From: Dehalococcoidia bacterium UBA1332 | Lineage (GTDB): Bacteria; Chloroflexota; Dehalococcoidia; Lucifugimonadales; Lucifugimonadaceae | Length of the DNA stretch: 57,208 bases | Direction: 5' to 3' | Assembly (NCBI GenBank): GCA_002306745.1 | Contig: DBSW01000155.1 | Coordinates: 1 to 57,208, forward strand | Part shown: positions 1-57,208 of the stretch, one piece after another | How the letters are laid out: the number at the start of each line of letters is the position of its first letter | Numbering within the stretch: position 1 is the stretch's first letter | Notes under the pieces: generated by a model | What the model saw: the letters and a program-made list of their open reading frames with translations, nothing else | What the model was told of the DNA's origin: nothing | The model's database searches: none | Made by a program: the position numbers and the translations under genes

Positions 1-190
1 TCTGAAACTAGGTTGGCAGCCGCTCTTGTTTGACCAAGACCAGAAAACCCGATGGCAGCAAATTTTTTCCATCTTAAAGAAAACATTTTGCGAATCCGAC
101 TGGCCAAAGGTGCCGCCAATTATGCGCGATAAATAATCGCAAATCACTACATAAATCATCCCCTAAACCGCTACTTTGAAAGTTCTTATA

Positions 191-955
191 ATGCACTGGG
201 ATCCGTCTCAATATATGAAATTTGCTGATCATAGAATCCGCCCTGCAATAGATCTACTAAATCGTGTTGAATTGACACATCCTTCAACTATTTATGACCT
301 TGGAGCAGGAGCAGGAAACATAACTAAGATTCTAGCTAGTAGATGGCCTCAAGCACGTGTAACCGGAATCGATGAGTCAAAAGAAATGCTCAGTGACAAA
401 AAGTTAGCCACCAATATCGACTGGCAGGTCCGTGATATAAGATCATGGTGCCCCGAAAACCCCGTAGATCTGATTTTCTCCAACGCAGCACTCCATTGGT
501 TACCTGACCACGAAAGACTGTTCCCGAAATTGATGTCATTTGTTACATCTGGAGGTATATTCGCCGTCCAGATGCCCACAAACTTCAATGCACCTTCGCA
601 TTTGGCTATTTCAGAAGCCGTTCATAGCGGTCCGTGGCGGTCAAAAATCGAACGTCTCCTAAATCCTTCACCAGTTAAAACTCCTGACTTTTACATCAAA
701 TTGCTCATGCCGATGTGTGATTTGCTTGACGTGTGGGAGACCGAATACCAGCAAATTCTATTCGGTGATAACCCGGTAAAAGAATGGACGAAAGGTACTT
801 GGCTGAAACCATTACTAGATGCGCTAGAAGAGCCAGAGCGTAGTTATTTTGAGGAGTATTACGCCGAAATAGTCAGTAGGTCGTATCCAAAAGAAACAGA
901 CGGTTCAACAGTATTTCCATTCCGTCGACTCTTCCTGATTGCCAAGCGACAATAA
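191..955 (+). CDS. tam: trans-aconitate 2-methyltransferase
   Basis: WDPSQY N-terminus, SAM motif DLGAGAG, NAALHW, and C-terminal FPFRRLFLIA are typical of Tam. ATG at 191 preferred over TTG at 176. Confidence 0.85.
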   Translation: MHWDPSQYMKFADHRIRPAIDLLNRVELTHPSTIYDLGAGAGNITKILASRWPQARVTGIDESKEMLSDKKLATNIDWQVRDIRSWCPENPVDLIFSNAALHWLPDHERLFPKLMSFVTSGGIFAVQMPTNFNAPSHLAISEAVHSGPWRSKIERLLNPSPVKTPDFYIKLLMPMCDLLDVWETEYQQILFGDNPVKEWTKGTWLKPLLDALEEPERSYFEEYYAEIVSRSYPKETDGSTVFPFRRLFLIAKRQ

Positions 956-967
956 TCAACACCTAAA

Positions 968-1855
968 TTACCTTTCTGGCGGGGGAGCCACCACTTCATC
1001 ATACGGGTGACGAGACTCGACCAAGTTCGAATGTTGAAAGACATCAAGAGCAGTCTCGTAAAGATCACGTTCAATAGTTATATCCCCTGACCATGTACCC
1101 ATCTTCTGATAAGCCTTAACCGCTTTCGCAATTGCTGACTCAGCCATATCTGGAAAGTAGCCTGCCTGTGCCCTTGCCACTTCCGCTGGATCGGTAGTGT
1201 TAACCCAGCGGCGAGAGGAACCATACGCAGCAGAAAATCGCTTTGCGTCATCAGTATCAAGCCAGTCCCACCGGCACACCAAGCTGGAGAATGCAACTGG
1301 TCCAATCACCTCACCTACCGAAGCAACTATATGCCCTTGACCTTCGTACTCAAGTTGTTGAGGAAATGCACCCTGTTCATGAAAATAATCACCGTGACCA
1401 CTACGCCATTGAGTCATCATCTCGTCACCGCCCAACGAATCAATATCGTCAACATCTGAAAGATCCAAATCTTTTTTGTAGGCTGCGTAGCGCAGCATCG
1501 CTTCTGGTTGACCGCCATGAACATGCAAAAATTTACCCATCAGAAGCTTGTCCCAAGTGAAACTCGAATCTGATTCTCGTGCAGCGACAAAAAAACCATC
1601 GTAGCGATTTATCTGAGCAAAATGTGCAAAAGGAGCGCTCTTACCCTGATCCAGTGGCGCCCAACTAGCAGAAACTGCGGCCTGTGCGACATCCATTCGG
1701 CCTGCAGCTACTTCCATTCCACTACTTCCACCAGCCGGAACGACATAGTACTCCCCCGTTAGACCTTCTTTTTCAAGAAATCCGCCAGCGATCGTACAAA
1801 TCATTGGGCTGTAAAACGCCGAATGCCGTGAGGCCATTATTTTTAGGTTAGTCAT
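968..1855 (-). CDS. ABC transporter substrate-binding protein, NMT1/THI5/SsuA-like
   Basis: SAFYSP..GGFLEKEGL N-terminus, QINRYDGFF, G.IVASVG: periplasmic binding fold of the THI5/SsuA class. No obvious signal peptide. Confidence 0.65.
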   Translation of the reverse strand: MTNLKIMASRHSAFYSPMICTIAGGFLEKEGLTGEYYVVPAGGSSGMEVAAGRMDVAQAAVSASWAPLDQGKSAPFAHFAQINRYDGFFVAARESDSSFTWDKLLMGKFLHVHGGQPEAMLRYAAYKKDLDLSDVDDIDSLGGDEMMTQWRSGHGDYFHEQGAFPQQLEYEGQGHIVASVGEVIGPVAFSSLVCRWDWLDTDDAKRFSAAYGSSRRWVNTTDPAEVARAQAGYFPDMAESAIAKAVKAYQKMGTWSGDITIERDLYETALDVFQHSNLVESRHPYDEVVAPPPER

Positions 1856-2156
1856 CTATCCATCCAAATGGGCTTGTGTAACAAAATTAGCTACCTTGAA
1901 TAGAGTTTACGCTCTATATCTGATTATCTGTATACAAACAAACCGCTATAACATAAATCGCATATTAGGCCGATAATCAAATTACTGTCATTCCTATTTA
2001 CAGCAATAGTTGCGAACTCAGAACTTGAAATCGCTTAACTAATGCACCCATAAGTTTGAATATCGGTATGCTTGAAGATATATGGTTGACGGGACATCAA
2101 ATTCACACTCTTTATATAGCAAAAAGATACATGCGCTGACGTGCAAACTTGCTGGC

Positions 2157-3899
2157 ATGTCCCCTCGTTGGGCAGCAGCAGTCGTTATCGTTATAACTGC
2201 AGTTTCATTAACAGCTATAGGATGCTCCATTGACGAATCCGCAACACCCACCCCAGCCACAGTCTCAACAATGACTTTAGCGCCCAGCGCTACACCCACA
2301 CCAAACTCAGATTCAACATCGACACCGCTTGCAACACCGACAGAAATCCCTTCACAGACCGAAGTGCCCGTTCACTACGACCCCGACTATAGTGGGTTTC
2401 TGAGATTCGCTATACCAGAAGGTCCCCCACACTATGATCCGCACCTAACGGTATCTTCCGCACTCTCCAGTTGGGGCGCTGGACTCGCGTACTCAAGATT
2501 ACTTAAGTTCGACACGTCAACTAGCCACACCAGCATAATCTGTGATCTATGCAAGTCGTGGGAACAGACCAACCCGCTAACTTTCAGATTCAAAATCCGT
2601 GACGATGTGCGATGGCACCAAATATCTCCTCCTCTCGGCCGAAACCTCACAGCACAAGATATAGCTTTCAGCTTAACTCGTATGGCGACTGAGGGTTATG
2701 CAAATGCTTCCATACTTTCAAATATCAATGAAATAAACGCTTTAGGAGACAAAGAATTGCTGATCAGGCTACATGCACCTGATTCAGAATTGCTCGAAAA
2801 ACTTGCTGACTCACATTCAAGAATCGTAGCCCATGAAACGGTCGAAACACATGGTGATCTCAGGCTCGGGCCAAGCGTTGGAACCGGTCCTTGGATCGCC
2901 ACAGAGGTCAGACCAGACTTCACACAACTTATCGCAAATCCTGACTACCATATCGGCAATATCCCATATCTAGATGGAATAGAAATACAAGTAATGCCAT
3001 CCCAATCGGTGAGGGTAGCCGGAGTCAGATCGAAGGTCATTGACATAGCACAAGCAAACTATGACCTGATTGAAAGTGCTAGAGAAGTTTTTTCGGAAAT
3101 AAATTGGATTGGAGTAGATAACCCAGCAGCGGGTATAGAAATTGCGATCAACACGAACAGGAAACCAATGAACAGTCGCCTATTGCGTACAGCGATGATG
3201 CTGACTTGGTCAGCTGCAGAAGATCCTCATGGATATCGCCCAACAACAGACAACTCAAATCCAACTCCTCAAAATCAACTTTCCAGCCTTGGTCTGCCAA
3301 CCATAGATTCCATAGTACCTATCGAAGTCCAGTTTGAATTCGACAACAGATTAAATGACCTAGATAAGGCAAAAACCATACTTTTAGAGGGTGACCTTAC
3401 AGTCGCGGAAAACGTATTGATCAAAGTCGGAGATTACGGACATCATTACATCAATCAGGCACATTTACTAGCCGAAGGCCTTGCAAGTATAGGAATCAAT
3501 GCTGAGATTGAAAAAATCTCAACAAGAATATTTGGCGATGAAGTCTGGCTAGCTGGAGACTACGACATCATGGTCGGTCCCCCCCCGCCAGTATCAAGCA
3601 CCACTGGATACCTATTTGCTGTCCACCATTCGAATGGTAGCTGGAATACGACTGGATACATAAACTCAGAAATAGATCGCCTAATTGAAACCCAAGCACA
3701 AGAATATGATCCAACGAAACGAGCTAGAATCCTTACAGAGATACAACACCTCATTCTTGATGGATCGCACCGGTTTATTTCTACTTACCGAACTAACCAC
3801 TGGATGTTCTGGGATTACGTAAAAGACTTCAATCCAAAAACACCAAAAGGCGACACAGAATTTCTAACACGAATATGGCTGAAGCCGAGCGAAAATTAG
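2157..3899 (+). CDS. ABC transporter substrate-binding lipoprotein, family 5 (peptide/nickel)
   Basis: Hydrophobic signal with lipobox-like TAIGC, Thr/Pro-rich linker, DLCKSWE, FKIRDDVRWH, GTGPW, PYLDGIEI. Start uncertain (2082 or 2157). Confidence 0.85.
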   Translation: MSPRWAAAVVIVITAVSLTAIGCSIDESATPTPATVSTMTLAPSATPTPNSDSTSTPLATPTEIPSQTEVPVHYDPDYSGFLRFAIPEGPPHYDPHLTVSSALSSWGAGLAYSRLLKFDTSTSHTSIICDLCKSWEQTNPLTFRFKIRDDVRWHQISPPLGRNLTAQDIAFSLTRMATEGYANASILSNINEINALGDKELLIRLHAPDSELLEKLADSHSRIVAHETVETHGDLRLGPSVGTGPWIATEVRPDFTQLIANPDYHIGNIPYLDGIEIQVMPSQSVRVAGVRSKVIDIAQANYDLIESAREVFSEINWIGVDNPAAGIEIAINTNRKPMNSRLLRTAMMLTWSAAEDPHGYRPTTDNSNPTPQNQLSSLGLPTIDSIVPIEVQFEFDNRLNDLDKAKTILLEGDLTVAENVLIKVGDYGHHYINQAHLLAEGLASIGINAEIEKISTRIFGDEVWLAGDYDIMVGPPPPVSSTTGYLFAVHHSNGSWNTTGYINSEIDRLIETQAQEYDPTKRARILTEIQHLILDGSHRFISTYRTNHWMFWDYVKDFNPKTPKGDTEFLTRIWLKPSEN

Positions 3900-4366
3900 G
3901 ATTTTACGCCAGCTATGTGATCTTTTAGAGCATCGTCTAAGCCGACCCAGCTTAGTAGAGCACATTTGATACGAACAGGAAATTTTCTAACGCCCTGGAG
4001 TGCCTCAATATCACCAAGAGTATCAGCTTCTTGATCAGTAATATTTTCTCCTTTTAGTAGGCGTCTTACAGAATCTACAGCCCCGTGAACCTGATCACTG
4101 GACTTGCCTTCAACTAGTTCAGCAAGCAATGAAGCTGATGCCTGTGAAATAGCGCAGCCACGCCCCGTTATGCCAACATGAGACACAATGTTTCGATCAA
4201 TCTTCATCTGGATACGAACTTCATCACCACAAAATGGATTATTAACTTCTAAATCAATATCAGGATTTTCAACTGCTGATGTATTCCTGGGACTACGATA
4301 ATGATCGAGAATAATCACTTCGTAAAGGTCATCCATTTGATCCAAACCGCTCATTCCACCTGTCAT
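3896..4366 (-). CDS. sufU: SUF system NifU-family scaffold/sulfur-transfer protein
   Basis: LYEVIILDHYRSPRN, NPFCGD, GCAISQAS, RIKCALL; directly downstream of sufS. Confidence 0.95.
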   Translation of the reverse strand: MTGGMSGLDQMDDLYEVIILDHYRSPRNTSAVENPDIDLEVNNPFCGDEVRIQMKIDRNIVSHVGITGRGCAISQASASLLAELVEGKSSDQVHGAVDSVRRLLKGENITDQEADTLGDIEALQGVRKFPVRIKCALLSWVGLDDALKDHIAGVKS

Positions 4367-5622
4367 CGATTGAAATACCCTTCAGTTTCACTAATGCCAT
4401 TAACGAGCGCATCAACTTCCGATTTAGTGTTATAGATGTAAAAGCTAGCCCTCGCTGCTGCCACGACGTCGTAACTACGAACAAGGGGCATGGCACAATG
4501 ATGACCCGTTCGGATAGCAATCCCTTGTTGGTCTAAAGCAGTTCCCAAATCATGTGGGTGAATCGAATCATGAATAAAAGATATCACCCCGCCGCGCATC
4601 GAAGGATCTTTAGGACCAAGAATCTTTACGGTATCAAGAGATAGAATGCGCTCCATTGCATAAGCCGTAAGATCTTGTTCGTGCCGCCAAACGTTCTTCA
4701 TACCTAAACGACTCAGATAATCAACAGCTGCACCAGTCCCAAAAGCGTCAGCAATATTCGGAGTTCCCGCCTCAAACTTGTAAGGCAAATCATTCCAATT
4801 AGCGTCCTCGTAAGTGACCTCCAAGATCATATCCCCACCAAACATGTATGGAGGCATATCTTCCAGTAGGCTGACTTTACCCCATAGAACACCGATTCCA
4901 GTAGGCCCAAGCATCTTGTGCGCAGAAAACGCTAAAAAGTCAGCATCAAGATCCTGAACGTCCACGGGCATATGCGGAACGCTCTGGGCAGCATCAACCA
5001 TAATCACCGCCCCAACATCATGTGCTCGCCCAGCAAGCTCAGAAATTGGATTTACAGTGCCGAGCACATTGGACATATGAGTGACCGAAAGAATTTTAGT
5101 TCGCTCGTCTATAACCGTCATTGCGTGTTCTAGATCAATGATCCCATCACTATTGTGAGCGAAGTAACGAAGCTCTGCGCCTTTTTTGAAAGCGAGTTGC
5201 TGCCATGGAACTATGTTTGAATGATGCTCCATCGCTGTAATCACAATATTGTCGCCTGCAACAACATTATTTTCAGCCCAGGTCGCTGCCACCAAGTTTA
5301 GCGACTCACTCGTATTACGCGTCCATATAATTTCTTCGCTACGGGGCGCATTTATAAAATCTGCTACCTTCGAACGTGCAAGCTCGTAGCCATCCGTTGC
5401 CTCGATCGAAAGAGTATGTACGCCTCGATGAACATTAGCGTTTGTCTGTTCGTAGTAATCAGTCAATGATTTAATGACTTGATTAGGCTTCTGTGTAGTC
5501 GCTGCGTTATCCAAATAGACTAAATTTTGTCCATGGATTTTCCTTTGCAAAATTGGAAAATCTGCACGAATTGAATTTACGTTAAGCCCTGTAGATACAG
5601 TGTTTCCAGTCGAATCGATCAT
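4363..5622 (-). CDS. sufS: cysteine desulfurase SufS
   Basis: YLDNAATTQKP, EHHSN, SAHKMLGP (PLP Lys), RTGHHCA (group II catalytic Cys). Confidence 0.97.
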   Translation of the reverse strand: MIDSTGNTVSTGLNVNSIRADFPILQRKIHGQNLVYLDNAATTQKPNQVIKSLTDYYEQTNANVHRGVHTLSIEATDGYELARSKVADFINAPRSEEIIWTRNTSESLNLVAATWAENNVVAGDNIVITAMEHHSNIVPWQQLAFKKGAELRYFAHNSDGIIDLEHAMTVIDERTKILSVTHMSNVLGTVNPISELAGRAHDVGAVIMVDAAQSVPHMPVDVQDLDADFLAFSAHKMLGPTGIGVLWGKVSLLEDMPPYMFGGDMILEVTYEDANWNDLPYKFEAGTPNIADAFGTGAAVDYLSRLGMKNVWRHEQDLTAYAMERILSLDTVKILGPKDPSMRGGVISFIHDSIHPHDLGTALDQQGIAIRTGHHCAMPLVRSYDVVAAARASFYIYNTKSEVDALVNGISETEGYFNR

Positions 5623-6971
5623 GCGGTCCCTATCGTGTCAGATTCAGAAAGAAGCACGGGTATTCGCTCATCGGTAACGCGCTCAACGAAATCATATAGG
5701 GCGGTCGGTTCAAATTCGTTTAGCATCTCTTCAGCAAAGCCACGGACAAGAATCGCTTTTGCAGACTCTTCATCAACGCCTCTAGATTGCAGATAGAAAA
5801 GCGTGTCTCGATCTACATGGCCTGCTGTAGCACCGTGGGAGGCGGTAATGTCATCTGCGTAAATCTCAAGCGAAGGTTTAGCGTCTACTTCTGCTCCCCT
5901 TGACAGCAAAAGATTAAGATCTTTCTGGCTAGCATCCGACTTTTGTGCATCTCGCATCACAATAACTTTTCCGCTGAATACGGCTTGTGATTTACCAGAC
6001 AAAATCCCCTTATAGAACTGATCTGAAGTGCCACCAGGCTTTGCATGGGTCGTACTGATCTCTTGATCCTGATGTTGAACGCCGTTAGTCATGTAAAGGC
6101 CATGCAACGTACAACTTGCCCCCGGAGCATCAAGAAGTGAATGGATGTCATTACGAGCAATCTGTGCTCCGACTGCGAATGACGTCGATGTAAAATCTGT
6201 ATCACTCTGCTGGCTCACACGAGTAGTACCTAAGTGAAACGAAATCTCATTCTCCATTTGAACTCTGTAATGCCGCAGGCTAGAACTTTCACCTTGAAAA
6301 ATCTCTACTACTGGTGCCGAAAATTGAGATGTCGTAGCAATATTCAAGTGGGTCTCAATTAGAACTATTGAACTCCCAGCCCGTGCATCAACTAATAGAC
6401 GTGGATACACAGCTCGGCTTTCTACAGACTCCGAAGTTACGTGAACGACGTGAATCGGCTGTTCGATTTTCACACCTTCGGCTACCGATACATAAGCACC
6501 ATCATCAAGGAAAGCAGTATTCAAAGCTGAGAATGCATACTCCTCTTTTCCGGCAAGTGTAGCTAACAAGGACTTTAAGTCATCTGTTTCAGTTTCAATT
6601 GCTTCATTAAGGGAAATAAGCTGTAACCCATCTATGTCATTTATTCGAGAAAGCTCACTTGAAAATTTTCCGTCCACGACGACTAATGTGTGCCAATCAT
6701 CATCCCAAGGGGCAGAATTTTTTATCCGTGCAGTGGTTACAGATCCGGAGTGTCCCGCATAAAAATCAAGTGCAGTAAGCGGTTGAAGATTCGTGTATTT
6801 CCAGAGCTCATTACCACGACGTTTCGTAGGTATGCCGATCTCAGAAAAGGTCGACCAAGCCTGTTCGCGCAACTTTTTCACCCAATTGGGAGATGTTGCC
6901 TTTTCGACTGTGAATTTTTCGTACGCGGAGGAAAACTTATCGACAGCATCTGGTGATGTTACAAGCGTCAT
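5619..6971 (-). CDS. sufD: Fe-S cluster assembly protein SufD
   Basis: E.WKYT, ALNTAF, KPSLEIYADD..ASHGATAG, LFYLQSRG; lies between sufC and sufS. Confidence 0.95.
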   Translation of the reverse strand: MTLVTSPDAVDKFSSAYEKFTVEKATSPNWVKKLREQAWSTFSEIGIPTKRRGNELWKYTNLQPLTALDFYAGHSGSVTTARIKNSAPWDDDWHTLVVVDGKFSSELSRINDIDGLQLISLNEAIETETDDLKSLLATLAGKEEYAFSALNTAFLDDGAYVSVAEGVKIEQPIHVVHVTSESVESRAVYPRLLVDARAGSSIVLIETHLNIATTSQFSAPVVEIFQGESSSLRHYRVQMENEISFHLGTTRVSQQSDTDFTSTSFAVGAQIARNDIHSLLDAPGASCTLHGLYMTNGVQHQDQEISTTHAKPGGTSDQFYKGILSGKSQAVFSGKVIVMRDAQKSDASQKDLNLLLSRGAEVDAKPSLEIYADDITASHGATAGHVDRDTLFYLQSRGVDEESAKAILVRGFAEEMLNEFEPTALYDFVERVTDERIPVLLSESDTIGTA

Positions 6972-6973
6972 TG

Positions 6974-7741
6974 TTAAGCGGTCACCTCAGATGTGGAAAG
7001 GTATTCCTTATAACCATCCTTCTCAACTTCAAGAGCGAGTTCAGGACCGCCTGTTTTCACAATTTCTCCATTTACCAAAATATGAACCACATCAGGAGTT
7101 ATGTAGTTCAGCAATCGTTGGTAATGGGTGACCACGATAAAAGATCGTTCAGGGGATCTCATGGAGTTAACTCCCTCAGCTACTATCCTAAGAGCATCCA
7201 CATCTAATCCGGAATCAGTCTCGTCCAGAATGGCCAAAGTAGGTTGTAAAACTTCGAGTTGAAGCATTTCGTTTCGCTTCTTCTCACCACCTGAGAATCC
7301 TTCATTAAGCGATCGCTTCACAAGTGCAGGGTTGATGCCGACAGCTTGAACCTTCTCGTCAAACAATTTTGAGAAGTTCCTGACCGACATTTTTTGTTCC
7401 CCTGTGGCCTCAGCCTTGGAATCCAACGCTGACTTGAGGAACTGCCAGGGGCGAACACCTGGAATTTCAGCTGGATACTGAAATGCAAGAAACATTCCAA
7501 GGTGGGCCCTTTGATCCGGAGCCAGATCGATAATCGATTGATTCTGAAACGTTATATCACCGCCAGTAACCTCATAGTCAGGTCGTCCCATTAAAACGTT
7601 GGCCAGCGTGCTCTTGCCTGAACCATTTGGCCCCATTATGGCGTGAACTTCACCTTTATTGACCGTCAGATCTATTCCATTCAGAATCTCTGAGTTTTCT
7701 ATGTCTATCACGGAGGCATGAAGTTTATTTATCTCAAGCAT
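6974..7741 (-). CDS. sufC: Fe-S cluster assembly ATPase SufC
   Basis: GPNGSGKST, FLAFQYP, NEGFSGGEKKRNE, LDETDSGLD. Confidence 0.97.
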   Translation of the reverse strand: MLEINKLHASVIDIENSEILNGIDLTVNKGEVHAIMGPNGSGKSTLANVLMGRPDYEVTGGDITFQNQSIIDLAPDQRAHLGMFLAFQYPAEIPGVRPWQFLKSALDSKAEATGEQKMSVRNFSKLFDEKVQAVGINPALVKRSLNEGFSGGEKKRNEMLQLEVLQPTLAILDETDSGLDVDALRIVAEGVNSMRSPERSFIVVTHYQRLLNYITPDVVHILVNGEIVKTGGPELALEVEKDGYKEYLSTSEVTA

Positions 7742-7805
7742 TTTTCGTTATGAGTCCCACATTTTTATTTACTTGTATAGTTCGGTCATGCAAATCAAAC
7801 TGTAA

Positions 7806-9269
7806 CTATCCGACAGCACCTTCGAGAGACACTTTCAACAGTTGGCTAGCTTCAAGGGCAAACTCGAATGGCAGTTCTTTAATCACATCTCTACTCCATC
7901 CAGTGATGATCATGTGATGAGCTTCTTCCTCTGAAAGCCCGCGAGCCATCAGGTAGAACAGTTGATCGTCACTCACCTTAGAAGTTGAAGCTTCATGCTC
8001 CAATCGCGCAGTTGGATTTCTAACCTCAATATATGGCACCGTGTGGGCGCCGCACTTATCACCAACAAGTAACGAGTCACATTGAGTGTGATTAACTGCA
8101 TTCTCAGCACCAGGCATAATCTGAACTTGCCCACGGTAGGTATTATTTCCCTGCCCTGCAGAAATACCTTTAGAAACGATCGTAGATTTGGTGTTTTTAC
8201 CTATATGAATCATTTTTGTGCCGGTATCAGCCTGCTGATGATTATTGGCAAGAGCCACTGAAAAAAACTCTCCTACCGAGTTATCCCCTCGTAAAATCAC
8301 ACTCGGATACTTCCAAGTGATCGCTGATCCCGTCTCAACTTGCGTCCACGAAATCTTAGAATTTTTGTCAGCGCGGCCCCGCTTAGTTACAAAGTTGTAA
8401 ACACCACCTTCCCCATCCTTCGTTCCCGGGAACCAGTTCTGTATCGTTGAGTATTTTATCTCGGCATCATCTAGTGCAACCAATTCGACTACGGCAGCAT
8501 GGAGTTGGCTGGTTTTTCGAAATGGCGCAGTACACCCTTCAAGGTAGGAAACGTAAGAACCCTTGTCCGCAACAATTAGAGTTCGTTCAAATTGTCCAGA
8601 TCCTTCCGTATTAATTCGGAAGTACGTCATTAATTCAATCGGACACTTCACTCCGGGTGGAATATACGCGAAAGAGCCATCGCTAAATACCGCCGAATTC
8701 AAAGCTGCGTAAAAATTGTCGGAGTGAGGGACAACAGAACCAAGGTATTTTTGAACTAGATCTGGGTAATTTTTTACCGCTTCGCTGAATGAGCAAAATA
8801 TAATGCCCAACTCACTAAGTTGCTTTTCCATAGTTGTAGCAACCGAAACTGAATCAAATACAGCGTCTACAGCAACACCGGCAAGAGCGGCCCGCTCTTG
8901 AAGTGGAATCCCTAGTTTTTCGAAGGTGTCGAGCATCTCAGGGTCAACTTCATCTAAACTTTTGGGCGCCTCACTCGTACCCTTAGGTGCTGCGTAATAA
9001 TAAATGTCCTGAAAATCGACTCCGGGATAATCGATCATCGCCCACTGTGGCTCACCTTGTCCTTGTTCGAGTTCAGACCAATGCTTATAAGCCCTAAGCC
9101 TCCAATCCAAAAGCCAAGCAGGTTCTTCTTTTTTGGCGGAGATCAGTCGAACTATGTCTTCGTTCAAACCTTTCGGAGCTAGATCCGTTTCTATATCTGT
9201 TACGAATCCCCATTTGTACTCACCACCTGATAAATCAGACTCGCGAGAAATCGTGTTTTGATTGGTCAA
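7806..9269 (-). CDS. sufB: Fe-S cluster assembly protein SufB
   Basis: [40 protein letters not shown]; TTG start with GGAG upstream. Confidence 0.97.
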
Positions 9270-9362
9270 AAATATTCTCCGTAAGAATTTTTAGGACGTT
9301 GCTAGTTATAAATATCCAGATACATAGGTGCCATATTGGAATAGAGAATCAGTCGATTTGTT

Positions 9363-9390
9363 ATTCCTGACTCATTTGGTATGCATTTAT
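9363..9390 (-). promoter_or_regulatory. candidate Rrf2/IscR-type operator upstream of suf operon
   Basis: Minus strand ATAAATGCATACCAAATGAGTCAGGAAT resembles IscR type-1 sites; about 95 nt upstream of sufB. Confidence 0.4.
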
Positions 9391-9642
9391 TTTAAAAGTG
9401 ACCACCGAAAGCGTCAACGAAATTCGTAACTGCAAACGAATACTGGTGCGCGTGCGAAAATCACTGCATTTAGGTACAACAAGGCGTGTTTTTGCTAGCG
9501 AACTAAAATTTCTTACGCGGTCAAGTCGACATTATTAAAATAAACTGATGTTATTTAAAGTTGCCAATGGAACAACGAAACTTGGTTTCACCCTAAATTA
9601 GACGCATCAATCACGATTTAAATAAGGAAGGGAACGACACTC

Positions 9643-11124
9643 TTGGAGTACGAAGCGGTAATCGGTCTAGAAACACACGTCCAATTGAAAACTCAGAGCA
9701 AAATGTTTGGCACATCTTCGGCCAAATATCAGACTGCAGAGCCCAATACGCTAGTTGACGAAGTCAGTATGGCGTTGCCAGGCACTCTTCCGGTGGTAAA
9801 TCAAACAGCTGTAGAGTATGCCATGATGATTGGCATGGCGATCAATTGCAACATTGCTCGAGTAACCAAATTCGACCGTAAAAACTACACCTATCCGGAT
9901 CTTATGAAGGGTTACCAGATAACCCAATTTGATGAGCCAATTTGCTATGAGGGTTACATTGACCTGCCGTTAAATGACCCGATACGCGTTCGGATAAACC
10001 GGGTACACATGGAAGAGGACGTCGCTCGTCTAGTACATGTGGAAGGCGCTAAGGGTGGTACGGTCCATTCACTAATTGATATCAACCGCGCCGGCACACC
10101 TCTGATGGAAGTAGTAACAGAACCTGATCTGCACACCTCTGAGCAAGTTGAGGCGTACATCAACACTCTGCAGCACATCATTCGATACCTCGGTGTCGGT
10201 ACAGCCAACATGGAAGAAGGTTCTTTCCGATGTGATGCCAACATAAGCGTTCGACCAAAGGGGTCAACCGAACTAACTACAAAGGTCGAAGTGAAAAACA
10301 TGAACCGCATTCGTGCTGTAGTACGAGCAGTGGAGTATGAAATCGAGCGGCAGATTTCAGCGTATAAAAACGGAGAGCGAATAGTTCAAGAGACGCGCGG
10401 CTGGGACGATGGCAAAGGGGTAACTAACCCACAGCGGAGTAAGGAAGAGGCAAATGACTACCGATACTTCCCAGAGCCAGATATCCCACCATTATTGATT
10501 AATGAAGAATGGATCGAAGAAATCCGAGCAAAAATGCCGGAACTACCGATTCCTCGCAAACTACGTTTCATGTCCGAATGGGGTTTGAGTGAATACGATG
10601 CAAACCTACTGACTGTTTTACGTTCAACTGCCGACTACTTTGAGGCCATTTGTGACGGTATGAAACACGAATCGCCTGATACAAAAAAAGCGTTCGCCAA
10701 GGCTGCTGCTAACTGGTTAAACGGCGAAATGGTTCGCAAAATGAATGATGATGATTTGACTAATATGTTCGACACCAAGATCTCTCCTGATGCGCTGAGA
10801 ATATTGGTCGAAAAATTCCGAAACCGAGAGCTAAACAATAATTCTGCAAAACAGGTATTTGAGCTCATGTACACCAACGGATCAGATCCCGAAAAAGTGA
10901 TTCAACAACTAGGTCTAGGAGTAGTATCTGGTGTAGAAGCGTTAGGTCCAATAGTTGAAGAAGTAATTAGAAACAATGAAAAAGCAGTTAACGACTATCT
11001 AAGTGGAAAAGAGGTCGCACTTAAATCCCTTATGGGACAGGTGATGAAATCAACTAAAGGACAAGCGGATCCTATGCAGGCGACCGAGATGATCAAGGCA
11101 CAGTTGTCTAATCAGTCCCTTTAA
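9643..11124 (+). CDS. gatB: Asp-tRNA(Asn)/Glu-tRNA(Gln) amidotransferase subunit B
   Basis: VIGLETHVQL, FDRKNY.YPDL.KGYQITQ, HMEED, NRAGTPLMEVVTEP, RCDAN, DYRYFPEPD. Confidence 0.97.
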   Translation: MEYEAVIGLETHVQLKTQSKMFGTSSAKYQTAEPNTLVDEVSMALPGTLPVVNQTAVEYAMMIGMAINCNIARVTKFDRKNYTYPDLMKGYQITQFDEPICYEGYIDLPLNDPIRVRINRVHMEEDVARLVHVEGAKGGTVHSLIDINRAGTPLMEVVTEPDLHTSEQVEAYINTLQHIIRYLGVGTANMEEGSFRCDANISVRPKGSTELTTKVEVKNMNRIRAVVRAVEYEIERQISAYKNGERIVQETRGWDDGKGVTNPQRSKEEANDYRYFPEPDIPPLLINEEWIEEIRAKMPELPIPRKLRFMSEWGLSEYDANLLTVLRSTADYFEAICDGMKHESPDTKKAFAKAAANWLNGEMVRKMNDDDLTNMFDTKISPDALRILVEKFRNRELNNNSAKQVFELMYTNGSDPEKVIQQLGLGVVSGVEALGPIVEEVIRNNEKAVNDYLSGKEVALKSLMGQVMKSTKGQADPMQATEMIKAQLSNQSL

Positions 11125-11253
11125 CCAAGTTCCTCATTGAAAACACTAAGAGGTGTAGCGATACTTATTACATAGCCCTAACATAGAGAGTATACATTGA
11201 CATAACGTTCCCGAAATGATGGTAGGCGGCTAGGTAACACCTGAAGAAAAATA

Positions 11254-11469
11254 ATGGAAACCACATTCAGCATAATACTGATGATCACAGCGATAGCCCT
11301 GATCGCTGTGCTACTACTACAGGCTAGAGGGTCAGGTTCATCGCTCTTTGGAGAGGCCACCAGCACATTCCGCTCCCGTCGTGGTGTAGAGCAACTACTA
11401 TTCAGAGTCACAATTATCCTCTCAGTGATATTTGTCGGGGTCGCAATAGCGAATGTCCGATTCAGCTAA
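11254..11469 (+). CDS. secG: preprotein translocase subunit SecG
   Basis: Two TM helices flanking VLLLQARGSGSSLFG...RRG.EQLLFRVT. Confidence 0.9.
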   Translation: METTFSIILMITAIALIAVLLLQARGSGSSLFGEATSTFRSRRGVEQLLFRVTIILSVIFVGVAIANVRFS

Positions 11470-11597
11470 TACTGTGAATCGATAAACTAAGGATTAGAGC
11501 GCCTCAGAATACTTTTCGACAGATTACTCTGATCAAGCAAGCACTCAAAATCAGGCACACTCGTTCCCGCGTTCATATACATGGGCTAAGTAACTAC

Positions 11598-14177
11598 ATG
11601 CATCGTCATAAAATCGACGAATTCATAGTCGAATTAGATTCTCCCTCAGCGCTCGATCATCAAATTACAGGGACGAAAGCTGCATCAGTCGCGAATCTCA
11701 TCACTCAAGGAATGAACGTACCAACAGGTTTTGTAATTCCAGCTACAGTCTTCGCAAAATTCATCGGTCCAGTCACTAACGAAATATCAAGGATTTTATC
11801 GAACATTGATGGCACAGAAATTACATCAATTTACGAAGCAGAAGCCGCGATTAGGGCTATGCTGAAAATAAGGGAATTACCACAAGGTTTAATCGAAACA
11901 ATACGCGATCGTTTAAATGATATTTCAACTGGTTTCGCAATTCGCTCTTCCGCTACCAATGAAGATTTAGCAACTGCATCATTCGCAGGTATGTACGATA
12001 CTTTTCTGGATGGCAACGATACCGAATCTGTTCTCAGGAGAATCCGAGATGTGTGGATTTCTTATTACAGCGGACGTGCAATTTCTTACCGTTTACGGCA
12101 TAACATGCCCCAAGATTCAGGATCGATGGCCGTACTGGTTATGAACCTAATTAAAGCTGATTCTGGAGGTGTAGTGTTTACTCGCGACCCCCGCGACGGA
12201 ACCGACCAAATCGTGATTAATGTATCGCTAGGTCTTGGAGAAGGCGTAGTTTCAGGTGAGATTCGATCAGATTCTTTCACCATGAATTCAAATACTCTTA
12301 AAATCCTGACCCGCAATATTGTCGACAAAGACTACAAATTAGTCCACGGGAAAAAAGGCAAGATAGATTTAATTCCTGTACCGGCTGAAATACGCAGTAA
12401 GCCATCCCTGAACGATAGTCAACTGACGCAAGTTGGAGCATTAGCTAAAAAAATACAAATTGCAGCTAATAGTGACCGAGATATCGAGTTCGCTGTTTCA
12501 GACAATCACATATACATTCTGCAATCACGCCCCGTGACAACAGGATCAGCGCTTCCAAAAGATTTTCCAGTTAATTGGGACAGCCCGGACCAAGCAAGCC
12601 TGCATTGGAAAGCTGCTAGCAAATTGCCAATGAAACCATTATCAATCGACTACACTCTAATGGCCGGGAAAGCTCAAAAACGTTCCGTCGACATTACTGG
12701 CCAATACATGGGACGAGCAGACCTGAAAAAAATGGTCAATGGTTATATGTTTTCAGCTGAAAGCCCACGTGATCCTGAAACACTCAAGAATCTTCTGACG
12801 AAGCACCATATCAAAGGTCAACAGTATCTTGAAAAACGTTCAACCTATTACGACGAGGAAGTCAAACCGTTACTGCTGCAAAACCTAAAATTACTAGATA
12901 AGGCTCGCCCACTTTGTGATGCCTCAATTCCTGAACATGTGGCTAATTTACGCTTAACAATGCAAATTACGGCAGATCACATGAATGACCTTCATTGGCG
13001 CTGTTGGAGTGGTTTCCCACGGGATGGGAGCTACAGAGATGAATTTGCAAAACTAACGGGCATGGATGGACTCGCAGTTTCAGTGTTCACTATTGGCATC
13101 GACCATATGACCGCGCGGTTAACAAAAAGACTAATCGGAATGGCCTACATAGTTAAATCCGACCCATGGCTTTCGAAAATATTTGAATCACGTGACTATG
13201 AACTTCTTTTCAGATATGGCAATGGAACTCGTCCGGCAGTAAAAAAATTCCGATCCCGTTTTCGATCAATGATGAAAATATGGGGATGTAGAAATGGACT
13301 GGGCTATGGCACAGCCTGGAAGGACACAGATCCCTCTTGGAATATGAAACCAGTAATTCCGCTTGACATGATCGGATCTTACTTACAACAGAATCTAGAA
13401 AAATCAGAGCGATCACATTCAAAACTGTCAAGAAAACGCGTAAAAGCCATCAGATCTATGAGACAAAAACTCAGCAAAAAATTAAACCTGCGCAAACGTT
13501 TTGAATTTCTCTTATACGCAGAAACCACCAATGTTCGGATGATGGAAAACCACAATTACCTAATCGAACAAAAAACTAATGGCGAATATCGTGAGTCAAT
13601 AGACCGCGCCGGCAAAGCTCTCGTCAGGGAAGGATGGATCGATCAAGCAGATGACATCTTTTTCCTGCGGTTAGACGAGCTTGAGGCGGCAGTTTCTTGC
13701 GGTAGTTACAATAAGTTGAGGTGGATCGTAGACAGCGCTAAGAAGAAACTCGATAAGGACACAAAATTAAAATGCCCAGACTTCATTGGTTCACCGAAAC
13801 CAAATGAAGAACATCAAACAATAAATCGAGGCATTAATGAGGACGAAACAATTATCTATGGTGAGGCGTCTTCATCTGGATCGTTTACTGGTGTTGCGCG
13901 AGTGGTTTTAAGTCGCACAGCCACACCGCCCAGCTTAAGACAAGGTGAGATACTCGTCGTCGAAAATACGGGTCCTGACTGGGTACCGGTATTTCCATTA
14001 TTAGGAGGTCTTATACTCGACGGAGGAGACAACTTTCAGCATGCATCATTGATTGCTCGAGAATACAGAATTCCCTGCGTGATACAAACAAAAGACAGCA
14101 CATCTAAAATCGCTAATGGTCAGTTAGTGACAGTCAACGGCACAGAAGGCACAGTAACGTTAAATCCGCAAATCTAA
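11598..14177 (+). CDS. PEP-utilising/dikinase-like phosphotransferase (ATP-grasp + central domain + C-terminal phospho-His domain)
   Basis: GTKAA, RSSATNED..ASFAG, DIEF..ILQSRPVT at the N-terminus; C-terminal QHASLIAREYRIPCV and VTVNGTEG. Confidence 0.8.
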   Translation: MHRHKIDEFIVELDSPSALDHQITGTKAASVANLITQGMNVPTGFVIPATVFAKFIGPVTNEISRILSNIDGTEITSIYEAEAAIRAMLKIRELPQGLIETIRDRLNDISTGFAIRSSATNEDLATASFAGMYDTFLDGNDTESVLRRIRDVWISYYSGRAISYRLRHNMPQDSGSMAVLVMNLIKADSGGVVFTRDPRDGTDQIVINVSLGLGEGVVSGEIRSDSFTMNSNTLKILTRNIVDKDYKLVHGKKGKIDLIPVPAEIRSKPSLNDSQLTQVGALAKKIQIAANSDRDIEFAVSDNHIYILQSRPVTTGSALPKDFPVNWDSPDQASLHWKAASKLPMKPLSIDYTLMAGKAQKRSVDITGQYMGRADLKKMVNGYMFSAESPRDPETLKNLLTKHHIKGQQYLEKRSTYYDEEVKPLLLQNLKLLDKARPLCDASIPEHVANLRLTMQITADHMNDLHWRCWSGFPRDGSYRDEFAKLTGMDGLAVSVFTIGIDHMTARLTKRLIGMAYIVKSDPWLSKIFESRDYELLFRYGNGTRPAVKKFRSRFRSMMKIWGCRNGLGYGTAWKDTDPSWNMKPVIPLDMIGSYLQQNLEKSERSHSKLSRKRVKAIRSMRQKLSKKLNLRKRFEFLLYAETTNVRMMENHNYLIEQKTNGEYRESIDRAGKALVREGWIDQADDIFFLRLDELEAAVSCGSYNKLRWIVDSAKKKLDKDTKLKCPDFIGSPKPNEEHQTINRGINEDETIIYGEASSSGSFTGVARVVLSRTATPPSLRQGEILVVENTGPDWVPVFPLLGGLILDGGDNFQHASLIAREYRIPCVIQTKDSTSKIANGQLVTVNGTEGTVTLNPQI

Positions 14178-14189
14178 CTCAATCAGTAA

Positions 14190-15566
14190 TCAAGAGCGCG
14201 ACCATTTGGTCTCGTCTCCACTATCTTTTATATCAATCCCCGCACCCTCTAACTTATCTCTAATAGCATCAGCGTCATCCCAACGCTTCTCCGCTCGTGC
14301 TTGTTTACGTCGCTGCACGAGCTCAATAATCTCTTTTTCACTCAATCCGACTGAGTTCTGAGGTTTTGCCTCTAAAGTAAAACCCAAAACATCAACTAAT
14401 TCACGAGCCAATAAAGCCGCAGCCGAAACATCTATACCATCATTGCTAGCTCGATTCATTTTTCGGCAGAGGTCAAAAACGGCCGCCAAAGCCTGAGGAG
14501 TGTTCATATCATCATCCATCGCCTGTTCAAAACGACGTTTAAACACTGAAACATCCAATTGAGCGGAGGAATCATTCTCACATGTATCTGCAGCTTCTAT
14601 TGATTGCCTCACTCTGCGCATTGAACGCTCAGCAACCTCGATTAGCTCCGTGTCTAAGAGTGGATTTGTACGATAATGAGTTTGCAAAATCCACAAGCGA
14701 ATTGCGTCGGAGCTAAATCGTTCCAGAGCAGAACTCACATTGAAGGCATTGCCAAGCGATTTACTCATTTCCTGACCGTCAGCAATTCTCAAAAGACCAT
14801 TATGAATCCATATTTTTGAAAACGGAACCTTCCCCGAAGCCGACTCACTCTGTGCGATTTCGTTTTCGTGATGAGGAAAAATCAGATCAAGACCACCGCC
14901 ATGAATATCGATTTGCTCTCCGAGGTGCTTGAATGCCATCGCCGAACATTCAATGTGCCATCCTGGTCGACCAGGTCCCCATGGACTATCCCAATTTGGC
15001 TCTTCAGGTTTCACCGCTTTCCAAAGCGCGAAGTCTGCAGGATCTTCTTTTCTAGATTCAATATCACCACGAGAAGTTTCCAGCATTTGGTCAATATTTT
15101 GACCACTGAGCTTGCCGTAATCTGTTCTACTACGTACTCGATAGTAAACAGAACCATCAATAGTGTAAGCATCGCCACCAGCAATCAAACGTGCAATAAG
15201 ATCAATTATTTCTGGCATGTCTTCAGTCGCCTTAGGATGTACTGAAGCTCGTCGAACATTCAAAGCATCAGCCGACTTGAAGAAAGACTCTATGTATTTG
15301 GCTGTTATCTCTTCCCACGGTACGCCGTCAGAGTGGGCACGTTTGATGATTTTGTCGTCAACATCGGTGAAGTTCTGCACCTTGCGAACGGTAAAACCGC
15401 GGTACTCGAGGTATCGGGATAGTACATCAAAAACAATGCTGCTTAAGGCATGTCCCAGATGTGAGTCATCGTACACAGTTACACCACAAACATACATCTT
15501 AACCTCAGTACCTAGAGGAATGAATTCTTCTTTTCTGCGGGTTAGTGAGTTATAGAGTTTGATCAT
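14190..15566 (-). CDS. cysS: cysteine--tRNA ligase
   Basis: MYVCGVTVYD..HLGH, DFALWK, GRPGWHIECS, FPHHENE, MSKS. Confidence 0.97.
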   Translation of the reverse strand: MIKLYNSLTRRKEEFIPLGTEVKMYVCGVTVYDDSHLGHALSSIVFDVLSRYLEYRGFTVRKVQNFTDVDDKIIKRAHSDGVPWEEITAKYIESFFKSADALNVRRASVHPKATEDMPEIIDLIARLIAGGDAYTIDGSVYYRVRSRTDYGKLSGQNIDQMLETSRGDIESRKEDPADFALWKAVKPEEPNWDSPWGPGRPGWHIECSAMAFKHLGEQIDIHGGGLDLIFPHHENEIAQSESASGKVPFSKIWIHNGLLRIADGQEMSKSLGNAFNVSSALERFSSDAIRLWILQTHYRTNPLLDTELIEVAERSMRRVRQSIEAADTCENDSSAQLDVSVFKRRFEQAMDDDMNTPQALAAVFDLCRKMNRASNDGIDVSAAALLARELVDVLGFTLEAKPQNSVGLSEKEIIELVQRRKQARAEKRWDDADAIRDKLEGAGIDIKDSGDETKWSRS

Positions 15567-15588
15567 GAGTTATTCAGTTCAATTATCG

Positions 15589-16794
15589 CTAAGCAGGTAT
15601 CAACGTAGCTATCGCTTGGGCTGCAATACCTTGACCTGCACCTATTGCACCGACCTGGTCTGTAGAAGTAATTTTTACATTGACACTAGAATTCTCAAGA
15701 CCATCGATAGCGGCAATATTCACTTCCATTGCCTCACTATAAGAAGACAATCGAGGTCGCTGGGCTATAACGGTGGCATCGACATGGCACACCATCCATC
15801 CGGCAGCAAGAGCCATCCTTGTTGATTCGGCAATAAATTGAGTACTATCCAAACCGGCATATTTCTTATCTCCCGAAGGGAAACTAGAACCCAGATCTCC
15901 TAAGCCTGCGGCGCCTAAAATTGCGCTGGCAACCGCGTGCATTAAGACATCCCCGTCTGAATGACCTGCAAGTTGGTATTCAAAATCAATTTCTACACCA
16001 CCAATTAAAAGTGGACCACCGCATATCAGTTGATGGCCATCGAAACCAATTCCAAACCTCGATCCATCGTGATCGAATGTCCCAGCGGTCTGCCGATCAC
16101 CTATAGTGCGACGATCGTACAGCATCCTTGCAAATTTCATGTCTTGTGGAGTAGTAATCTTGATGTTGTCATTAGAGCCATCAAAGATCGCAACAAGTCC
16201 ACCAACAGATTCAACCATTGACGCATCATCCGTCACGTCATCTGTAATCATTTCGTGAGCAGTTTTAAGAATATCTACACGGAATATTTGTGGAGTCTGA
16301 ATAGCCCACATTTGAGATCTATCCGGTGTATCTGTAACAACGCGGTGAGGTGCCATCTTTATCGTATCTTTCACTGGCACTGCAGCTATAGCAGAACCCA
16401 CTTTTTGAGCCACTAATAACCCACGTTCCAACATCGCATGATTGATAAACGGGCGAGCACCGTCGTGAACTACGATAAAGTCATACGTACCACTTTCCTC
16501 CAGTGCGCCAAGACCAATTTTCACTGAATCCTGTCTACGATTGCCACCCGAAACAACTCCAACCACCTTTGAAAATCCCCCTGTTCGGACTGCGGCTTTA
16601 CCCTCTTCTAGATTTTCGATCGACATCACTACTACAATGCCGCCAACTTTTTCAAATTTTTCAAAAACCTTAATGGAGTGTGAAATGACAGGTTCACCTC
16701 CTAATATGGCAAGTTGCTTGTCGATCCCTTCCATACGAGAACTGCTTCCCGCAGCCACTACAACTACTCCTATTAACCCTTTTGCGTCACTCAT
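15589..16794 (-). CDS. ispDF: bifunctional IspD/IspF (MEP pathway)
   Basis: AAGSSSRM..DKQ, RQDSV, HDGARPF, QTPQ, NIKITT, then GIGFDGH and GHSDGDVLMHA. ATG at 16794 overlaps the upstream TGA (alternative start 16815). Confidence 0.92.
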   Translation of the reverse strand: MSDAKGLIGVVVVAAGSSSRMEGIDKQLAILGGEPVISHSIKVFEKFEKVGGIVVVMSIENLEEGKAAVRTGGFSKVVGVVSGGNRRQDSVKIGLGALEESGTYDFIVVHDGARPFINHAMLERGLLVAQKVGSAIAAVPVKDTIKMAPHRVVTDTPDRSQMWAIQTPQIFRVDILKTAHEMITDDVTDDASMVESVGGLVAIFDGSNDNIKITTPQDMKFARMLYDRRTIGDRQTAGTFDHDGSRFGIGFDGHQLICGGPLLIGGVEIDFEYQLAGHSDGDVLMHAVASAILGAAGLGDLGSSFPSGDKKYAGLDSTQFIAESTRMALAAGWMVCHVDATVIAQRPRLSSYSEAMEVNIAAIDGLENSSVNVKITSTDQVGAIGAGQGIAAQAIATLIPA

Positions 16795-17456
16795 CCTATG
16801 TATCCCTGAATCCATTCGATTCCCATAAAGCAGGCATATGCAATAGAAATCGACTTAATGGCTTTGGCAAAAAAAACCACAATCAAAAACTTTTTAATCG
16901 GATATGAAACACTACCTGCTGCTATTCCAATCAGGTCGAAAAACGGGTTAGGAACCATTGATCCAATAAACAATATTAATCCACCTCTACGTTGCACAAG
17001 TCCCTGTACTCTAGGAAATAATCTTTGCCGCTGAATCAAAGATTTTCCAGAAACTCCGGCAATGTACCCAGTCATTTCTCCAAGAGCTTCGGCTGATGCT
17101 GAAATTATCCCAATGGCCAAAGGGTTTAATCCGAAATCTGGAGCCGCTCCGACACATACAGCAGCTGGACCCGGTAATGGAAATATAATCGAACCAGCCG
17201 CGATAAAACTAATGACCCAAACGCCACCATAACCTACATTCTCTAGTACGAGCGCATCGTTGTACCAAAGAACAGCACAAATCGACACAAACACAACAAC
17301 AAAAACAAACAGGAGCGTACGAAATATACGCGATCGATTTACCGCAAGCCACATTTGAAATCGCGAGTATTCAACAGAACCAGTTTCGTTAGATTCCGAC
17401 ATTTCTAGAGATCGATGGATGATCGATATTTTTTCTAAATTAGACGGACTTGGCAT
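16791..17456 (-). CDS. VTT/DedA-family (SNARE-associated) membrane protein
   Basis: Hydrophobic; FPLPG, GEMTGY.AG, PNPFFDLIGIAAG motifs. Start may be later. Confidence 0.75.
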   Translation of the reverse strand: MPSPSNLEKISIIHRSLEMSESNETGSVEYSRFQMWLAVNRSRIFRTLLFVFVVVFVSICAVLWYNDALVLENVGYGGVWVISFIAAGSIIFPLPGPAAVCVGAAPDFGLNPLAIGIISASAEALGEMTGYIAGVSGKSLIQRQRLFPRVQGLVQRRGGLILFIGSMVPNPFFDLIGIAAGSVSYPIKKFLIVVFFAKAIKSISIAYACFMGIEWIQGYIG

Positions 17457-17503
17457 GAATTGTTGTCCAAAAAAATAAAATTAAGCCGTAAATATTTTAG
17501 GTA

Positions 17504-18124
17504 TTAAACAAAATCCACAAGCCAAGATATCGACTCTCGACACGAATAAGCAACAATCAAATATTTAATTAGCTTTCCAAGACCTACCCATAAAAAAAAT
17601 CTAGAAAGCGGATAACCCAATGATCCCGCGGCAATCCCGCCAATATCGAAAAGCGGGTTAGGAATCAGTGCCAGAGTAAAAAGTGCAAAGCCACCGCGCT
17701 TCACAACCCAATCATGCACTCGATCATAAAATCTCGACTTTTGGATCACTCCCTGAGAACCATAACCAGCCAAATACCCAGTAAACTCTCCTATAGTAGA
17801 CCCAATCGCTCCGGAGATTGCAAGAATCACGAAATTCAAACCTAAGGCAGCAGCAGTACCCGCACATACTGCAGCAAGCCCCGGCACCGGAACGACAACA
17901 GCCGCAGAACCGACCAAATTAACTAGAAATACACCTGAGTAGCCAACATCCTGAAGATCGAACCAACTAACCCACCACGCCATAGTGCCGCCGACAATCG
18001 AAAAAATCACAACTGCCCATATAAAGACCTGGTACGCGCGCCGATGCCTTGCTACGAAGTTGGCAATCGTAGTTGACTTTTTTTGAGGTTCATCAACAGT
18101 ATCCGGTGCAGAAAGATTTGACAC
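17504..18124 (-). CDS. VTT/DedA-family membrane protein (tandem paralogue)
   Basis: VPVPG, GEFTGYLAG, PNPLFDIGGIAAG: same motifs as the neighbour. Confidence 0.75.
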   Translation of the reverse strand: MSNLSAPDTVDEPQKKSTTIANFVARHRRAYQVFIWAVVIFSIVGGTMAWWVSWFDLQDVGYSGVFLVNLVGSAAVVVPVPGLAAVCAGTAAALGLNFVILAISGAIGSTIGEFTGYLAGYGSQGVIQKSRFYDRVHDWVVKRGGFALFTLALIPNPLFDIGGIAAGSLGYPLSRFFLWVGLGKLIKYLIVAYSCRESISWLVDFV

Positions 18125-18226
18125 ATCAGAATATTACGTCAACTAAAGATATTTAACTGCAATAGATGATTTGATCTCACTGGATTATCACGAAATTTAA
18201 AGGAGAAAATACACTGAGATAAAGAA

Positions 18227-20737
18227 CTAGTTATTACTAACAACTGATTCACTTTCTGCATGTTTCGCGTTTTTTTTCGATAGTGCCTTATTTACACCAT
18301 CTGAACTCACATCGACAGAAAAAAATATCTCGCCTTCTTTCTCGTCGATAACTATCGTCGAGCCTTCTGAAAATTCGCCAGAAAGTAACTTTTTCGAAAG
18401 AGGACTTTCAACGTATTTTTGGATCGATCTCTTTAAAGGTCTCGCACCATACATCCGGTCAAATCCAGATTTTGCCAACCATGCTCTGGCTGTTGATGAC
18501 AAGCGTAAAGAGACGTTCAGATCACTCATTCTCTCCGAAACTTCGTCCATAAACTTATCAACGATCAGTTCTATGTCTCCTTGAGTCAATGAATCAAAAA
18601 CTATGAACTCATCGAGCCGATTCAAGAATTCAGGCCTGAATTGCTGCTTCAAAGCATCCTCTACACTCGAGCGCAATCTAGCGCTTTCACTCTCCTCAAG
18701 GCTGCGCTTTGTGAAACCAAAGGCTTGTTGCGCTATACCTTCAGAACCAAGGTTGCTAGTCATAATGATAATCGTGTTTCGGAAGTCGACCGTTCTTCCA
18801 TGGCTATCAGTTAGTCGACCATCATCTAGAACTTGCAAGAGCGTATTGAATACATCAGGATGGGCTTTTTCGATTTCATCAAAAAGGACCACTGAAAAAG
18901 GTCTACGTCGAACAGACTCCGTGAGATGACCGGCTTCATCATATCCAACATAACCTGGTGGAGCTCCTATCAATTTCGATACGGTGTGCGGCTCTTGAAA
19001 TTCCGACATATCAACCCTGACCATATTTTCCTCATCGTCAAACATGAATTCCGCCAAGGCACGGGCTAATTCGGTCTTGCCAACACCAGTAGGACCAAGA
19101 AATATAAAGCTACCTATAGGACGTTTAGGATCCTTCAGACCAGCTCTAGCGCGCCGCACTGCGTCCGCGAGGACCTCAACGCCACGATCCTGACCAATAA
19201 CTCTGCTGTGCAATCGTTCTTCAAGATTAAGCAAGCGTTCCCCTTCACCCTCAACCAATCTAGCTACCGGAATACCAGTCCTTTCGGCAATCAATGCAGC
19301 AATATCTTCCTCATCTACAACCTCCCTGATTTCGTGAGTTTGGTCCCACTTTCGTTTAGCGTCTTCGTAATTTTCAAGTGAACGAAGTTTTTCTGCTTTT
19401 GCATTTGCTGCCTTTTCATATTCCCCTCGCGCTGATGCAGATTCTTCTTCCTCGTCCAAACGCTGCAATTCAACCTGCATCTCGTTCAGGTCAGTCGGCA
19501 GCATCTCATTGGTAATCCGATTCTTAGCAGCCGCTTCGTCAATCAGATCAACAGCTTTATCCGGCAAAAGTCTTTCAGAAATATAACGAGCAGAAAGCTC
19601 GACTGCCGCTCGCAAAGCCGAATGCTCGATAGTGAAACCATGATGCTGTTCATATCTAGGACGTAATGTCTCCAACATCTCGATTGCAACAGCCGTATCA
19701 GGCTCCTCAACCCATATAGGTGAAAAGCGGCGTTCTAGCGCTGCGTCGGCTTCTATATAACGCCGATATTCGTTTGGTGTAGTTGCACCAATTGTCTGCA
19801 TTTCACCTCGTGCGAGAGCAGGTTTCATCATATTTGAGGCGTCCAATGCACCATCCCCAGCACCTGCACCGACCACGGTGTGAATTTCATCAATGAACAA
19901 AACAATTTCACCGGCAGCTTGACGGATCTCATCCATTACCGCTTTAAGACGTTCCTCGAACTCACCTCTAAATTTTGCTCCCGCCACCAATGAACCCATC
20001 TCAAGAGCTATAACTCGTCTACCGCGCAAGCTCTCTGGAACATCGCCGGCGATAATTCGTTGGGCGAGTCCTTCTGCAACTGCCGTCTTTCCTACACCCG
20101 CATCTCCTATTAGAACCGGATTATTTTTGGTCCGTCGAGTCAAAGTTTGCATTACGCGACGAATTTCTAAATCCCTGCCCACAACGGGATCGAGTTGACC
20201 CTCACGTGCCAATTCAGTTAAATCAACACTATACTTTGCAAGTGCCTGATACTTGCTCTCAGCTCTAGGATCAGTAACACGCGCCGAACCCCTGACCTCA
20301 AGAAGAGCCTGATAAACCCGTTCTTCAGTGATGTTGTGACTTTGAAATATGTCAGCGAGATCGCCACTAGACTCCTTGCTCAAAGCAACAAGAAGATGAT
20401 CAGCTCCAATAAGTTCATCTTTTAAACGAGTGGCTTCTTCTTTTGCAACCTCAATAGCCTTTTGTACACGCGGTGTGGGGTATATTTGTGGCTGACTATT
20501 GGATCCTCCGATTTTCGGAGACTCCTCTAATTTCGCCTGAATTTCTTGTAACAGATCAGATGTATCAACGCCCAGAGCACCAAGAATTTGTGCTGAAAGT
20601 GAGTTCTGAATTTGCAACAAGCCCGATAACAAATGTTCGGCATCCCACTGATTATGGCGCATTTGTACGACCAGTTGTTGAGACATACTGAGCGCCTCTT
20701 GAGCCTGTTCAGTGAAATCGTTTTGTTTTAATACCAT
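18227..20737 (-). CDS. clpC: Hsp100/Clp AAA+ ATPase (ClpC-like, ClpB context)
   Basis: Clp N repeats, GDAGVGKT and GPTGVGKT Walker A motifs, [20 protein letters not shown]; short UVR-like middle domain and an FGF loop. Confidence 0.8.
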
Positions 20738-20803
20738 TTTTTGCTAATTCCTCAATCTCACGCGAGATTAGCGCTCAGTTCAAATAATTAGTCTCAAGAG
20801 TCG

Positions 20804-21130
20804 TTATCCTGGTAGTTTTGTTTGGCCTTCTCTTAACTTGATCACCTCTACCATCAAGTCCTCAACATGAGTTTCTAACCTGTCGATTCGATTCAACAAT
20901 TTAGACATAACTTCGATTCCGGCAAGATTAAGCCCGAACTCTTCCTTCCATCTCAGAATTTGCCTTATCATTTCAACGTCTCTATTTGAGTAAAGCCTAG
21001 TGCCTCCACTTGATCGCTTAGGAACAACAAGCTCCCATCGCTCGTAGTTGCGCAAAGTCTGTTGATGCACGCCGCACATTTGAGCGACTATTCCGATGGC
21101 AAATACCGGATCGGTGTGGCCCATTGTCAT
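20804..21130 (-). CDS. hspR: MerR-family heat-shock repressor HspR-like
   Basis: IGIVAQMCGVHQQTLRNYERWELVVPKRS.GGTRLYS, GLNLAGI; downstream of dnaJ. Confidence 0.88.
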   Translation of the reverse strand: MTMGHTDPVFAIGIVAQMCGVHQQTLRNYERWELVVPKRSSGGTRLYSNRDVEMIRQILRWKEEFGLNLAGIEVMSKLLNRIDRLETHVEDLMVEVIKLREGQTKLPG

Positions 21131-22068
21131 AGTGAATCTTCTTTACGGTATTGATCAAAAAAATTCACGATCTCATCGTTTCCTGAGACTCCATTACGGA
21201 TATTCCTTAAAAGTTCATAAAGCATCTGTTCTTGATTGGAAAGACTTTCGGGTAATCTAACTTTCACAGTAGCGTAAAGATCTCCAAATTCGGCTGAGTC
21301 AATTTTGGGTAATCCACGCCCATGAATCTTGAAAGAACGACCATTTTGTGTACCAGGAGGTATATTCAGGACAATTCTGCTAGTCATTGTTGGCACCTCC
21401 GCCTCACCACCTAAAATAGCGTCCAACAAACTTACCGCTACGTCTGCTCTAAGATTTGCACCTTCACGAGTAAATCGGTTGTCCGATTTAACTTTTACAG
21501 TAAGTGTCACCTCTGTGTTGCTATCAGGTCGCAAAAGAATTTTTTTACCATCGTTTACGCCTTTTGGCACCCGTACCTCAAGATTTCGCTTAGCCCCAGA
21601 AGCTGAACCGATTGAAATCCTGCGCGTTGCACCACTAAAAACTTCATCAAGTGAAACGTCTATAGTGCCTTTGTGTTTAGAAATCTGTGGTTGATGCCTC
21701 TGTTGGTTATGATCTCCCATTTGACCGAAAAGATCTGAGAAATCCCCCGCCGTTCCAGTACCAAAAAGATCGCCCAAGTTAAAACCCATCCCACCCATTC
21801 CTGGACGGCTTTTATGTTGACCACCCATATTTCTGATCTTGTCAGCATGTTTCCAGTTTTCACCAAACTGATCGTAATCCTTACGACGTTCGGGATCACC
21901 AATTACCTCATAAGCCTCATTCACCTTTTTGAATTGACTTTGTGCTTGTTCGTCATTTCGGTTCACATCAGGATGAAACTTGCGAGCCATCCGCCTGTAA
22001 GCCGCCTTGATGTCTTTATATGGAGCGTTTTTGCCTACGCCTAATAGATCGTAGTAATCCTGAGCCAT
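21127..22068 (-). CDS. dnaJ: DnaJ class II/CbpA-type co-chaperone
   Basis: DYY.LLGV, HPD motif, G/F-rich region, C-terminal domain, no CxxCxGxG zinc fingers. Confidence 0.9.
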   Translation of the reverse strand: MAQDYYDLLGVGKNAPYKDIKAAYRRMARKFHPDVNRNDEQAQSQFKKVNEAYEVIGDPERRKDYDQFGENWKHADKIRNMGGQHKSRPGMGGMGFNLGDLFGTGTAGDFSDLFGQMGDHNQQRHQPQISKHKGTIDVSLDEVFSGATRRISIGSASGAKRNLEVRVPKGVNDGKKILLRPDSNTEVTLTVKVKSDNRFTREGANLRADVAVSLLDAILGGEAEVPTMTSRIVLNIPPGTQNGRSFKIHGRGLPKIDSAEFGDLYATVKVRLPESLSNQEQMLYELLRNIRNGVSGNDEIVNFFDQYRKEDSL

Positions 22069-22121
22069 AAGCCGATCTTTTTTCCAAATAGCTGAGTCAA
22101 TAATTAGGTCTTGCGAAACAC

Positions 22122-22130
22122 ATTATAGCA
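22122..22130 (-). promoter_or_regulatory. extended -10 promoter for dnaJ-hspR-clp
   Basis: Minus strand TGCTATAAT, 54 nt upstream of the dnaJ ATG. Confidence 0.6.
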
Positions 22131-22150
22131 CATAGTTTTATATATGTTAT

Positions 22151-22179
22151 TTGACAATCAATTTATCAGATAACATAAT
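22151..22179 (+). promoter_or_regulatory. sigma70-type promoter for hsp20
   Basis: TTGACA-N17-CATAAT; GAGGAG RBS precedes the ATG at 22242. Confidence 0.65.
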
Positions 22180-22241
22180 TATCTCGTGTCACTTACTGAA
22201 GGCAAGCGGCAGCTTTTTGCTTATTTTTTGAGGAGACAAAA

Positions 22242-22679
22242 ATGCTTATACAACAGTGGAGGGCTTTCGGACCGATAGATCGTCTGGAGTCCCATATAAA
22301 TAGTCATATCAAAGACGGCATCCCATTGAAGGAGAATCGAACCGTTAACAATTGGAGAATCCCGATTGATGTCAAGAGGAACGACGGATCTATACTTATT
22401 AGTGCATCACTACCCGGCTTTAGCAAAAATGAGATCGAGGTATCTCTCAAAGAACATGACTTGACTATAAGAGCAGATAACACCGAAACCCAAAATAACA
22501 AATCCGACGAATATCTACTGCGCGAGCGCCATACTGGCGCTTCTTCTCGGGCAATCAGACTACCTAAAAATCTAGACATCCAAAATGCAAAGCTGACATT
22601 CCAAGATGGAGTTCTAATGATCAACATGCCAATGTTAGAGAGACCAAAGGCTCTCAAGCTGGATATTTCAGCTGCCTAA
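22242..22679 (+). CDS. small heat shock protein Hsp20/alpha-crystallin
   Basis: PIDV, ASLPGF.K.EI.V, ER..G...R.IRLP, FQDGVL.I, C-terminal LDI. Confidence 0.9.
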   Translation: MLIQQWRAFGPIDRLESHINSHIKDGIPLKENRTVNNWRIPIDVKRNDGSILISASLPGFSKNEIEVSLKEHDLTIRADNTETQNNKSDEYLLRERHTGASSRAIRLPKNLDIQNAKLTFQDGVLMINMPMLERPKALKLDISAA

Positions 22680-22721
22680 TCAACAGCATCAGTAGCAGTC
22701 TGAAGTCGGCACTCACATAAT

Positions 22722-22746
22722 AGCCCCTATGCGTTCATTAGGGGCT
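22722..22746 (+). terminator. stem-loop downstream of hsp20
   Basis: AGCCCCTA/TAGGGGCT 8-bp inverted repeat with a weak U tail. Confidence 0.5.
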
Positions 22747-22837
22747 CTTATGTCTAACACAACAAAACACAGGTACATTAAGAATGGATAAACCAAAAAC
22801 TTTTAACAACAGTTATGCTACGGATTAGAACTGTTTA

Positions 22838-23914
22838 TTGAGCACAATCCCATCAGAACCAAAAAATCCCTTGCAGCCACCGTCGTTACCTGGTTTTTTT
22901 TCACGCTACCAAAATCTAATCAACGAAGCACTAAAAGACGAACTTAGCGATCTAGAATCCGACATTTACGAGATACATAGATATTACATGGGTTGGCAAG
23001 AAGTCGACGGCAAACCCTCTAATTCGACTAGCGGAAAAAGGATGCGCCCTACGCTTGCACTACTCGCAGCCGATGCTGTTGGCGGCGACATCAAACGAGC
23101 AACACCAATCGCAGTCGCACTAGAATACATCCACAACTTCTCACTAATACATGACGATCTAGAAGACATGGATAGGGTACGCCACCATCGACCAACGGTC
23201 TGGACGGTTTGGGGCGCACCTGCAGCAATAGTTTCAGGCAATGCAATGATGAAAATTGCCGACTCTGCTGCTAGAAAATTAATATACACTGGAGTACATA
23301 ATGAGCTCGCCTTAGAGGTCGAAGCTTCTTTCACCTACCATTATTTGAAAATGATGGAAGGGCAATACCTCGATATTTTTTATGAGACGGTTGATTCAAT
23401 TACGATCAACCAATATCTCGATATGATTGAGCGTAAAACAGGAGCATTAATTGAGGCGTCAATTTACCTCGGCAGCCTGGTCGCTCGCAGAGATGGACCT
23501 GACAGGAAAAAATCATCAGCGATGAAGTCTATAGGCTACGACTTAGGCAGAATTTTTCAGATACGCGACGACGTCTTAGGCATTTGGGGCGGAGATGCAA
23601 CTGGAAAACCAGTTGGTGCTGATATCAAACGAAAAAAGAAAGCATTACCGGCTGTTCATGTCTTAAACCATACAACCGGATCGACAGCGAAACGAATCGG
23701 AGCTATTTACCAAAATAAAGATGAATTATCAGACGAAGACGTGAATGTCGTACTCGAGGAAATGGAAAAACTACGTACTCAAGATTATTGTCAGGCCATG
23801 GCAGAATCACGATGGGCTAACTGTAAACAGATGATAGAGTCGTTGGAACTATCAGGTAACACTGCTGCAGAATTCGCCGAACTTGGTGAATTTTTACTAA
23901 TTAGAGAATCTTAA
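22838..23914 (+). CDS. short-chain polyprenyl diphosphate synthase (FPP/GGPP, IdsA-like)
   Basis: GKRMRP, HNFSLIHDDLED (FARM), GQYLD, KTGAL, FQIRDD (SARM). Confidence 0.9.
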   Translation: MSTIPSEPKNPLQPPSLPGFFSRYQNLINEALKDELSDLESDIYEIHRYYMGWQEVDGKPSNSTSGKRMRPTLALLAADAVGGDIKRATPIAVALEYIHNFSLIHDDLEDMDRVRHHRPTVWTVWGAPAAIVSGNAMMKIADSAARKLIYTGVHNELALEVEASFTYHYLKMMEGQYLDIFYETVDSITINQYLDMIERKTGALIEASIYLGSLVARRDGPDRKKSSAMKSIGYDLGRIFQIRDDVLGIWGGDATGKPVGADIKRKKKALPAVHVLNHTTGSTAKRIGAIYQNKDELSDEDVNVVLEEMEKLRTQDYCQAMAESRWANCKQMIESLELSGNTAAEFAELGEFLLIRES

Positions 23915-23988
23915 ACGAAAAGATATCTGATGCAGTATGCCTAATTACTTGATTGATGTTAATTCATTCCCAGACTGCTCATTAAACC

Positions 23989-24768
23989 ATGATCATTGCC
24001 ATAGGCTCGTTCCAGCGAGAAGCAAATAGAATAATCCGGTCGAGAAACTACCTTCCAATCGATTCACCGGAAGAGTTCCTTGCATTTGAGTCTAAATCCA
24101 GCGAAATCCCAGTCATAATACTCAGCGGATCTGGAGCACCTCGAGCTTCTCATGCCACAAAATGGGCGATCGAAAATTTCTCTCCAGAAGGTATCATTTC
24201 ATTTGGTGTTTGCGCTGCAACCAAAGAATTGATACGCTCCGGGGATATTGTAATTGCATCTGATGTCATTGAGCTGGAAGGACCTCCATTAGAGTGGTCG
24301 ATGGAAATTGAAAAAGACGCTCTTGAGCCCGATCGAAAGATGCTGCTTGCATCGCGCGCTGCGGTAGAAATTTCCGGACTGGACTATCACCAAGGCACCA
24401 TCGCAACTATACCTCAAATCGTCACTGGCGAAAGCATTAAGCATTGGCTTGGCCAAACGATAAACTCAACTGCAATTGACACCGAATCGTATGCAATAGC
24501 TTCCATTTCTCATCAATCAAAAATACCGTGGCTCGCAATATCAGCTGTAGTTGACGACGTCCATTTCAACACTCCCTCTACCTCAAGACGAATCGGCATA
24601 GGACCAAACGAACGAGGTGTAAAAACATATCTACGCCACGTCACAAATACACCTCGCGATCTGCTTGCGATCATTCAATTTAACAGATACAAAAATCGAG
24701 CTGATGCATCGCTAGAAACTTTCATGCTCTCTTTCAACGAAGCGATACGAGTTGCAACAAAACTGTAA
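23989..24768 (+). CDS. PNP/MTA nucleosidase-family protein (HpnG-like)
   Basis: SGSG, ISFGVCAA, GDIVI, AIDTESYAIA, ISAVVD; located in the hpn cluster. Confidence 0.65.
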   Translation: MIIAIGSFQREANRIIRSRNYLPIDSPEEFLAFESKSSEIPVIILSGSGAPRASHATKWAIENFSPEGIISFGVCAATKELIRSGDIVIASDVIELEGPPLEWSMEIEKDALEPDRKMLLASRAAVEISGLDYHQGTIATIPQIVTGESIKHWLGQTINSTAIDTESYAIASISHQSKIPWLAISAVVDDVHFNTPSTSRRIGIGPNERGVKTYLRHVTNTPRDLLAIIQFNRYKNRADASLETFMLSFNEAIRVATKL

Positions 24769-25074
24769 TCCTGAGTAATAAGTTATATAGTGAACCGTTT
24801 TGGGTTGAAGCTCTCTATTAAGAGATTTGATTTAAAAAAACAGTCATGCACACGATCCTGCGATTAAAATTAATTGGGCAAACCATAAAAAACGATATAA
24901 TTGAACGGTTGAAAATATTCGCTGACCGTGACACGTACAGTAATATGTCTTTAAACGTTTTCACACTCGTAAAGTCGTAATATATGAGGCGTCAGTTGCG
25001 CTTGTGCGGAGAGACGATAACTGTTCGCTGATTTACCAAGTCTCTATACACAAACCCTGAGGAGGGGAATAGGA

Positions 25075-25617
25075 TTGGATTCGGATAAGACACGCATGAT
25101 GTCGGCCGTTGAAGCGGGTCGAATAAGCGTGTTAAATGGCACCGCACCTGCTGGTCTCGCTATTGGGGCCGAATACAAGGTATTTAGTAAAATAGTGGAA
25201 GTCGAATCCACCGATGCCCCCGAACTGATTGACTTCACGGAAGAACTAAAACAGATCGTTGCGCAGTCTGGAGTCAAGAATGGGCAAGTTTCGATTTACA
25301 GCACTCATACAACATTCTCTGTAATTATCAATGAGAACGAACCTCTACTGATTAAAGACGTACAACACTTTTTGGAACGCAGTGCGCCAAAAGACGCCTA
25401 TTACGGACACAATGATTTTGAATTGCGTACAGTCAGTATGCGCCCAAATGAATGCCCTAATGGTCACGCACATTGCCAACACCTGATTCTCGGGACATCT
25501 GAAATCGTCCCAGTAATTGATGGCAACCCGCTCTTAGGTGAATTCCAAAGAGTGTTCCTAGTCGAATTAGATGAGCCAAAACCTAGACAGATCGCTATTC
25601 AGGTTATGGGTCTATAG
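25075..25617 (+). CDS. YjbQ/UPF0047 family protein
   Basis: IDFTEE, HTT.SVIINENEP, Y.HN, NGHAH, LGEFQRVFLVELD; GGAGG RBS. Confidence 0.85.
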   Translation: MDSDKTRMMSAVEAGRISVLNGTAPAGLAIGAEYKVFSKIVEVESTDAPELIDFTEELKQIVAQSGVKNGQVSIYSTHTTFSVIINENEPLLIKDVQHFLERSAPKDAYYGHNDFELRTVSMRPNECPNGHAHCQHLILGTSEIVPVIDGNPLLGEFQRVFLVELDEPKPRQIAIQVMGL

Positions 25618-25665
25618 GTTTCTAAGTGAAACCATTTAAATTATCAGCCCATTAGCGCAACCAGG

Positions 25666-26655
25666 TTGCTGATGAAACGAACACGCTCAACAAGCATCGA
25701 ACTTCCGGTTCCAAAAATAGAGGTCCCCATGGACTCTCGCGGATATCTCGATGCAACTTTCGCAGCCTGTGAGCAACTTGCTAAAACCCACTACGAAAAT
25801 TTCATTATTGGTTCTAAGCTGCTACCCAAACACTTAAAAAAGCACTTCTACTCGATCTATTCCTTCGCTCGTGGCGTAGATGATCTTGGAGATGAAATAG
25901 AAGGCGATCGTCTTGCCCTATTAGATCTTTGGGCAAAAGAACTAAATTCATGCTACGCATCTAATATTGATGCGAGTCCCCCAACGCATCCATACTTCGT
26001 TGCTTTGACTGAAACCATTAAACAATTCAATATCCCAGTTGAACCTTTCGAACGACTTATCGAAGCAAACCGTAGAGATCAGTCAATCACACGATATGAA
26101 ACATTTGACGACTTGACCAAATACTGCGCACTCTCGGCCAATCCAGTTGGTCAACTAGTTCTGTACCTAAGCAAAATCACTGATCCAAACCTATTGAAGC
26201 TATCTGACAAGATCTGCACAGGTCTTCAACTAACAAATTTTTGTCAGGACGTAGGTACAGACATCGTACTCGGGCGTATCTACATCCCACTAGAAGATCT
26301 CCGAGTTTTCGAAGTGACAGAAAAACAGATAAAAGCATTTGAACACAACGAAAATTTTGAAAACCTAATGCGTTTTCAAGTCAATAGAGCTCGAGAGTTT
26401 TTGCTACAGGGATACCCACTGCTCAAACATCTTGATGATCAATTTAAATTAGACTTTGCATTATTTGTACGTGGTGGCCTAGAAGTGCTCCGCTTGATTG
26501 AAAATAAGAACTATAAGATTTTTACAAGACGAGTACGTATATCAAAATTTCATTCTGCTCAAATTTTCTTCTTTACATGGCTAAGATTTAAATTGAATAA
26601 AAAACTAGTACCTGAAAAACTATTTGATCCGGACAACCAAGACACATCTTATTAA
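25666..26655 (+). CDS. hpnC: squalene synthase HpnC
   Basis: THYENF, YSFARGVDDLGDE, YCALSANPVG.LVL, LQLTNFCQDV, GRIYIP. Start uncertain. Confidence 0.92.
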   Translation: MLMKRTRSTSIELPVPKIEVPMDSRGYLDATFAACEQLAKTHYENFIIGSKLLPKHLKKHFYSIYSFARGVDDLGDEIEGDRLALLDLWAKELNSCYASNIDASPPTHPYFVALTETIKQFNIPVEPFERLIEANRRDQSITRYETFDDLTKYCALSANPVGQLVLYLSKITDPNLLKLSDKICTGLQLTNFCQDVGTDIVLGRIYIPLEDLRVFEVTEKQIKAFEHNENFENLMRFQVNRAREFLLQGYPLLKHLDDQFKLDFALFVRGGLEVLRLIENKNYKIFTRRVRISKFHSAQIFFFTWLRFKLNKKLVPEKLFDPDNQDTSY

Positions 26656-26656
26656 T

Positions 26657-27592
26657 ATGACGGACTATTCAGATACCTCTGACTCAAAATCTAAATCACG
26701 CAAAATCGCAACTGCATACCGAGTTGTGGCGGCGTCTACGAAAGCGGCATCAACAAATTTCTACTACGCCTTCGCTACCCTTCCGGCCGACAAACGGAAT
26801 GCGGTTTATGCTGGTTACTCTTTTTGTCGTCTTGCAGACGATATTGTCGATCATGGTATCTACGGCAAACGAACTGGTGAAGCACTGGATGCTCTCCAAA
26901 ATAAACTGATAGAGGCAAGTAAAGGCGACTGTGTAAAAACTAACTCTTTCCAGCCCGATCTAGCGGCGCCTGAGCTTTGGCAAGCACTTAGTCACACTCT
27001 AAAAAAGTTTCCGATAAACCATCAACACCTGATAGACGTTGTTGAAGGTTGCCGAATGGATCTAAACGGAACTACTTACGACACCTGGGAACAACTCATC
27101 CAATACTGTAAGCGAGTTGCTAGTGCGACTGGACTTGCGCTCATAGAGGTATTCGGCTATGAGGATAATAAAGCCGTTGAATACGCCGTGGATCTCGGTA
27201 TAGCCTTACAACTCACAAATATACTCCGCGACATTACCGAAGACCTCGAAATAGGGCGAGTCTATTTACCCAGAACGGAAATGGATGCGTTTGGAGTCTC
27301 CCTAACGGATCTACGCGAAAAAAGAGTCACACCCTCATATGTACGTTTCATGCAATTCCAAGTTAAGCGAGCCCGCAAATATCTCGAATCAGGGATTAGG
27401 CTGTTCCCTCTTCTAGATGATCAGTCAAGACAGTGCCCACAAATCATGGTTCATGTATATCAATTACTGCTAGATCGCATAGAAAAAAATAACTTTGACA
27501 CACTAAACCGAAAAACTAGTCTAAGCAGATGGCAAAAATTTAAGTTAATAGCGAGAATTTGGCTCAGAATTCCTAAGGTTAGATTAAGTTAG
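26657..27592 (+). CDS. hpnD: presqualene diphosphate synthase HpnD
   Basis: NFYYAF, FCRLADDIVD, YCKRVASATG, LQLTNILRDI.ED, GRVYLP; between hpnC and hpnE. Confidence 0.9.
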   Translation: MTDYSDTSDSKSKSRKIATAYRVVAASTKAASTNFYYAFATLPADKRNAVYAGYSFCRLADDIVDHGIYGKRTGEALDALQNKLIEASKGDCVKTNSFQPDLAAPELWQALSHTLKKFPINHQHLIDVVEGCRMDLNGTTYDTWEQLIQYCKRVASATGLALIEVFGYEDNKAVEYAVDLGIALQLTNILRDITEDLEIGRVYLPRTEMDAFGVSLTDLREKRVTPSYVRFMQFQVKRARKYLESGIRLFPLLDDQSRQCPQIMVHVYQLLLDRIEKNNFDTLNRKTSLSRWQKFKLIARIWLRIPKVRLS

Positions 27593-27595
27593 ACC

Positions 27596-28960
27596 ATGAC
27601 AACTGTCAGGGTAATAATCATAGGGGGTGGAATCGCCGGCCTTGCCACAGCAGTCCGGCTAATCAATCACGACATAAAACCGGTTGTGCTAGAAAAACGT
27701 CCATTCCTAGGAGGGCGCGCTTTCTCATTTTACGACAGGGAATCAGGTGAGGAAATCGATAATGGACAACATGTTTTCCTTGGAGCTTGTGACCAGTTTC
27801 TGCAATACATAACTGAGATCGGAGGAGCTGATCAAGTATCACTTAATAAACGTATTGGGTTCCCTGTCATAAAACGAGGCAAAACTAGTTGGATAAAAGC
27901 AAAAAATCTACCGACCAGAATAGTAAATCTACTGGCACTGCTCGGGTACAACCATATTGGGTTCATTGGAAAAGCCCAAATACTCTGGGGGCTTTTATTA
28001 ATCCTACTGTGCAACACTAAAACTGAAGCCAAGCACGATAAAATAAACTTTGACCAATGGCTTAGAAACCACGGGCAGAATAACGAAACTATCGACAATT
28101 TCTGGAATTTAATAGTTTTGCCAAGCCTAAATGACCAAATAACCGCAGTCAGCGCCAAGACTGGAATCGAACTGTTCAAAGTTGCACTTCTAAGTTCCGC
28201 AGAAAACCCTGCTATAGGTATCCCATTAGAAGGACTATCAACTTTAGTAGGAGAAAATGCCCGCCGATATATCGAGAATAACGGCGGGGAGATTCACACC
28301 GGGGTAGCCGTAGATTCACTGGACTTTAAAGCAGAACGAGCAGTTGGAGTGAAATCAGTGAATGGCTTACTTTTCACAGGTGACGCAGTCGTATCTGCTG
28401 TTCCCGCTGCTGCCATGCTCCGCCTGAAACCGACGAAACTTATAAACTCAAACATATTTTTTAAAGCTGCAAAATATGTCCAAACAGCGCCTATAGTCGC
28501 AATTCATATCTGGTACGACCGTCATGTAATGAATGAGCCATACGCTGCGATCCTAGATTCACCGTTACAGTGGGTGTTTAACGAAACTATGCTCAAGTCA
28601 AAAAAGGATACCAGTCAACATATTGTAATTTCTCTTAGTGGAGCGTGGGAATGGAAAGACCGTCCCAAAAATGAATTAAGGAGCATATTCGTCGAAGCAA
28701 TGAAAGAATCGTTCCCATTAACACGTGAAGCTTCAATCGAGAAATTCACGGTTGTCAAAATGCTGGATGCAACTTTTCGGGTAACTCCTGGCTCACGTTT
28801 AACTCGCCTACAGCAACGAACACCAATCACAAATTTTTATTTGGCTGGCGATTGGACTGATACAGGTTGGCCATCGACAATGGAATCCGCTGTTAGAAGT
28901 GGAAATATCGCCGCCAAATTCATAGTTGAAGATGTGAACTCAGGCACGTTGAAACGGTGA
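27596..28960 (+). CDS. hpnE: hydroxysqualene dehydroxylase HpnE (FAD-dependent)
   Basis: GGGIAGL, LGGRAFS, IDNGQHVFLG, AGDWTDTGWPSTMESAVRSG. Confidence 0.92.
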   Translation: MTTVRVIIIGGGIAGLATAVRLINHDIKPVVLEKRPFLGGRAFSFYDRESGEEIDNGQHVFLGACDQFLQYITEIGGADQVSLNKRIGFPVIKRGKTSWIKAKNLPTRIVNLLALLGYNHIGFIGKAQILWGLLLILLCNTKTEAKHDKINFDQWLRNHGQNNETIDNFWNLIVLPSLNDQITAVSAKTGIELFKVALLSSAENPAIGIPLEGLSTLVGENARRYIENNGGEIHTGVAVDSLDFKAERAVGVKSVNGLLFTGDAVVSAVPAAAMLRLKPTKLINSNIFFKAAKYVQTAPIVAIHIWYDRHVMNEPYAAILDSPLQWVFNETMLKSKKDTSQHIVISLSGAWEWKDRPKNELRSIFVEAMKESFPLTREASIEKFTVVKMLDATFRVTPGSRLTRLQQRTPITNFYLAGDWTDTGWPSTMESAVRSGNIAAKFIVEDVNSGTLKR

Positions 28961-29154
28961 TCTGATGTCAACAAATTGACTATCGCGTACAAATAAAACA
29001 TAACAATCAACTTAGAAAACCAATTTCTCGTATATTTATATGCAAAACAGACACTGATGAACTTGTGCCTAGGCTACAATTTAGTCCCGAGAAACCATAA
29101 AAATACTCCAAACGACGTTGACCACAGGCACCCATTAAAAGAACACCCGCCCAC

Positions 29155-30192
29155 ATGCCATTAGACGAATTTGATTCTATCGATCGTATGATCATGAACA
29201 AAATCCAAGCCGAGTTCCCCATGGTCGATCAACCATACAAGGTGATCGGTCAAACATTGGGAATTGACGAGCAAGAAGTGATGGATAGGATAGACAGTCT
29301 TAGACGAAAAAATGTTGTTCGACAAATCGGAGCGATATTTGATACGCGAAAACTCAAATATCAATCCATGCTGGTTGCAATGAAATTTGAAAAAAACGAG
29401 CTAGATCAAGCAGCACAATTACTCAATCGTCATCCGGGTATCAGCCACAACTATGAACGTGGTGGATATTTCAACCTGTGGTTCACTATAGCAGTACCAC
29501 CTGATCGCTCACTCGAAAATGAAGTTAAAACGCTCGGAAAAATCACAGGGGCACTATCGACTCGCCTATTACCTACCATCAAGTTTTTCAAGATAGGTGT
29601 TAATTTCGACATGATTCAGGGTCGTTCGAACGCCAAAGATGGATACCGGCCCGAAGATCAGGGAATGACAAGCACGACAGGACCTGAAATAACAGATGAT
29701 CTGATTCAGTATGTGAAGGTGATGCAAGAAGATCTTGTTACGATTTCCCGACCGTTCCAGCCGATGGCCGACGAACTAAATATGACAACCCAGCAGCTAT
29801 TCGAACGCGCTAACGAACTAATACAACAAAAAGTTATGCGTCGGTATAGCGCTGTACTACATCATCGCCGCGCCGGTTTTTCATCAAATGCAATGATCGT
29901 ATGGAAGGTTCCGGAAGAGCAATCAGAGGAAATCGGCGTGGTCATGGCGCAGCACCCAGCGGTTACCCACTGTTACCAACGTCCAACATATAACGACTGG
30001 CCTTATTCGCACTTCACAATGGTTCATGGAACCAATGAAGAAGAGTGTGAACGATTCGGAGAAGAGATAGCAGCAGCTACGGGGATAACCGAAAAACAGC
30101 TCGTATACAGCCTTAGAGAGTTCAAAAAAACAAGAGTGCGGTACTTCGTAGAAGATGAATTCCTAATACAAGAACTCCAACCATTAAGCTGA
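29155..30192 (+). CDS. ahbAB: siroheme decarboxylase AhbA-AhbB fusion (NirDL-like, Lrp/AsnC fold)
   Basis: Two Lrp-like halves with SHNYER..FNLWFT and THCYQRP...WPYSHFTMVH; adjacent to tetrapyrrole genes. Confidence 0.88.
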   Translation: MPLDEFDSIDRMIMNKIQAEFPMVDQPYKVIGQTLGIDEQEVMDRIDSLRRKNVVRQIGAIFDTRKLKYQSMLVAMKFEKNELDQAAQLLNRHPGISHNYERGGYFNLWFTIAVPPDRSLENEVKTLGKITGALSTRLLPTIKFFKIGVNFDMIQGRSNAKDGYRPEDQGMTSTTGPEITDDLIQYVKVMQEDLVTISRPFQPMADELNMTTQQLFERANELIQQKVMRRYSAVLHHRRAGFSSNAMIVWKVPEEQSEEIGVVMAQHPAVTHCYQRPTYNDWPYSHFTMVHGTNEEECERFGEEIAAATGITEKQLVYSLREFKKTRVRYFVEDEFLIQELQPLS

Positions 30193-30242
30193 ATAGCCAG
30201 CTATCCCAACCTGAAACAAACAAGATAAGAAAGGAGAAAATT

Positions 30243-30953
30243 GTGCCGCGCTACTACGGTATATACCTCGATGTAAAAGAACGCCTCGGAATCGTTTTTG
30301 GAGGCGACGCACACGAAGGCGAAAGGAAAGTGAGCTACCTGCTCGAATGCGGCGCTAAGGTCAAGTTATTCAGCCCAAACGACGAGATATCTACAAATTT
30401 GAAAGCATTAGCAAAAACCGGACGGATCGAATGGGTTAATCGCAAATATCAACCGGGAGACCTATCTGGTGCCTGGGTAGTGATAGTTGCAGACACTTCC
30501 TCGCCAGAAATCAATGAGGCAATTGCGAACGAAGCAGCGGATAAAAATATTTTATTAAACGTTATGGACGTCACTCCATTATGCACTTTTATTGCACCTT
30601 CTCTAGTACACAGAAATGATGTTACAGTCGCAATATCATCTGCAGGAACCAGCCCAGCGCTAGCTCGCCGACTGCGTGAAGAAATGACCGCAGAATCTTG
30701 TAATTGTTTACGATGGGCGAATGTCGGACCGATATTCACAGAGGTTAGAAAAGATATTCGAGGTAGAGGGATTGTCTGTTGTCCTGAAAAATGGCAAAAA
30801 TTTATGACACCTGACTGGTTAGACGAAGCCGAACACGGAGACCTTGAGAAAGCGACAAAACAGCTAACATCTGGAATCGAAAGCGTAAACTGTCAATCTT
30901 GTCAACCTTACGGATCATGCCAAAGACTCGAATCATCCCCACCAAATCATTAA
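30243..30953 (+). CDS. precorrin-2 dehydrogenase/sirohydrochlorin ferrochelatase (SirC/Met8-like)
   Basis: YGIYLD, VFGG...ERKV..LL, NVMD..LCTFI.P, AISSAGTSPALARRLRE. Confidence 0.85.
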   Translation: MPRYYGIYLDVKERLGIVFGGDAHEGERKVSYLLECGAKVKLFSPNDEISTNLKALAKTGRIEWVNRKYQPGDLSGAWVVIVADTSSPEINEAIANEAADKNILLNVMDVTPLCTFIAPSLVHRNDVTVAISSAGTSPALARRLREEMTAESCNCLRWANVGPIFTEVRKDIRGRGIVCCPEKWQKFMTPDWLDEAEHGDLEKATKQLTSGIESVNCQSCQPYGSCQRLESSPPNH

Positions 30954-30975
30954 CGTATACACCTCCTCAAAAACG

Positions 30976-31911
30976 ATGACTCAGACCATCCGAGTGATAA
31001 AAGTCGGCACACGTGGCAGCGACCTTGCGCTCAAACAAACAGCGCAAGTTGTTACTGCGTTGAGGGAACTAAATCCCACCGTAAAATTCGAAGTTAACGT
31101 TGTAAAAACGACCGGAGATATTAAACGTAGAGAAAACATAGAGACACTTGGCGTTGGCGTGTTTGTCCGAGAGCTTGAAAGTGCTCTTATCGATAGCCGT
31201 ATTGACATTGCAGTACACAGCCTGAAAGACATGCCTGCTGCATTGCCAATTGATTTCAAGCTGGCAGCAGTTCCAATTAGAGAGGACCCACGTGACGCAA
31301 TAATCAGTAAAAGTGGAGAATCTCTCAATGATCTTCAAGCAGGTTCTATAATCGCTACTGGCAGTGCTCGCAGAAAAGCGTTAATCAAATTAGCACGCCC
31401 AGATCTCGAAGTGGTACCCATACGCGGTAACGTGCCGACACGTCTTGAAAAACTTAATGAACACAATGGGCCAGACGCCGTTATGCTTGCTGCCGCAGGA
31501 CTTAATCGATTAGGTATATCGGACAAAATTTCAGCGTATTTACCTTGTATGGAATTTGTAGCGGCCGTAGGGCAAGGCGCATTAGCACTGGAGATTCGAA
31601 CTAGCGACTCTCAGACATTCGACATCGCAAATAAGTTAAATGACTATAACAGTTATAAAGCTGTGAGCTGTGAACGCGCTTTTCTTGAAATTGTAGGTGG
31701 GGGTTGTTCTGCTCCGATTGCAGCGCACGCAGAAATCACGGGAAATAAAATCGAGCTTTCCGGATTCGCCTCGACACCAGATGGAACTGAATCTATCAGA
31801 AAACGAGTATCAGGAGACACCAAAGATTCAATCAGCCTAGGACGTCAACTTGGCGAATTTTTCGTAAACAAAGGAACCAGAAAACTAATAAAAGGGAAAT
31901 CAGGTAACTGA
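30976..31911 (+). CDS. hemC: hydroxymethylbilane synthase
   Basis: GTRGSDLAL.Q, TTGD, AVHSLKDMP, RGNVPTRL, GGCSAP. Confidence 0.96.
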   Translation: MTQTIRVIKVGTRGSDLALKQTAQVVTALRELNPTVKFEVNVVKTTGDIKRRENIETLGVGVFVRELESALIDSRIDIAVHSLKDMPAALPIDFKLAAVPIREDPRDAIISKSGESLNDLQAGSIIATGSARRKALIKLARPDLEVVPIRGNVPTRLEKLNEHNGPDAVMLAAAGLNRLGISDKISAYLPCMEFVAAVGQGALALEIRTSDSQTFDIANKLNDYNSYKAVSCERAFLEIVGGGCSAPIAAHAEITGNKIELSGFASTPDGTESIRKRVSGDTKDSISLGRQLGEFFVNKGTRKLIKGKSGN

Positions 31912-33447
31912 ATGCCAAATTCAGACTCAGAACTAGGCAAGGTATACCTCGTAGGAGCCGGACCGGGTGATCCTGGTCTAATGACTGTCAAGGGACTGGA
32001 CTGCCTACGTAATGCTGACGCGGTAGTCCACGACAGACTCGCTTCATCAAGGCTTTTACGTGAAGCCCGTCAGGATGCAAAAATATATGATGCTGGCAAA
32101 CAGCGCGGCGAGCATAGAATGACACAAACAGAGATCAACAAACTACTTGTTGACCTCGGGTCAGCTGGAAACAATGTATGTCGTCTTAAGGGGGGAGACC
32201 CCTTTATTTTTGGGCGTGGCGGAGAGGAAGCAATTGAACTGACAGCCGCCGGTATCCCATGGGAAGTGGTGCCTGGAATTTCATCAACCATCGCCGCACC
32301 CGCATATGCAGGGATTCCTGTCACACAACGAGGTATATCCACATCGGTAACTATAGTTACTGGTAGTGAAGATCCTAATAAACTCGATTCAACAATCAAC
32401 TGGGACGCTCTTGCAAGATTATCGGGAACTCTGGTATTTGTGATGGCATGGAAAGGGATGAAGGATATCGTTTCAGCTCTCACATCACGCGGCATGTCTA
32501 AAGAACGATCAGCAGCCCTAATCCAATGGGGAACCACTGCAAAACAAAAAGTCGTGACGGGACCAATAAATGAAATCGTCGATCGCGGAGTAGACGCTAA
32601 AATTGGAGCGCCTGTAGCACTAGTTGTCGGGGAAGTCGCCGATCTTCGTAAATCAATGTCGTGGTTTGATCAACGACCACTTTTTGGAAAAAAAATTCTG
32701 GTCACACGAGCACGCACGCAAGCTAGCAGACTAGTCAGTCACCTTGAAGATTTAGGGGCGGAAGTGTTCGAATATCCAACAATAGAAATAGTACCGCCAC
32801 GTGACCATGGACCTTTAGATAAAGCTCTAAGAAACATTCAACATTATGACTGGATAATGTTCACAAGCTCTAATGCAGTACGCGGGTTGAGCAATCGTTT
32901 AAAAGCACTGAATACCGACTCTCGTTCTCTTTCGCATTTGAAATTCGGAGTTAATGGTCCGTCAACCGCAAAAGCCCTGTCCCAGCTCGGCATTAATGCA
33001 GATCTCATTCCTGAGCAATATCTTGCAAGCGCTATGGTTGAATTATTAAAAGAAAAGCATATTTACCCACGGAATGTCCTGTTTCCACGTAGTGAAATCG
33101 GACGAGAAACCCTAGCGCTAGGGTTACGCGAAATAGGATCGAATGTCGACGAGGTGATTGCTTACTCCACTCAGTCTCCAGCAAATACCGGAGAGCTAGC
33201 ACGCAAAGCCTACGCCGAAGGAATAGATTTCACCACATTCACAAGCTCGTCGACTGTGAGAAACCTTGTCGACCTACTTGGTGGATCTCCTGACAAAATA
33301 AACACAAGTAAAACAGTCATGATCGGTCCAATGACAGCGGAAACGGCTAAAGAGCTTAACGTGAACATTGATATAGAGGCTGATGAACAGTCAATCGCTG
33401 GAATAGTTGCAGCCATAAAATCTCACGTTGCAGGATCAAAACATTAG
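31912..33447 (+). CDS. cobA: uroporphyrinogen-III methyltransferase/synthase fusion
   Basis: LVGAGPGDPGL, RLKGGDPFIFGRGGEE, then a HemD domain with ILVTRA, FTSSNAV, FTSSSTV. Confidence 0.93.
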   Translation: MPNSDSELGKVYLVGAGPGDPGLMTVKGLDCLRNADAVVHDRLASSRLLREARQDAKIYDAGKQRGEHRMTQTEINKLLVDLGSAGNNVCRLKGGDPFIFGRGGEEAIELTAAGIPWEVVPGISSTIAAPAYAGIPVTQRGISTSVTIVTGSEDPNKLDSTINWDALARLSGTLVFVMAWKGMKDIVSALTSRGMSKERSAALIQWGTTAKQKVVTGPINEIVDRGVDAKIGAPVALVVGEVADLRKSMSWFDQRPLFGKKILVTRARTQASRLVSHLEDLGAEVFEYPTIEIVPPRDHGPLDKALRNIQHYDWIMFTSSNAVRGLSNRLKALNTDSRSLSHLKFGVNGPSTAKALSQLGINADLIPEQYLASAMVELLKEKHIYPRNVLFPRSEIGRETLALGLREIGSNVDEVIAYSTQSPANTGELARKAYAEGIDFTTFTSSSTVRNLVDLLGGSPDKINTSKTVMIGPMTAETAKELNVNIDIEADEQSIAGIVAAIKSHVAGSKH

Positions 33448-33460
33448 AGATAATAACGAA

Positions 33461-34441
33461 ATGGCCAGAGAGCAATATAAACAAATTAGGCGCCTGCGAA
33501 GAAATACAACACTTCGAGAGATGCTCAAAGAAAACCGACTTTCACCGGCGGAATTCATATACCCAATGTTTGTAACCAACGGTTCTGGTATACGAAACCC
33601 CATAAAACCTATGCCTGGCATAGATCAGATCTCTGTGGACATCGCAGTAGAAGAGGCTCAGAGAGCTTTTGAAGTAGGAGTCAAAGCAGTTCTTATATTT
33701 GGGTTACCGGACGAAAAAGACGCATTAGGCTCAAGCGCCAGTGACCCTACAGAAGCGGTACAGTCAGCTATAACAGAAATTAAACTAGGATCACCTGACA
33801 CATACGTCATTACTGATGTCTGCCTGTGTGAGTACACGGATCATGGACACTGTGGGATCATAAAGGACGAAGACCTAGATAGCGAAGCCACTCTTCCTTT
33901 GTTGGCTAAAACAGCTGTCTCACACGTCAGGGCTGGAGCAGATATGGTCGCCCCGTCAGCGATGATCGACGGACAAGTCGCCATAATCAGAAGCGAATTG
34001 AATGAAAAAGGATTCAACGATGTACCGATAATGGGGTATTCAGCAAAGTACACGTCAGCATTCTACGGACCATTTAGGATCGCCGCGGAATCTGCACCTA
34101 AGTTCGGCGATCGTGGTAGCTATCAAATGGGTTTTACGCAAAGTAGCGAAGCGATACGTGAAATACAATCAGATATCGAAGAAGGTGCAGATATTGTAAT
34201 GGTAAAGCCCGCTCTCGCTTACCTAGATGTAATAAAAGAAGCATCAATCAGATTCAATACACCAATTGCTGCCTACAATGTAAGCGGCGAGTATTCAATG
34301 ATTTCAGCAGCAGGCAACGCTGGATGGATCAATAGGGAAAAAGCCATTATGGAGGTGCTTACATCGATCAAACGTGCTGGTGCTAATCTCATTATCACAT
34401 ACAGCGCCATTGAAGCCGCACAATTACTGTCGAGAGGTTAG
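33461..34441 (+). CDS. hemB: porphobilinogen synthase (Zn-type)
   Basis: RRLR, DVCLCEYTDHGHCG, YSAKY.SAFYGPFR, MVKPA, YNVSGEY. Confidence 0.96.
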   Translation: MAREQYKQIRRLRRNTTLREMLKENRLSPAEFIYPMFVTNGSGIRNPIKPMPGIDQISVDIAVEEAQRAFEVGVKAVLIFGLPDEKDALGSSASDPTEAVQSAITEIKLGSPDTYVITDVCLCEYTDHGHCGIIKDEDLDSEATLPLLAKTAVSHVRAGADMVAPSAMIDGQVAIIRSELNEKGFNDVPIMGYSAKYTSAFYGPFRIAAESAPKFGDRGSYQMGFTQSSEAIREIQSDIEEGADIVMVKPALAYLDVIKEASIRFNTPIAAYNVSGEYSMISAAGNAGWINREKAIMEVLTSIKRAGANLIITYSAIEAAQLLSRG

Positions 34442-34594
34442 AAATCTAATCGTAAAATCGTGCAGCAGAAATTCTTCCATCACTATCGACACATGTATAC
34501 AAATTAATATTAAAACCAAGAAGTATTCAGTAGAACTACATCTTAAAAACAAAAACTACACATACACACAACTTCTATAGACAAGGAGAAACGT

Positions 34595-35335
34595 ATGAAA
34601 GAGTTGATCTCTAGCACTAACCTTCGCTACACGGCTGCAGAACTGATAGCGACATTCATGTTCGTATTCATGGGTGTTGGAGCCGTGGGAGCCGCAACAC
34701 ATGCTGGATTATCACTGATGTCCCCTTTTGATACAGCGGGACTAATTGTGATTGCACTCGGCCACGGTCTTGGAATTTTCCTAGGAATCATTGTTTTTGG
34801 GCGCATTACAGGCGCTCACATGAACCCTGCCGTCACAATCGCCACAGTTATCTCAGGGAACTTGAGTGTTATCCGCGGTGTTTCTTATGTATTAGGCCAA
34901 CTTATAGGGGCAATCGTCGCAATTGTTCTAATCGACACCGTCGTTTGGAATGTAGACTCTCTTGGAGTACACGGATTGACGGTGCCTACAAATAAAGCGT
35001 TAGCGATTGAAGTTATTCTAACCTTCTTCCTAGTTTTCACTATATTCGCAAGTGTAATTGATAAACGAGGAAACGCAGCTTGGGCACCTATTGCGATCGG
35101 ACTCGTAGTATTTGTCGATCACTTGATAGCAGTTCCACTCACAGGCGCTTCAATGAATCCTGCACGAACATTAGGTCCCGCACTAGTCCACGGCGATTGG
35201 GCCGATCACTGGGTCTACTGGGCTGGACCAATTATCGGCGGCATAGTAGCCGCCGTGACCTATGTGCTTCTGTTCTGTGAAAAATCTGAAAGGGATAAAC
35301 TAGGATGTCTTAAATTAACATCAGAAGAGACTTAA
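34595..35335 (+). CDS. aquaporin (MIP family)
   Basis: Two NPA motifs (HMNPAVT, SMNPAR), WVYWAGP. Confidence 0.93.
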   Translation: MKELISSTNLRYTAAELIATFMFVFMGVGAVGAATHAGLSLMSPFDTAGLIVIALGHGLGIFLGIIVFGRITGAHMNPAVTIATVISGNLSVIRGVSYVLGQLIGAIVAIVLIDTVVWNVDSLGVHGLTVPTNKALAIEVILTFFLVFTIFASVIDKRGNAAWAPIAIGLVVFVDHLIAVPLTGASMNPARTLGPALVHGDWADHWVYWAGPIIGGIVAAVTYVLLFCEKSERDKLGCLKLTSEET

Positions 35336-35379
35336 TACCCCCTATCAATGCGCTGGGTTCGAGCAATGGTTATAAGCGC

Positions 35380-36624
35380 ATGAAGCAACTGCCATTCATA
35401 GAAATAAAATCGGCAATGCCACTAAAACTGGCATTGCCGATTTTATTTCTCGTATTTGTAAATATATCCAGTTGCCATATCGACAAAAATCCTGAAATAG
35501 ATCAAATGTCCAAAGTTGACAATATGGTCTTCAAACTCCAAGAAGCGCTCGATGATTGGAGAGAAAACGAACATATAACTGGTGCAAACATGTCTGTGCT
35601 GTTCGATGCAACTAATAGCACAATCAATTTGGTCAGTGGGAATTCCAAACTGACTATAGACCCTACACGATTCTCTAATACTCCCCTTACAATCGATCAA
35701 CCAATGTTCGTCGGCGACATCACTCATGTTCTGATCGCAGCCAAAGTTATCGAACTCGCGGAACAAAATTTAGTCCAGCTCAATCAAACCATTAAAATCT
35801 GGTTCCCAACAATTGAAAATGCCGAGCGCATAACGATTAGAAACCTTCTGGAGCATACCAGCGGTGTACCAGTTTTTTACACAGAAGAATTCTTAAACCA
35901 AATTTATGACAAAAACCCCAATTTTATTAGTAGTCCAGAACAAGTTATAGATATAGCCGCAAAAAGAGGATCATTCTTTGACCCCAGCACAAAGTACGGA
36001 TATTCAAAAACCAACTTCATAATTCTCGGTCGAATCATAGAAATAGTAACCAACACCCCTATTGAGACGGTTTTAAGAAACACTTTTTTCTACCCATTAG
36101 GTATGAATGACACCTACCTCGCTGGTAGAGAAGATATACCGGGCGGTGTACCCGGTGGCTATGAATACGTAGGACCAAACTCAATAGCGCCAACTGAGAT
36201 TGAAGGGCATGTACCTCAATCACCTACCCCGTCAGTCATAAGCGCAGAGTGGACATCAGGTGCATTGGTATCTACACCGCGAGACCTATTAAAGTTAATC
36301 CAATCAATCTTTTGCGACCCAAAATATTCACGGATCAGGTCTGAAATTATTAAACCGTCAATTCACCCTGCACAAACAGGGAGCACAATAATTGACTCTG
36401 GTGCCGGAGTATTCATCTGGAATGATTATGGTGAACAAACGATTGGACAATTTGGATTCATTTACCCGTTCTCGGCGCAGTTCATTATATGGACTGAATC
36501 TAAAATTGCAGTGGTTGTAATTGCGAACGAAGTTGATTCATCTAAAAACCCCAACTCAAATTTTCAACTACCAACTATTGAAAATCTCACATCAAAAGTT
36601 AGAGAAATAATTGTGAATAATTGA
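35380..36624 (+). CDS. beta-lactamase/serine hydrolase-fold secreted protein with altered catalytic motifs
   Basis: ITIRNLLEHTSG, PLGMNDT, GALVSTPRDL show the fold; SxxK reads DITH and YxN reads YSK. Confidence 0.75.
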   Translation: MKQLPFIEIKSAMPLKLALPILFLVFVNISSCHIDKNPEIDQMSKVDNMVFKLQEALDDWRENEHITGANMSVLFDATNSTINLVSGNSKLTIDPTRFSNTPLTIDQPMFVGDITHVLIAAKVIELAEQNLVQLNQTIKIWFPTIENAERITIRNLLEHTSGVPVFYTEEFLNQIYDKNPNFISSPEQVIDIAAKRGSFFDPSTKYGYSKTNFIILGRIIEIVTNTPIETVLRNTFFYPLGMNDTYLAGREDIPGGVPGGYEYVGPNSIAPTEIEGHVPQSPTPSVISAEWTSGALVSTPRDLLKLIQSIFCDPKYSRIRSEIIKPSIHPAQTGSTIIDSGAGVFIWNDYGEQTIGQFGFIYPFSAQFIIWTESKIAVVVIANEVDSSKNPNSNFQLPTIENLTSKVREIIVNN

Positions 36625-36774
36625 CTTTGCAACCGTAATTTTCAGTCCTTATTGTATTTAGTCGAAAAACTTAGATCAAATGACAATACATATATGAATT
36701 TTTGCCGTAAAAAGTTAAATATCTAACTAATAAATAGTTCAGGCGATAACAAAAGATTAAATTGTGAAAATCGC

Positions 36775-37209
36775 TTATATCCTTACATGACCGCGAAAAG
36801 TCGACCTCTTGACTGAACCAAATTTACGACTATCTAGGGCAGATACTCTATTATCACCAAGCACAATATATTCATCATCACGAGTCCACCACTTGTGATT
36901 ATCTGAGGTCTTTTCTGAATAGAATGCAAATAAGTCTGGAACAAGTTTTCCGTTTATTATCAATTGACCGTTGCGCAGGAAAACTTCTTCATTAGGCAAG
37001 CCAACAACCCGCTTGATTGCCCAAAGACCCTCTTTACCAGGTTCTTGAAATAAGACCACATCAACCCGTTTCGGTTTGTTTCGGCGAAATCCAGCTCGGC
37101 GCACAAACAATAGTGAATTCGCTGTGACGTTAGGCTCCATACTCGCCCCAATCACTTTATACAATCTTATTGAAAGTAATTGAATTAACCAGTCGATAAT
37201 AAAATTCAA
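36775..37209 (-). CDS. sodX: S26 peptidase, probable NiSOD maturation protease
   Basis: GASMEP (Ser), IKRVVG (Lys), GDN...DSRKFG; divergent from sodN. Confidence 0.7.
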   Translation of the reverse strand: MNFIIDWLIQLLSIRLYKVIGASMEPNVTANSLLFVRRAGFRRNKPKRVDVVLFQEPGKEGLWAIKRVVGLPNEEVFLRNGQLIINGKLVPDLFAFYSEKTSDNHKWWTRDDEYIVLGDNRVSALDSRKFGSVKRSTFRGHVRI

Positions 37210-37342
37210 CTCAGAATCGCGTTTCTACGTGTTAGATTTATTAGACTACTCGACGCCATGAGGATTCGAGTATACGATCGCAGCGTGTATTTTCACCCAA
37301 GACCTGCATACTGAGAAGTCCCTATTTCTAGGAGAAAAATAA

Positions 37343-37771
37343 ATGTTCCAAACAATTTCACAAATCGCTAATAGGTTTCTACCTATCGGTGCCGCCTATG
37401 CACATTGTGACATCCCTTGCGGAATTTACGATCCACGTGACGCCATACAGGCAGCACAAACCGTAATACGAATGACTGAACTAATTCAAGAGCTAGGTGT
37501 TCCCTCCACCGTTCAAGAACACAATTCACTAAACAGATACGTCACTGTAAAGGAAGAACACGCCAAAAAAGCAAAAGATGACATCCTCGTTATTTGGACA
37601 GATTACTTCAAGCCTGAGCATCTCAGCGCATTCCCTGACTTACATACCAAGGTATGGGAAGCCTGCAAGCTTGGTTCTCAGGTAAAGCAGCATGTGGACA
37701 TGGACGCTGCTATAGCGTTTAAAGCATCTCTCGAAGAAATCGGCAACGCGTTCGCAGAAACTAAAAAATAA
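37343..37771 (+). CDS. sodN: nickel superoxide dismutase
   Basis: Nickel hook HCDIPCGIYDP after a 20-aa leader; KEEHA, WTDYFKP. Confidence 0.97.
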   Translation: MFQTISQIANRFLPIGAAYAHCDIPCGIYDPRDAIQAAQTVIRMTELIQELGVPSTVQEHNSLNRYVTVKEEHAKKAKDDILVIWTDYFKPEHLSAFPDLHTKVWEACKLGSQVKQHVDMDAAIAFKASLEEIGNAFAETKK

Positions 37772-37795
37772 AAAATTGCTACAAAGATATCGTTG

Positions 37796-37827
37796 AAACG
37801 GGACAGGCGTTTTGCCTGTCCCGTTTT
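37796..37827 (+). terminator. rho-independent terminator after sodN
   Basis: Perfect 13-bp inverted repeat AAACGGGACAGGC-gtttt-GCCTGTCCCGTTT. Confidence 0.85.
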
Positions 37828-37921
37828 GACTTAAATTGTTTCTAGTCCATATGTCTAATCGGTAACTCAAGTTCAAGTATCCTCACAAAAACTGTAACTA
37901 GTCAACATTCAAGTCCTTAAT

Positions 37922-38974
37922 TTGCACATTTACGAAATCGATACCCCCGCAATCGTCATCGACGTCGATGTACTAGAAAAAAACATCAAGGACATGGCGA
38001 ATCATTGTCAAAATCTTGGAATAGACCTGCGAGGGCACACAAAAAGCCATAAAAATCCTGAAATCGCAAAGATGCAAATCGAAGCGGGTTCAAAGGGAGT
38101 CGTATGCCAGAAACTTGGTGATGCCGAAAACATGGCACAAGCGGGAATTGAAGACATTTTATTGACTTACAACATAGTCGGAAAGTATAAGTTACGTCGA
38201 CTTTGTAAGTTAGCACGACTTACAAGCATAACAGTCACAGTTGACTCTCTCGCTGTTGCACAGGGCATTTCTGATCAAGCATCAGAAGATGGAGTGATAA
38301 TCGGAGTGCTTATCGAAATCGACACAGGGGGCAATCGCACAGGGGTTCAATCCCCAACTGCTGCCGAAAATCTAGCAAAACAAGTTAGCAATCTACCCGG
38401 CTTACGGCTTAAAGGCCTAATGACTTACCCAAGCCTAATTAGTGCCAAGCCTGTAATCGATGAAGCCGTTGAAAGGTTTATTAATTCCGGTCTTTCGCTT
38501 GAAATTATCAGTGGGGGTGGGACCGGAGCAGAGTCGGTTTCTAAAGCGCTCGGTTTTACTGAACACAGAAGTGGATCGTACGTTTATGAAGGCCTATCTA
38601 GAATAAATGGAAGAGGGGACGGGACAGATCTTTCTCCTCAGAGATGTCCACTTAGAGTCGTAACCACAGTCGTTAGCGTTCCAACCAGAAGCCGAGTAAT
38701 TGTTGATGCGGGAATGAAAACCTTCCGCATGTTTCCAGATATGCCTTATGGCTACATTATTGAAGACACCAACCTGAGATTCGACGGCATGTCAGTAGAA
38801 CATGGACAAATAAACAGTAAGAATTCAGAAAATTCTTACCAGGTCGGCGATAAACTAACCATTATCCCTACCTATCAAGAAGGTGTGACAAATCTTCACG
38901 ACAAAATCTTCTGGATGCGCAATGATCATGTCGAAAGAGTTTTCAAAAATATAGGGCGTGGCAAAGTCCAGTAA
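37922..38974 (+). CDS. fold-type III PLP enzyme (D-threonine aldolase/D-serine dehydratase-like)
   Basis: DTPA.VID, LRGHTKSHK (PLP Lys), EIDTG..RTGV, SGGGT, VDAG.K, SVEHG. Confidence 0.85.
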   Translation: MHIYEIDTPAIVIDVDVLEKNIKDMANHCQNLGIDLRGHTKSHKNPEIAKMQIEAGSKGVVCQKLGDAENMAQAGIEDILLTYNIVGKYKLRRLCKLARLTSITVTVDSLAVAQGISDQASEDGVIIGVLIEIDTGGNRTGVQSPTAAENLAKQVSNLPGLRLKGLMTYPSLISAKPVIDEAVERFINSGLSLEIISGGGTGAESVSKALGFTEHRSGSYVYEGLSRINGRGDGTDLSPQRCPLRVVTTVVSVPTRSRVIVDAGMKTFRMFPDMPYGYIIEDTNLRFDGMSVEHGQINSKNSENSYQVGDKLTIIPTYQEGVTNLHDKIFWMRNDHVERVFKNIGRGKVQ

Positions 38975-39009
38975 AGATTCCGAATTCGACTCAGTCCAAC
39001 ACTTGCAAT

Positions 39010-41238
39010 CTACACGTTCGCTAGAATTTTGTTTAGCGTATCACTGGGACACATTGCAGATTTCATTAGATCGTCATCACAATGATAATAACCGCCCAAT
39101 TGCTGTGGTTTGCCCTGTGTTAAATCCAATTCTGAAATGATCTTATCTTCATTCTTCCGCATAGCTTCCTCGACTATTTGGAAACGATTGGCAAGATCAG
39201 CGTCTTCTGTTTGTGATGCAAGCGCTTGCGCCCAATAAAGTGTCAAATAAAACGTACTGCCACGGTTATCCAATTCGGTGACCCTACGTGATGGCAACTT
39301 TCCGTGCTGTAAGTATTGACCTGTCGCCTGATCTAAGGCGTCTCCCAGTAATTCAGCACCCTTGTTACCAAACTGCTCGCCTAAGTATTGCAGTGATGCT
39401 GCTAATGCCATGTACTCACCTAATGAATCCCAGCGGAGGTGACCTTGTTCTTCGAACTGCTGCACATGTTTTGGAGCAGAGCCGCCGGCTCCAGTCTCGA
39501 AAAGTCCGCCACCATTCAACAACGGCACTATCGAAAGCATTCGTGCACTTGTACCAATTTCCAATATCGGAAACAGATCGGTCAAGTAATCTCTTAACAC
39601 ATTACCAGTGACCGATATAGTGTCTTTACCTACACGAATTCGCTCAAGAGAAAGCTTCATTGCGTCAACCGGTGAAAGCACACGGATGTCGAGGCCTTCG
39701 GTGTCTTCTCCGAGTAGGTATTCATTGACCTTCTTGATTAGTTCAGCATCGTGCGCACGATTCTTGTTCAGCCAGAAAATCGCTGGTGACCCCGTTGCCC
39801 GTGATCGTCGAATTGCGAGCTTTACCCAATCACGAATAGCAACATCTTTAGTCTGACATGCACGCCAAATATCACCAATTTCTACTTCATGAGAAAGCAG
39901 AACATTACCTATATCATCAACAATCCTGATAGCACCATATCCATTAACCTCAAATGTTTTGTCATGAGAACCGTATTCCTCCGCCTTCTGTGCCATCAGA
40001 CCTACATTAGGGACAGTTCCCATAACTGAAGGATCTAGCTGACCATTTGCTTTACAGTCCTCAACAGTTGCTGAGTAGATACCGGCGTAAGTGGAATCGG
40101 GTATAACAATCTTTACGTCCTGTAACTCACCGTCCGCATTCCACATTTTTCCGGAATCCCGAATTACAGGAGGAATCGATGCATCTATTATCACGTCACT
40201 TGGAACATGCAGGTTTGTAATCCCTTTACTCGAGTCAACCATCGCAATTCCCGGGCCATCGGCAAAGTCTTGTTCTAAATCAGAAACAATCGCTGCTTCA
40301 GGGTCTCGAATTAATCCAGATAATTTGGTCAACACGTCGCCAAGGCCATTATTTGGATCCGCCCCGAGCTCTGCGATTTCAGGTTCATGATTCTTGAAAA
40401 GATTCGAAAAATAAGTTCGCACTCCATGACCAAAAATAATTGGGTCGGAGACTTTCATCATAGTCGCTTTAAGGTGGAGCGAATAAAGTACATCGTGTTT
40501 CTTTGCGTCAGCAATTTGATCTTCAAAGAAACGCACTAGTGACTTTCGGCTCATCTTTGTGGCGTCGACGACCTCACCTTTGATCAGAGGCAGAGATTCA
40601 ATCAGAGTTGTGATCTTACCGTCGTCGTCAACATACTCGACTTTTGCTTGAGTATCATTTGTGATGGTCGTGGATTTCTCGTTATGGAAAAAATCCCCCT
40701 CAGACATTGTCGAAACATGTGTCTTAGATTTTTTTGTCCATTCCCCCATTCGAGGCGGATTAGCTTTGGCAAAATCTTTTACAGCTTTGGGAGCCCGTCG
40801 ATCAGAATTACCTTGACGTAAAACAGGGTTGACTGCACTACCCATCGTCTTTTCATAACGTTTCTTTGTATCCTGCTCCTCAAGGGTTACTGGGTCATCT
40901 GGATAATCAGGCAGCGGATAACCATGCTCCTGAAGTTCAGCAATACACTTCTTCATTTGTGGGACCGAAGCGCTAATATTTGGGAGCTTAATTATGTTTG
41001 CTTCAGGGAGTTCAACTAACCGACTCAGATCCGCTAAGTCATCATCTACCGCTTTATCACCCAAAATCTCCGGGAACTGCGCTAAAACTCGGCCCGCCAG
41101 CGAAATATCTCGAGTTTCAATTTCAACCCCAGCAGTAGCGACGAACGACCGAACGGCTTGCAAGAAAGCATATGTTGCAAGCGCTGGGGCCTCGTCAGTC
41201 AAAGTGTAAATAATCGAAGGTGATTGGGTCATGATCAA
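39010..41238 (-). CDS. icd: monomeric NADP-dependent isocitrate dehydrogenase
   Basis: [63 protein letters not shown]. Confidence 0.96.
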
Positions 41239-41403
41239 TGATTCAAAAACATCCGTTCTACGGTACTAGTTATACATGCAATGATGCTCAAGTATATGAC
41301 TTAACTAAGCATCCAGTAGGCGTGAGAATGAGAATTCTATTTCAGTAATTATCAGTCTTAGTTCAAAACTTCAAATGATCCCTAGAAAAGTCTCAGTTGC
41401 TAT

Positions 41404-41766
41404 CTATTTATCGAAAAACCTTACTTTGTCCGATATGTACTCTTCTCGGATAGGCGACCATATATCAAGAGCAACACAACCAGCGCTCGTCGCTACCACA
41501 CGGTGAGGAACGTCAGCCGGAATCACGTAATGATCTCCAACTTCGAGACGCTCTTTCGATTCACCCACATAGAACCAAGCCGAACCTTCCAATACACGAC
41601 CACACTGCTCATTAATATGAGAATGCTCAGGGACTTCAACATCGGGTTCGATATCAATAACCCCCATCATAATCAAATCTCCCCATATAAGTCGGGCGGA
41701 TACACCGGGGAGGAGCTCTCGCTTCTCCACATCATTCTCACTGTAAAAATATTTTTCAGGAAACAT
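41404..41766 (-). CDS. cupin domain protein
   Basis: PEHSH.NEQ.G.VLEG, IPADVPH, DIWSP.RE. Confidence 0.85.
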   Translation of the reverse strand: MFPEKYFYSENDVEKRELLPGVSARLIWGDLIMMGVIDIEPDVEVPEHSHINEQCGRVLEGSAWFYVGESKERLEVGDHYVIPADVPHRVVATSAGCVALDIWSPIREEYISDKVRFFDK

Positions 41767-41773
41767 AGCGATC

Positions 41774-43453
41774 CTAACCGTGGGTACCCATCTTTCGGCT
41801 TATAGCAGCTTCTGCAACAGGACTAATCACTTGCTCTATATCAATATTGAGTAGTGCGGGGCCACTATAGTCAAATGCCCGCTGCATCGCTGCTTCTAAG
41901 TCTTCAACCTTCGTTACATGTTCGCCATACGCACCCAAACCCTGAGCCATAATGTCATATCGAGTCGGCAGAAGATCAGTCCATACCGGGCGACCATAAA
42001 GCCCCTTTTGAATCTGCCAATCAATCCCCCATATAGAGTTATTTCCAATAAACATTTTGACTGGAAGATTGTGACGAACCATAGTATCGATCTCCATGCC
42101 ATTAAAGCCTAAGGATCCATCACCATTACCAAGCACCACTGTGCTTTCAGGTAGAGCGACCTGAGCGCCTAACGCATATGGAAGTGCGACACCGATCATA
42201 CCGAAACTCGATACATTGTGAAACCTGAAGGGTTTATTACGCTTGATCGAAGCCCTAAGGAAATGGCAGTAGTCACCACCATCCCAAGTAACATGAGTAT
42301 CATCATCGATGAATTTCTCGAGTGTATTTGCCACAACCATAGGGTGCATAGGATTCTCAAATTTGCCTAACTCGCCAAGACTTTTGTGCCAATCATCATA
42401 AGCAACTCTAAGTCGCTGTAACCACTCAGTACGTTCACTCCACTTACGCTTTACGGCTGCATCCGCCATTTGTGAAATGACCGGCCCCAAGTCTCCAACA
42501 ATGCCAACTTCGGCAGTTCTAGATCGAGCTATCTGTGCAGGAGAAGGATCGACAACTATAAACTTAACGTCACTAGCAAATGGCGGATTACCACCAAATC
42601 CATTCGTGTAATCAAGTCGCTTACCAAGCATGAGCACGACGTCAGCTTCGCTTAAATGTGCCATCGTGCGGTTAAGCGGAATATATCCGAGCCCCATCGA
42701 ATATTCATGAGAATCCGGAATTAGTGCACGCGCAGAATCTTCCGAGAAAAATGGCATACGTATGGTCTCAATTAATCGCTGAACCTCTGAGGGTATAGCC
42801 GTTGCCCCTGCAGAAGAACCAGCAAGTATCACCGGGCGCTGTGCCGAATAAAGTAGCTCTAGGGCACGTTCGATTTGAGAAGAATCACCCTGCACATTAA
42901 GTGAAGTACCGTACTCTTTTGGAGAATACCTAGTTAGCTCATCATCATCAACTTCCGCTCCCTGAAAATCGTGTGGTATCGTCAGGTGTACTGGTCCTTG
43001 GCGGCCACTTAAGGCAGTCCGGAAAGCGAGTGCCACGTACTCAGGGATACGAGCCGGCGAGGGAACGTCCCATGCACCCTTAGTGATAGGCTTAGCAGCA
43101 CCCACCTGATCAAATTCCTGCATTGCACCGCGACCAATGTTTGCAGACTCGGCAGATCCTGCGATATTTATTATTGGCGCCTCAGAATGCATAGCGTTCG
43201 CCAAAGCAGGCAAAGCATTGGCATGACCAGGTGTGGTAGATAGCATTACACCACCCTTACGCAAGATTCTTGAATACGAATCCGCGGCATGAGCAGCGCC
43301 GGATTCGTGTCGGAAATCGATCATACGTAACGGTGCATCCCACATTTGATCCAACATATGCAAAATGTGGTCACCAGCAATGCCGAAAACGGTATCTACG
43401 CCCTCGGCCCTTAGAGCACGAATTAAAAGATCACTTCCAGTTGTCTTAGCCAT
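41774..43453 (-). CDS. ThDP-dependent enzyme (acetolactate synthase/2-hydroxyacyl-CoA lyase superfamily)
   Basis: RHESGAAHAAD, GPVHL.IP.D, GDGSLGF...NN ThDP motif; no adjacent ilvN. Confidence 0.85.
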   Translation of the reverse strand: MAKTTGSDLLIRALRAEGVDTVFGIAGDHILHMLDQMWDAPLRMIDFRHESGAAHAADSYSRILRKGGVMLSTTPGHANALPALANAMHSEAPIINIAGSAESANIGRGAMQEFDQVGAAKPITKGAWDVPSPARIPEYVALAFRTALSGRQGPVHLTIPHDFQGAEVDDDELTRYSPKEYGTSLNVQGDSSQIERALELLYSAQRPVILAGSSAGATAIPSEVQRLIETIRMPFFSEDSARALIPDSHEYSMGLGYIPLNRTMAHLSEADVVLMLGKRLDYTNGFGGNPPFASDVKFIVVDPSPAQIARSRTAEVGIVGDLGPVISQMADAAVKRKWSERTEWLQRLRVAYDDWHKSLGELGKFENPMHPMVVANTLEKFIDDDTHVTWDGGDYCHFLRASIKRNKPFRFHNVSSFGMIGVALPYALGAQVALPESTVVLGNGDGSLGFNGMEIDTMVRHNLPVKMFIGNNSIWGIDWQIQKGLYGRPVWTDLLPTRYDIMAQGLGAYGEHVTKVEDLEAAMQRAFDYSGPALLNIDIEQVISPVAEAAISRKMGTHG

Positions 43454-43635
43454 CAGTTTTAGAAATTATTTCTACTAGTTATCCTGAACCAACCAACAAC
43501 GTTAGGTGGATCTGGATTGATAAAAAAACGTCGAATTGGAAAATTTTGCACTTACAAAGAAGCTTAGCATCAGAATCCTCAGCAAAAACATAATTCAGAG
43601 GTTTTTGTGTCAAGTAACGTAGGAATACATAAGCT

Positions 43636-45063
43636 TTATTCTGGCACGAGCAGGCTCATGAATTCGTCGATAGCGATAGATTCCAATTGTGCCCGATCAC
43701 TAAATAATGAAAGCAACATTTCTACTCGTGCCGGACTGAGTTTTGTTTCTGCGTTAGACCGGAATTTTTCATATAGTAATGGTTTCGCTTCGTCTCTACG
43801 GCGTCTATGACCTATTGGATATTCCACCGTAACTTTTTTGGTCATAGACCCATCAATAAATTTAACTTGCAGAGCGTTAGCGATGGATCGCTTATCAGGA
43901 TCGAGATAGTCTTTACTAAATCGTTTATCGTGAACCACGACCATCTTGTCGCGTAAAAAATCTATTTGCTGGTCAGCCGCCGCATTATCCTCATAATCCT
44001 CGGCAGTGAGGCTTCCCTTTAATAAACCAACCGCCGTCATATATTGAATACAGTGATCGCGATCTGCGGGGTTATTTAATGGACCTGATTTATCGATAAT
44101 TTTTATCGCAGATTCCTGTGTTGTAATAATCACTTCTTGAATTTCATCTAACCGGTCCATAATTTCAGCATGTAACGAGAAAGCTGCTTCTACAGCTGTC
44201 TGAGCATGAAATTCAGCCGGAAAGGAAACCTTAAAAAGTATGTTTTCCATCACATACTTTTCTAGATCACGCTCGAGCGTGATCTGTTCTCCTTTGTACC
44301 AAACATCCTGAAATCCCCAATTCGGAGCTGTTAGAGCAGATGGGTAGCCCATCTCGCCAGCAATAGCGTTCATCCCAAAACGCACCGCTCGTCCTAGTGC
44401 ATCCCCTGCCGCCCACGACTTACGCGAACCAGTGTTTGGAGCGTGCCTATAAGTCCGCAAAGTAGCATCTAGCCAAGCATTTGAAACAGCATTTTCAACC
44501 TCACGTACGGTCCCACCCATCATAGAAGTAACAATCGCCGTCGAAGCAACTTTGACAAGCAGTACGTGATCGATACCCACTCGATTAAATGAATTATTGA
44601 GTGCCAATACGCCCTGAATTTCATAAGCTTTAATTCCGCACTTAATCACATCCAAAACCGTAAATTTTGAGCGCTCTTTAGGTTCCGAATTACGATTCAT
44701 AAAATCTGCTACGGACAAAATAGCACCGTAATTGTCAGATGGATGCCCCCATTCATCCGCAAGCCATGTGTCGTTATAGTCCAACCACCGAATTGCAGCT
44801 CCCATATCGAATGCCGCCTTGACAGGATCAAGTTCAAATCGAGTACCCATAACTCTGGATCCATTAGGAACAACGGTTCCAGCAACTTGGGGTCCAAGCA
44901 GCTTGGTACAGGCAGGATAATCCATTGCCAGAAGTGCGCAACCTATAGAATCCATCAAGGTCAGATTAGCGGTGTCGAGAGCTATATCAGAACTTGGTTT
45001 GTAATTGACTGCGTAGTCGGCGATAACCGATATAACAGTATCGGTAACCGGACCCTTTAACAT
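43636..45063 (-). CDS. prpD: 2-methylcitrate dehydratase
   Basis: RWLDYNDTWLA.EWGHPSDN, RTYRHAPNTGSRKSWAAGDA, FKVSFPAEFHAQTA, RDHCIQY. Confidence 0.95.
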   Translation of the reverse strand: MLKGPVTDTVISVIADYAVNYKPSSDIALDTANLTLMDSIGCALLAMDYPACTKLLGPQVAGTVVPNGSRVMGTRFELDPVKAAFDMGAAIRWLDYNDTWLADEWGHPSDNYGAILSVADFMNRNSEPKERSKFTVLDVIKCGIKAYEIQGVLALNNSFNRVGIDHVLLVKVASTAIVTSMMGGTVREVENAVSNAWLDATLRTYRHAPNTGSRKSWAAGDALGRAVRFGMNAIAGEMGYPSALTAPNWGFQDVWYKGEQITLERDLEKYVMENILFKVSFPAEFHAQTAVEAAFSLHAEIMDRLDEIQEVIITTQESAIKIIDKSGPLNNPADRDHCIQYMTAVGLLKGSLTAEDYEDNAAADQQIDFLRDKMVVVHDKRFSKDYLDPDKRSIANALQVKFIDGSMTKKVTVEYPIGHRRRRDEAKPLLYEKFRSNAETKLSPARVEMLLSLFSDRAQLESIAIDEFMSLLVPE

Positions 45064-46178
45064 TAGACCCGCTCCTCTAAATGTACATAAGGTCGTAATT
45101 TGGGGCCCGTGTAATCAGAAAGAGGTCTAATAAGCTTGTTGTTTGCCCGTTGCTCGATCACATGAGCAATCCAACCTGAGGTGCGAGCGATCACAAAGAC
45201 TGGGGTAAACATGGCAGTAGGAATACCACACATGTGGTATACAGTTGCAGCATAAAAATCCAAATTAGGATGCATGCTTTTCTCTCGCATCATCACTGTC
45301 TCTATTCTCTCAGAAATATCATAATACTTTGTATCAGCAGCAGAATCAGATAAACGCTTAGCAAGATCTTTTACTATAGGAGATCGTGGATCACCGTTCT
45401 TGTAAACACGGTGCCCAAATCCCATAATCAGGCGTCTAGCTTCGAGCATATGCAAAATAGATTTTTCGGCGTCGTGTGCGGAGTCAAATGAAGAAATCAG
45501 CTGCATAGCAGCCTCGTTAGCCCCACCGTGTAGGTTGCCTCTAAGAGCGCCAATAGCCCCAGCAACAGCAGAGTAAGAATCCGATAAAGTCGAAGTAACA
45601 ACCCTGGCTGTAAAAGTTGATGCGTTAAACTCATGTTCAGCATATAAGATTAGAGTTTTATCAAGTGCAGCCTGTTTCAGTGAATCGGATGGTTTCCCCG
45701 ACATCAAGCTCAAAAAGTGACCTGAAACTGTTTCTTCATCTGACTCAGTATCAATTTTCTCGTTTCTCGCGTGATATCTATACCAATACGCTAACATCGA
45801 TCCAAAGCACGCTGTGAGACGATCACCAACTGTTGCCGCAGTCCTACCATTTTTACCTTCCACTTCGATCGTTCCTAAGAGAGATGCCCCTGTTCTCAGA
45901 ACATCCATCGGATGAGTGCTGCTTGGAAGCATCTCTAAAAGTTTTTTTATCTGTTCAGGTAAATGCCTAAGTCCCATCAGTTTCTTTCTATAAGAAACAA
46001 GAAGCGCCTTAGATGGCAACTCACCGTATATCAGAAGGTAGGCAACTTCTTCAAATGTGGATTTCGCAGCTAAATCCTTTATCGAATAACCACGGTAAGT
46101 AAGACCTATATCCTCATGTCCAACGGTAGATATTCCTGAAGAGCCCGCAGTGATCCCGTTTAGCCCAGAAGAAGTCAT
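45063..46178 (-). CDS. prpC: 2-methylcitrate synthase
   Basis: LTYRGY, HPMDVLRT, YAEHEFNASTF, LHGGANE, GFGHRVY, PNLDF; between prpB and prpD. Confidence 0.92.
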   Translation of the reverse strand: MTSSGLNGITAGSSGISTVGHEDIGLTYRGYSIKDLAAKSTFEEVAYLLIYGELPSKALLVSYRKKLMGLRHLPEQIKKLLEMLPSSTHPMDVLRTGASLLGTIEVEGKNGRTAATVGDRLTACFGSMLAYWYRYHARNEKIDTESDEETVSGHFLSLMSGKPSDSLKQAALDKTLILYAEHEFNASTFTARVVTSTLSDSYSAVAGAIGALRGNLHGGANEAAMQLISSFDSAHDAEKSILHMLEARRLIMGFGHRVYKNGDPRSPIVKDLAKRLSDSAADTKYYDISERIETVMMREKSMHPNLDFYAATVYHMCGIPTAMFTPVFVIARTSGWIAHVIEQRANNKLIRPLSDYTGPKLRPYVHLEERV

Positions 46179-46219
46179 TTAAATGGTCCTTTTAAAGAGT
46201 GGAGCCTACCACTCTGTCT

Positions 46220-47104
46220 CTAGTCTTGTGAATCTAATTTGAATAACTCATTTAATTTATTCTCATACTTGTGATAGTCGAGAAATTCGTAGAGTTCAGA
46301 GCGGGTCTGTAGATCATCAATAATTCTCTTCTGAGATCCATCAGACCTAATAACTTTCAATGCTCTCTCAGCAGCTCTGTTCGCCGCACGGAACAAAGTA
46401 AGCGGGTACAGCGCGATATCCACACCAGCGTCACGCAGTTCGTTAACGGTAAAATTTGGAGTCTCTCCAAACTCCGTAAGATTCGCCAGAATAGGTACAT
46501 CAAGTGCATCATGGAATCGTCTGAAGTCTTCGATCGTTTTCACGGCTTCCGCAAAAATCATGTCCGCCCCAGCTTCTACATAGGCATATGACCGATTGAT
46601 TGCTGAATCTACTCCTTCGTTGGCAATAGAATCAGTCCTTGCCATTACAACGAAGTCATCATATTCCTTTGCATCGGATGCAGCTTTAATTCGATCGCAC
46701 ATTTCAGCCTTGGAAACAATTTGTTTGCCGGGTCTATGACCGCATCGTTTTGCTTGAACTTGATCCTCGATGTGGACACCAGCGGCCCCAGAACGAGCCA
46801 TTTCTTTAATTGTCCTAGCAATCATGAAAGCTCCACCCCAGCCTGTATCAACATCTACTAGCAGTGGGAGATCGGAAACAGAAGTAATACGTCGGACATC
46901 TTCGAGCACATTATCAAGTGTAGTCATACCCAGATCGGGTAGTCCATATGAAGAAGTTGCGACGCCAGACCCCGATAAGTACAGTGCCCTAAAGTCAGCG
47001 TCTTTAGCCATAATTGCGTGGTATGGATTTGTAACACCTATGACCTGCAAAGGTGATTCTTCACGAAGCGCGATACGGAATAATGTTCCGGTAAGTATTT
47101 CCAT
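46220..47104 (-). CDS. prpB: methylisocitrate lyase
   Basis: GLPDLG, DVDTGWG, IEDQVQAKRCGHRPGK, ARTD, ANLTEFG.TP. Confidence 0.95.
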   Translation of the reverse strand: MEILTGTLFRIALREESPLQVIGVTNPYHAIMAKDADFRALYLSGSGVATSSYGLPDLGMTTLDNVLEDVRRITSVSDLPLLVDVDTGWGGAFMIARTIKEMARSGAAGVHIEDQVQAKRCGHRPGKQIVSKAEMCDRIKAASDAKEYDDFVVMARTDSIANEGVDSAINRSYAYVEAGADMIFAEAVKTIEDFRRFHDALDVPILANLTEFGETPNFTVNELRDAGVDIALYPLTLFRAANRAAERALKVIRSDGSQKRIIDDLQTRSELYEFLDYHKYENKLNELFKLDSQD

Positions 47105-47157
47105 AATCGCAAGATTATATGTCCGAGTGCATTATTACGAGGAAACGATGCATAGTT

Positions 47158-48000
47158 CTAACCCCAAAAAGCGTCAAAAAATACTAACGGAGAAACCGTC
47201 AGTAGAACAACTCCAACAACAAGTCTCAATTTCCTAGAGTCGACATCGCCTCCGAATCTTGATCCAGCAAACATGCCTATAGCAGCCGGGATACCTACGA
47301 CTGCAACTAATAACCAATCTACGCGTCCGCGTAATAAGTGGCCAGTAAATCCTGAGGTACCTACCAATATAGTCAATGCAAGGTTCGTACCTGCAGCTAA
47401 AGATGGTTTCATTTTCAGAAGGTGTATCAGGGCTGGCATACGAAGAACTCCCAATGCAAGACCAACCGCACCTCCTATCAAGCCAATCGCAAATCCAACT
47501 ATGCTCTCGCGACCAACACTTTTTGGAGTCAACTCGCCTCGCCCTGCGCCTGAATCTTTCTCGGTATCGGCGCTATTATGATCTCGTAGCTCGGTAAATG
47601 AACGTCCTATCAACATCAACGCCGACCACAGCAATAACACCGCTACAACGGTCAACAGGATGGTGCGAGAAACAAGATCGGCGTACAGTCCGCCAATAAA
47701 CGAACCCCCTATCGCAGGCACTCCAATAACAAGTACAACGCGATAAACAATTCGGTTCTGTAATATCGCGGGCCAAGAGCCGGCAAAAGATCCAATCAAA
47801 CTCACGAACAGGTTAGTACTAGCCGCAATTAATGGATCCAATCCAACTGCCGTCATTATCGGCAAGCGAACTACCCCTAGAGCTATCCCAACCATCCCGC
47901 CAATAACCCCAACAATCAGGGACATCACCGCTAATCCAATCAGTTCAATTCCTGATAAAACCGTGCCCGTTGACGCTATAACGGGAAGAGAGTCAACCAT
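47158..48000 (-). CDS. sulfite exporter TauE/SafE family membrane protein
   Basis: Two repeats of G..GG.VG.ALG...P and A.(S/G)TNL; about 8 TM segments. Confidence 0.8.
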   Translation of the reverse strand: MVDSLPVIASTGTVLSGIELIGLAVMSLIVGVIGGMVGIALGVVRLPIMTAVGLDPLIAASTNLFVSLIGSFAGSWPAILQNRIVYRVVLVIGVPAIGGSFIGGLYADLVSRTILLTVVAVLLLWSALMLIGRSFTELRDHNSADTEKDSGAGRGELTPKSVGRESIVGFAIGLIGGAVGLALGVLRMPALIHLLKMKPSLAAGTNLALTILVGTSGFTGHLLRGRVDWLLVAVVGIPAAIGMFAGSRFGGDVDSRKLRLVVGVVLLTVSPLVFFDAFWG

Positions 48001-48172
48001 TAGGCAAACAACCTAAACGCCAAATAGATTGACCTATAAATGAACAACTTGCGACATTGGGACAAAATAGTCACAAGGCTATAATCGGACGCCGACAAAG
48101 ATATTTTTTGTAACAAAATCACGTAGATACGATTTTATCTTCGCCCAGAACTGACGCAACTAATAACACATC

Positions 48173-49075
48173 TTATTTACCGACCAGATCCAAACTTTCC
48201 AATAGACTGTCGATCTCTCGGTAATGTTCGTCATCAGGACGTAAAGCCGGATGACGGGCAAAATCTGAGCCTTTAGAGAAGACTCCACGCCTGACCATAA
48301 TGTATTTGTAAATCCAGTTCGCAAACCCCTGGCCCTGAGCAAGTATGCTGATCAAAGGTGCATATCTTCGAATTTCAGTATTCGCTGCTCCTTCGTCACC
48401 GTTATGAAAAGCATTCCAAACCCTCACAAACATATCGGGCAAGGTCGATCCAGGCATAGTACCCACAGATCCTCGTTTGAATTCCTCGACCGCAAAAGCC
48501 CCACCTGCTCCTCCAAACAACACCAGTCCTGTTCCTTCTGAAAGTTCTTGTGTTTCTCTCATTCGCGGAACGGTTGGGGGAGTTTCAACTTTTATGTAAC
48601 AAAGATTCTCGTGTCGCTTTGCACACGCAACCGCCATCGCTGGCGGAACCTGAGCCGTTCCTTGGTCCTGTAAAAAAATAGGTATAGAAACCGATTCAGC
48701 AATGCGACCAAAATAATCGACGTTCTCAGACCCCGGCATCGGTATAAATGATGTCGGGCGGATCATCAAAGCATCAGCTCCTAAATCTTCCGCTCTTTTT
48801 GAAAGATCAACCGCGTTATCGGTACCTTCAGCACCGGTGTTCATTACTACTTTTACTCGACCATTATTAACATCGACGACAGTTTTTAATATTTGATCTC
48901 GCTCTGCCTCGTTAAATTTATAAATCTCGGTAGCAACCGCAATACCCAGACCATGTACGCCTTTGGAAATCATCCATTCAACTTGATTTTCAAGGTCGGA
49001 AATAACCAAACGTCCTTTTTGATCAATCGGGGCGGAAAGAATAGGGTAGACACCTTTCATCGAACGATCTGGCAT
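48173..49075 (-). CDS. DapA/NAL-family lyase (2-keto-3-deoxy acid dehydratase-like)
   Basis: GVYPIL..P, GADALMI.P, LQD, YIKVET (Schiff-base Lys), GTMPG. ATG 49075 preferred. Confidence 0.8.
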   Translation of the reverse strand: MPDRSMKGVYPILSAPIDQKGRLVISDLENQVEWMISKGVHGLGIAVATEIYKFNEAERDQILKTVVDVNNGRVKVVMNTGAEGTDNAVDLSKRAEDLGADALMIRPTSFIPMPGSENVDYFGRIAESVSIPIFLQDQGTAQVPPAMAVACAKRHENLCYIKVETPPTVPRMRETQELSEGTGLVLFGGAGGAFAVEEFKRGSVGTMPGSTLPDMFVRVWNAFHNGDEGAANTEIRRYAPLISILAQGQGFANWIYKYIMVRRGVFSKGSDFARHPALRPDDEHYREIDSLLESLDLVGK

Positions 49076-49224
49076 ATCCAAATTTCTCCGTAATAACAAA
49101 CTAATTGGTATAGTTACACAAATAACTTTCACAATTGAGCGATGTTCGCGCCGTTCAATCTTGCATGCAACAGTAAGTCAATCACACATACAAATAGAAT
49201 GACGTATTTTTATACAACGATAAA

Positions 49225-50421
49225 TTAAAGAAGATTCTTTACGATAGCCATAAGGACACCAGCCACGGTCGCGGTACCGATAACCCCAGCCACGTTTGGT
49301 CCCATCGCATGCATTAACAAAAAATTATTTGGGTCTTCTTTCTGTCCCATGTCCTGAACGACACGAGCAGCCATTGGAACTGCGGAAACTCCTGCAGCAC
49401 CGATCATTGGGTTGACTTTTTCACCGCTGACTAAGTTCATCAATTTCGCCAAAAGAATTCCAGCGACAGTTGCAGTCATAAAAGCGAACAAACCAAGGAA
49501 GAAGATACCAATTGTCTCAGGTTGTAAAAACACTTCCGCTGGCATAGTCGAACCGACAGCAAGTCCAAGCAGGATAATCACTGCGTTCATAAGAGCGTTT
49601 TCAGAAACATCGGCTAAGCGAGGAACAACTCCAGAAACCTTAATCAAATTTCCAAGCATGAGCATACCAATAAGCGGCGACGCTGAGGGAACCAAGACAC
49701 TTATTATGATCGTAGTGAGCACAGGAAATAAAACTTGGGTTCGCTTAGAAACTGGTTTAGCCGAATACTCCATACGAATCAGGCGTTCCTTTTGAGTAGT
49801 AAGAAGCTTAATTATTGGAGGCTGAATAATTGGTACTAGTGCCATGTAAGAATACGCAGCAACAGCTGTTGCTCCGACGATATCTCTGACTTCTACGTGC
49901 GGAAGTGATTCACCCAGCTCTCTCATTCGAGTAGCTATGAAAATTGTTGTAGGTCCATCAGCTCCTCCGATAATTCCAATAGATGATGCTTCCAACAAGC
50001 CAAATTCGAAGAAATCTGTCATACCCAGCAGCAAAGCACCTAATAATGCAACAAACACACCTGCCTGGGCACCAGCCCCGAGAAGCAAAGTCTTTGGATT
50101 GGACAACATTGGCGTGAAATCAGTAGCTGCCCCAACTCCCAAAAAGATTAGCAATGGAAATATATCGGTTTCCATTCCTACGGTCTGAAAAGTTTTCAAC
50201 AGCCCAGCTGGTTCCCCATGACCGCCTTCACGAATAAGTTCTCCTAGAGGAAGATTTGCAAATAGAATTCCCATAGAGATCGGGACAAGAAGCAGCGGTT
50301 CCTTCTTTTTGGCTACTCCGACGTAAAGTAAAGCCCCGGCGATAACCCACATGATTATCATTCGCGGCTCTTCCCCTAGCGCCACAAAACCTTCCCATAG
50401 CGAACCTAACTCAGTCGACAT
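49225..50421 (-). CDS. oadB: Na+-translocating decarboxylase beta subunit
   Basis: EPLLLVPI, FLGVGA.TDF, IIGGADGPT, AAYSYMALVPIIQPP, MHAMGPNVAGVIG. Confidence 0.95.
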   Translation of the reverse strand: MSTELGSLWEGFVALGEEPRMIIMWVIAGALLYVGVAKKKEPLLLVPISMGILFANLPLGELIREGGHGEPAGLLKTFQTVGMETDIFPLLIFLGVGAATDFTPMLSNPKTLLLGAGAQAGVFVALLGALLLGMTDFFEFGLLEASSIGIIGGADGPTTIFIATRMRELGESLPHVEVRDIVGATAVAAYSYMALVPIIQPPIIKLLTTQKERLIRMEYSAKPVSKRTQVLFPVLTTIIISVLVPSASPLIGMLMLGNLIKVSGVVPRLADVSENALMNAVIILLGLAVGSTMPAEVFLQPETIGIFFLGLFAFMTATVAGILLAKLMNLVSGEKVNPMIGAAGVSAVPMAARVVQDMGQKEDPNNFLLMHAMGPNVAGVIGTATVAGVLMAIVKNLL

Positions 50422-50426
50422 AGACC

Positions 50427-50876
50427 TCAGTCCTGCGTTATCTCGGCCAGTGATTGACCGTGCTGGACTGCATCGCCGGCTGCCACAAGAACCGAAGAAA
50501 CAGTACCATCAACTGGTGCTGCGATAGTGTTTTCCATCTTCATCGACTCAAGCACAACTATTGACTGTCCTTTAGTGACCGCATCACCGACCGAAACTCC
50601 AACGTTCAATATTTTGCCCGGCATTGGAGCCCTAACGACACCATCACTTCCAGCCGTAGGAACGGATGGACGAGAAACCGGTTCTGGTGTCTTCGAAACC
50701 CGTTGTGCGGAGGGTGAAGGTTCTACTGCAGGTCGAGATGAAACAATATGTTCGGGTAGCTCCACCTGGTAAAGGGTTCCATCAACTGAAACTTCTACGG
50801 GTGAAGAAGATAAATCCCCGATTTCAATATCATAATTCTGACCGGCAATTTTGATCTTATATTTTTTAGTAGACAC
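50427..50876 (-). CDS. biotin carboxyl carrier protein
   Basis: APMPGKI, LESMKMEN biotinyl-Lys motif, Pro/Ser linker, N-terminal beta-rich association domain. Confidence 0.92.
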   Translation of the reverse strand: MSTKKYKIKIAGQNYDIEIGDLSSSPVEVSVDGTLYQVELPEHIVSSRPAVEPSPSAQRVSKTPEPVSRPSVPTAGSDGVVRAPMPGKILNVGVSVGDAVTKGQSIVVLESMKMENTIAAPVDGTVSSVLVAAGDAVQHGQSLAEITQD

Positions 50877-51244
50877 TATCTACCAGCCTCCCTAACACCT
50901 AACGGGACTGAACTAAGTTCTCGCATCCTACCAGCCTGTAACCAAGAACCCGTACTCTCGCTCCTGGAAAGCGTAGCCTTATTGATTGCCCTAGGCTGAG
51001 AAAGAGCAAAAGCGAGGGCTACGGCAGCAACCTGTTGTTTCGTAATTCCACGATCATGACTGCTCTTCAAAAGTACAGTTGTGTCCTCTGAAAATGAATC
51101 AGCAGTTATGGTGGAAGCTGGTTCTCGGTCTAGCATTCCAATTGCTTTAATCGCTATGGCAAGAAGAGCCAGTACGACAAAAACCACACCCATGCCGACA
51201 AGGCTGACAGTTAAACCGTCATATAGCAGGTCCTGGTCAAACGT
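50876..51244 (-). CDS. oadG: Na+-decarboxylase small membrane subunit (OadG/MmdD family)
   Basis: GLTVSLVGMGVVFVVLALL TM helix, VAAVALA, SW...GR. Frame is open back to an ACG at 51244 with AAGGAG 7 nt upstream; first ATG is 51193. Confidence 0.8.
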   Translation of the reverse strand, partial: TFDQDLLYDGLTVSLVGMGVVFVVLALLAIAIKAIGMLDREPASTITADSFSEDTTVLLKSSHDRGITKQQVAAVALAFALSQPRAINKATLSRSESTGSWLQAGRMRELSSVPLGVREAGR

Positions 51245-51341
51245 GGTATTACTCCTTCAACTAACAACGCTGATTGCACAGCCGAACTAATGAACTGAAT
51301 CTATCGTCATATATAAGTCGTACGATTCTAACAAAACAACG

Positions 51342-52424
51342 CTAAATAGCGGGGTGTATTTCTTCGACAGAAACCGGATAAACAGCCCCATCAATCGACA
51401 CAAGCTCGGCACCATCATTTTCGCTAACACCGATATTGGTCTGGGAACCATTTACAAAAAACGCCGTATCCTCAACAACGTCAACTATTGGCGTTCCTGC
51501 AAGCAGCTTCATTTTCTGATTAAGTGCGTCCTGAGCTTCTTCAACAGAAATTGACACAAATGACAATTCCATCCCGGGTTTAACCTGTCCAAGTATTGGT
51601 AAATCAACGCTGGCGACGGTCGCTATTTTTGCGTAACCACCTGTCGTCTGACGGTCTGCAAGTAAAACGATAGGCATACCGTCTCCTGGAATCTGTACTG
51701 ATCCATTAACCACAGCATCGGAAATAATGTCGTACACTCCAGACTTGCTTTCAATTACCGGACCATCGAGTCGTAGCCCCTGCCTATTTGACTGTTCAGT
51801 GATCGTGTATTCCGACTCGAGAAAAGTATGTATTCCGATATCCGAAAACAAATTGTCCTGAGGGCCCAAAACTACGCGTATAGCAAGTGAAGTCAGGTTT
51901 AGATCTGTAGTAAAATTCTGGGACAATCCAGAACGGGCAAACTTATCAGACTCACCTAAATTAAGAACATCGCCACTTTCGAGTTTTCTGCCCATTACGC
52001 CACCGATCTGCGAAGCAACATGCGTTGATCTTGACCCGAGAGTTTTCGGCACATCTATTCCACCAGCGATAGAAATGTAGGATCTTAACCCGTCGGTCGC
52101 CATTCCCAATTCCAGTAATGATCCAGTATGTGCAACATAAGAAACATTAGTACCTAGCAATACACCGTCTAGGGTGGCATATGTATTAGCACCGGTCAGC
52201 GCAAAAATGGTCTGCTTATTGAACTCTAGAGATAATCCTCCAATCATCACTTCTAGTCCAGCACGGTCCGACGAATTGCCAACAAGCCGATTACCTAAAA
52301 GCATAGAGTCAATGTCCACAGCCCCTGAAACTGAAACCCCCAAACTTTGAAAACCCGCCCTCCCCTGATCTTGAATCAAAGTCAAAGGACCCGGATCAAC
52401 AATTCGAATTGATCCGTTATTCAT
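51342..52424 (-). CDS. pxpC: 5-oxoprolinase subunit C / KipA-type carboxyltransferase domain with C-terminal extension
   Basis: PGPLTLIQDQGR, SGAVD, NRLVGN, GLRSY, GSRST, SNRQGLRL, GSVQIP.DG.PIVLLADRQTTGGY. Confidence 0.9.
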   Translation of the reverse strand: MNNGSIRIVDPGPLTLIQDQGRAGFQSLGVSVSGAVDIDSMLLGNRLVGNSSDRAGLEVMIGGLSLEFNKQTIFALTGANTYATLDGVLLGTNVSYVAHTGSLLELGMATDGLRSYISIAGGIDVPKTLGSRSTHVASQIGGVMGRKLESGDVLNLGESDKFARSGLSQNFTTDLNLTSLAIRVVLGPQDNLFSDIGIHTFLESEYTITEQSNRQGLRLDGPVIESKSGVYDIISDAVVNGSVQIPGDGMPIVLLADRQTTGGYAKIATVASVDLPILGQVKPGMELSFVSISVEEAQDALNQKMKLLAGTPIVDVVEDTAFFVNGSQTNIGVSENDGAELVSIDGAVYPVSVEEIHPAI

Positions 52425-53109
52425 GAGATGTCACTGGCACAAACCGTACACGAGATCCCGGTGTGATCTTTGACGGAGTGTGGCTACTAATATCGAATAA
52501 CTTGGTTACTGTACGACCAATAATCTGCCAACCGCCAGGACTTTCGTTGGGGTATACGCCTGTTTGCGATTCAGCTATTCCGACCGAACCTGCTGGAATT
52601 AGGATACGCGGAGTTTTGAGCCTTGGAGTAGCAATGCGGCTGTCAAGTCCTCCGAGATAAGGAAACCCTGGAGCAAATCCTATCATGTACACCCGATAGT
52701 CAACTGAACTGTGTATATCGACGACCTGTTCAATTGTCAGGCCAGCATGGTCAGCTACGTTTTGAATATCGGGACCTGCTTCACCCCCATAAACCACTGG
52801 CAACTCGATAACGACTGGGTTAAACACAATTTTTTCACCAACAACTTGATTTTCCAAAATGACGGTCAGCTGTTCAAACAGTACTCGAAAACTAGTAACT
52901 AATGGATCATAGTTCACTAAAAGAGATCGGTAAGTGGGTATAAATTCGCTAACACCTCGAAGGTTAGCACGCTTTATTTGTTCAACTAATGCATAAACAG
53001 AATCGTTGATCGCAACATCAATCTCAGCACCTAACTCTATTAGGATCGCAGAGTCACCCGCCGGGACTAGACGCGGAAAGACTTGCAGTTTGCTATCAGT
53101 CGCGTCCAA
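52417..53109 (-). CDS. pxpB: 5-oxoprolinase subunit B / KipI-type
   Basis: GDSAILIE, PTYRSLLV.YDP, PVVYGG..GPD, GFAPGFPYL, GSVGIA, YP.ESPGGWQIIGRT. Confidence 0.92.
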   Translation of the reverse strand: MDATDSKLQVFPRLVPAGDSAILIELGAEIDVAINDSVYALVEQIKRANLRGVSEFIPTYRSLLVNYDPLVTSFRVLFEQLTVILENQVVGEKIVFNPVVIELPVVYGGEAGPDIQNVADHAGLTIEQVVDIHSSVDYRVYMIGFAPGFPYLGGLDSRIATPRLKTPRILIPAGSVGIAESQTGVYPNESPGGWQIIGRTVTKLFDISSHTPSKITPGSRVRFVPVTSHE

Positions 53110-53110
53110 C

Positions 53111-53893
53111 TTAAATTCCTGATAAAAGTTCGTGCATAGGTGTCACTTCAACACCTGCTGATTCAAGAGTTGATCTAACACCGGCTGCCAGCTGAACCGA
53201 TCCATCTGTATCTCCATGTAAACAGATAGAATCTGCTGAAAAATCTATCTCAGTACCATCTACAGCATTCACTTTGCCTTCCGTAGCAAGTTTGAGCGAC
53301 CTAGCAATAACTTCATTGGGATCATGGACGACGGCACCCGGCTGAGAACGAGGAACAAGCGTCCCTTCAGGAGTTACAGCACGATCGGCATAACACTCTC
53401 TCGCGACTTTTACACCATGCGAACGAGCGATCTTCTCCCACTGTGATCCCGCCAAAACAACATGTATGAGGTCCCCATCGTAAGCCTTTACTGCTGCCAC
53501 AATTGCTTCAGCGATAGCCGCATCACGCACAGCCGTGTTATATAAGGCGCCGTGCGGCTTGACATGTTGAAGTTTTTTTCCAGGCGCAAATGCTGAAAGT
53601 GCGCCAATCTGGTACGTGACTGCGTTATAGACTTCGTCAGCAGTGAGGTCCATGTTACGTCGCCCGAATCCGGCAAGATCTGGATAAGCAGGATGGGCAC
53701 CGATGCCAACGTCATTTTTCACCGCCAACGAGACTGTTTTTGCCATCCAATCTGGATCTCCCGCATGAAAACCCGTAGCAATATTTGCGGACGTAATGTG
53801 CTTGACTATCTCACTATCTAGACCTAGCTCGTAACCAGCGAACGACTCACCAATATCTGCGTTAAAATCGATTTTTCCTACATTAGATGTCAA
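53111..53893 (-). CDS. pxpA: 5-oxoprolinase subunit A (LamB/YcsF)
   Basis: IDFNADIGE, ANIA.GFHAGD, GAHP.YPD..GFGRR, HVKPHGALYN, ICLHGD. TTG at 53893 with GGAG upstream preferred. Confidence 0.93.
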   Translation of the reverse strand: MTSNVGKIDFNADIGESFAGYELGLDSEIVKHITSANIATGFHAGDPDWMAKTVSLAVKNDVGIGAHPAYPDLAGFGRRNMDLTADEVYNAVTYQIGALSAFAPGKKLQHVKPHGALYNTAVRDAAIAEAIVAAVKAYDGDLIHVVLAGSQWEKIARSHGVKVARECYADRAVTPEGTLVPRSQPGAVVHDPNEVIARSLKLATEGKVNAVDGTEIDFSADSICLHGDTDGSVQLAAGVRSTLESAGVEVTPMHELLSGI

Positions 53894-53991
53894 TTTTTTA
53901 GCTCCGTTTGTAACCTTTCGTTGTATCAATGTAAATTTTTGAGGTAAATACAGATTTGTCTATTCCAATCAAAGGAATATTTGAACCTAAT

Positions 53992-55047
53992 TTATGGCAA
54001 ATACACCCTTCTACCTGTCTGCCATGACTCTTGAAGTGCGTCCGTAAATTCCATGTACTTCAATGAGTCTGTAAAATTCGATCGAGTTACTGGCTCAATC
54101 CCACGTATAGCGTTGATGAACTCTTCTTCAACACGCCACCCTCCGCGTTTTTCATTCGGCACATCGATCACACTCATTCCATCATCACCTCGGCGGCCTC
54201 CAGAAACTACCGGATCATTATCTAGGCCGGATGTAGCAATATGAATTGTTCCCTCTGTGCCAAATATCCAGATCTCGGTTGGTGGAACAAATGGACCCGA
54301 AACAGTGGTGACCGAAAGATTAACGTTTGCTCCTCCACCTAACGAATAAACCACATCAAGTTGATCAGGAATGGTCATCTCTTTGCGGGCTCCATCCCAT
54401 CCCCGACGATGAGGAACTCGAATCTGAGCATTTGCCGACACAGAACTGGCCGGTCCAATCAATCGCATAAGGTTCTCGTACCATATGCCAGTGGTCATGA
54501 CGTTATTCCCCGACAACTCACGCATATGACGCCAATGAGCTTCTTCGTCAGAGTTGGGAAAATTAGAGCCATCAGTTACTCGTGCATTTACGTTGATTAT
54601 TTCACCAACATACCCATCTGCGATCAAGTCGATCAGATGCTGTTCGCAAACCATTAGGTGAGGAGGTGGCACCACTTGCGTAATCAGATCAGGGTTAGCT
54701 ACTGAAGCAGCATACATATCGCGAGCCTCAGAAGCATTCATCGCCATACGTGCTTCACATAGAACATGCTTACCGTTATCGAGAGCAGTAAGAGTGACTG
54801 TGGAATGCATATATGGCCAAGTCCCAATACAGACGGCATCTACATCGGGGTCTTCTATCAAATCCAGCCAAGTGGGATACGCTTCTCCGAGTTCATACTT
54901 GTCAGCGGCCAAACGGCTAGACTCGATCGATCGGTTAGCCACCCCAACAAACTCAACACCCGGTTGTGACCTTAACCCAGGAATATGGCGTAACGCTGTA
55001 TTAGCACCTGCCCCAATGAACCCGACTTTTATCGTTTCCTCTGCCAT
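53992..55047 (-). CDS. Gfo/Idh/MocA-family oxidoreductase
   Basis: VGFIGAG, DAVCIGTWP..H, GKHVLCEARMA. Confidence 0.88.
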   Translation of the reverse strand: MAEETIKVGFIGAGANTALRHIPGLRSQPGVEFVGVANRSIESSRLAADKYELGEAYPTWLDLIEDPDVDAVCIGTWPYMHSTVTLTALDNGKHVLCEARMAMNASEARDMYAASVANPDLITQVVPPPHLMVCEQHLIDLIADGYVGEIINVNARVTDGSNFPNSDEEAHWRHMRELSGNNVMTTGIWYENLMRLIGPASSVSANAQIRVPHRRGWDGARKEMTIPDQLDVVYSLGGGANVNLSVTTVSGPFVPPTEIWIFGTEGTIHIATSGLDNDPVVSGGRRGDDGMSVIDVPNEKRGGWRVEEEFINAIRGIEPVTRSNFTDSLKYMEFTDALQESWQTGRRVYLP

Positions 55048-55196
55048 TTGGCGATATTCCTTCAATGTGAACGTGTATAAGTGATTTAAAACAACCACAA
55101 AAGCATAGCTTTGGTTTGAAGTTTACGTTAAATAAACAAAATCCAAAACCAGTTTCAATCAAAACGATACCGAACAAAAGTACAATATCAATATCA

Positions 55197-55541
55197 ATGA
55201 TGCCTAAATATTCGGGTGACTCTGCAAAGCCCATACAAGTTGATATGACAGCAATTGGAGTTAAGATCAGTTGGGACAACGGTCAGAACTGTACCTACCC
55301 TTACCGTTACCTGCGACTCCAGTGCGCATGCGCCGCCTGTATCGAAGAAATGACTGGACGTCCTATCTTGAACGTTGCACAGGTTCCAGAAGACATTATT
55401 GCGGCTGACTATCTAATGGTCGGAAAATACGCCATTCAGTTCTTATGGACGGATGGTCATGATTCAGGAATCTATCCATATGAAATGTTACTCAATTTAG
55501 CATCAAGAGATAATGCGGTTATCTGTGAAAGCCAGTCATAA
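55197..55541 (+). CDS. DUF971 (GBBH-like N-terminal) protein
   Basis: LRLQCACAAC, VGKYAI...W.DGHDSGIY. Start approximate. Confidence 0.8.
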   Translation: MMPKYSGDSAKPIQVDMTAIGVKISWDNGQNCTYPYRYLRLQCACAACIEEMTGRPILNVAQVPEDIIAADYLMVGKYAIQFLWTDGHDSGIYPYEMLLNLASRDNAVICESQS

Positions 55542-55543
55542 CG

Positions 55544-56080
55544 ATGACAAGGACAGTCGATCATCGCGATGTGATCCTTCAAGCCCTTCAAGATTACGGA
55601 CGTCAACTGGAACGAGTATTGTCAAATTTAGGGCAGATAGAAGCTAGATGGATGCCCACTTTGGAGTCAAACCATATCCTTTGGATCCTCTGGCACATGG
55701 GAAGAATGGAAGATATGTGGGCATGGTACCTGCGGGGTGGTGGAGAAAGTGCCTGGATCGAAGGCGGTTGGTCTGAATCAATAGGCATCGACGCTTCACG
55801 CAACGGGGTCGGAGATACGATCGGACAAGTACGAGATTTTCCAGAAATATCAGTTGATAAAATTTATGAATACTGGAAGGCATCGAGACACTTGTTGATT
55901 TCCGCTGTTGAAAGTGTCGGAATAAACCAGTTGAAAATTCAGCGTCCCGAAATCTGGACTCACGCGCCTAACAAAGCACCCACTCTTTTTTGGGTGCTCG
56001 GCAGGGTACCAGTAGAAAATAGCCAGCACACCGGCCAAATCGCTTACATCAGAGGTCTCTACGCAGCAAAATTCAAATAA
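55544..56080 (+). CDS. DinB/DUF664-family protein
   Basis: N.I.WILWHMGR.ED and C-terminal QHTGQIAYIRG. Confidence 0.75.
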   Translation: MTRTVDHRDVILQALQDYGRQLERVLSNLGQIEARWMPTLESNHILWILWHMGRMEDMWAWYLRGGGESAWIEGGWSESIGIDASRNGVGDTIGQVRDFPEISVDKIYEYWKASRHLLISAVESVGINQLKIQRPEIWTHAPNKAPTLFWVLGRVPVENSQHTGQIAYIRGLYAAKFK

Positions 56081-56153
56081 GTGAATTCATTAAGTAACCA
56101 TCATTAGAGTAGCCAGCTTTTACTTTGCGCCAGATCTATTAGGCAAATAAAGT

Positions 56154-56681
56154 CTAAATAGATTGATGTTGAATGTGATCCATAACTGAAAATTTAACCG
56201 CTATTGCAATTACAGATCTAAATCGTAAAACTGCCACCCGAACCCAAATCAACTTAAAACTCAGGCTTGTGAGCCCTCCCCACGACTGAGTGGCGTTAAC
56301 CAAGAAAAATGATCGAAACTGGACACTCCAACGGTCATCGATCTTTGTAAATATCGACAGCGTATCGAAACCGTTGTACTCAATTCCTTCGAGTGTTTGA
56401 CGAGATTGCCTGATCACCAAATGAACTTTTTCATCACCGACTTGCACCGGGGTGATTGATTTACTAATGGTTTTGTGCCAGCCTTCAGCGCTTAGCGCAG
56501 CCGACATATCAGCTTGCGGATGATAGAAGTCATCACTATTGACCCAAGTCTAAAAAGTACTGCCTGCAAGTCTCATGTGCGGGAAGTGTATTTCGGCGAT
56601 CATGCCATGGGTCTCTCGTTCATTGAAAGCCGTTGACCAGCGTTTGAAGGCATTAATTGCTTCTTCGGGCGAATTACTCAT
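56154..56681 (-). pseudogene. NTF2/SnoaL-like protein interrupted by an in-frame TAG
   Basis: MSNSPEEAINAFKRWSTAFNER..HFPHMRLAGSTF*TWVNSDDF..EGWHKT..GDEKVH..DRW reads in one frame with TAG at 56552-56550. Confidence 0.6.
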
Positions 56682-56810
56682 AAGTCCATCCTAATTAGCA
56701 TTCTCCTTGGAAAAGAGAATTGTAATTACGCAAACCGTAGCTAGTGACGATAACATGACGCAAGACTTTACAAGTTCTATCGAAGACAGTACTAGGAGGC
56801 TCATTACTAA

Positions 56811-57208
56811 ATGGCAAAACGAATTAACAGAGTCATCGAACTTATCGAAGCAGGCGAGCCTGTCTACTACACAGGCACTGGGGAACTCTCTTACGAAAAC
56901 GGTCTCAAACAAGCAAGTACTTGGGCTGATTTTCTAATTACTGATTTCGAACATCACGCATTTGACGTCGCGGGTTTAACTGAGTTTATGAAAGGCCTTG
57001 TAGATGGTGGTCCTACAAAGGCAGGCCACCGCACACCGGCCGTAATTTCAACTCTGCCATCTAATTGCCGAACGATTGAGGAAGTACGAGCAAACGCATG
57101 GCAAGTTCGTCAGGTCTTATCCGCCGGAGTTCACGGAATACTACATACCCACGCACGTCAGGCTGACGCCGTTCGAGCATTCATTGAAGAGTGTCGATAC
57201 CCATTTCA
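56811..57208 (+). CDS. HpcH/HpaI class II aldolase family, partial (runs off window)
   Basis: Own translation: MAKRINRVIELIE..ADFLITDFEHH..WQVRQVLSAGVHGIL..CRYP; AGGAGG upstream. Confidence 0.75.
   Translation, partial: MAKRINRVIELIEAGEPVYYTGTGELSYENGLKQASTWADFLITDFEHHAFDVAGLTEFMKGLVDGGPTKAGHRTPAVISTLPSNCRTIEEVRANAWQVRQVLSAGVHGILHTHARQADAVRAFIEECRYPF

Follow-up and report, generated by a model that had tools for sequence, protein, structure and literature searches.

The window, a stretch of 57,208 nucleotides from Dehalococcoidia bacterium UBA1332 (a marine member of SAR202), carries six genes in the order pxpA-pxpB-pxpC-oadG-BCCP-oadB, all on the minus strand at 49225..53893. We give roughly even chances to the reading that OadG and OadB here replace biotin carboxylase (BC), driven by Na+ influx, and feed PxpBC, PccB and AccDA. 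It is based on gene content, linkage, Na+-site residues, two homologous docking elements, PccB- and AccDA-type transferases and a BC that was not found in the genomes described below. OadB/OadG would take the place of the ATP-dependent BC on the membrane, where inward Na+ flow would run the pump backwards and drive CO2 onto the biotin of BCCP. PxpBC is predicted to dock on BCCP and OadG via a hairpin tail that it has gained. It would share the carboxyl supply with other acceptors, namely PccB/MmdA and AccDA, whose genes are unlinked. It would N-carboxylate a lactam or amide, with 5-oxoproline as a candidate substrate, which PxpA could then open.

Organisation and conservation of the six-gene run

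The first gene, pxpA (53111-53893; LamB/YcsF family, PF03746, E 1e-95), encodes a predicted lactam/amide hydrolase subunit and starts at a TTG at 53893, the longest ORF beginning at 53929. It is followed by pxpB (52417-53109; PF02682, TIGR00370), which is KipI-like and covers carboxyltransferase subdomains C/D, and pxpC (51342-52424; PF02626, TIGR00724), whose KipA-like product of 360 aa covers subdomains A/B. Downstream lie the gene for an OadG/MmdD-type subunit (50876-51244; PF04277 above cut-off), that for a BCCP of MmdC/GcdC-like layout (50427-50876; PF00364, biotinyl motif ESMKM, K113) and oadB (49225-50421; PF03977 and TIGR01109 above cut-off), which encodes the beta subunit of a Na+-translocating carboxybiotin decarboxylase. 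Intergenic distances from pxpA to oadB are 1, -8, 97, -1 and 5 nt. Coordinates and distances agree with an earlier description, made from the letters alone and here called the sequence-only reading, of a co-oriented run spaced by no more than 8 nt except for about 97 nt before oadG. Its remark that the window has no OadA/MmdA/GcdA-type carboxyltransferase and no BC was borne out by tblastn: BC, MmdA and AccDA queries have no match on the window's contig (C129), and OadA-type queries match that contig only at BCCP.

The 97-nt gap between pxpC and oadG holds a ribosome-binding site of its own for oadG. The gene starts at an ACG codon behind an AAGGAG site, and 18 related loci have an ACG at the same place. 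Promoter and terminator scans yielded no site in the gap and overall did no better than chance (7 sites where 17.6 were expected, and 12 against 9.0); a weak hairpin within pxpC (51482-51460) was discarded. RNA-library contigs from four of the five runs listed cover parts of pxpA, pxpC, oadG, BCCP and oadB; among the pieces listed, none bridges 51244-51342 and most of pxpB is uncovered. pxpC and oadG may or may not share a transcript.

The arrangement is not due to chance, because the order pxpABC-(oadG)-BCCP-oadB recurs in 32 of 45 OadB loci. The rest are four SAR202 loci ended by contig ends and nine loci from other groups, seven of them canonical mmdA-oadG-BCCP-oadB and two oadA-oadB. A synteny survey, as the sequence-only reading had proposed, thus finds the pxpABC-oadB adjacency conserved: the gene run is kept in all 32 SAR202 loci of sufficient length, with PxpA retained beside PxpBC in each. 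Of the 46 genomes that have both genes, 36 have pxpC and oadB no more than 10 kb apart, and in the other 10 they are unlinked. PxpC is missing from 7 of 53 OadB genomes, a single-contig genome (G069) among them, and five genomes have PxpC and BC and no OadB, four of which carry the PxpC tail described below. PxpC with neither BC nor OadB occurs in 0 of 51 genomes. Among the best 80 metagenome loci listed, oadB is present in eight, with OadB 70-92% identical to that of the window, and no oadB-linked pxpABC was seen outside SAR202. An ATP-dependent BC is linked to pxpABC in 22 of these 80 loci, which also include classical pxpB-pxpC-BCCP-BC-pxpA clusters and PxpC-BCCP fusions (L279, L280). Loci L277 and L278 keep the pxpC-tail-BCCP arrangement and have no oadB.

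Docking elements in PxpC, BCCP and OadG

The three pxp genes are clustered and score above the family cut-offs, as 5-oxoprolinase genes do: 353.5 bits against 226 for pxpA (NF003814), 214.9 against 145.6 for pxpB (TIGR00370) and 308.7 against 230.2 for pxpC (TIGR00724). The PxpC equivalog profile NF045499 gives 251.7 against a cut-off of 500. PDB relatives of the pxpB product are PH0987, YbgJ and MSMEG_0436. The structure model of PxpC (pLDDT 93) matches YbgK and MSMEG_0435, the latter match stopping before a C-terminal extension at about residues 312-360 (51345..51491, minus strand). This tail aligns with residues 1-45 of BCCP (hhalign probability 96.8, E 2.9e-10) and has four beta strands in the model (strands 320-351); the Pfam family ACCA_BT matches it at E 0.004, below cut-off. 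Sequence comparison and model together suggest that it may be half of a BT-like docking domain. None of the 22 correctly parsed PxpC sequences from other Chloroflexota has it, a word-index search with it returned only itself, and its profile had no real match in the PDB.

BCCP consists of N-terminal hairpins, a Pro/Ala/Ser linker and the biotinyl domain, and its hairpins align with the BT region of human PccA. It is the sole BCCP detected in the window's genome; two other PF00364 matches sit in frames of 408-424 aa. OadG has one membrane helix, a linker and a C-terminal helix with a W-x3-GR motif. Its C-terminal tail (about residues 70-110; 50915..51037, minus strand) is homologous to the C-terminal tail of BC from OadB-less relatives (hhalign probability 96.9, E 1.5e-10). 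BC ends in such a tail in 15 of the 18 OadB-less genomes fetched, and in 20 loci 15 of 17 tail-bearing BCs are immediately followed by this hairpin-type BCCP. In the PDB, the OadG profile had OadG of 6iva as its sole match; canonical mmdA-oadG-BCCP-oadB loci in Anaerolineae share the tail. The OadG helix and the hairpins from BCCP and PxpC would make up a split BT-like domain. A complex prediction with BCCP 1-48, OadG 62-122 and PxpC 288-360 scored 0.21, 0.31 and 0.19 against a mark of 0.32 and was not used.

Aligned to PDB 6iva, OadB keeps the Na+-site residues E41, D155, S346 and N376 (equivalent to E40, D203, S382 and N412) and has T383 for S419; the roles of these residues in the beta subunit are as given in PMC7274780. 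These residues, the membrane-anchored PF04277 gamma/delta subunit and the PF00364 carrier with MKM agree with the Na+-translocating decarboxylases. The operon itself has no dedicated alpha carboxyltransferase gene.

It is very likely that PxpBC acts on this BCCP/OadG module, because the linkage is conserved, the PxpC tail is homologous to the BCCP hairpins and a comparable complex exists in M. smegmatis, where a cryo-EM structure has the PxpC/PxpB homologues binding the biotin of BCCP and a PccB-type subunit (PMC13012033). The classical clusters and PxpC-BCCP fusions tie PxpBC to biotin on the carboxyl-accepting side, where BC-linked pxpABC elsewhere also places it.

Carboxyl donors and the direction of the pump

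The sequence-only reading held that the module has no alpha subunit, which is true of the window but not of the genome. The latter (G000, 79.9% complete) encodes two carboxyltransferases outside the window: one of MmdA/PccB type, which lies partly masked where contigs C2 and C59 end, and one of AccA type on contig C65. A genome search for oadA, mmdA and accC, which that reading had advised, finds the MmdA/PccB type, while OadA and BC (PF02785) were not found at this completeness; nor was FabD. The best profile for the pccB product is TIGR01117 (mmdA), which gives 808.6 bits for the G083 orthologue, short of its cut-off of 998.8. Every one of the order's 81 genomes has a PF01039 carboxyltransferase.

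Five near-complete, chromosome-scale genomes carry this operon (G081-G085). BC (PF02785) was found in none of the five, and strong PF02786 matches occur in five genomes only in CarB-sized frames of 1100-1300 aa. PccB-type and fused AccDA transferases are present in all five, each with one BCCP-sized biotinyl protein. FabD was found in four of four tested and methylmalonyl-CoA mutase in none of four tested; an OadA-type domain occurs only in G081, and three of the five are without both OadA and the mutase. In G069, a single-contig genome (96%), OadG/OadB and MmdA-BCCP are present, whereas BC, OadA, the mutase and PxpC are missing.

Across the 81 genomes of the order, 14 have BC and OadB, 27 BC only, 39 OadB only and one neither (9, 19, 26 and 1 with one genome per family), so that the two are nearly complementary. 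At least three of the 14 genomes with both (G006, G014, G047) have a tail-type BC. Fisher p values for these counts overstate the case, because an independent-pairs test on the PccB tree (60 genomes) gives 4-5 pairs with p 0.5-1 and is underpowered; one pair runs the opposite way for any BC.

The carboxylating direction of OadB/OadG is the likely one because no BC was found. Na+ pump reversal was reportedly shown in vitro by Dimroth and Hilpert in 1984. Pyruvate carboxylation costs +31.5 kJ/mol against -46 kJ/mol for two Na+ in seawater (PMC13147460); by our calculation two Na+ yield 27-36 kJ/mol at 100 mV, which is marginal for carboxylation. The known Na+ motif is missing from the ATP synthase c subunits, and CPA antiporters occur in 15 of 17 genomes, so respiration can maintain a Na+ gradient. 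The cultured relative JH545 is described as aerobic with C16:0 and 10-methyl C18:0 fatty acids (PMC10444878).

Replacement of BC is weakened by the non-significant phylogenetic test and by the PF02436 (OadA/PycB-type) protein in 35 of 39 OadB-positive BC-less genomes. With methylmalonyl-CoA mutase in 23 of the 39, ordinary donors are available in most of the order, JH545 included; only G000, G050 and G069 have neither PF02436 nor mutase, and G041 was dropped as a donor-less genome because OadA is present. Malonate-CoA ligase (MatB) or Ccr could be a further source of carboxylated CoA esters. A forward pump serving a transcarboxylation hub is the next reading, though an improbable one: the shared biotin would be loaded by an unlinked alpha subunit, either an OadA/5S-type transferase using oxaloacetate or an MmdA using a carboxylated CoA ester, AccDA and PxpBC would draw on it, and OadB would decarboxylate the surplus and export Na+. 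PF02436 occurs in 50 of 81 genomes, and most of the order has, adjoining pccB, the gene for a complete OadA-type protein that includes a biotinyl domain. CoA-ester and keto-acid carboxyltransferases occur together in most of these genomes, and also in G081. The 5S-like transferase of JH545 is stand-alone and has a docking hairpin at its end. The mmdA-like profile of the pccB product, the OadG tail in the Anaerolineae loci and loci L277 and L278 also fit a hub, as does the Mrp antiporter, found in 8 of 28 OadB-less and 2 of 53 OadB-positive genomes, the pattern expected if OadB exports Na+. Yet no donor (BC, OadA or mutase) was found in G082-G084 and G069, an OadA-type protein occurs in only 5 of 29 genomes of the window's genus, and no keto-acid-type carboxyltransferase was found in G000, G082-G085 or the other 24 genus members. 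The same pccB-oadA/pycB pair occurs along with a tail-type BC in G005 and G042 and should carboxylate there, and a hub leaves the common tail and gene position of BC and OadG unaccounted for.

The role of PxpBC and comparison with known systems

PxpBC might instead be non-catalytic on biotin, with PxpABC an ordinary ATP-dependent 5-oxoprolinase, or PxpBC a regulator that sequesters the biotin arm, and the pump working with PccB, OadA and AccDA alone. The M. smegmatis homologues do sequester biotin and lower propionyl-CoA carboxylase activity, with no urea carboxylase activity (PMC13012033), and descriptions of the C. glutamicum and B. subtilis PxpABC give it as ATP-dependent and without biotin (PMC13274462). 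The 10 genomes with unlinked pxpC and oadB and the separate ribosome-binding site behind the 97-nt gap also fit, but the docking-like domain is conserved on SAR202 PxpC and not on other Chloroflexota PxpC, the matches listed commonly show PxpC-BCCP fusions and pxpBC-BCCP-BC-pxpA operons, and PxpA, needless for a pure regulator, is kept in every full locus. We regard this as quite unlikely.

Least probable, and very doubtful, is the proposal of the sequence-only reading that PxpBC is the missing alpha subunit and donor, taking a carboxyl off an N-carboxy substrate for OadB to export Na+. Candidate substrates would be allophanate, carboxyguanidine or a PxpA-made carbamate, and AccDA could be fed too. 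Its premise that PxpB and PxpC are homologous to the urea carboxylase transferase agrees with the family profiles, carboxyltransfer is chemically reversible, the operon is tight and conserved, and a donor would be provided for G082-G085. However, MmdA/PccB is in the genome, PF01039 is universal in the order, PxpC is lacking in the 7 OadB genomes noted above (G069, with no other donor, among them) and occurs with BC in five genomes that have no OadB. Other bacteria have PxpBC linked to BC, and OadG/OadB sit in BC's slot with BC's tail. Opening of 5-oxoproline is uphill (Keq about 0.035, PMC13274462; about 8 kJ/mol as calculated) and therefore cannot alone pay for Na+ export. The neighbouring genes point to no abundant N-carboxy substrate; neither a 5-oxoproline transporter nor a pcp gene is among those annotated.

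A Na+-driven stand-in for BC remains our preferred reading. Its general form, to which we give somewhat less than even chances, is that much of SAR202 swapped the ATP-dependent BC for Na+-driven OadB/OadG. One carrier would serve the carboxyltransferases for acetyl-CoA, propionyl-CoA, pyruvate and, with PxpBC, lactams; each would use BT-type hairpins to dock on the tail shared by BC and OadG, and PxpABC would be a biotin- and CO2-dependent lactamase, ion-powered here. If so, the seawater Na+ gradient and not ATP would cover the cost of fatty-acid precursors and lactam activation, in an abundant, slow-growing ocean clade with a cultured member. This natural case would bear on whether Na+ decarboxylase pumps act as carboxylases in cells, a question raised in PMC13147460, and on the role of PxpB/PxpC, which are biotin-carboxyltransferase-like yet taken to be ATP users; the widespread prokaryotic 5-oxoprolinase would need a revised mechanism. 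The shared BC/OadG tail would be a modular route to ATP-independent carboxylases.

No description of this system was found in the main texts of the open-access literature; annotation tables for JH545 could bear on it. Like OadAGB (PDB 6IVA/6IWW), MmdABCD and GcdABCD, it has a Na+-site beta subunit, a single-helix gamma/delta subunit, an MmdA-like transferase in the genome and a separate BCCP with an N-terminal anchor and Pro/Ala linker (PMC7145394). Unlike them, its operon has pxpABC in place of an alpha gene, the host is aerobic, several transferases would share one carrier, and no BC was found. Reversed Na+ pumps, in the experiments of Dimroth and Hilpert and in a proposal for marine Campylobacterota and Chlorobiota (PMC13147460), likewise use Na+ influx for biotin carboxylation; there the evidence is in vitro, with in vivo action proposed for pyruvate by OadA, whereas here BC would be replaced for the whole cell, including fatty-acid precursors and PxpBC. 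The three subunits and above-cut-off scores are those of PxpABC from B. subtilis and C. glutamicum and of the pxpB-pxpC-BCCP-BC-pxpA clusters, but PxpC has a BT-like tail and the biotin partner is OadG/OadB, not BC. Urea and guanidine carboxylases are BC-CT-BCCP fusions; that layout is absent here, with no BC domain and TIGR02712 far below cut-off. A combination of PccB-type, 5S-type and BCCP components is reminiscent of the Propionibacterium transcarboxylase (12S/5S/1.3S), which is not known to have a membrane subunit or PxpBC. The M. smegmatis complex also places PxpC/PxpB homologues on BCCP biotin with a PccB-type transferase, and its AccE tether, which probably has a similar motif, may correspond to the OadG tail; in that complex the ATP-dependent AccA3 supplies the carboxyl and no membrane pump takes part.

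Organization and conservation of the operon

The genes pxpA-pxpB-pxpC-oadG-BCCP-oadB form a single run on the minus strand, with pxpA (53111-53893) first, oadB last and ending at 49225, and successive intergenic gaps of 1, -8, 97, -1 and 5 nt. The coordinates confirm the layout described in the sequence-only reading, and of 45 OadB loci retrieved, 32 show the arrangement again. The other 13 comprise four SAR202 loci that are cut short and nine from other groups, all with a canonical mmdA or oadA adjoining oadB. The closest loci to the window's OadB are SAR202/Dehalococcoidia records, and it is 93% identical to that of the cultured SAR202 relative Candidatus Lucifugimonas marina JH545. Aligned to characterised OadB, it retains D155, S346, N376 and E41, residues that bind Na+ or are required for decarboxylation according to PMC7274780. 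Among 81 sampled genomes of the order, pxpC and oadB occur together in 46 and lie no more than 10 kb apart in 36 of these.

The apparent start codon of oadG is ACG (window 51242-51244, minus strand), 7 nt behind AAGGAG/GGGAG. The window and 18 related loci share this codon, and 7 of these 19 have an in-frame stop closely preceding it; in five more distant loci the start is instead a TTG at the next codon. Such a conserved non-canonical start could restrict the supply of OadG.

In most relatives of the group oadB is followed, as in the window (43636-49132), by genes for a DHDPS-family aldolase/dehydratase and a TauE-family transporter and by prpB, prpC and prpD; with these methylcitrate genes the lineage, which lacks the mutase, channels propionyl-CoA into the methylcitrate cycle. 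Upstream of pxpA (53992-56080) are a Gfo/Idh/MocA oxidoreductase, a GBBH-like N-terminal protein and a DinB-family protein, whose order is conserved, although variable inserts often intervene before pxpA.

Carboxyltransferases and the gene position of biotin carboxylase

The alpha subunit, reported missing, is absent from the operon but not from the cell. The source genome (2.06 Mb, 79.9% complete; the window is its contig C129) has an MmdA/PccB-type transferase divided between two contig ends, an AccA-type fragment with 83% identity to the fused AccDA of JH545, and one biotin carrier (BCCP); neither an OadA domain nor a domain of the ATP-dependent biotin carboxylase (BC) was found in it. A PF01039 transferase is present in 81/81 genomes of the sample.

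Both BC and OadB occur in 14 of these genomes, BC only in 27, OadB only in 39 and neither in one. This near-complementary pattern speaks for OadG/OadB standing in for BC; its lack of significance when kinship is counted (4-5 independent pairs) speaks against it. In G023 (96% complete, 110 contigs), searches recovered a BCCP but no BC and no OadB. Twenty BC loci were fetched, 18 from OadB-less genomes. BC ends in a helix and W-x3-GR tail in 17 of them, and a hairpin-type BCCP follows the tail-bearing BC directly in 15/17. The BC tail is homologous to that of OadG (hhalign 96.9%, E 1.5e-10). Judged by tail homology and gene order, OadG/OadB occupy the gene position of BC: one carrier type is preceded either by a BC with its tail or by a membrane helix with that tail plus OadB.

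The PxpC tail and the partners of PxpBC

PxpC of the operon carries about 50 additional C-terminal residues, which a structure model folds into four strands behind a long helix. By hhalign (96.8%, E 2.9e-10) the tail is a homologue of the hairpins at the BCCP N-terminus, and those hairpins can themselves be aligned with human PccA in its BT region; Pfam ACCA_BT matches only the window's tail (1/20 rows), at E 0.004, below the cut-off. The GGY motif is followed by 108-151 residues in 24/25 parsed PxpC of the order, versus 47-74 in 22/22 correctly parsed PxpC of other Chloroflexota, and the hairpin profile scores in 41/63 SAR202 PxpC rows versus 0/23 rows from other Chloroflexota. The single SAR202 PxpC seen without a tail (L136:6944-8209) belongs to G027, which has a tail-type BC. 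In Mycobacterium smegmatis, the homologues of PxpC and PxpB bind both the biotin of BCCP and a subunit of the PccB type (PMC13012033). From this precedent and the tail homology, we infer that PxpBC binds the BCCP module. Together with the conserved linkage, the homology makes the coupling of PxpABC to the biotin/OadB module, as originally proposed, well supported. On five non-SAR202 metagenome contigs (L288, L308, L331, L337, L344) the PxpC C-terminus consists of one MmdC/GcdC-like hairpin; docking to a carrier or pump may therefore not be confined to SAR202.

In other loci pxpABC has BC and BCCP as linked partners: in 22 of the 80 closest metagenome matches listed and in one locus of the sampled genome G045. 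PxpC-BCCP fusions also tie PxpC to the carrier, one joined through an MmdC-like hairpin (L280:192-1553) and one with an adjoining BC gene (L279:5986-7353). Since BC only loads biotin, PxpBC is on the accepting side in the BC-linked loci. Two further metagenome loci (L277:7060-8075 and L278:1200-2240) keep pxpC, an OadG-like tail protein, BCCP and a DHDPS gene, with oadB not in the locus; the tail protein has two helix motifs and no evident membrane helix, and its retention there argues against ion-driven loading.

Source of carboxybiotin and direction of the pump

Five chromosome-scale genomes with the operon (G081-G085) have PccB, AccDA and one BCCP-sized biotinyl protein; BC was found in none of them and an OadA-type protein in none of G082-G085. 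FabD was present and methylmalonyl-CoA mutase not found in the four tested. JH545 is aerobic, with fatty acids including C16:0 and 10-methyl C18:0, according to PMC10444878. The sampled genome G069 retains OadG/OadB and MmdA-BCCP, while searches of it found no BC, OadA, mutase or PxpC. OadB driven by Na+ influx is the simplest source of carboxybiotin in genomes without BC, OadA and mutase. We rank first, at about an even chance, a module in which OadG/OadB would charge BCCP biotin by Na+ influx in place of BC, and several carboxyltransferases would share the ion-charged carrier. For seawater, PMC13147460 sets pyruvate carboxylation at +31.5 kJ/mol against -46 kJ/mol from the entry of two Na+; it describes such pumps as reversible and poses their carboxylation in vivo as a question. 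We compute 27-45 kJ/mol for two Na+ at 100-150 mV. CPA antiporters occur in 15/17 genomes, and the ATP synthase c subunits, judged by their ion-binding motif, appear to be H+-type. Mrp antiporter subunit E, found in 8/28 OadB-less versus 2/53 OadB-positive genomes, argues against Na+-driven charging.

The second-ranked alternative, which we consider unlikely, is a transcarboxylation hub with the pump running forward. An OadA/PycB-type protein, its gene mostly right behind pccB and encoding its own biotinyl domain, occurs in 50/81 genomes and in 35 of the 39 OadB genomes lacking BC (mutase in 23/39), so across most of the order oxaloacetate could serve as donor while OadB pumps outward; the pccB-oadA pair is, however, also found in two genomes with a tail-type BC, G005 and G042, and is expected to work there as a pyruvate and propionyl-CoA carboxylase. 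A 5S-like transferase with a terminal hairpin is present in JH545 and has a patchy distribution (5/29 genomes of the genus); the G081 protein (L236:1438-2949), an OadA/5S-like transferase of 503 aa, has no biotinyl domain and ends in one docking-type hairpin. The PF02436 (OadA/PycB-type) family has expanded in G011 and G062, to ten paralogues in each, about 490-540 aa long.

That PxpABC is non-catalytic or independent seems improbable, although the mycobacterial PxpC/PxpB pair had an inhibitory effect and showed no activity with urea (PMC13012033). Least probable is the original model of PxpBC as carboxyl donor to a Na+-exporting OadB, given the accepting-side position of PxpBC where linked to BC and the uphill opening of the lactam (Keq about 0.035; PMC13274462), which suits an energy-consuming rather than an energy-conserving role.

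Searches of an open-access library found no account of this system. Its components are already known, pump reversal is known in vitro, and the contact between PxpBC and BCCP has a solved precedent.

Follow-up and report, generated by a model that had tools for sequence, protein, structure and literature searches.

The window analysed here, the whole 57,208-nucleotide stretch of Dehalococcoidia bacterium UBA1332 (GCA_002306745.1 DBSW01000155.1:1-57208), carries on its minus strand a run of six genes that ORF calls and Pfam/TIGR scans identify as pxpA, pxpB, pxpC, an oadG-like anchor gene, a biotin carrier (BCCP) gene and oadB (Table 1). According to the same scans the first three are adjacent, belong to the usual families and lie in the usual order. 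The true start of pxpA may lie about 17 codons inside the called ORF. PxpC, whose predicted core fold matches YbgK and MSMEG_0435 when the model is compared with the PDB, passes the broader TIGR00724 model but at 251.7 bits falls below the 500-bit cut-off of the PxpC equivalog (NF045499). From pxpA to oadB the run contains neither a canonical carboxyltransferase (CT) gene, as judged from ORFs and a Pfam scan, nor a biotin carboxylase (BC) gene, as judged from ORFs and Pfam/TIGR scans.

Table 1. Features of the pxp-oad gene run, numbered from the first nucleotide of the window.
Feature	Position	Strand	Description
pxpA	53111..53929	-	LamB/YcsF family, predicted lactam hydrolase; PF03746; NF003814 above cut-off
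pxpB	52417..53109	-	CT subdomains C/D; PF02682; TIGR00370 above cut-off
pxpC	51342..52424	-	360 aa; urea-carboxylase-type CT subdomains A/B plus tail; PF02626 E 2e-86; TIGR00724 above cut-off
PxpC C-terminal tail, residues 313-360	51345..51488	-	predicted half of BT-like barrel
PxpC tail four-strand meander (predicted), residues 320-351	51467-51372	-	
oadG-like membrane anchor	50876..51244	-	PF04277 E 2.5e-9
OadG Ala-rich C-terminal helix ITKQQVAAVALAFALS	50999..51046	-	predicted core of BT-like barrel; conserved in 29 aligned sequences
OadG WxxxGR motif	50927..50944	-	sequence alignment
bccp	50427..50876	-	biotin carrier with ESMKM (Lys113)
BCCP N-terminal two-hairpin module, residues 4-41	50754..50867	-	predicted second barrel half; profile match
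oadB	49225..50421	-	Na+-translocating carboxybiotin decarboxylase beta subunit; PF03977 E 1e-140

Parts of a Na+-translocating decarboxylase are present—a gamma/delta anchor, an MKM-type biotin carrier and a biotin ligase—and bccp is the only MKM-type carrier found in the host genome (G000), which is 80% complete. Pieces of an MmdA-like CT sit on other contigs of this genome, and OadA was not found in it at that completeness. Aligned to 6IVA, OadB has intact Na+-site residues (Glu40, Asp203, Tyr229, Arg304, Asn311, Asn373, Gly377, Ser382, Asn412) with the exception of Ser419, which is Thr; the residue list is that of PMC7274780. One Ala of the OadG helix is invariant across the aligned sequences, and the helix precedes a WxxxGR motif that is kept across the family and is also found at the BC C-termini of relatives. 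By analogy with AccE, whose C-terminus binds the CT hexamer in the mycobacterial LCC (PMC13012033), we infer that the OadG WxxxGR motif binds a crotonase-type CT hexamer.

No ATG, GTG or TTG lies ahead of the OadG membrane helix in the window (51244-51242, minus strand), and loci L002-L024 and L040-L086 were compared at this place. An ACG stands 7-8 nt after a GGAG (7-10 in a few) in 23 of 23 genus loci, and the same position in other families is ATA, ATC or ATT (7 loci), ACG (2), ATG (2) or GTG (1). Judging from these sequences oadG probably starts at the conserved ACG codon, a weak start that may set OadG levels and at which gene callers would shorten the protein. A marine metatranscriptome contains 0.48 of the sampled sequence words, and contigs from four marine metatranscriptomes match parts of pxpA, pxpC, oadG, bccp and oadB. 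One 810-nt RNA contig among these spans the bccp-oadB junction; none of the contigs of the four crosses the 98 bp between pxpC and oadG. In two studies RNA contigs stop at 51255-51257, at the oadG ribosome-binding site (window 51255-51279), which hints weakly that oadG-bccp-oadB may have a transcript start of its own. Directly downstream of the run, at 43636-47104 on the minus strand, lie putative methylcitrate-cycle genes, prpD-, prpC- and prpB-like by their motifs. The same arrangement is seen in G010, G005, G022, G016 and G534, and it would place propionyl-CoA metabolism next to a biotin hub.

The original prediction held that PxpC has an extra C-terminal tail and pointed to 51342-51476, which encodes PxpC residues 317-360 and the stop codon. 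The tail is indeed real and conserved. The CT_A_B match in Pfam stops at residue 290 and the TIGR00724 match at 305, alignments with the solved homologues YbgK and MSMEG_0435 go no further than residues 303 and 286, short of the tail, and nearly all of the best 120 homologues listed run on into a similar tail. The two sequences that the prediction quoted, from the tail and from the BCCP N-terminus, are exact, and the likeness it drew between them is thin when the two are aligned pairwise (7/14 identities; BLASTP E 0.009 for one comparison) but firm at the level of profiles. With hhalign, 31 tails matched 25 BCCP N-termini with Prob 93.6 and E 2.1e-7 over 41 columns, while a beta-rich segment of the PxpC core gave Prob 1.4 against the BCCP N-terminal profile and the tail gave Prob 25.9 against the biotinyl domain.

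Other searches returned fainter signals. Both the tail and the BCCP N-terminus weakly match Pfam ACCA_BT (PF21385; E 0.0038 and 0.05), below its cut-off (17.5 bits against 27). Among the ORFs of the host genome the tail profile ranks BCCP second, with E 0.28, and the BCCP N-terminal profile fails to retrieve the tail there at E 20. Against 1.84 billion proteins the tail profile found 47 matches; a Pfam scan of 23 of these gave 6 with CT_A_B, 1 BCCP, 9 that are mostly Ig-like or other repeat proteins and 7 without a family, which look like PxpC C-terminal fragments. The short VxVxGxxY hairpin is generic. PDB sequence searches with the tail and BCCP N-terminal profiles retrieved no BT domain, and a related-loci search with a single protein as query gave no match.

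The two hairpins foreseen in the tail appear as four strands in AlphaFold2 models. In full-length PxpC they span residues 320-324, 327-336, 339-344 and 347-351 with a mean pLDDT of 92.5, the tail modelled alone yields the identical four strands (pLDDT 79.7), and the modelled arrangement is a four-stranded antiparallel meander. In a Foldseek search of 350,542 PDB chains the top match of the tail model was 5KS8_C, a chain of the two-subunit pyruvate carboxylase (prob 1.00, TMq 0.64), with a weak E of 0.085 (above 0.001); 4 of the top 11 rows are 5KS8 chains, and the top 40 also include human and S. aureus pyruvate carboxylase, yeast and human ACC, and MCC. VIA placed 5KS8_C second (Z 3.9, rmsd 2.8, 41 aligned), its Z tied with unrelated beta-propellers and its alignment falling on 5KS8 residues 468-514, the BT-like region. 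Because Foldseek and VIA concur with the weak ACCA_BT matches, we regard the tail as probably BT-like, each score being weak by itself.

Such a module finds precedent in two assemblies. In the two-subunit pyruvate carboxylase, two four-strand sheets from two chains surround an Ala-rich helix, and an Ala-to-Arg change in that helix abolishes assembly (PMC5059739); in the mycobacterial LCC the AccE helix is enclosed by hairpins from four chains, and MSMEG_0435, a homologue of PxpC, binds biotin carried by a BCCP (PMC13012033). In OAD, deletion of the gamma C-terminal tail lowers alpha binding (PMC7274780). A three-chain model of the OadG helix, the BCCP N-terminus and the PxpC tail, which the original prediction had proposed, passed weakly: it scored 0.37 against 0.02 for the best control, and 0.02 was also the value when the BCCP N-terminus was replaced. 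Contact agreement between runs was at least 87% and partner pLDDT at least 64, and the model gave no interface. Of 157 solved complexes 116 came up to the mark for such scores, as did 2 of 215 mismatches, and among passing scores of 0.60 or less there were only 18 solved complexes plus both mismatches. The pass may also owe something to likeness to solved BT domains. Taken together, these results support the tail as a BCCP-N-like, BT-type docking module for which OadG supplies a matching Ala-rich helix, and sequence likeness suggests that the second sheet of the barrel, from another chain, is the BCCP N-terminus.

Within the genus, pxpC was found in 23 of the 25 genomes, and in 21 of these 23 oadB is no more than about 1 kb away on the same contig; the remaining two loci end at contig ends, with oadG directly after pxpC. 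Sixteen other families of the order were surveyed: pxpC is present in 11, every one with a four-strand tail, and in 8 of the 11 oadB lies within 5 kb in a head-to-head layout unlike that of the genus. Counted by lineage, the order has 32 units, of which 18 contain PxpC together with OadB and 11 contain neither (Fisher 6.6e-6, a value that ignores kinship and overstates the association). Further afield, 80 GTDB loci sorted by eye comprise 11 with four-strand tails, all Chloroflexota and 8 with oadB in the locus, 12 with one-hairpin tails, all Bacillota and only 1 beside oadB, and 57 without a strand tail, in whose fetched flanks oadB was never found. The last group includes Lachnospiraceae-type operons that enclose accB and accC, as well as two PxpBC-BCCP fusions; such fusions and pxpBC-accB-accC-pxpA operons tie Pxp to biotin elsewhere. 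The PxpB-PxpC-BCCP fusions of Methylomirabilota (NC10; L069:4360-7305 and L080) resemble a urea carboxylase minus its biotin carboxylase.

The mere presence of oadB somewhere in a genome does not predict a tail. It was found in 27 of 34 tail-less GTDB genomes, adjacent to pxpC in none, in a genome-wide search that covered 50 of the 76 GTDB loci L064-L139, chosen by hand, and then 5 more. Likewise, 79 other Chloroflexota genomes with pxpC include 23 with oadB, again never adjacent; C-termini were read in 29 of these loci, and the other 50 were classed as tail-less from a profile match ending at or before position 331. Natroniella (L065), in which bccp-oadB immediately precedes a pxp operon of the ycsF type whose PxpC has a one-hairpin tail, is not counted as the same system because no oadG was seen.

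Nor is the tail confined to PxpC encoded beside oadB, the pattern that the original prediction proposed to look for. The Bacillota loci above already depart from that pattern. Tails were also kept in four genomes in which oadB was not found (G534, G341, G345 and G346), and a different order contributes 11 tailed genomes (family f100) whose oadB is far away. G534 (L270:5619-9539 and L290:5860-7350), a 95% complete genome of the same family, shares the locus, flanked by prpB/tauE/dapA-like genes on one side and DUF971/Gfo genes on the other, but without oadB; the tail and BCCP are retained and OadG is cut down to a soluble two-helix protein with WxxxGR. A biotin carboxylase follows mmdA-icd-mdh in this genome, its C-terminus bearing WxxGR and no Ala-rich helix, and of five biotin/lipoyl matches the one in the pxp operon is the sole short biotin carrier. 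G341 has pxpABC, a soluble helix-WxxxGR ORF and BCCP. In the complete chromosomes G345 and G346, as in the 11 f100 genomes, no carrier or helix gene adjoins pxpC; both chromosomes encode an OadA-BCCP fusion with a hairpin, preceded in G345 by an epsilon-like helix gene. Each of four genomes checked (G345, G405, G446 and G504) has a one-hairpin OadA-BCCP fusion and an epsilon-like or OadG helix protein elsewhere in the genome.

The helix is seen on several proteins. In G467 and G572, which have no pxp or oadB, helix-WxxxGR lies on the BC C-terminus beside a four-strand BCCP, and in G030 it lies on the BC C-terminus with pxp and oadB also present, so that the OadG tail and the BC C-terminus look interchangeable. 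The type of helix to which the PxpC tail is predicted to bind is common to OadG, soluble epsilon-like proteins and BC C-termini. Since the tail persists in G534, G341, G345, G346 and the f100 genomes, it tracks the carrier-plus-helix hub rather than the pump, and the shared helix type means that it shows a link to the biotin hub and not specifically to OadB. The proposed tether of PxpC to OadG and BCCP is therefore borne out as far as a BT-type module and a matching OadG helix, with the binding itself predicted, and fails in its specificity for the pump.

Biotin carboxylase was found in none of the 25 genus genomes and in 1 of 31 genomes of the family, namely G534. When the 32 units of the order are counted (the genus being one unit, kinship uncorrected), 16 have OadB without BC, 4 both, 11 BC without OadB and 1 neither; the Fisher value of 1.3e-4 ignores kinship and overstates the opposition. 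The genus keeps an AccD-AccA fusion, an MmdA-like CT, and FabD in 4 of 5 genomes with BirA in 5 of 5, the FabD gap being the incomplete host genome. The one carrier must be charged by some route. Methylmalonyl-CoA mutase was found in 0 of 5 genus genomes. OadA-like CTs occur in only 4 of 25 genus genomes, in 21 of 50 genomes overall and in 10 of 16 other families, and an MmdA-like CT occurs in most relatives (PF01039 in 40/40). Because BC was not found in the genus and is present in G534, where oadB is lost, OadB likely replaces the missing ATP-dependent enzyme, perhaps by running backwards.

Two observations bear on the sodium economy of these cells. The membrane pyrophosphatase of the host genome (G000:C134, L329:777-2879) has its gate Glu one turn earlier than the plant H+ pump and an Ala at what we take to be the site governing K+ dependence, and the c subunit of the host ATP synthase lacks what we presume to be the Na+ motif. 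An early gate Glu is the Na+-type position in membrane pyrophosphatases (PMC9408878), and on its sequence the enzyme is likely a Na+-pyrophosphatase. (A membrane pyrophosphatase gene also lies near the pxp locus of G341.) Second, MnhE of the Mrp antiporter was found in 1 of 27 oadB-positive and 7 of 11 oadB-negative genomes, a distribution that argues for forward pumping, with OadB as a Na+ exporter. On the side of the chemistry, 5-oxoproline hydrolysis is uphill, with a Keq of about 0.035 (PMC13274462), so energy input is needed, and Pxp could not drive the pump with 5-oxoproline as substrate. PxpABC is reported to be ATP-dependent and PxpBC is assumed to phosphorylate the substrate (PMC13274462, PMC8453981).

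We consider it probable that the PxpC tail joins the BCCP N-terminal sheet around the OadG Ala-rich helix, although all structural scores are weak, the tail persists where oadB was not found and no RNA contig bridges pxpC and oadG. Docked in this way, the tail would tether PxpABC to the biotin carrier on the OadB/OadG membrane module, and the carrier would likely be a hub shared by PxpBC, remote MmdA-like and AccDA carboxyltransferases and OadB. For the chemistry, substrate and direction of the system we infer the following. OadB would run in reverse, with Na+ influx loading CO2 on biotin in place of the ATP-dependent biotin carboxylase, and the Na+ gradient would be paid for by the likely Na+-pyrophosphatase. 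PxpBC would then transfer the carboxyl group from biotin to the nitrogen of a lactam (5-oxoproline or a related compound), leaving the activated ring to be opened by PxpA. The absence of a detected BC in the host makes reverse operation plausible, and we favour it, with PxpBC as consumer, because BC was not found while the CTs and FabD are kept, the Na+ residues are intact, the pyrophosphatase is likely of the Na+ type and the reaction is uphill. The Mrp distribution, the reported hydrolysis of ATP by PxpBC (PMC8453981) and the mycobacterial homologue, which binds biotin as an inhibitor, speak against this direction. Given docking, we put it at slightly short of an even chance. The broader proposal is more tentative: in a large marine group of Dehalococcoidia reverse OadB would substitute for biotin carboxylase, the Na+ gradient would charge the sole biotin carrier of the cell, and BT-tailed CTs, PxpBC included, would draw on it to open lactams and make fatty acids.

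It also counts against our reading that OadB has ordinary MmdA-like and OadA-like CT partners elsewhere. In the strongest rival reading, which is unlikely but deserves weight, the pump is a conventional decarboxylase of malonyl-/methylmalonyl-CoA (or oxaloacetate) that runs forward and receives its carboxyl groups from remote MmdA-like, AccDA or OadA-like CTs via WxxxGR and helix, with PxpABC as a docked client that draws off carboxybiotin. The MmdA-like CT of relatives, the conserved OadG WxxxGR, the OadA-like CTs of the other families and the Mrp pattern all fit such a scheme; the missing methylmalonyl-CoA mutase, the scarcity of OadA-like CTs in the genus and the continuing need of FabD and AccDA for carboxybiotin do not.

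Rather unlikely, in our estimate, is that the tail docks and the pump runs forward with PxpBC as the source of the carboxyl group on biotin. PxpBC might load biotin from ATP and bicarbonate as a non-ATP-grasp biotin carboxylase, making the whole an ATP-driven Na+ pump, or might take CO2 from some N-carboxy substrate. ATP hydrolysis is indeed reported for PxpBC (PMC8453981), over most of the order PxpABC and OadB jointly take the place of biotin carboxylase and Mrp, and the joint presence and absence of PxpC and OadB noted above is as this scheme would have it. Against it, G534 keeps PxpABC yet has a biotin carboxylase and has lost oadB, and because accC is encoded inside the Lachnospiraceae-type pxp operons, Pxp looks like a client of biotin carboxylase and not a substitute for it.

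We find it improbable that PxpBC is a docked regulator that sequesters biotin and throttles the hub, PxpABC catalysis being ATP-dependent and biotin-free. MSMEG_0435-0436 offers a model for this, since it binds BCCP biotin, lowers propionyl-CoA carboxylase activity and showed no urea carboxylase activity (PMC13012033), and at two urea carboxylase positions, Tyr1324 and Lys1605, the alignment places Val239 and Arg163 in PxpC; accB and accC within pxp operons and the PxpBC-BCCP fusions fit turnover better than inhibition. Least probable of all is that the tail is a generic beta-meander, for self-association or a leftover, in a gene neighbourhood that is inherited synteny: the motif does score on Ig-like repeats, the structural scores are weak and the tails of G345, G346 and f100 are far from any carrier gene, but there are two independent gene layouts, the carrier and helix gene stay beside pxpC after oadB loss in G534 and G341, BT domains are enriched among the fold matches and the complex score collapses without the BCCP N-terminus.

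The preferred reading, a docked PxpBC drawing on biotin that reverse-running OadB has charged, borrows its parts from several known systems. It resembles the barrels of the two-subunit pyruvate carboxylase (5KS8; PMC5059739) and of AccE/AccA3 in LCC (PMC13012033) in placing an Ala-rich helix of one chain inside strands of others, and would differ in building its two sheets from separate proteins, PxpC and BCCP, around a helix that a membrane anchor supplies. With the Na+ decarboxylases OadABG, MmdABCD, Gcd and Mad (6IVA/6IWW; PMC7274780) it shares the Na+-site residues of OadB, a biotin carrier and an anchor of the gamma/delta type, the subunit that in those enzymes recruits the soluble part through its C-terminal helix; unlike theirs, the operon has no TIM-barrel or crotonase CT and contains instead a urea-carboxylase-type CT (PxpBC) and a lactamase (PxpA). 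PxpABC 5-oxoprolinase (KipI/KipA/YcsF, YbgJKL) has the same three genes, families and order and the YbgK core fold, whereas here there is an extra 48-residue tail with a link to a biotin carrier and pump, and described members use ATP and no biotin. The CT fold and a proposed logic of N-carboxylation followed by hydrolysis recall urea carboxylase and urea amidolyase (3VA7, 5I8I), but BC, CT and BCCP are not in one chain here; the genes are separate and no BC was found. Of the urea carboxylase residues Asp1321, Tyr1324 and Lys1605, which we take to be catalytic, the equivalent of the first is kept (Asp236), in contrast to the substitutions at the other two. Split urea-CT homologues are described in bacteria and Thermococcales (PMC3199775). 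MSMEG_0435-0436 on LCC (9YX5) likewise has a PxpC homologue binding BCCP biotin, although it has no tail (294 aa), binds AccD5 directly and is an in vitro inhibitor.

In the open-access literature that we searched, no paper was found that links pxpABC to oadB or to a PxpC tail; the parts and the principle of assembly are known, and the combination is absent from that literature. PxpABC-BCCP-OadBG would be an undescribed enzyme complex, perhaps one in which a Na+ gradient instead of ATP loads biotin. PxpBC presents a puzzle, being a carboxyltransferase fold described as an ATP-using, biotin-free enzyme, and that question becomes testable with a PxpC whose tail is a docking tag for the carrier of biotin; the reverse-pump reading, if true, would also show that PxpBC is a true biotin carboxyltransferase. 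Biotin carboxylation would then cost two Na+ and not one ATP, in energy-poor water. Should OadB replace biotin carboxylase in vivo, this would be a physiological ion-gradient-driven biotin carboxylation, which to our knowledge is otherwise known only from in vitro reversal, reportedly that of Dimroth and Hilpert in 1984. The tail also marks a modular rule, in which helix and hairpin tags let different carboxyltransferases share one carrier.

Related arrangements of hairpins, helices and carriers were seen at other loci. The BCCP-less OadA-like enzymes of G009, G010, G011 and G190 end in a hairpin similar to that of the tail, and divergent OadA-like CTs that have no biotin domain carry one docking hairpin at their end (L225:5756-7351, L230, L232 and L233). 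G547 (L318), 96% complete, has a four-strand BCCP preceded by a short, N-free but ORF-poor stretch, and biotin carboxylase, oadB and pxpC were not found in this genome. In six loci of other families (L181, L182, L183, L186, L189 and L229) an OadA/5S-BCCP fusion comes after an MmdA-like gene, the pair being a probable transcarboxylase-like set, and in L183, L186, L189 and L229 a small epsilon-like helix ORF lies between the two. G036 has ten PYC_OADA matches, and in L312 and L314 (family f100) OadA-like proteins carry two tandem biotin domains.
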